DNA from: a virus
Length of the DNA stretch: 24,532 bases
Virus record (IMG/VR): IMGVR_UViG_3300020154_000115
Strand: one strand, 5' to 3'
Of this stretch, positions 1-24,532 are shown piece after piece; position 1 is the stretch's first letter; every line of letters starts with the position of its first letter. A program made the position numbers and the translations under genes. The notes below the pieces were generated by a model. That model ran no database searches, was not told where the DNA came from, and saw nothing but the letters and a program-made list of their open reading frames with translations.

Positions 1-1
1 G

Positions 2-133
2 CACGAACGGATTGATCGGATATTCAACCCTCGCCCCTGGCCACCACAAGGAGTTTCGGATTTTATGCTAAAAAAAGGATTCGAGGTGAAGAACGAACCG
101 AAATTCATTACAACAATAGATCCATTCGATTAA
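2..133 (+). CDS. 3' end of a hypothetical protein truncated by the window edge
   Basis: Open frame HERIDRIFNPRPWPPQG...TTIDPFD ending TAA at 131-133, 9 bp before the next ATG. Confidence 0.45.
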   Translation, partial: HERIDRIFNPRPWPPQGVSDFMLKKGFEVKNEPKFITTIDPFD

Positions 134-142
134 ATTACAACT

Positions 143-733
143 ATGAAACTATCAACAGGAAAGGACTTTAATCCCTTATTCGGCATTGTTGGATTGTCCG
201 ATGATTTAAGCGCAATCCATGAGGGAGCTGTTCAACCAATAACCCACATCGAAAAGCCGGAATACGCTGACGACGACTGGGCGCCAGATCTAACACTGGA
301 AGAAGCAATCGAGGTCACCGAGATTATGATATCAAGGTGGGTACAACTTAAACAAAAACTGATGGCGAGGGTCAGAACCGTCCGTTATGACGTCAATGGC
401 CAGGCCTTTATTTTAGATAAAGAAATGCTCGACAAAGCCGATGCGTTTGAAAAGAACCATCCACTCACAAAAGCCAGCGAGGCTGCTATTGAAGAATATA
501 AAACAAACCAATTTCGATACATCACCCCGCTCCCATTACTGAAAAAGGACAACGAGTTCAAACTTAATGAGGAAATGGCTTTAGATATGTTCATTGAGCG
601 CTACACCACAAAATCCCTGCACACCCTAAAGCTCGGAGTTAAGTATGCCGCAGTAAACCTCAAAGATCCATTCACCTTCTGGGAAAAAATGGATGAGTGG
701 ATTGAGTATTTTCCAAACACTACACCTGAATAA
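143..733 (+). CDS. hypothetical protein (196 aa)
   Basis: Long ORF with an AT-rich Bacteroidota-type start context; its stop overlaps the next start (TAATG). Confidence 0.75.
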   Translation: MKLSTGKDFNPLFGIVGLSDDLSAIHEGAVQPITHIEKPEYADDDWAPDLTLEEAIEVTEIMISRWVQLKQKLMARVRTVRYDVNGQAFILDKEMLDKADAFEKNHPLTKASEAAIEEYKTNQFRYITPLPLLKKDNEFKLNEEMALDMFIERYTTKSLHTLKLGVKYAAVNLKDPFTFWEKMDEWIEYFPNTTPE

Positions 734-1278
734 TGAGTCTTAATACCAATTTAACGCGGAAATTCCAAGGGCAACCCACTGGCCGGACTGACCGGGATGG
801 AAACATGATCTTTTTTGGAGATTTCGTAGAAATCCACACATCCTTCTGTATCGGAGGAAAAGCGATCGGATACAAATCAGGATGGGATCATGAAGTCAGA
901 GAAGTCCTATATCATGAAGATGCCAAATGCCCGACCCTATGGCTGAAGGCCCTCAATGGAATAACCGATCCGGAAGATTGGGAGAACTCGACCACAGGAT
1001 ATTTAATCCGGATTAGCCCCAATGAAACAGACCATCGCATCACCTGGCTGAAGGAAAATGGTTATTATGACGAAACCTGCGAATTTGAATGGCTTGCCCA
1101 AACCACGGCAAATCAAGATCCGGAGGATAACATTGAGATAGCCCTTTATACAGGCTTTAAATTTGACGCTGATTTGACTGAGGCTCTTAAAGGGATGAAT
1201 TCTGAATACACAGATCGACCAACAATAAAGGATTTCGATGATGTCATGAAAAAACTTAGTGATCTGGACAGAGACTAA
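733..1278 (+). CDS. YopX-like phage protein
   Basis: N-terminal GQPTGRTDRDGNMIFFGDFV resembles the YopX motif GQxTGxxDxNGxxIxEGDIV; translationally coupled to the upstream ORF. Confidence 0.65.
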   Translation: MSLNTNLTRKFQGQPTGRTDRDGNMIFFGDFVEIHTSFCIGGKAIGYKSGWDHEVREVLYHEDAKCPTLWLKALNGITDPEDWENSTTGYLIRISPNETDHRITWLKENGYYDETCEFEWLAQTTANQDPEDNIEIALYTGFKFDADLTEALKGMNSEYTDRPTIKDFDDVMKKLSDLDRD

Positions 1279-1281
1279 ACA

Positions 1282-1602
1282 ATGGGACTTAACATCATAG
1301 CATACCGGGTTACAGGGATAGGACCACTTGAGGCTCCTTTCGGAGGGGGAGGATGCCTTGAAACAGAAAGATACCCCAATTTCGACACGGGCCGTTACAC
1401 CGGAGACAGGGATTTCGCAATGGAGATTGACTGGATTCATCATCCTGCCGAACCCGAAGATAGGCATTACCGCCCTGAAGACTTTGAAGCAGCAAAACAA
1501 TGGGTCCGAGACAACATCTCTCCAGGAAACCAGGAGCGGTTACTCAACCTCCTCGACGCAATGGAGAAAGATCCAGACCTCCACGTTTATTTCTCCTGGT
1601 AA
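1282..1602 (+). CDS. hypothetical phage-type protein (106 aa)
   Basis: Starts 3 bp after the upstream stop; MGLNI...YFSW termini are typical of small phage proteins. Confidence 0.7.
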   Translation: MGLNIIAYRVTGIGPLEAPFGGGGCLETERYPNFDTGRYTGDRDFAMEIDWIHHPAEPEDRHYRPEDFEAAKQWVRDNISPGNQERLLNLLDAMEKDPDLHVYFSW

Positions 1603-1654
1603 AACCCTCGATTCTCTCGATTTTTCCCGGCAAAACACCGACATTTCATGAGAT

Positions 1655-2026
1655 ATGAAATACAAGCCCGGAACACGCATCAAACTCCTCTTCACAGGCC
1701 ATCCAGGCACCATACAAGACATTACTTTTGATGGCATCTCAGGTCACCGGTACCGCGTTCGGTTCGATGACGGCTACGAAATGCGCGTAAAAGAAGAAGA
1801 TTGTGCCGCCTTCAACAATCCAATACACGCGTATATCGATAAACTAAAAGCAGAAATGCTCCAGGGTGGATTCAAATACCTCATCCTCGGCATAAATGAA
1901 GAAGGATTACTCCGAAGTGTCATGTTCGCCTCTCCACGTCAATACGAAGCCGCCAAAGCATCCATTCCAGGAGTCATATGGAAACACTATTGGGAATTAA
2001 AGGGCGATCAAAAACCGCGAAAATGA
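1655..2026 (+). CDS. hypothetical protein with an SH3/KOW-like N-terminal beta domain
   Basis: MKYKPGTRIKL...GTIQDI...YRVRFDDG pattern; flanked by the 18-bp direct repeat. Confidence 0.65.
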   Translation: MKYKPGTRIKLLFTGHPGTIQDITFDGISGHRYRVRFDDGYEMRVKEEDCAAFNNPIHAYIDKLKAEMLQGGFKYLILGINEEGLLRSVMFASPRQYEAAKASIPGVIWKHYWELKGDQKPRK

Positions 2027-2464
2027 AGAGTTTTCCCGGCAAAACACCAACGGCCTTGATGGCCTTGTAGAAAGTTATCGACGAGCCAACGCTGCCACTA
2101 TCTGATATTATAGTACCCCGTGTTCATTCGTTTGGGGATCGAAAATCTGCACCCCACGGGGTCCAAAATCGCCAAAAGGGCATCCGGGACTCCTAAACCC
2201 GTATTGTGAACGCGTTAAACCGCTTAAAAAGGTGGGATATTAGTGATAGGAATATCCCACGCTTCCAGGATCAAGGGCAAATGCGCTATTGATAAGGGGA
2301 AAATGGGTAAATCTCCTTTAAAATATGCACATGTATGTTCCTTTGTGGGCTATATGGGCGCTCCGTTTGCGATTTTGGGGCGCTCCACGAATCTAAGCCT
2401 AACTACGGGGCGTAGATGATAGGTCTATATTAAGACAAGGCCACCAAGGCGTTTTAAACGCGCT

Positions 2465-2800
2465 CTAAGCGCTCTTATTCTTACCCATTACTTTGGTGTC
2501 CTGGATTGCTTCCGCTCTATCCTTAGCCTCCTGAAGTATTACCTTACTTAGTTCTATGCGTTTTAGATCTTCCCGGCCTTTCTTGATGGTGAGAGCTTGC
2601 GCGGTGTTGTTCCGTTGCTTTACGAAATAGGTTGGCCCTGGTAATTCTAATACGTCGATGTCCGTGGAGCCTGGTTTCTTGATCTCTCGCTTTATGAGTT
2701 GGTAAATGTTATTCCGGTTAGCTCCTATCTCCCCGCTTTTCTTCTTGTAGATCTTCGCTAATTCTCCCGGTGAAATATATTCGACAATAATAGAATGCAT
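2465..2800 (-). CDS. putative small DNA-binding (HTH, excisionase/regulator-like) protein
   Basis: YISPGELAKI...NRNNIYQLIKR resembles a winged/MerR-like HTH; divergent from the main rightward promoter. Confidence 0.55.
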   Translation of the reverse strand: MHSIIVEYISPGELAKIYKKKSGEIGANRNNIYQLIKREIKKPGSTDIDVLELPGPTYFVKQRNNTAQALTIKKGREDLKRIELSKVILQEAKDRAEAIQDTKVMGKNKSA

Positions 2801-2883
2801 TTATAAAGGTGTTTTCCCGGTAAATATCGAGAGAATCCACGAAAATAAATATACGCTTGTACATAAAATAATTGTCGAAAACT

Positions 2884-2913
2884 TTTGACAGAATAAAATT
2901 TACTATACATTTG
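2884..2913 (+). promoter_or_regulatory. Bacteroidota housekeeping-sigma promoter for the rightward gene run
   Basis: TTTG (2884-2887), 18-bp spacer, TACATTTG (2906-2913) matching the -33/-7 TAnnTTTG consensus. Confidence 0.7.
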
Positions 2914-2930
2914 TATAGTCCAACGATAAC

Positions 2931-2958
2931 AAGGCGCTCGCCTTTCTGTTCTTTAACA
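2931..2958 (+). promoter_or_regulatory. hairpin plus boxA-like antitermination site
   Basis: AAGGC-GCTC-GCCTT hairpin followed by TGTTCTTTAACA, 11/12 identical to E. coli rrn boxA TGCTCTTTAACA, just downstream of the promoter. Confidence 0.6.
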
Positions 2959-3219
2959 TGCTGAATATCAACGATTTGTTAACACCTTAAAAGGGGCTTT
3001 CCGGCTATCGCGGCCACACTCTGAAAGAACAAATTAAATTCCCGTTGAGACTTTTAAATAAGTATAAGAAACCAAAGGAATAGAACGTAACTAATTGATT
3101 AATATGGAATTAGGGCGTGGAAATCGTGCGGTTTCGACTATCCATCGTTATAACTCACTATTCGTGAAATGTGGGTGGGATTGTCGAAACGTTTCTAAAA
3201 TAATCAATCAATTAAAATT

Positions 3220-3462
3220 ATGGGAACAATCGTAACAACAATCAAAACAAAAGCTACCCTGGAAATTAAGGACTTCCAGATAGCACGTGCCATTATCGCT
3301 AAGGCCGTAAAGGCAGGAAAGACGGATGAAACAAGCGCTTTAAAAGCGGATTTGTATTTACAAAGGGAAATCAACCTCCACAAACTCGCTCAGAACTTTA
3401 AAGAGTTTGGCCAGGTGAAGGGCTCTATTGATTCGATCAAAAATGAAATACGCTACTTCTAA
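3220..3462 (+). CDS. hypothetical protein (80 aa)
   Basis: A-rich start context (AATTAAAATTATG); first ORF after the long leader. Confidence 0.7.
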   Translation: MGTIVTTIKTKATLEIKDFQIARAIIAKAVKAGKTDETSALKADLYLQREINLHKLAQNFKEFGQVKGSIDSIKNEIRYF

Positions 3463-3473
3463 CACTTCAGGCC

Positions 3474-3749
3474 ATGAGAGACAATCTATTCATTATTGAA
3501 ATATGCCTTTATACAGGCTTGGCACTTGTTATCCTTTCCATTCTTTGGTCAGTGGTTAAATACATTCTCTCTAATAGAAAGGAAAGGCAGTTTAAACCGA
3601 GAACGCGAGGGGAGCGCATGACGGTAAACGGTTATCTTATCCGCTTTAATGAGCATTGGAAGGAATTCCAGGTATCACACCCGGAAATCGGACCGTGTGA
3701 GGAGTTCAACTCCAAAGAGGAGGCAATAGACCACGCAAAACGCGGGTAA
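3474..3749 (+). CDS. small membrane-anchored hypothetical protein
   Basis: N-terminal hydrophobic helix followed by a basic stretch; ends just before a terminator. Confidence 0.65.
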   Translation: MRDNLFIIEICLYTGLALVILSILWSVVKYILSNRKERQFKPRTRGERMTVNGYLIRFNEHWKEFQVSHPEIGPCEEFNSKEEAIDHAKRG

Positions 3750-3755
3750 CTCATT

Positions 3756-3784
3756 AGGGCCGGGACATTCTCCCGGCTTTTTTT
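3756..3784 (+). terminator. intrinsic terminator
   Basis: GCCGGGA-CATTC-TCCCGGC followed by T7. Confidence 0.8.
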
Positions 3785-3802
3785 ATTCATTAAATTAATC
3801 CT

Positions 3803-3970
3803 ATGGCAAAGATTAAACTCAACAAACTACAATTGGCGCAATTACGCGAAAGTATCACCACAGGCTCAACGGTAAAATTGAACAAGCCAGCAAAGAGCCA
3901 GAATAAAGGATGGACAGATACGGCCTTATTCAGTGGCTTATACATGGATAAGCAAACTAAATTATTCTAA
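3803..3970 (+). CDS. 55-aa protein missing from the ORF track, with C-terminal QTKLF
   Basis: Translates to MAKIKLNKLQLAQLRESITTGSTVKLNKPAKSQNKGWTDTALFSGLYMDKQTKLF*; exactly fills the gap between two terminators and has a good start context. Confidence 0.7.
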   Translation: MAKIKLNKLQLAQLRESITTGSTVKLNKPAKSQNKGWTDTALFSGLYMDKQTKLF

Positions 3971-3998
3971 GCCGGGGATTAATCAACCCAGCTTTTTT
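3969..3998 (+). terminator. imperfect intrinsic terminator
   Basis: AAGCCGGG...CCCAGCTT stem with one mismatch, followed by a T-run. Confidence 0.6.
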
Positions 3999-4021
3999 CA
4001 TTCACATTAAATATATCAACT

Positions 4022-4249
4022 ATGGATTTCTTCTCTAAGCCGTTCATAAACAGCAAGGAAAGGTTTGACGACTTTAACGTTTATCAAATGTTATGCGATC
4101 ATCTTTCGATACATCAAAGTAAAAGAAAGGCCCTTTTTGGAGTTGATGACTTTTACAAACACGCATTAGATCTCCTTACGCGAGAAGAAAACCTAGACAA
4201 GGTTGAGCAGGTCAAAAATACCTGCCTATTCACTCGATTTATTTCCTAA
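4022..4249 (+). CDS. hypothetical protein (75 aa)
   Basis: ORF with the same AT-rich start context as its neighbours. Confidence 0.6.
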   Translation: MDFFSKPFINSKERFDDFNVYQMLCDHLSIHQSKRKALFGVDDFYKHALDLLTREENLDKVEQVKNTCLFTRFIS

Positions 4250-4266
4250 CAAATCAATCAAATCAC

Positions 4267-5736
4267 ATGGAAACAACATTTAAGCACACCGAAACGACAA
4301 GAATTATAAACTCCTTTCACGGATGGATGGGAGAAACCACTTTAAAAGTCAATGGCCAGGCATGGGTAATTACCACAATGAAACGCCATTCAGGTATTAT
4401 CCTAAGCAACGCCCAGCCGGTAAACGATGAGGGTAAAGGCTCTTATTCGTTTGTGATGTTCCAGGATAAAAGTATTGCGCTAATCCAGGAACGCGGGAAG
4501 GCCACAGAAGCGAAGATTAAAGATCTTCATTACAAAGCCCTGGCAATATTCGACGAGAAAAGCGAGGCCGGAGAGTTACCGAATAGAACGGAAGATTATA
4601 AAATTGAGGTTGGACAGGTTGTTTTCTTAAATGGCTACGGCCAGGATGAACACAGCCACGAGCGCAAAGCGGTCTATCAGATTGATGAAAAGATGGCTTA
4701 TTGTGTTAACCTTGAAACTCTCGCTTTAACCAGGCATGAATTGTACACAATCCGGGATATTAACGATAAGTTCGGTATTGGCATTTATTACAAGCAAGGC
4801 GATACGGTAGACCAAGAGATATTAACCAACGCGGTAATTGAAGCCAAAGAGAAGGAGAAACGCGAGGCAGAGCGGGAAGCGAGTGAAAAGCTTTTAGTAA
4901 ACGCGGAACGTCAGGCAAAAATTGAGATAGGAGCCGAGAGATTAAAAGCCATTCCAGCCGGGGCCGTCTCGGTGATCGTAGCGGAGTTAAGGCAAAATGA
5001 AAGCGACCCTATGACGGACTATTACGGTAGTTCCATATTAAAAACGGTTTATCTGGCTTTCAGCACTCATAAGCGTGATTTATTCGCGGAGATGAGAAAA
5101 GCCGCGGTAAACTTTGAGGAAACCAAACACTTAGGGCCAGGTAAGGGAATCTTTAAACCTTACGTTCTGATTGGTGAGGAGTTTAAATGCAATGGGTCGT
5201 ATTATCGCAAGGGTGAGGGCTCAAGCTGGCATAATAACGGAGAACGCCCGGTATTCCACACAAAAACCGATGCGCAACAATACATCCAGGAGCAACCAGA
5301 ATTAAACAGTATTAGTTTTGATGGCGTTACCGTTCCTTTCACCTGGACAATCAGAGAAACCGAGATTGAACACCGGGAAAAGTACAGCATGGGCGAAGGT
5401 TATTATTTGGGCGAGTCTTCCCGGTCTGGATGGATAATTCAAAAGCGGAACATTGGAGAAAGGACTTTAGAAGCTTTACAAATCGCCATTGCCGAAGATC
5501 GGTATTTTATCCCAGGTGAAAACGGAACGCGGGAGGTATTAGAGAATGTGGAGGGAGTTAAGGCGGTTCAATACTCTGATAAAAGTATTGTCCTTTATGG
5601 TAATACCTATCCGATTAAAGACGAGATCAAAGCCAATGGCGGAAGGTTCAACAAGTTTCTGAAGATAAACGGGGAGACCGTCCAGGGTTGGGTGTTCCAG
5701 GCTTCCAGCGAATACGCGAAAAAGTATATGATTTGA
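4267..5736 (+). CDS. multidomain mobile-element protein (Bacteroidota 'fusion protein'/polyvalent-protein-like)
   Basis: Motifs VIVAELRQNESDPMTDYYG, LAFSTHKRDLFAEMRKAA, EHREKYSMGEGYYLG and C-terminal YSDKSIVLYGNT..IKDEIK..GGRFN..GWVF, recalled from Bacteroidota mobile-element proteins. Confidence 0.7.
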   Translation: METTFKHTETTRIINSFHGWMGETTLKVNGQAWVITTMKRHSGIILSNAQPVNDEGKGSYSFVMFQDKSIALIQERGKATEAKIKDLHYKALAIFDEKSEAGELPNRTEDYKIEVGQVVFLNGYGQDEHSHERKAVYQIDEKMAYCVNLETLALTRHELYTIRDINDKFGIGIYYKQGDTVDQEILTNAVIEAKEKEKREAEREASEKLLVNAERQAKIEIGAERLKAIPAGAVSVIVAELRQNESDPMTDYYGSSILKTVYLAFSTHKRDLFAEMRKAAVNFEETKHLGPGKGIFKPYVLIGEEFKCNGSYYRKGEGSSWHNNGERPVFHTKTDAQQYIQEQPELNSISFDGVTVPFTWTIRETEIEHREKYSMGEGYYLGESSRSGWIIQKRNIGERTLEALQIAIAEDRYFIPGENGTREVLENVEGVKAVQYSDKSIVLYGNTYPIKDEIKANGGRFNKFLKINGETVQGWVFQASSEYAKKYMI

Positions 5737-5811
5737 TTGATTTATATAGTTTAAGGGGCAAGTATTATCTTGCCCCTCCCTATTAAGAAAGAAATTAAAC
5801 GAGAGAAATTA

Positions 5812-6192
5812 ATGAAACTTGAGCAATTAAAGACATTCGAAGACGCGTGCGAACTGCTGAATCTTGATCACGGACACTCTGATTTCGGTCTGTTTCCTGA
5901 ACACAAACGCGAAACTATAAAAGCAATGTTGATGCTGTTTATAATCATACGTGCTGCCAACCAGATCGCTAACAACGGTAAAGAGTGGCTACCCGATTTA
6001 AGTAATGATAACGAATACAAGTGTTATCCATTGTTCGAAATTAACGGTTCTTCCTTTCAGCACATTGGCTTCGATGTTTGGCGTACTAATTCGGATATTA
6101 GCTATCGACATTGCTTTATCTCCGATGAAGTGGGAGAATACATAGTCACCAAGTTTATAGATCTGTATAAAAAAATGTTAGCAAAATCTTAA
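5812..6192 (+). CDS. Bacteroidota phage-type hypothetical protein (KTFEDAC family)
   Basis: KTFEDAC...IIRAAN...WLPDLSNDNEYKCYPLF pattern. Start moved to ATG 5812 because the TTG at 5770 lies inside hairpin 5754-5777. Confidence 0.7.
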   Translation: MKLEQLKTFEDACELLNLDHGHSDFGLFPEHKRETIKAMLMLFIIIRAANQIANNGKEWLPDLSNDNEYKCYPLFEINGSSFQHIGFDVWRTNSDISYRHCFISDEVGEYIVTKFIDLYKKMLAKS

Positions 6193-6221
6193 ACCAAATG
6201 GGGCTATTAGGATAGAAATAG

Positions 6222-6248
6222 AGGCTCGGAGAAATCCGGGCCTTTTTT
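6222..6248 (+). terminator. intrinsic terminator
   Basis: AGGCTCGGA-GAAA-TCCGGGCCT followed by a T-run. Confidence 0.8.
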
Positions 6249-6355
6249 GTTTAAAGTAGAGGGGTTCGTGTACCGTAACTGAAGCGGCACCCCCGAAAGA
6301 TCTTTACAGGAGTTGAGGGACTCCATTTTTTTCAACAAACCAAAATCCACACTTT

Positions 6356-6667
6356 ATGGAACAACCAGTTATTTTGGGCGTAATCGCCCGTGAAGGAAAC
6401 CTAGTTACCGGGTTTACCCTGCCGGTAGACAACAAAAAGAACGCGGTGCAGGGCTACAATAATGATGTATTTGGGGAATGTGACCCGAACACGCCAATAG
6501 TAGATTGGAGACTGGCCAGGCCCCACGCGGTGCAGACATTCGCAAGCAAGTACGCGCAGGCTATTGAGATCGATCCGGAGAATGGGACTTTGTCCCTGGC
6601 CGAGTATCTCCAGATGGCAGAGCTCCACGGGGCAAACGTTTACACGGTTAAGGACTTAAACCAGTAA
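6356..6667 (+). CDS. hypothetical protein (103 aa)
   Basis: ORF in the operon direction, 4 bp from the next gene. Confidence 0.7.
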   Translation: MEQPVILGVIAREGNLVTGFTLPVDNKKNAVQGYNNDVFGECDPNTPIVDWRLARPHAVQTFASKYAQAIEIDPENGTLSLAEYLQMAELHGANVYTVKDLNQ

Positions 6668-6671
6668 AGCC

Positions 6672-7049
6672 ATGTCAACACAACTTATGGTATTTATGGC
6701 TATGGTGATCCTAATGATTATCATTGTCTACGTGTTTTCGAAGTGGTTTCATTGGAACGCGACGAAAGATCTTTACTTAACTGAAGCGGAGCGATCACTT
6801 TTCACACGTGGTTACGTTTTCGTTAATTTATGGAACCTTGAGAATCTGCAGGAGTACGCAAATGAGATAGGAGTTTATTTTACGCGAGAGGATTACGCAA
6901 AAATCATCAAGATGATAAAAGACGACTTCACACCTGAAAACGGTATAAGTAAAGGGCTAATCGTAACATATATGCATATTTACAGATTAGAGAAAGCCAG
7001 AGAGAGTGAGCAACCTCCCCAGCAGATATGGGGAGAGTTTCAAATCTAA
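6672..7049 (+). CDS. membrane-anchored hypothetical protein
   Basis: Strongly hydrophobic N-terminal helix, soluble C-terminal part. Confidence 0.7.
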   Translation: MSTQLMVFMAMVILMIIIVYVFSKWFHWNATKDLYLTEAERSLFTRGYVFVNLWNLENLQEYANEIGVYFTREDYAKIIKMIKDDFTPENGISKGLIVTYMHIYRLEKARESEQPPQQIWGEFQI

Positions 7050-7073
7050 GTACGTCAGGTTAACCACTGATCC

Positions 7074-7107
7074 AAACCCCGGGAATGCCCATCCACCGGG
7101 GTTTTTT
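7074..7107 (+). terminator. intrinsic terminator
   Basis: AAACCCCGG...CCGGGGTTT stem with a T-run. Confidence 0.7.
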
Positions 7108-7142
7108 CTTGCCTTTTAAAGAACAACAACAATCCTATAAAA

Positions 7143-7331
7143 ATGTCGCAAAGCAAAGCAGTTATTAAAGTGCTTGGGGGAAGCCTCCAGGCAGTTTACG
7201 TAACCCCTGATCTATTAGGGGTGAAATTCATCTTACTTAATTACGATGATATCGACGGGCACCCTTTTGAGGGAGAGGAGGCCCAGGCTGAACAGGAGAT
7301 CGAGAATAAGGAACTCACTTTAGTTCAGTAG
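7143..7331 (+). CDS. small acidic phage-type hypothetical protein
   Basis: VIKVLGGSLQAVY...ILLNYD pattern; A-rich start context. Confidence 0.6.
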   Translation: MSQSKAVIKVLGGSLQAVYVTPDLLGVKFILLNYDDIDGHPFEGEEAQAEQEIENKELTLVQ

Positions 7332-7357
7332 GTCTTTTTTGGCTTTAATCTAAAATA

Positions 7358-7693
7358 ATGGAAACAACAAAACGAACACTGGAAAAATTGAAAGAAAAAC
7401 TTCACACAACCCACCTGGAGACTGTTAGAAACCTGCCCTATGATGATATGGGTGCAGCTATCAGTTTGATTGACAGGGGGGCCGACAAGGCCCTTCTCTA
7501 TTTCTGGTTTAATCTGAAAACCGGTTGTTATGATTGGATGCCTCAGGAGATCCTTGAAGCTGACGTGGAGCGAATGAAAAAACTCTACCCTTCATTCAGA
7601 GGAGAAATTGATTTATGGGTAAACAAATTCATTATACATGGCGCCACCAAGAAAATACGTAGTCAGAATCCAAATTATCGGAAAGCGGGATGA
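7358..7693 (+). CDS. hypothetical protein (111 aa)
   Basis: ORF with TAAAATAATG start context. Confidence 0.65.
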   Translation: METTKRTLEKLKEKLHTTHLETVRNLPYDDMGAAISLIDRGADKALLYFWFNLKTGCYDWMPQEILEADVERMKKLYPSFRGEIDLWVNKFIIHGATKKIRSQNPNYRKAG

Positions 7694-8081
7694 GATATTC
7701 AAAGAGTGGCGGGCTGATGTGAAGCTCGCCTACTCTCAATATCGGAAGTTTAAGAAAGGGACAATGCACTTCCAGAACTGGTATAAATATCACATCATCC
7801 CCATGGTTCCTTGTATTGTCAAACCGGAGGTAATTGAGTGGGCTAAAATCCCGCTCACAGCTACGATAACAGCCGGAATGAGTCTTAGGAAGTTTATTCA
7901 AATCAACAACGTACGCATAAAATTTACCCCAGCCTATGCAAAACACTTTAATACTGAAGGAGCCGATCCAGAGCGGGACCGGGACTCCATATCCAGCGGG
8001 AATACCGCTGACCTTCACCAGGGAGAACGGGAAGATCCTGGTTCACCATCCGGAGAACACCAGGCTCCGGAAGGAGGTTAA
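7638..8081 (+). CDS. basic hypothetical protein, overlapping both neighbours
   Basis: Only + strand ORF spanning 7694-7935; true start uncertain. Confidence 0.55.
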   Translation: MAPPRKYVVRIQIIGKRDEIFKEWRADVKLAYSQYRKFKKGTMHFQNWYKYHIIPMVPCIVKPEVIEWAKIPLTATITAGMSLRKFIQINNVRIKFTPAYAKHFNTEGADPERDRDSISSGNTADLHQGEREDPGSPSGEHQAPEGG

Positions 8082-8175
8082 ATCTACCAACATCAAAGAA
8101 CTGTCCTCAAAGTCAGAGTCCATACTTGATGTGTTTCAATTTGCCCGTAACGCTAAACTATCTGAAGCGAAATGA
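7936..8175 (+). CDS. hypothetical protein (79 aa)
   Basis: Stop overlaps the next start (ATGA). Confidence 0.6.
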   Translation: MQNTLILKEPIQSGTGTPYPAGIPLTFTRENGKILVHHPENTRLRKEVKSTNIKELSSKSESILDVFQFARNAKLSEAK

Positions 8176-8438
8176 CCTCTTATCTGAACCAAATTTTAGA
8201 TGCGTTGCCAGGCAATACACCTAAAGAGAAATATGAAAGCTTATCGGTTTTAATTGAAAAAGCCCAGCTTATAGATTCAGAAAAGAAAACCGCTGAAGAG
8301 CTCTGGGATTGGCATTCAACAGGAATACCGGAGGATGATTACGCGGGGGCTGAAGGAATTGCCGAGATGGTAGCCGGTAAGAGCATTATGTATAAAGACG
8401 ATTTTTTAGAAGCATTCTCTAAAGTCCACAAATCTTAA
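8172..8438 (+). CDS. hypothetical protein (88 aa)
   Basis: Coupled ORF within the operon. Confidence 0.65.
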   Translation: MTSYLNQILDALPGNTPKEKYESLSVLIEKAQLIDSEKKTAEELWDWHSTGIPEDDYAGAEGIAEMVAGKSIMYKDDFLEAFSKVHKS

Positions 8439-8441
8439 AGT

Positions 8442-9128
8442 ATGATTATAAAAAAATTAAGCAAGTCAGAAGTTGAGGAAGGACTGACACTTGAATTGGT
8501 CAACTTAATCGACCTTAAAAAGAAATGCTCTCCTGTCCAAATTCAGGCCGGTGACGAGCCTGTAAATCTCCTTGTGTGCTCTTCCGGATACAATGTGATA
8601 ATTGATGGAAAGGTCCTGCGTGATGCCTCCAATAAACCCCTTGTTATTGCCGAAAGAGAGGTTCAGATAGCACGTGCACGGTACCTTAAAAATTATGGAG
8701 CTAAAGAGAAAGAGGAACGCGTTAATGAGTTGGTTGAGTCATGGCGTTCGAAGGTTAGAGAAATCTTAGACAAAACTAAACTTCGAATTGATGGCCTGAA
8801 AAAATCTCTTGCAGGCGAGGGACTTCATGGGGCATTACTAGAAATGGGAGGTGACTCCATGAAGGAGAACCTTCAAGCTGAACTTTCCAAGTTAGAACCC
8901 GCATACAATCAAGCAGAAGAAATGTATTCAGAAGGTCGGTTACCTGAGCTCTTAGACGCTTTAAACATTAAGAAATTAAATCCTCTTATGCTTAGGGCTG
9001 AATACGACAACCCTGAAGATATGCGAGTGTTAAAGGCTGTTTTCCATCGTGAAGCTTTAGATAAATGGAATGGCGATACCCTTAAAGCATACGCCATGAT
9101 TGAAATCGAAAAAGAATATAAGATGTAA
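8442..9128 (+). CDS. helical/coiled-coil hypothetical protein (228 aa)
   Basis: Long ORF, E/K/L-rich. Confidence 0.75.
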   Translation: MIIKKLSKSEVEEGLTLELVNLIDLKKKCSPVQIQAGDEPVNLLVCSSGYNVIIDGKVLRDASNKPLVIAEREVQIARARYLKNYGAKEKEERVNELVESWRSKVREILDKTKLRIDGLKKSLAGEGLHGALLEMGGDSMKENLQAELSKLEPAYNQAEEMYSEGRLPELLDALNIKKLNPLMLRAEYDNPEDMRVLKAVFHREALDKWNGDTLKAYAMIEIEKEYKM

Positions 9129-9155
9129 CCTCATTAAAATTTTAAATCACCAACA

Positions 9156-10166
9156 ATGTCAACAACAACAAATTTCTTCACTCAACTGAAGCCACTCCTC
9201 GAGAAGGGCCTGGACTTCACATTTACCGTACGGGCCCAGGGCGACAACTTGATTGTAGGAGTACGACCTGATTACGGCAAGGTTGAAAATGAGAACTTCA
9301 AACTCATTAAACCTCTCCTCCTCACCCATCCAGCGGAGAAGCTGGACGAAGGGTTCTTTGAAACGATAACGCAGCCCATGGAAACCTATTTGGATGTGGC
9401 CAAGCAGGTTGAAACCTGGACTGCAGATGTTAAGACCAAAGGCGAGAAAGTGAAGGAGGAGAAATCTCCGAGTAAATCCGAATCTAAGCCTAAGGCTAAA
9501 TCTAAACCCGATTCCAAGAAAACGAAACCAGCACCAAAGGCAGCAGCTACACCGAAGCCCGATCCTAATGAGAAGCTGAAGGCAACCCTTGACGATAAGC
9601 TATCCAAGATTAAGGAACTGGCCTTAACTGATCCGGCCGCCGTGGTCACCCTTGCGACTGAAGGACTGAAGCTGATCAGCAACAAGAAGGATAAACAAAT
9701 CCTTGAGGTAAAAGCAGAATTCTCCCAGCAATTGAAGAAAGCTAATGAAGCTTTGAAGATCCTGGCCGAAACCAAAAAAGCTGAGGAGAAAGACGCAAAG
9801 AATCTGGCAGCGGCCACTGAGATTGCCATACGCGGGAAGAAGTTCTTTGAGGAGGGCGAATATCAACGCGCTCTGGATGCATACCGTAAGGCCTACGCGA
9901 TCAAACCGCTTCCAGCCTGGTCACAGGACATTACGACCATGGAAAAGGCCATAGAGGATGAAAAGGCCGAGAAACTCGAAAAGCTCATTCAGAGTCTTGT
10001 TACCGAAGCTGACGCGCAGCGTAAAGGATTGAACTTCCCGGCATTTGCGGCAACCTGGAAGAAGATCAAAGAACTGAAGCCTGATCATCCCGCACTGGCA
10101 ACATTGCGCCAGGCCGTAGAGGTTGTGATCAATGAAGCCACAACAAAACAATTACTTGATAACTAA
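9156..10166 (+). CDS. PRTRC system protein E with K/P-rich linker and TPR-like C-terminal repeats
   Basis: N-terminal FFTQL...LIVGVRP...IKPLLLTHPAEKLDEGFFETITQP is the protein E pattern; directly upstream of protein C. Confidence 0.8.
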   Translation: MSTTTNFFTQLKPLLEKGLDFTFTVRAQGDNLIVGVRPDYGKVENENFKLIKPLLLTHPAEKLDEGFFETITQPMETYLDVAKQVETWTADVKTKGEKVKEEKSPSKSESKPKAKSKPDSKKTKPAPKAAATPKPDPNEKLKATLDDKLSKIKELALTDPAAVVTLATEGLKLISNKKDKQILEVKAEFSQQLKKANEALKILAETKKAEEKDAKNLAAATEIAIRGKKFFEEGEYQRALDAYRKAYAIKPLPAWSQDITTMEKAIEDEKAEKLEKLIQSLVTEADAQRKGLNFPAFAATWKKIKELKPDHPALATLRQAVEVVINEATTKQLLDN

Positions 10167-10190
10167 TTTAAAATAGGGGAACAACAGATC

Positions 10191-10415
10191 ATGAGTTTAT
10201 TAGAAAGCCAACCACTGAAACGAGTTTTTAAGTATGAGCACAAAGGCAAGCAGATTGAACTGGAAGATTTCAATCCGCTGGCTCCTCCTGAGGATATCAT
10301 AAAGTTTTATTCCGGGCAATACCCGGAGTTAACGAACGCGAGTGTTGAAAAACCAGAATTCGAAGGTGCGAATATGGTGTTCAACATCACTACGACAGTG
10401 GGAACTAAAGGATAG
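10191..10415 (+). CDS. PRTRC system protein C (prokaryotic ubiquitin-like)
   Basis: LKRVFKY...LEDFNP....EDIIKFYSGQYPELTNA...VGTKG*, the characteristic protein C signature with terminal Gly. Confidence 0.92.
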   Translation: MSLLESQPLKRVFKYEHKGKQIELEDFNPLAPPEDIIKFYSGQYPELTNASVEKPEFEGANMVFNITTTVGTKG

Positions 10416-10420
10416 AGCAA

Positions 10421-10708
10421 ATGCATATCCGAGAAATCTTTGAACCGGATCGCCAGAAGGAGATCCGGTTCCTTTGCCTTGGTGACATGGTTACTTATGA
10501 GGTATATGAAGAGGGCCATGCATGGGTCACAATCAATAAACATAGCCAAGGTCTTGAGATCAATCTATCCTCCACAAATATTGGAAAAAAAGGTATTACG
10601 GCCTACAGATACATCTGTGGTAAAAAGTTGATGGTTTTTTTTCCGTATCACGAAATCAAGTACCCACACTCACCACTTAAAAATGAAAACAGCAGAAGTA
10701 ATATCTAA
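10421..10708 (+). CDS. hypothetical protein inserted in the PRTRC cassette
   Basis: Starts 5 bp after the protein C stop and fills the gap. Confidence 0.55.
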   Translation: MHIREIFEPDRQKEIRFLCLGDMVTYEVYEEGHAWVTINKHSQGLEINLSSTNIGKKGITAYRYICGKKLMVFFPYHEIKYPHSPLKNENSRSNI

Positions 10709-10868
10709 ACTCACAAAGCAATGCAAGGAACAGAAACCCGGATTGATCGACAGGAAGCTACATCAGTTCATAGGCTCGTTGCTGGAATCCAGCCTGGACA
10801 AAGACAGGGAAAATCCAAACGACAAAAGGAAAACACTGGCCAGCGACGAGATTTTGTTAATGCTTTAG
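10683..10868 (+). CDS. small helical protein overlapping the start of the F-like gene
   Basis: Strong TAAAAATG start context and natural-looking amphipathic sequence; overlaps 10721..12046 in another frame. Confidence 0.45.
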   Translation: MKTAEVISKLTKQCKEQKPGLIDRKLHQFIGSLLESSLDKDRENPNDKRKTLASDEILLML

Positions 10869-12046
10869 GCATAAGAAAAGAGATTACCGCTCTTGAGGTC
10901 CTTAAAAATTTTGATGATATCGAAACAGAGGAACAGGCTCATTTTCTCCAATCGCTTTACAATTGTTGTAGAAAGCTTCCTAACTGGAAAGACATTACCT
11001 GGAACCACGAAGCAAGTTACACCGAGATGGTTGAGTACCTGTGGGGTTGTATCGAGACTGTAAATGGAATGAGCGCAGGTGCTCAGATCGTTTATGCTAA
11101 ACAACGCGCTAATGGCACAGGGAAATTGGATGAAAAGCCGCACTTCTATGCGATAATAGATCACCCGAAGATTGCTGCCCTTGCAATTTTTGCAGATTGC
11201 TGGATCCTTCCGGAGGTAGCGAAAAAAGAACCAAAGCTTTTTAAAATCATAGCAACAACGCTGGCGCTACTGAACAAACACAACGATATGGGTCTATGGG
11301 ACCGCATGGTTGATCAGGGCTATGATTCTGTATGGCAGGAATCACAGGAAGCTGGAGAATACACAGAAGCAGAAGATACTCCACAGCCTGATGCTGAAGC
11401 CTACGATGATCTGAGGCAGGAATACAACGACATCCTGGCCTATTGGAGCGATGGCCATGTGAGAGGAGATTATCCGGCAGGTGAGCCAGCTATTTATCTG
11501 AAGTTAGTGCGATCGCTTAATAAAACCCCGATCAGTAAACTTGAAAAGATGATCCGTTTGTATAGGGGCAAACCTTATATGAAAAAGTGGATGGTCCTGG
11601 CTCTTGAGTTGATCAAGACAAAAAAGAGCATCTACAATTACGATCATGAGAAACCGGACGAAGATTGTATAAGCCCTGCCGGGCTTTACTTCTTTCGCTG
11701 GTTTGGTCAGCAATACGAAGACGGTGCAGGTGATCGGCTGGAACTGTATACGGATTCCTTTTTACAATTGGAGCACGATGAAGGCAACTTCACAACATTT
11801 AGAATGTGCCGCCGAATCGATAAAACAGAGGATCCTTTCACCTGGCCTAAAGAGGAGATCATTCCTAAGAAATTTGAACAAATGATGCTAACCGCATCAG
11901 ACTCATTTTATCAACTCGAAAAAGCATACCATGGAGATCTTAAACGCAATAGAATCAAAATACAAGCCCAAAGGCGCATTGATTATTTATCAAAACCAAC
12001 GTGCCGACGACAAGACATCGCATTACGTAGAGTACGCCGAAATTAG
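10721..12046 (+). CDS. PRTRC-associated protein (protein F-like by position)
   Basis: 441-aa ORF between protein C and protein B, where F sits in PRTRC cassettes; sequence assignment not certain. Confidence 0.6.
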   Translation: MQGTETRIDRQEATSVHRLVAGIQPGQRQGKSKRQKENTGQRRDFVNALGIRKEITALEVLKNFDDIETEEQAHFLQSLYNCCRKLPNWKDITWNHEASYTEMVEYLWGCIETVNGMSAGAQIVYAKQRANGTGKLDEKPHFYAIIDHPKIAALAIFADCWILPEVAKKEPKLFKIIATTLALLNKHNDMGLWDRMVDQGYDSVWQESQEAGEYTEAEDTPQPDAEAYDDLRQEYNDILAYWSDGHVRGDYPAGEPAIYLKLVRSLNKTPISKLEKMIRLYRGKPYMKKWMVLALELIKTKKSIYNYDHEKPDEDCISPAGLYFFRWFGQQYEDGAGDRLELYTDSFLQLEHDEGNFTTFRMCRRIDKTEDPFTWPKEEIIPKKFEQMMLTASDSFYQLEKAYHGDLKRNRIKIQAQRRIDYLSKPTCRRQDIALRRVRRN

Positions 12047-12626
12047 GGACAAAGAACTGCAGCCCTTACGACCATTGAGAAACGAAGATCTTTCAAAGCT
12101 TTATTTCTTTCTGAGGACCTATCACACTGAAGCGGTCGCACAGCTATCCGGATTCCTACCTAAAAACATGGTGTTTTCTAATTTCCAACTCGGACAATAC
12201 GCATGGACAGTACCAGGTAAGAAAAGACCGGTTTACTTCGATAAGGGACTAAAAATCAAAGATGGCTCAATCCCATATCCAAACATGCTGTTTGTTGTTA
12301 AGGATGAATCATTGTACATCTACATCTACAAAGAGGCTGAACTGACTGCTCGGACTAAACTATACAGAGCTCCATTCTTAAACACTTATGCTGAAGGCAA
12401 TGTCTGTTTAGGTAACACAAACATGAAGGCTATAAAAAAAGCAACCACGTTCGAGGAATTCATAAAGGGATGGGAGAATATGTACTTCAACAGTAAATTC
12501 TCCTCCGGTGCAGGTGGAAAAAAAGAATTCATGGAAGCAATTCTTAATAAGCGGTTTTTCAATTGGCTTCCCCTAATCAAAAAGTTCAAACTCAAACCAC
12601 GTAAACTTAAATCAGTACTCCGATGA
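11931..12626 (+). CDS. PRTRC system protein B (prokaryotic E2 family D)
   Basis: PKGALIIY, SGFLPKN, IPYPNMLF and LYRAPFLNTYAEGNVCLG with an E2-like Cys; ATGA-coupled to ThiF. Confidence 0.88.
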   Translation: MEILNAIESKYKPKGALIIYQNQRADDKTSHYVEYAEIRDKELQPLRPLRNEDLSKLYFFLRTYHTEAVAQLSGFLPKNMVFSNFQLGQYAWTVPGKKRPVYFDKGLKIKDGSIPYPNMLFVVKDESLYIYIYKEAELTARTKLYRAPFLNTYAEGNVCLGNTNMKAIKKATTFEEFIKGWENMYFNSKFSSGAGGKKEFMEAILNKRFFNWLPLIKKFKLKPRKLKSVLR

Positions 12627-13492
12627 CTCAATACCATCACACAGTTCCGCCATATTTCGTAAGGCCTGATCACCCGATAACTATTATACTGATCGGACTC
12701 GGAGGCACCGGTTCTCTCCTACTCACTAAGCTGGCACAGATCAATAGCACCCTGATGGCATTACAGCATCCGGGAATTCAGGTTGCCGCCTGGGATGGAG
12801 ATATAGTAACCGAAGCCAACATTGGCCGACAGAATTTCTTTCCCGCTGACCTCGATCGCAATAAAGCAGAAGTCCTGATCGAAAGAGTAAACCGGGCATT
12901 TGGTTTTGGTTGGGTTTCGGTTCCTGATTATTATCCTAATGATAAGACGGACTATTCCAAGGTTAACGCAAATATATTCATCACATGCGTGGATAGTGCA
13001 ATGGCCAGGGAGAGAGTGCATAAACGGTTAACCGCACATTACACCAATAAGATCCTTCGTTCAACGGAATCCCGCGAAATCAACTTCATTCATGATATTG
13101 CTTATTGGATGGACATTGGCAATACCCAAAACTCAGGACAGATCATTCTGGGAACCCCTCAGGCTCTGGCTCAGCCAAAAGATCTTGATGGCGCCACGGG
13201 ATTCCTCCCCACTATTATGGACCTTTATCCTGATCTGCATAAATATGAGAACCCCGATCTGCCCAGCTGCTCTGTCGCCGAGTCTCTGCAGAAGCAGGAC
13301 CTTATGATTAACGGGATGATGGCAATGTGGGCAGGTAAACTCCTTTGGGATATGTTCCGGAAGATAAGGATCCAGCACTCAGGAGTTTATGTAAACCTTA
13401 ATACTTACCAGGTTAATCCAATGCCGATTACGCCATTCGATTTATTTGAATCAGTAATTAAGAAGCCGAAGAAACGACTTCAGAAAAAATAA
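12623..13492 (+). CDS. PRTRC system ThiF family (E1-like) protein
   Basis: IGLGGTGS nucleotide-binding loop, DGDIVTEANIGRQ, CVDS, WMDIGN, PSCS. Confidence 0.93.
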   Translation: MTQYHHTVPPYFVRPDHPITIILIGLGGTGSLLLTKLAQINSTLMALQHPGIQVAAWDGDIVTEANIGRQNFFPADLDRNKAEVLIERVNRAFGFGWVSVPDYYPNDKTDYSKVNANIFITCVDSAMARERVHKRLTAHYTNKILRSTESREINFIHDIAYWMDIGNTQNSGQIILGTPQALAQPKDLDGATGFLPTIMDLYPDLHKYENPDLPSCSVAESLQKQDLMINGMMAMWAGKLLWDMFRKIRIQHSGVYVNLNTYQVNPMPITPFDLFESVIKKPKKRLQKK

Positions 13493-13548
13493 AGGTGAAG
13501 TGTATCCGGGGTCTATTGATTGTACCTCGTCAGATTTAGGAACACCTT

Positions 13549-13578
13549 ACGGTAGCTGATATACCTACCGTTCTTTTT
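13549..13578 (+). terminator. probable terminator between ThiF and the recombinase
   Basis: ACGGTAG...CTACCGT stem followed by TCTTTTT. Confidence 0.55.
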
Positions 13579-13597
13579 AACATTAACTTTTACTACC

Positions 13598-14881
13598 ATG
13601 AGGGATACTTCAAAAGAAAACATGTCCGCAATAGCCTCAAACAAAAGAGGGGCACACCATAATCTTCACTTGCGCTATTATATGAATGTCTCTCCTAAGG
13701 AACAGTTCATGCAACCTCTTACCATTGGCGTTTCTATTCCACCGTTTGGTAGGGCCAGGATGATTATCGCTGATATCAAAGTCAATCGTGATCATATTAA
13801 GAATGGAAAAATTGTTGGAGAAGATGATTACACCAACACCATACGCCAGGCAGTTAACAAAATCGAAGTCGCACTCCATAAGATCTTTCTCGAGCACAAG
13901 GTAGCTGGCCGCATCCTTACCCCTCCACAGTTAGTTGATATATACCGGAAAATCGATCCGGCTAGTCAGGCGGTTTTATTGTCTGACCTGATTGATGACT
14001 TCAAGTCTGTCAACGAAGGAAAGCTGGATAAACCTACTTTAAAGGGATATTCTACATCCGTTAATCAGCTCTTTTTGTTCTTAGAAAAGGAGCATATGGC
14101 CTCGGACTTCATTGTTCAGGACCTAACAGTAAGGATGCTGACCAGGTTTGAAACGAATCTTAGAAAAAGCGGTCTTGCCGCATCAACGGTACAGCTCTAT
14201 GTCGATAAGCTGAATGCGCTGATGAAGTACGCGGTAAAGCAGGGGTTCATCCTGAAGAATCCTTTTGAAGAGTACGATCGATCAAACATGGTTCAGAAAG
14301 CTGAGTCCAATCCGGAAGATTTAGACAGGAAGATTGCAAAGGAGGACCTGCAGAGGATTGAACGCACCAAAGTCGATGATCCTGACCTGGAAAGGATGAG
14401 ATTGATATTTCTGTTCCAGCGCTGGACCGGCTTCGCCTGGAAGGATCTGGCCATGCAGGGCAATATTAAGAACCTGATTCGCTTAGATCTTACCGGGGAT
14501 GAGTCAATCATTTACAACAGGATGAAAACAGGAGTGTTGGCCATCGTGCCGTTGTTTGAGGAAACGAAGAAGATCCTGGAGGAGTTGAAGTACAACATTA
14601 ATCCGGGTCCTTACAAGGTCTACCTCCGCCGGATCAGAGCGCTGTTCACTCACTTTGGAATACCACTGGAAAAGCAAAGAGGTACGCACATCGCACGGCA
14701 TGTTTTCGGTAGCGAAATGCTTGAAATGGGTTTTTCAATGGAAAGTTTATCCCGGATGATGGGCCATTCCACTATCAAGGAGACGGAAAAAGTCTATGCA
14801 AAGATCAACATGGATAAGATCCGGGCGGACCTGAACAGGATTAGACAGCAACAGAAGCAGGCCGAGCAAATCGCCGTCTAA
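13598..14881 (+). CDS. tyrosine recombinase/integrase (Bacteroidota type, SAM-like core-binding domain)
   Basis: TGFAWKDL, RMKT, HIARHVF, MMGHS and TEKVY catalytic motifs. Confidence 0.92.
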   Translation: MRDTSKENMSAIASNKRGAHHNLHLRYYMNVSPKEQFMQPLTIGVSIPPFGRARMIIADIKVNRDHIKNGKIVGEDDYTNTIRQAVNKIEVALHKIFLEHKVAGRILTPPQLVDIYRKIDPASQAVLLSDLIDDFKSVNEGKLDKPTLKGYSTSVNQLFLFLEKEHMASDFIVQDLTVRMLTRFETNLRKSGLAASTVQLYVDKLNALMKYAVKQGFILKNPFEEYDRSNMVQKAESNPEDLDRKIAKEDLQRIERTKVDDPDLERMRLIFLFQRWTGFAWKDLAMQGNIKNLIRLDLTGDESIIYNRMKTGVLAIVPLFEETKKILEELKYNINPGPYKVYLRRIRALFTHFGIPLEKQRGTHIARHVFGSEMLEMGFSMESLSRMMGHSTIKETEKVYAKINMDKIRADLNRIRQQQKQAEQIAV

Positions 14882-14922
14882 AACTTTTTTGTAACTTAGT
14901 TCATCAAAAAGTTAAAAGTTCG

Positions 14923-15225
14923 ATGAAAAAGTCACTCCTCTTCACCGCTATTGCAGCAACTTTGATAGCCGTTACCTTACTGGCTTTCCTTCCAGGTGAA
15001 CAAAAGTATTATGTAGCATGCTCCATGGATATCACCTACCAGGATGGAACGCAGGAATTGAAAACGTTTTATAAGAACGTCTCAGAAAAAGATGCAGCAC
15101 AGTTTTGGCTTGAGAATTCCTGCATTAGATATTCCGACATTAATCACGAAGGACAAAAGGAGGATGTGGCCTGCGGTGTAAAAACATACCAGGTTGTCCT
15201 GAAGCAATATCAAGAAAGACCATAA
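14923..15225 (+). CDS. secreted or membrane-anchored small protein
   Basis: MKK plus hydrophobic signal peptide; three Cys in the mature part. Confidence 0.65.
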   Translation: MKKSLLFTAIAATLIAVTLLAFLPGEQKYYVACSMDITYQDGTQELKTFYKNVSEKDAAQFWLENSCIRYSDINHEGQKEDVACGVKTYQVVLKQYQERP

Positions 15226-15259
15226 CAAAAAAGCCGGATCAGTTCCGGCTTTTTTTGTT
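15224..15259. terminator. bidirectional intrinsic terminator
   Basis: AAAAAAGCCGGA-TCAGT-TCCGGCTTTTTT between convergent genes. Confidence 0.85.
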
Positions 15260-16573
15260 TTACATCATATTGGTGAATTCTCTCGACTCATCGATATCCA
15301 ATCCCTTCAGGTAGAATTCCGTTGTTGAAAGCTTAGCATGCCCGAGCGAATCCTGAATATATTTCAAGTTTGCCCCGGCTTTCAGTAAGATTGTTGCCGC
15401 GGTATGACGGGCGGTATAGGTTGTTATCTTCCCTTGAATACCCAAATCCGAAGCCACACGATTAAGCCACTTATTAGTAGTTTTTGTCCACTGTTTTATC
15501 TTTTTCTTTTTTGTTGCCTCATCCATCTGATCGTTGATCACGCCGAAGCAATACGGTTTGTGATTGCCGTATTTAGCAAGAACAGCCTTCATAACATCAT
15601 TCAACGGATGGACGATCGGGCGCTTTATTTTAACAGTGTTGATTGTTTTCTTCCGATAAAAGACCAGTACATCAGACTGGATCTGTTCAGGCTTCAGGTA
15701 AGCCATATCAATAAAGTTCATTCCCTTTGCGTAGTAGCTGAACATGAACTGCGAAATTGCCTTCTCTTTACCTGGTCTCCCAAACTTATTGTACTTCCCG
15801 ATTTCACCGTAATAGGTTGCCTTGTATTTCTTTTTCGGTACCGTATCGGGCAAAACCGGAATAAACACATGGTTATCCGGGTTGTAATTATTTAGCGTTT
15901 CCTTATCCTTCATCGCAAGGGCTTTCTTTGTACCAATGCCGGTAGGAATTTCATAAAGGTCCTGCCCAAACGGATAGAGACTCGCAGGCACCTGGCCGTC
16001 TTTAATGGCTTTTTTATACACCTTCCTTAGGTTCCGAAGGTAAATTCCGATTGTTGAATAGGACCTCCCCTTTTTTATCATCCAGGCTTCATAATCCTTC
16101 AGTACCTGGACATTGATTGACTGAAGCGTTAATTCCTCCCCTCCAAAATCCACCAGGCTCTTATAGGCATTAGCAAAGGTTTCTGCCGTCGATATGGTCC
16201 GGGCTTTATCCTCCTCATGCTTGAACATCATTTTAAGATCGGTGGCCATCACGAAATCCTTTCCCCATAGGGCCGCAAATAGCGTATGGGTTACGAACGG
16301 GTTCTGGTCAACCAAATCCCTGGCCATTTTTTTGTATCCCTCAAGCTCCTCTGATTGCTTCCGGAGAGAACCCCGGATATCTTTCGCATTCAGTTTATTC
16401 CATTCATCCGAAGTGAAGAAAAAATCCTTTGGCAGGTCATAATACTTTTGAGGGTAAGTGGCCTTGCCATCTTTGAACACCTTGTAGGTTACGCGGAGCT
16501 TTACCTTGTATTTCTTTTGGGCATAGGGGTACCTGATATCCAGGTATAGCCCTATTACTGGCTTTACTTGCAT
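15260..16573 (-). CDS. site-specific integrase of the element (tyrosine recombinase)
   Basis: N-terminal arm-binding-like LYLDIR..KVKLRVTY, SAM-like domain, GMNFIDM, RKKT, YTARH, LGH, TTEFY; adjacent to the tRNA 3' end. Confidence 0.93.
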   Translation of the reverse strand: MQVKPVIGLYLDIRYPYAQKKYKVKLRVTYKVFKDGKATYPQKYYDLPKDFFFTSDEWNKLNAKDIRGSLRKQSEELEGYKKMARDLVDQNPFVTHTLFAALWGKDFVMATDLKMMFKHEEDKARTISTAETFANAYKSLVDFGGEELTLQSINVQVLKDYEAWMIKKGRSYSTIGIYLRNLRKVYKKAIKDGQVPASLYPFGQDLYEIPTGIGTKKALAMKDKETLNNYNPDNHVFIPVLPDTVPKKKYKATYYGEIGKYNKFGRPGKEKAISQFMFSYYAKGMNFIDMAYLKPEQIQSDVLVFYRKKTINTVKIKRPIVHPLNDVMKAVLAKYGNHKPYCFGVINDQMDEATKKKKIKQWTKTTNKWLNRVASDLGIQGKITTYTARHTAATILLKAGANLKYIQDSLGHAKLSTTEFYLKGLDIDESREFTNMM

Positions 16574-16652
16574 AGTTGCTTTGCATTAGAATTTGGCACT
16601 ATGCAACAGGTTTGTGTTGTTCCCCCCGGTTTGCATAGTAATTGCATAGTAA
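16568..16652. repeat. TTGCATAGT repeats, probable integrase arm-type binding sites
   Basis: Copies at 16568-16576, inverted at 16598-16606, tandem TTGCATAGTAA at 16631-16641 and 16642-16652, degenerate copy at 16581. Confidence 0.75.
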
Positions 16653-16683
16653 TTCGGAAAACGAGCGGAAAAAGTGGGAAATG

Positions 16684-16713
16684 AAGCGGAAATTTTCCCT
16701 CGAAATTCCGCTT
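16684..16713 (-). terminator. hairpin downstream of the tRNA, within the att region
   Basis: AAGCGGAA...TTCCGCTT inverted repeat, followed on the minus strand by pyrimidine-rich sequence. Confidence 0.5.
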
Positions 16714-16731
16714 AAAATCCCCTTTTCCCTG

Positions 16732-16805
16732 TGGGCCCAGCTGGGAACGATCCAGCGACCCCCTGATTATGAGTCAGGTGCTCTAACCAGCTGAGCTATG
16801 GGCCC
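16732..16805 (-). tRNA. tRNA with CAT anticodon, most likely tRNA-Ile2 (lysidine type); CCA not encoded
   Basis: Full cloverleaf GGGCCCA TA GCTC AGCTGGTTA GAGC A CCTGA CTCATAA TCAGG GGGTC GCTGG ATCGTTC CCAGC TGGGCCC A; resembles E. coli ileX rather than initiator Met. Confidence 0.93.
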
Positions 16806-16819
16806 TGAAAAACAGATCG

Positions 16820-16851
16820 CAATTTTAAGTGATTAGATTCAGATTCCCAAA
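16820..16851 (-). promoter_or_regulatory. probable tRNA promoter
   Basis: Minus strand TTTG, 20-bp spacer, TAAAATTG, near the Bacteroidota -33/-7 consensus. Confidence 0.55.
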
Positions 16852-16904
16852 GACATCCGAAGAAGTTGTGATTTTTCATAAAAACGCTTCTCGGGGAATG
16901 CCCA

Positions 16905-18302
16905 TTACTGGTATTCGCTTGCGCCAATGTCGTAAGCATCGCCCGTTAAACGTGTACTCTTATAAAAGTCCAGGGCGATATCATAAGAAGAAATGGATTT
17001 TCCTTCGTCAACGGCAGGCGATTCGCCTTTTAACCTGAAGTTCGCTTTGCCGGAATCGACGAATTTTACTTCTCCAATATTGCGAGTGGTAAGGTTGTTT
17101 GACTGCTCCATATTCTTCATGGAGTTCAATTTCATGATGAAAGCGCTTTCTCCGTGTTCGCCAAAAGCACCCGGATTAACCACGATATTATTGATCACGA
17201 CGTTTTTCGGCACCTTGTCTCCATACATCCGGATGCCTACCTCCTTGGGATTAATAATGGTGTTGTTCAACACCTGGTATCCGTCACCGAGGTTATCGGT
17301 TCGCTCATCACAGAAAATTCCGGTGTGCGCCGAATTAACAATGATATTGTTGTAGATCAGGTTATCACCAAGTCCGAAAACCGTCAAGGCAGTTCCTGAC
17401 CCGCCTTTAATGTAGTTACCATGGCAGATACCGCCGGTGCCTGAACTTAACAGGATGCCATAGTTTTGGTCAGCTTTTTTTGCGGTACCGAAATTCTGCA
17501 CTGTATTCCCATAAACTTCAGCACCAACACTGGCGCATGCGAGTTGTATGCCATCCCAGCCGGTGTCCGTTACCCTGTTATCATAGATTTTAGCACCTTC
17601 AATAAGGTGAGGTAATTTAACACCGCAGTCTAGTTCGTATCCTCCATAAAAACTATGACCGATGTACATGCCTTCACCATCGGTATCGTGGATGTAATTA
17701 TCATGAATGGAAATATTCCGCATGGTGAAATAGCCGCGATTGGTTGCATTATCACAACTCGGATCTGTCTTAGCCATGATACCGGCGAAACCAACATTAA
17801 ACACCTCAACATGATCTACTTCAAAATTGGTACTCAGCTCAGTTAGCACCATACCATTGGAAGTTGAACCTGATATGCGAATACCATAGCCGTTTTTCAC
17901 ATTGCCTCCGGTGATCCTAAAATATTTACTATTGGATGTCTTAAAGTTAAATGGCCTTGAACTTACGGTAAGATTTGCCACGCCACCACAATTCGTAATC
18001 ATAATGGGCGATTGGGCCGTCCCGATAATATTTTTAAACGTCAATGATTTAGTGTATTTCGTCGCTCCATTAAGGCAGATTACATCGCCTGGCTTAAGGT
18101 TCAATGCATTGCCATCGATTGTAGAAACATCTGCCGGGACAACGTAAGTGCAAGTTGAACAATCAACCGAAGATGGTGTCGCTGGTTTAAGTGTTTCTTC
18201 CTGGATATCGCCTGCGGTTCTAACACCTTCATCATCGCTGCACTGAGAAAATACAAACACGAGTGAAAGCAACGTCAATGTCACAATGATTCTTTTATTC
18301 AT
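16905..18302 (-). CDS. right-handed parallel beta-helix repeat lipoprotein
   Basis: Signal peptide with FSQ-C lipobox and acidic SDDE; many IxxNxI and GI repeats; C-terminal FRL..SPAVD.G...DIGA.E. Confidence 0.85.
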   Translation of the reverse strand: MNKRIIVTLTLLSLVFVFSQCSDDEGVRTAGDIQEETLKPATPSSVDCSTCTYVVPADVSTIDGNALNLKPGDVICLNGATKYTKSLTFKNIIGTAQSPIMITNCGGVANLTVSSRPFNFKTSNSKYFRITGGNVKNGYGIRISGSTSNGMVLTELSTNFEVDHVEVFNVGFAGIMAKTDPSCDNATNRGYFTMRNISIHDNYIHDTDGEGMYIGHSFYGGYELDCGVKLPHLIEGAKIYDNRVTDTGWDGIQLACASVGAEVYGNTVQNFGTAKKADQNYGILLSSGTGGICHGNYIKGGSGTALTVFGLGDNLIYNNIIVNSAHTGIFCDERTDNLGDGYQVLNNTIINPKEVGIRMYGDKVPKNVVINNIVVNPGAFGEHGESAFIMKLNSMKNMEQSNNLTTRNIGEVKFVDSGKANFRLKGESPAVDEGKSISSYDIALDFYKSTRLTGDAYDIGASEYQ

Positions 18303-18522
18303 TTGTTAGTTTGATTACAAGTTATAATGACAGCTGATGCAAATCAGTTTAAAAAATTTATACGAATTATTGTTAAAAAGTTACACATGTATGGACTTAA
18401 AAAAACAGCAGACCCAGATTTTAAGTTTAACACAACAGTCTTTATTTAAGATATAGAAACCCGGGGTTAATCGCGCGAACAAACAGGCGAGCAGGAAAAG
18501 TTGTCGCCGAATTAACGTATGG

Positions 18523-21500
18523 TTATTTGATCAGGTGTAGCCATCCTTTACATGTAGCATATCCGTGAACGGTAACCTCATAAAAATATACCGCCCCCTC
18601 CAGGTCTTCACCCGACCAGTCGTATTGATAATCCGGATTTTTATATACTTCTTTTCCCCACCGATTGTAAATAACGATACGGGTTTTTAAATCATATGCT
18701 GCCGGCGTTTTTCCAGTGACATCACCTACCTGAATTGTAAAGACATCATTTTTATTTTCCTTCTCGCCGGGGGTAATAACATTCGGGATTTTAAGCGGTT
18801 CGAATCCCATCGTAACGGCTTTTTCCGTTATGCATGATTCGTGCTCAGCAATGAGTTTGATGGTATACACGCCACCTTTTTTGTATTGATGAGTGTATTC
18901 AGGTAACTCAGATGTGTTACCATCTCCAAAATCAAAATACAAATGATCCTCCTCACTTAACTTCTCGGTTAGATCTTTGACCGTTACAGACGGAACCGCG
19001 GTGCAATCGCCTTTTCGTTCCATTTCAAATTCGGGTTTTATCACAGGGGTTACGTGAACCGTTACCGTATCTTCATGCGTACATCCATTGGCTTCCGCAG
19101 CCGTAAGAAAATACTTCGTGGTTTGTAGTGGCGATACTACGGGATTTCGCAATGATGATACAAAAGAACCATCCTCACTCATCCATTGATAACTTGCCGC
19201 ACCGGACGCCTCCAGTTGATGTGATGTTTCAGCACAGATCATGGCGTCACCTTTTATTGTAACGTTAGGTGTAAACACATCCACGAAAGTGAATGTTGAA
19301 TCCTTCACCTTACATGTGCCTCTGTCAATCGCTTTTAACCATACCTTGTACCTGCCTGTATTTTTATATACGTGTGCAAAATGAGTTGTATCGAACTTGG
19401 TTAGTTTCGTACCATCGCCAAGATCCCACTCAAACGTTTCACCACCAAAGCTTAAGTTTTGAAAAACGATAGGATCCTCGAGGCAAATTTTATTTAACCC
19501 CGGCTTATTAAGCGCCAGAGAATTAGTTTGCAGTCGTGCCTTTAGAAGGGACAGATCGAATTTAAATACTGCGTTGTTACATCTAGTGCTTCGGTTACGC
19601 TGATGTTCAAAAGGAACATTGACAGCAGGGAAATCCGAATAGCCACCGCAACCTGCACATACCGCGTGATAAACAATACCTAGCTTGTCAAAGCGACTTG
19701 TACCACCATCCACATGTGTACCGGATTGTGTTCCCCCGAGAAATGTGCCGTAAAGATTTTGTGTGCCATCCTCCGAAAGGACCAGAAAATAAAAATCATT
19801 TCCTGATGTTTGCGACTGATAAGCATCGGCGGTGACAGGGAATCCTACCGTACTGCCACCAATATAATTACGGTAGATCGGATGTACCACTTCCTCAATC
19901 TCTACAAATTCTATCGGATCATTAATCTCTCCTCCCCATCCGCTGATATAGATATAACTACAATCACTCACAAGGAATGCTGTTGGGGAAATAATTCCAG
20001 GACCAATGAGCCTGACCCAGTAAGAAGTTTTCAGGTTATGGCTTAATTTGTGAACAAACTGCTTACCTGCTTGACCGGGTGCATAATTTCCAAGTGTTTG
20101 TCCAAAAGCAAAGACCTCACCCTGATCATTGAAATCAATAAAGTAAGATTGATCATACTGTGGTGTTCCCAAAAAAGTACCATCTATCGGTAAGCCATCA
20201 TTCGTTAACGACATAATCCAACCATCACCGCCTCCCTGATTAGTTGTTTTTAATCCATTCATTTCTGTTATCACGGGACTTGTAGATCCACCGGAAAGAA
20301 ACACGTTGTTGTTTTGATCGAGCTTCACAGAATATGCGGCGTCGGTGCCAGTTCCGCCTACAAACCTACTCCAGATAACGGTCGACAAATCAGCCTCCAA
20401 TTTTACAACGACGGCATCGTGTGAACCACCATGATAAGCATTTGCTGCAGGGAAATCATGAGACAATGTGTTGGATGCGATATACACCAAATCATTTTCA
20501 TCTGTGATGATATCACCACGCAATTGATCACCGTAGTTGCGCGCAAGCGGACTTTCGACTTTATTAAAAGGGGAAGACATGCTCCCGGAAATAAAATTAA
20601 CGCCATCATTCGCTGTACCGCCAAGGTATGTACCGCCAAGCAAAGCATCACCGGTTGCACTTAATTTGAGTACGAACAAATCAGTACCTTGTGTATAAGG
20701 AACACCCCATAAAGGATCGATGTCTTCGCCGCCCTGGAAGGTCGATCCATTGGTAACAGGAAAATCAGCCGAGCCTGTTGCACCGAGAATAAGCAATTCG
20801 CCTTTTGAATTTGTAACAAGACTTTGGGGAGTCTCTGTACCATTGCCGCCAATGTACGTGCAATATAGAAGTTGTGATCCTGCAGAATCATATTTAAGAA
20901 TTCCAACATCCCATGTACCGCCACCATATTCTAATTGATAAGCCCCAGGCGTGAGCGGATAGCCTGATTGAAATCCATTATTGGTAACCATACCTCCGGA
21001 GTATACGTTACCGCGATTATCATAGGTTGCAGTATTGCCCCAGTTATCAAGGGTTGATCCGGAGTAAGCGGAAAAAATAAGGATCGGATCAATCACCAAT
21101 TCCGAACACACATCATAGCCTTCCGGAAAAGAATACGAGACTACATTATTTTTCAGTTCATAACGGCAGGGAACATTAACCTTCTTTCCATCGATCCATT
21201 GAAAGGCGTACGGTTTCATTTCCCAGATCTCATTCACCGATGTTTCAATGTGCAGATTCTCATTATCCAGATACATGGTTTTAACACCGTCGTAATGCAT
21301 GGCAATAATGTCGGGGCTTGTCTCAGGTGATACGATCCACTCATACTTCATACGATCCTTTTGCGAATAGTAACGCATGTCGATACCCGGATAAAGGGTC
21401 TCGTAATAAATGCTGTAAAATGTTGCTGCGTTAGACGCCCACTTAGATTTATCGTTCCCTAAAAAGTAATTGTATTTCGTAGGTGTGATATCTCCTCCGC

Positions 21501-21825
21501 GCACCGCTGCATGCTGATTAGCGTTTACAAAACGTACTTCGTAGAGATGAGCATGTACTTCATCATACACTACACCGGATTCGCTTCGCGCCTGTGAATG
21601 AGGAGTGCCATTCCCATTTTTTTCTGTGTCTGAATTTTGTTTTTGAAAGAACGAAAAGCTGATGCGATCCCTCGCAAAAAGCACTTTACCCGATCGTACA
21701 TCAGCACCAAAAAGAAACTGATCCGGCCACTGGTTTTTATTTTCAATGAATTTAATTCCTGGCTCAGGATCGGCAAAAACCTGAAATGACACTAGAACCA
21801 AAACTAAAAGAAGCGGTACGCGCAT
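18523..21825 (-). CDS. T9SS type-B (gliding motility-associated CHU_C C-terminal domain) protein with SBBP beta-propeller repeats and PKD domains
   Basis: FIENKNQW N-terminus, LVIDP, TYLGG repeats, WDLGDG/FDFGDG PKD motifs, IPNVITP..NDVF..IYNRWG..GWL C-terminus. Confidence 0.9.
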   Translation of the reverse strand: MRVPLLLVLVLVSFQVFADPEPGIKFIENKNQWPDQFLFGADVRSGKVLFARDRISFSFFQKQNSDTEKNGNGTPHSQARSESGVVYDEVHAHLYEVRFVNANQHAAVRGGDITPTKYNYFLGNDKSKWASNAATFYSIYYETLYPGIDMRYYSQKDRMKYEWIVSPETSPDIIAMHYDGVKTMYLDNENLHIETSVNEIWEMKPYAFQWIDGKKVNVPCRYELKNNVVSYSFPEGYDVCSELVIDPILIFSAYSGSTLDNWGNTATYDNRGNVYSGGMVTNNGFQSGYPLTPGAYQLEYGGGTWDVGILKYDSAGSQLLYCTYIGGNGTETPQSLVTNSKGELLILGATGSADFPVTNGSTFQGGEDIDPLWGVPYTQGTDLFVLKLSATGDALLGGTYLGGTANDGVNFISGSMSSPFNKVESPLARNYGDQLRGDIITDENDLVYIASNTLSHDFPAANAYHGGSHDAVVVKLEADLSTVIWSRFVGGTGTDAAYSVKLDQNNNVFLSGGSTSPVITEMNGLKTTNQGGGDGWIMSLTNDGLPIDGTFLGTPQYDQSYFIDFNDQGEVFAFGQTLGNYAPGQAGKQFVHKLSHNLKTSYWVRLIGPGIISPTAFLVSDCSYIYISGWGGEINDPIEFVEIEEVVHPIYRNYIGGSTVGFPVTADAYQSQTSGNDFYFLVLSEDGTQNLYGTFLGGTQSGTHVDGGTSRFDKLGIVYHAVCAGCGGYSDFPAVNVPFEHQRNRSTRCNNAVFKFDLSLLKARLQTNSLALNKPGLNKICLEDPIVFQNLSFGGETFEWDLGDGTKLTKFDTTHFAHVYKNTGRYKVWLKAIDRGTCKVKDSTFTFVDVFTPNVTIKGDAMICAETSHQLEASGAASYQWMSEDGSFVSSLRNPVVSPLQTTKYFLTAAEANGCTHEDTVTVHVTPVIKPEFEMERKGDCTAVPSVTVKDLTEKLSEEDHLYFDFGDGNTSELPEYTHQYKKGGVYTIKLIAEHESCITEKAVTMGFEPLKIPNVITPGEKENKNDVFTIQVGDVTGKTPAAYDLKTRIVIYNRWGKEVYKNPDYQYDWSGEDLEGAVYFYEVTVHGYATCKGWLHLIK

Positions 21826-21886
21826 ATCGATTTAACATTGAATATCGTTGGCTCTGAACCGAAAGATAGAAAACAAAAACAAATAA

Positions 21887-24454
21887 TTACGTCTCTTTAC
21901 GAAGTACCTGTAGCGGCGGCGTATTGATCACCTCACGTGAATTAAACCATCCGATCAGGAGCGTGAGAAAAACCACTCCAAACACACTTACAGAGAGTTC
22001 CTGCCAATCAAACCCAAAAGTAATTTCGAAAAAATACGTGGTAAGCAAATAACCTCCACCCATGGCAAGGATTAGTCCGGTGAGCGCAGAAAACAATCCA
22101 AGCCAGGCATATTCAACTAATGTGATCATGGTTATTTGCCGGGTTCTTGCCCCGAGCGTTCGCAACAAAACATTTTCTTTCATGCGGATGAATTTACTGT
22201 TCACCACTGCACCTGCTAATACAATTAAGCCGGTAATCACGCAGAAGAGTGCAAGAAAACGCACGACAAGTCCCAGTTTGTCGAACAGGGCATTCACTGT
22301 ACTCAAAATTAGCCTCAAATCAATGAGGGACACATTTGGGAATTTCGTTACCAGTCCGCGTTGAAAAACATTGGCCTGTTGCTGATCATTTATGCGTGTA
22401 GCCGTAACGTATATTTGCGGTGCTTGTTCAAGGACACCGCGCGGAAAAACAAAAATGAAATTCGGAGGATCTTTTGGCCAATCGACTTTTCTGACGCCAC
22501 TGATATAAGCTTTCATCAACACACCTTGTACATCAAAAACAAGAGAATCGCCTACCGTGACCTGAAGGTTTTCTTCCATCCCTTCAGAGATCGTAACCTG
22601 AATTGAATCACGCCCCGGTTTTAATTTTTGCAGTTCCCCTTTTATTAATTCTTCCGAATGATGCAGGCTGTCGCGATATGTAACACGGTATTCCCTGGTT
22701 AATGCCCAGTTCGGAACTTTATCCGTCGTGTCTTGCTGAAGCGTCTCTACCGGCTTACCCTTTACTTCGGCCAACCTGCAGGTAATAATCGGCACAACCT
22801 GGTTTACTTTCAAATTATGTTCTTCCATTAAATCCACAACGCCCTCCTTCTGATGCGGTTGAATATCAAATAAAATGGTATTGGACTGATTTTCCTGTCC
22901 GGTAAATTCTACCTGCCCCAGCATACTACGTTCAACGATGTTTAAGGTTGAAATGATGAATGTTCCCAGTCCGATCGTGACAAGTAGGATACGGGTTTGA
23001 TTATTCGGACGATGTAAACTGGATAACGAATGGCGCAGAATGAAACCTGCGTTGACCGGAAAAAACTTACGAATCATAAACAGAAGAAACATTGCCACTA
23101 AGGTGAGGCATCCGAGTGCGACGCCGAGGCCAAGCATAAAGTATAAACCGGTAAGCAGACTTTCTGTCTGAAGGGCGGCAAATCCTGCGGGAAACAAAGT
23201 GATAAGAATAAGGGTGACTATTCTTGTTTTGGAAAAAATCCGCAGTTGTGGTTGTTCCGAACGCAGCACCGTTAACGGAGGAACAAATCGTACCGATATC
23301 AACGGAAGAATTGAAAAGAGAACAGATACCACTGCACCTAGAAGTAAACCGATCAGAATGGAATCCCAGGAAATTGAAAACGTAATATTAAAAGGCAGCA
23401 TTCCCTTCAATAAATAAGGCAGCACCTGTTGCACCCCTACACCGATCAACGCTCCGGCTATACTACTCAGGATACCCACGATAAAAATCTGGATAAAGAA
23501 TATAGAGAAAGCCTGCCATCCTGTTGTTCCTATACACCGCAACACGGCTACTTCCTGTCTTTTTTCATGTGCATAAATATGAACAGAACTTGCTACACCA
23601 ATGCAACCGAGTATCAACGCTACAAAAGCCAGCAAGGAAAAGAACTGGTATATGGAACCAAATGCTTTACCGAGCCCCTCCTTTCGCTTTTCCACAGTTT
23701 CATAGGAGTATCCTTCCTTCTTTAAAACAGGATTCAGCGATTCCACAACTTTCTCGACATCCGTTACCCCTGTCGATTTGAAATAGTTTTTATAATTAAC
23801 GCGGCTTCCGAATTGAACAAGTCGTGTAGAATCCAACGCTTCAAGATTAATATAAACCGAAGGTGTAAAGGTTGCCATGATACCTCCGCCACCGGGAATT
23901 TTGCGTACGACACCAGATACTTTAAATATACTGTTACCGATCCGAATCGAATCATCAGAGCTTACGGAATATTGACTGGCAAGGGATTCGTCAAGCATGG
24001 CATACTGACCGGATTTCATTTTTTCGTACGCATCTTCGGGAAGGGTTTCGATTGCCCCATAAAAGGGAAATGGCCCTGATATGGCAACTAACCGGATCAG
24101 ACGCGACTGCCCGGAATTCATGAACAATACCATCGACGCCATGTTTGCTTCACTTGCCTGTACCATGTTGGTGGAATCAAATGCAGCAAGCACATCGGGT
24201 GTAAACTTTTTATCGCCATTCACCACAAGATCTGCACCTAATAATTCTTTTGCATTACGGTCGATATCCTGCTGAAGGTTCTTGTTCAGTGAGTCGAGCG
24301 ATACAACGGCTGCAATACCCGCAATTAACGATGCAGCAAATAAAAATAAACGTGATAAATTGTGACGTGAATCGCGCCATGCCATGTGCCATACCCAGGG
24401 ATCGAATAAACTGTATCTTTTAGCGCGGGTGATCTTAATTTTATACTCTACCAT
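21887..24454 (-). CDS. ABC transporter permease, FtsX/YbbP-like
   Basis: MAWRDSR, LLGADL, FPFYG, two permease halves with AVLRCIG and LLRTLGA, ending PPLQVLR. Confidence 0.92.
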   Translation of the reverse strand: MVEYKIKITRAKRYSLFDPWVWHMAWRDSRHNLSRLFLFAASLIAGIAAVVSLDSLNKNLQQDIDRNAKELLGADLVVNGDKKFTPDVLAAFDSTNMVQASEANMASMVLFMNSGQSRLIRLVAISGPFPFYGAIETLPEDAYEKMKSGQYAMLDESLASQYSVSSDDSIRIGNSIFKVSGVVRKIPGGGGIMATFTPSVYINLEALDSTRLVQFGSRVNYKNYFKSTGVTDVEKVVESLNPVLKKEGYSYETVEKRKEGLGKAFGSIYQFFSLLAFVALILGCIGVASSVHIYAHEKRQEVAVLRCIGTTGWQAFSIFFIQIFIVGILSSIAGALIGVGVQQVLPYLLKGMLPFNITFSISWDSILIGLLLGAVVSVLFSILPLISVRFVPPLTVLRSEQPQLRIFSKTRIVTLILITLFPAGFAALQTESLLTGLYFMLGLGVALGCLTLVAMFLLFMIRKFFPVNAGFILRHSLSSLHRPNNQTRILLVTIGLGTFIISTLNIVERSMLGQVEFTGQENQSNTILFDIQPHQKEGVVDLMEEHNLKVNQVVPIITCRLAEVKGKPVETLQQDTTDKVPNWALTREYRVTYRDSLHHSEELIKGELQKLKPGRDSIQVTISEGMEENLQVTVGDSLVFDVQGVLMKAYISGVRKVDWPKDPPNFIFVFPRGVLEQAPQIYVTATRINDQQQANVFQRGLVTKFPNVSLIDLRLILSTVNALFDKLGLVVRFLALFCVITGLIVLAGAVVNSKFIRMKENVLLRTLGARTRQITMITLVEYAWLGLFSALTGLILAMGGGYLLTTYFFEITFGFDWQELSVSVFGVVFLTLLIGWFNSREVINTPPLQVLRKET

Positions 24455-24532
24455 GGTTATGGGTTATTGGAAACATCTCCTCACATGATTAATTCTTCAC
24501 GGCTTCTACCGGTGTAATGATTTCTTCTTCAA

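Follow-up and report, generated by a model that had tools for sequence, protein, structure and literature searches.

[quoted passage not shown] PRTRC stands for ParB-Related, ThiF-Related Cassette (NCBIfam TIGR03734-03742) and corresponds to operon type 6d in Iyer, Burroughs and Aravind 2006 (PMC1779556).

The cassette genes

Pfam and NCBIfam HMMs identified protein E, protein C, an E2 and an E1 in the cassette, all co-oriented (Table 1), which bore out the gene identities proposed in the initial annotation. The TIGR03738 match of protein C extended to its final residue, G74, where VGTKG was followed by the stop codon; as had been proposed, the Ubl already ends on Gly.

Table 1. Coordinates of the cassette genes and of features at the adjoining end of the prophage
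Feature	Coordinates	Strand	Evidence or remark
PRTRC protein E	9156..10166	+	PF19556 E 1.6e-17 (residues 4-119); TIGR03741 43.3 bits, cutoff 37.95
Ubiquitin-like protein C (Prok_Ub), 74 aa	10191..10415	+	PF14454 E 4e-19; TIGR03738 53.5 bits, cutoff 45.95
Orphan ORF, 95 aa	10421..10708	+	inserted between Ubl gene and ORF S
Small ORF S, 61 aa	10683..10868	+	overlaps first 148 nt of F-like gene in a frame offset by one base
F-like protein, 441 aa	10721..12046	+	position and profile alignment
E2-like protein B (Prok-E2_D)	11931..12626	+	PF14460 E 5e-27, 95 bits, cutoff 25
ThiF-type E1 (PRTRC ThiF family)	12623..13492	+	TIGR03736 236 bits, cutoff 144.75
Tyrosine recombinase (integrase 1)	13598..14881	+	Phage_int_SAM_5 E 2.2e-12; Phage_integrase E 7.3e-8
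Intrinsic-terminator-like hairpin, strong	15227..15255	+	12-bp stem, then T run
Second tyrosine recombinase, adjoins tRNA	15260..16573	-	Phage_int_SAM_5 E 5e-15; Phage_integrase E 6e-13
tRNA-Met	16731..16805	-	ARAGORN

The HMM match of protein E was confined to N-terminal residues 1-119. Residues 1-100 made up an alpha/beta domain at the N-terminus, a disordered linker rich in Lys and Pro followed (approximately 102-136), and the C-terminal domain was helical; the AF2 model had a pLDDT of 81.6 (<50 in the linker). The top Foldseek matches were TPR proteins (E 0.01-0.1, probability up to 1.0) and Pfam gave a sub-threshold TPR_11 match; as modelled, the C-terminal domain is TPR-like.

Protein B scored 84.7 bits against TIGR03737, under the cutoff of 131.45, and the first 116 nt of its gene were shared with the F-like ORF. 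Its putative membership of the E2/UBC superfamily was taken solely from the Pfam profile, and a search by sequence for a solved relative found none. P148, N151, C159 and G161 were invariant among 69 unique relatives; Cys159 and Asn151 are the candidate catalytic residues. The E1 motifs GxGGxG (25-30), R69/Q70, K81, D124 and PSCS (214-217) were at least 97% conserved across 78 relatives. The E2 Cys and the E1 GxGGxG and PSCS motifs had all been picked out in the initial annotation. The nearest solved relatives of the E1 by sequence were NEDD8 E1, UBA6, Cap2 and ThiF, in the adenylation half only, with the alignments ending at about residue 171. Cys216 of PSCS, which was near-invariant, is the candidate catalytic Cys, an assignment made from conservation alone; this, with solved E1s aligning only in the adenylation half, counts against the conjugation mechanism.

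The 10721-12046 ORF had been called F-like. HMM searches with this ORF gave no match, NCBIfam PRTRC_F (TIGR03742) included, and it did not align with five proteobacterial PRTRC_F proteins (hhalign E 0.028). However, it occupies the place of protein F, between C and E2, is alpha-rich, and is homologous by profile to the product of the Bacteroidota gene found there (hhalign 98.2%, E 3.8e-14, 340 columns). A search of 1.84 billion representatives gave only six relatives at E<=1e-3. The protein had a folded alpha-rich body (residues 56-417) and disordered ends that are encoded in both gene overlaps (AF2 pLDDT 78.7, pTM 0.76). A fold search with the model gave no convincing match and no conserved Cys/His/Ser set was found in alignments of the family, so a scaffold fits better than an enzyme. 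The body differed from that of a 52%-identical sister locus (L009) at 72, 61 and 130 first, second and third codon positions respectively, which indicates purifying selection.

ORF S was 62% identical to L009:749-931, with 12, 13 and 22 differences and thus an excess at its own third codon positions, and codon-position entropy revealed its frame to be the constrained one as far as its own stop. An ORF of the same geometry was present in 69 of 74 loci, and the equivalent in phage BgVeeders33 was a separate, annotated 61-aa gene. ORF S occurs in Bacteroidota, where it overprints the 5′-end of F, and in some Proteobacteria, and is almost always missing from annotation. By these patterns of conservation, ORF S is a component of the cassette that usually goes unannotated. 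Annotation-based constructs would retain it by accident only, and recoding or re-phasing the F gene would destroy it. The orphan ORF matched only itself among 5.8 billion clusters and was missing from L009, in which 57 nt separate the Ubl gene from ORF S; its protein-coding status is uncertain. Both small ORFs had been overlooked in the initial annotation.

A prophage without JAB or ParB

The element is a temperate tailed prophage of approximately 78 kb from soil and of Bacteroidota, integrated beside a tRNA-Met. Its phage nature, proposed earlier from the window, follows from PHROGs matches to terminase (E 1.4e-71), portal (E 6.5e-56) and tail and virion proteins, and an 88 kb read spans the whole prophage. 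Some 3 kb separated the cassette from the tRNA-Met end; it formed the 3′-terminal part of a long array of co-oriented non-structural genes, immediately ahead of integrase 1, which has the same orientation. The hairpin ends this + strand array, and the tRNA-Met is likely both the integration site and the right prophage end. Past it were chromosomal-looking genes, namely a beta-helix protein and a T9SS CHU_C protein; the last gene of the window (21887-24454) was MacB_PCD/FtsX in its Pfam record.

The initial annotation had seen no JAB and no ParB near the cassette, and this could be extended to the whole element. Neither was found by a Pfam scan of called ORFs up to 21825 or in the precomputed Pfam matches of every called gene from 29,507 to 117,407 of the record. 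Local HMMs were built from six PRTRC_A and five PRTRC ParB proteins and run on all six frames of this 88 kb read; the best JAB match had an E of 0.036 (10.8 bits) and ParB had zero matches. The cassette thus has neither protein A (TIGR03735) nor a heading ParB (TIGR03734), and the 228-aa ORF upstream had no Pfam or NCBIfam match.

Among 80 related genome loci, protein A was present in two and absent in 78, PRTRC ParB was present in one, and 61, mostly in transposon-like elements, had the gene order E-C-F-B-ThiF. The JAB-less, ParB-less form is therefore normal for Bacteroidota and is not peculiar to this cassette. As it is phylum-wide and includes conjugative-transposon copies beside topoisomerase genes, the absence of JAB is not a phage adaptation. 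The terminal Gly, which with the missing JAB had been taken as distinguishing, proved equally ordinary, being usual in the family and also in plasmids that have a JAB. A G[TV]KG C-terminus was found in about 70 of the 73 family members collected, and the Gly was also exposed in the 68-72 aa C proteins of three loci that have a JAB (L090, L091 and L093), so it does not mark a JAB-independent design. A precursor tail of about 45-60 aa was seen in only four copies collected, all JAB-bearing (phages Dina and BgVeeders33, loci L045 and L057). Since most Bacteroidota copies lack JAB and ParB, the minimal set comprises E, C, S, F, B and ThiF.

Predicted conjugation and alternative roles

From the gene identities, motif conservation, gene order, phage context and absence of JAB and ParB observed here, we infer every chemical step and every target of the following mechanism. 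The ThiF-type E1 would bind ATP and adenylate Gly74, the exposed C-terminus of the 74-aa Ubl, which would then be transferred as a thioester onto Cys216 of the E1 and on to Cys159 of the E2, with Asn151 in the role of the classical E2 Asn, and would end up linked to a target protein through one of its lysines. E, S and the fast-evolving, helical F may take part without enzymatic activity, as adaptors or as substrates; E would combine its small conserved N-domain and Lys-rich linker with a TPR-like, peptide-binding domain. The phage itself appears to encode no deconjugating peptidase. Retention in the window of the invariant or near-invariant E1 and E2 residues of its relatives supports this mechanism, as do the 61 genome loci, together with annotated plasmids and phages, that show the same gene order. 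A search of the literature found no biochemical test or functional study of any PRTRC system, so conjugation itself is a 20-year-old prediction.

CBASS Cap2 and Bil are bacterial E1/E2/Ubl systems that act in phage conflicts, and it is conceivable, but unlikely, that the cassette is, as the initial annotation proposed, a 'write-only' system with which the phage tags proteins of host defence or of rival elements early in infection (counter-defence or superinfection exclusion). Only mobile elements carry the cassette, whether plasmids, CTn-like elements or phages; here it lies within a non-structural gene array, and no deconjugase was found in the element. However, the lack of JAB is shared with the conjugative-transposon copies, a tag could still be removed by host proteases or JAB proteins, and PADLOC gave no match to a known defence or anti-defence family past the weak Cap2-E1 similarity. 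The write-only, counter-defence and superinfection-defence roles are unsupported guesses.

An equally doubtful role is the modification or regulation of the element's own replication or maintenance machinery, as opposed to action against defence systems, for instance by tagging of E, F, S or of a protein associated with a clamp or topoisomerase. In canonical cassettes ParB comes first, and Bacteroidales copies adjoin topoisomerase genes in 35 loci and DUF3945/DUF4099 genes in 32. A dnaN-like clamp gene is directly upstream of protein E in L044, a gene cluster seen in five loci, and many E proteins have, besides Lys-rich linkers, an 'SLF'-type motif that recalls clamp-binding peptides. These are associations and motif resemblances throughout; the window E ends QLLDN, which is not a clean clamp motif, and the prophage has no ParB.

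More speculative still is a reading in which PRTRC holds S as an ancient, overlooked seventh component of about 60 aa that overprints the start of F and has a conserved C-terminal peptide, R-x-L-P-P-x-x-x followed by hydrophobic residues, and in which S, F and the TPR-extended E of the JAB-less phage form select the substrates of an irreversible Ubl-tagging machine. Its targets, early in infection, would be replication or defence proteins of the host or the phage.

The E2 bears on whether conjugation occurs at all. Position 192 of protein B was Ser in the window and in L009 and His in 65 of the 69 unique relatives, so the window E2 does not have the His C-terminal to the Cys that was called 'absolutely conserved' by Iyer et al. 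2006 (PMC1779556). With Ser192 and the TIGR03737 score under cutoff, this E2 may have a different or weakened chemistry. The L009 E2, however, keeps Ser192 at 63% identity and under purifying selection, which argues for function and not decay; the His would then be dispensable in at least one lineage. ThiF/MoeB relatives perform sulfur chemistry, and the lineage, with its altered E2, might have lost conjugation, with C and ThiF an adenylation or sulfur-carrier pair or the cassette decaying, but this seems the least likely reading, given the conservation of Ser192 in L009, the retention in the E2 of Cys, Asn, Pro and Gly and in the E1 of PSCS, and Pfam records that show no rhodanese and no cysteine desulfurase in the element. 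Three points matter for reconstitution of the system, namely the minimal gene set, the overlapping ORF S and the dispensable E2 His.

Comparison with known systems

PRTRC ThiF matches were found in 394 plasmid records and also in many conjugative transposons and phages, which places PRTRC among the most widespread predicted bacterial ubiquitin-like systems. Like canonical examples (Aromatoleum aromaticum EbN1 plasmid 1 and Paraburkholderia plasmid PPGU19_p3), the window had the E, C, B and ThiF families in the order E-C-(S)-F-B-ThiF, a Ubl ending G-T-K-G, an E2 with the conserved Cys and without the classical HPN His, an alpha-helical fast-evolving protein between Ubl and E2, and carriage on a mobile element. 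Unlike them, it lacked protein A (JAB) and ParB, its F-like protein was not seen by TIGR03742, its E2 was under the TIGR03737 cutoff with no His after the Cys, its E was extended by a TPR-like domain, and an orphan 95-aa ORF followed the Ubl gene.

The JAB-less Bacteroidota sets, of which those on Parabacteroides distasonis plasmid 24 (NZ_OY725769.1) and a Tunicatimonas pelagia plasmid (NZ_CP120684.1) are already in NCBI annotation and 61 were in the genome loci (L010-L089), shared with the window the order E-C-S-F-B-ThiF without A or ParB, the F profile homology, an S overprinting the 5′-end of F and, often, an integrase directly 3′. Identities to the window were <=45% for ThiF, approximately 9-15% for F and 25-30% for E2. 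These sets retain the E2 His that the window lacks, and most of them neighbour topoisomerase and DUF3945/DUF4099 genes (CTn-like), whereas the cassette of the window lies in a tailed prophage.

The characterised bacterial systems CBASS Cap2/Cap3, Bil (type II BilABCD) and Bub (DUF6527 E2) likewise combine a Ubl, an E1 and an E2 with catalytic cysteines, and the E1 adenylation domain of the window is weakly similar to Cap2. The predicted system of the window differs from them in its E2 (Prok-E2_D) and Ubl (Prok_Ub) families, its extra E, F and S, its lack of a deconjugase and its location on a mobile element and not in a host defence island.

Phage-borne PRTRC is found in Ralstonia phage Dina (NC_055026) and Burkholderia phage BgVeeders33 (OK665841), and prophage-borne copies have been published from B. 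gladioli prophage AB2 (PMC13366799) and a Phocaeicola vulgatus prophage (bioRxiv 10.64898/2026.10.01.756045). As in the window, these are temperate tailed phages in which the cassette ends a co-oriented run of small genes near the genome end. The proteobacterial phages keep protein A and encode a 129-aa Ubl precursor in which a tail follows the Gly, whereas the window has neither protein A nor a tail. PRTRC on phages is thus already known, in print and in RefSeq, and the window adds a diverged copy and no new principle; its new details are ORF S, Ser192 of the E2, and an F-like protein with six detectable relatives and no known fold.

The cassette and its proposed conjugation chemistry

Analysis with curated family profiles agreed with the initial annotation in placing the PRTRC genes for E, C, B and ThiF between 9156 bp and 13,492 bp, all in the same orientation. 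The match of TIGR03738 also bore out the reading of the ubiquitin-like protein (Ubl, protein C) as one that ends at VGTKG, as it extended to the terminal glycine.

Features of the window and equivalent features in related loci
Feature	Coordinates	Strand	Remarks
PRTRC protein E	9156-10166	+	PF19556/TIGR03741, matching the first 119 residues only
Ubl, protein C	10191-10415	+	Prok_Ub, E 4e-19; TIGR03738 match reaches the final Gly of VGTKG
Orphan ORF, 95 aa	3' of the Ubl gene		not present in L009
ORF S	window 10683-10868; L001:1730-1963; L009:749-931; L098:4111-4296; L090:9208-9420		overlaps the 5' end of PRTRC F
F-like ORF, 441 aa	10721-12046		no family model matched
E2, Prok-E2_D (protein B)	11931-12626	+	E 5e-27; TIGR03737 84.7 bits (cutoff 131.45)
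PRTRC ThiF-type E1	12623-13492	+	236 bits (cutoff 144.75)
Integrase, tyrosine recombinase	13598-14881	+	right of the cassette, before the 100-aa ORF
ORF, 100 aa	between integrase and terminator
Strong terminator	15227-15255
Second integrase, tyrosine recombinase	15260-16573	-
tRNA-Met	16731-16805	-
Last window gene	21887-24454		MacB_PCD/FtsX on record
Ubl precursors, 117-129 aa	L003:4950-5339; L098:3725-4114; L045:7282-7635; L057:7266-7655		tail after G-x-K-G

The residues expected of the two enzymes were well preserved. Pro148, Asn151, Cys159 and Gly161 of the E2 were invariant among 69 unique relatives, and the E1 GxGGxG motif (residues 25-30), Arg69/Gln70, Lys81, Asp124 and the PSCS motif with Cys216 were each at least 97% conserved in 78 relatives. 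Position 192 of the E2, at which 65 of the 69 relatives encode the His that Iyer et al. (PMC1779556) described as "absolutely conserved", was Ser both in the window and in the sister locus L009. In protein E the profile-matched N-terminal part was followed by a disordered linker rich in Lys and Pro and then by a C-terminal domain that was helical and had its best, though weak, matches among peptide-binding TPR domains.

A classical cascade is the best-supported reading of these genes. For each chemical step we infer that Gly74 of the Ubl would be adenylated, that the Ubl would then form a thioester with the E1 and after it with the E2, and that it would finally be conjugated to lysine; E, F and S may serve as adaptors or substrates. 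In L009 a GC-rich hairpin with a T run behind it lay directly 3' of the Ubl gene (700 bp-745 bp) and could be a partial terminator giving Ubl transcript in excess of enzyme transcript. The equivalent position in the window was taken by the orphan 95-aa ORF.

JAB, ParB and the Ubl terminus in related loci

The Pfam scan of the called window ORFs up to 21,825 bp revealed neither JAB nor ParB, nor did the precomputed Pfam matches, which covered all called genes in the 88 kb that were read. Local HMMs for PRTRC_A (from six proteins) and PRTRC ParB (from five proteins), run against all six frames, gave no JAB (best E 0.036) and no match to ParB. These scans agree with the absence of both genes from the window as first described. 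A JAB gene elsewhere in the element, which the initial annotation had named as evidence against its proposal of protein tagging without removal, was likewise not found at profile sensitivity in the 88 kb, since the Pfam records and the six-frame HMMs were both without one.

Scanning one genome per species with a ThiF alignment yielded 80 related loci, mostly from Bacteroidota. Iterated local HMMs showed the order E-C-F-B-ThiF in 61 of these, most of the others being truncated at a contig end. Protein A was present in two of the 80 and PRTRC ParB in one, neither of them in Bacteroidota, and the absence of JAB and ParB here is not very unusual. JAB-less PRTRC sets are already annotated in RefSeq on Parabacteroides and Tunicatimonas plasmids, and the set on a Thiodictyon plasmid is JAB-less too.

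About 70 of the 73 collected C proteins ended in G[TV]KG, among them those encoded on Aromatoleum, Paraburkholderia and Sphingomonas plasmids that also bear JAB. Only four copies had a tail after the glycine, of about 45-60 aa (Ralstonia phage Dina, Burkholderia phage BgVeeders33 and the MAG loci L045 and L057), all of which carried protein A. The Ubl ended at Gly in all JAB-less copies and in the three JAB-bearing plasmid copies that were aligned or measured, a sample too small for statistics. Because a terminal Gly is already the rule, maturation cannot be the role of JAB in most PRTRC systems, and JAB can be lost with the Ubl left as it is.

Carrier elements and possible roles

The window makes up the final 24.5 kb of a contig of 117 kb from a soil metagenome; gene content to its left was followed by stepwise exact-protein look-ups. 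This showed a long plus-strand array of small genes (YopX, HTH, exonuclease) with the cassette at its end; a divergently oriented structural module encoding the large terminase subunit (E 1.4e-71), a portal protein (E 6.5e-56), and virion and tail proteins; and, far to the left, a module for replication (DnaB, exonuclease), beyond which the genes were host-like. These three modules, together with the integrases and tRNA-Met on the right, indicate a tailed prophage some 78 kb long, in which about 3 kb separate the cassette from the tRNA end. Also encoded in the structural module were two further proteins, one of 1990 aa containing an LPD38 "large polyvalent protein" domain (L095, the same contig upstream of the window, 11,709 bp-17,681 bp) and one of 1070 aa containing a crAss_MUZ_C domain (L095, 6002 bp-9214 bp). 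The two tyrosine recombinase genes converge on the strong terminator beside tRNA-Met; both could belong to one prophage, or a small second element could occupy the same site.

No relative of the ThiF protein was found among viral contigs, and the early proteins of the window (228, 88, 147, 111, 125, 489 and 100 aa) had no relatives near other PRTRC cassettes. The Bacteroidales copies had a topoisomerase as neighbour in 35 loci, DUF3945/DUF4099 proteins in 32 and integrases in 21; their carriers are conjugative-transposon-like elements. Directly upstream of protein E, L044 encoded a paralogue of the sliding clamp, DNA polymerase III beta (6316 bp-7443 bp), and this gene cluster was found in five loci.

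A counter-defence role for the cassette is possible, its sole basis being residence in mobile elements. A role in the replication or maintenance of the element's own DNA is equally plausible, as suggested by the ParB, topoisomerase and dnaN neighbours and by 'SLF', 'DLF' or 'TLF' peptides, reminiscent in sequence of clamp-binding motifs, that many E proteins (including those of L001, L010, L012, L013, L021 and L044) contain close to the C-terminus or past the Lys-rich region.

Overlapping reading frames and the known PRTRC cassettes

A 61-aa ORF, designated S, overlaps the 5'-end of the F gene in a frame offset by one base. Of 74 loci, 69 had an ORF of about 55-80 aa arranged in this way, with both frames open across the overlap. 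In 57 unique Bacteroidota sequences, variability up to the S stop was highest at the third codon position of S, and right after this stop it was highest at the third position of F. S of the window and of L009 shared 62% identity, with 12, 13 and 22 differences at S codon positions 1, 2 and 3. We read S as a real gene, usually unannotated, whose sequence constrains the overlap, with F having a disordered leader there (residues 1-55, AlphaFold pLDDT <50). RefSeq lacked an S annotation in the loci checked, with the exception of phage BgVeeders33.

The high conservation of the S/F junction, (C/G)TT TTC TGA/TAA, prompted a second, less likely reading, a programmed -1 frameshift fusing S to F. This was set aside as the main reading, as the F frame contained no stop in the overlap in 59 unique sequences, compared to 168 stops in the third frame; the F ATG, formed by an A-ending codon (NNA) and a conserved Cys codon (TGY), was kept in 57 of these 59; the junction in the window lineage, ATG CTT TAG, allows no -1 re-pairing; and BgVeeders33 carries a separate annotated 61-aa gene at the S position. 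An HMM of Bacteroidales S matched the Tunicatimonas copy (E 4.5e-4) and missed the proteobacterial copies and that of the window; tblastn of the small BgVeeders33 protein against plasmids found nothing. The HMM therefore gave no link from the window copy to Bacteroidales S, and homology in this lineage is argued from the position of S, the geometry of its overlap and a C-terminal pattern (Arg, Leu-Pro-Pro-like, hydrophobic end) that proteobacterial, deltaproteobacterial and Bacteroidota copies have in common.

HMMER, run in full over 1.84 billion representatives, yielded only six relatives of the F-like protein. The closest (52%) was on L009, a 3.4-kb metagenome contig with the order Ubl-F-E2-E1 as here. 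In profile comparison, hhalign aligned the family with the same-slot gene of 68 Bacteroidota loci (98.2%, E 3.8e-14, 340 columns), whereas no family model matched and five proteobacterial PRTRC F proteins gave no significant alignment (E 0.028). The AlphaFold model (pLDDT 78.7, pTM 0.76) was mainly helical and confident for residues 56-417. Searches of the PDB with Foldseek (best E 0.31), of the ESM Atlas (TM <=0.24) and with VIA-align wide (Z <=7.1, a single helical hairpin only) left F without a fold match in any library, which does not prove a new fold. A hidden peptidase was rejected, as the family alignments showed no conserved Cys/His/Ser/Asp set, and F is accordingly read as a scaffold or adaptor. 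The last 116 nt of the F-like ORF lie within the E2 gene, in another frame (window 11,931 bp-12,046 bp; L009, 1979 bp-2085 bp), and the tail encoded there was poorly modelled (pLDDT about 40-50).

A second, unrelated Ubl operon (L002, 15,059 bp-17,154 bp) was carried by the Tunicatimonas pelagia plasmid in addition to its JAB-less PRTRC set; this was of the Bub type, with a DUF6527 E2-like protein, a ThiF adenylyltransferase and a multiubiquitin protein. A literature search found no experimental paper on PRTRC, and recent papers that mention it call its function unknown. PRTRC on temperate phages is already in print (PMC13366799; bioRxiv 10.64898/2026.10.01.756045) and in RefSeq (phage Dina). 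The parts worth carrying forward are the small overlapping ORF S and the His-less E2; the locus itself is a diverged copy of a known, though unstudied, kind of PRTRC cassette.
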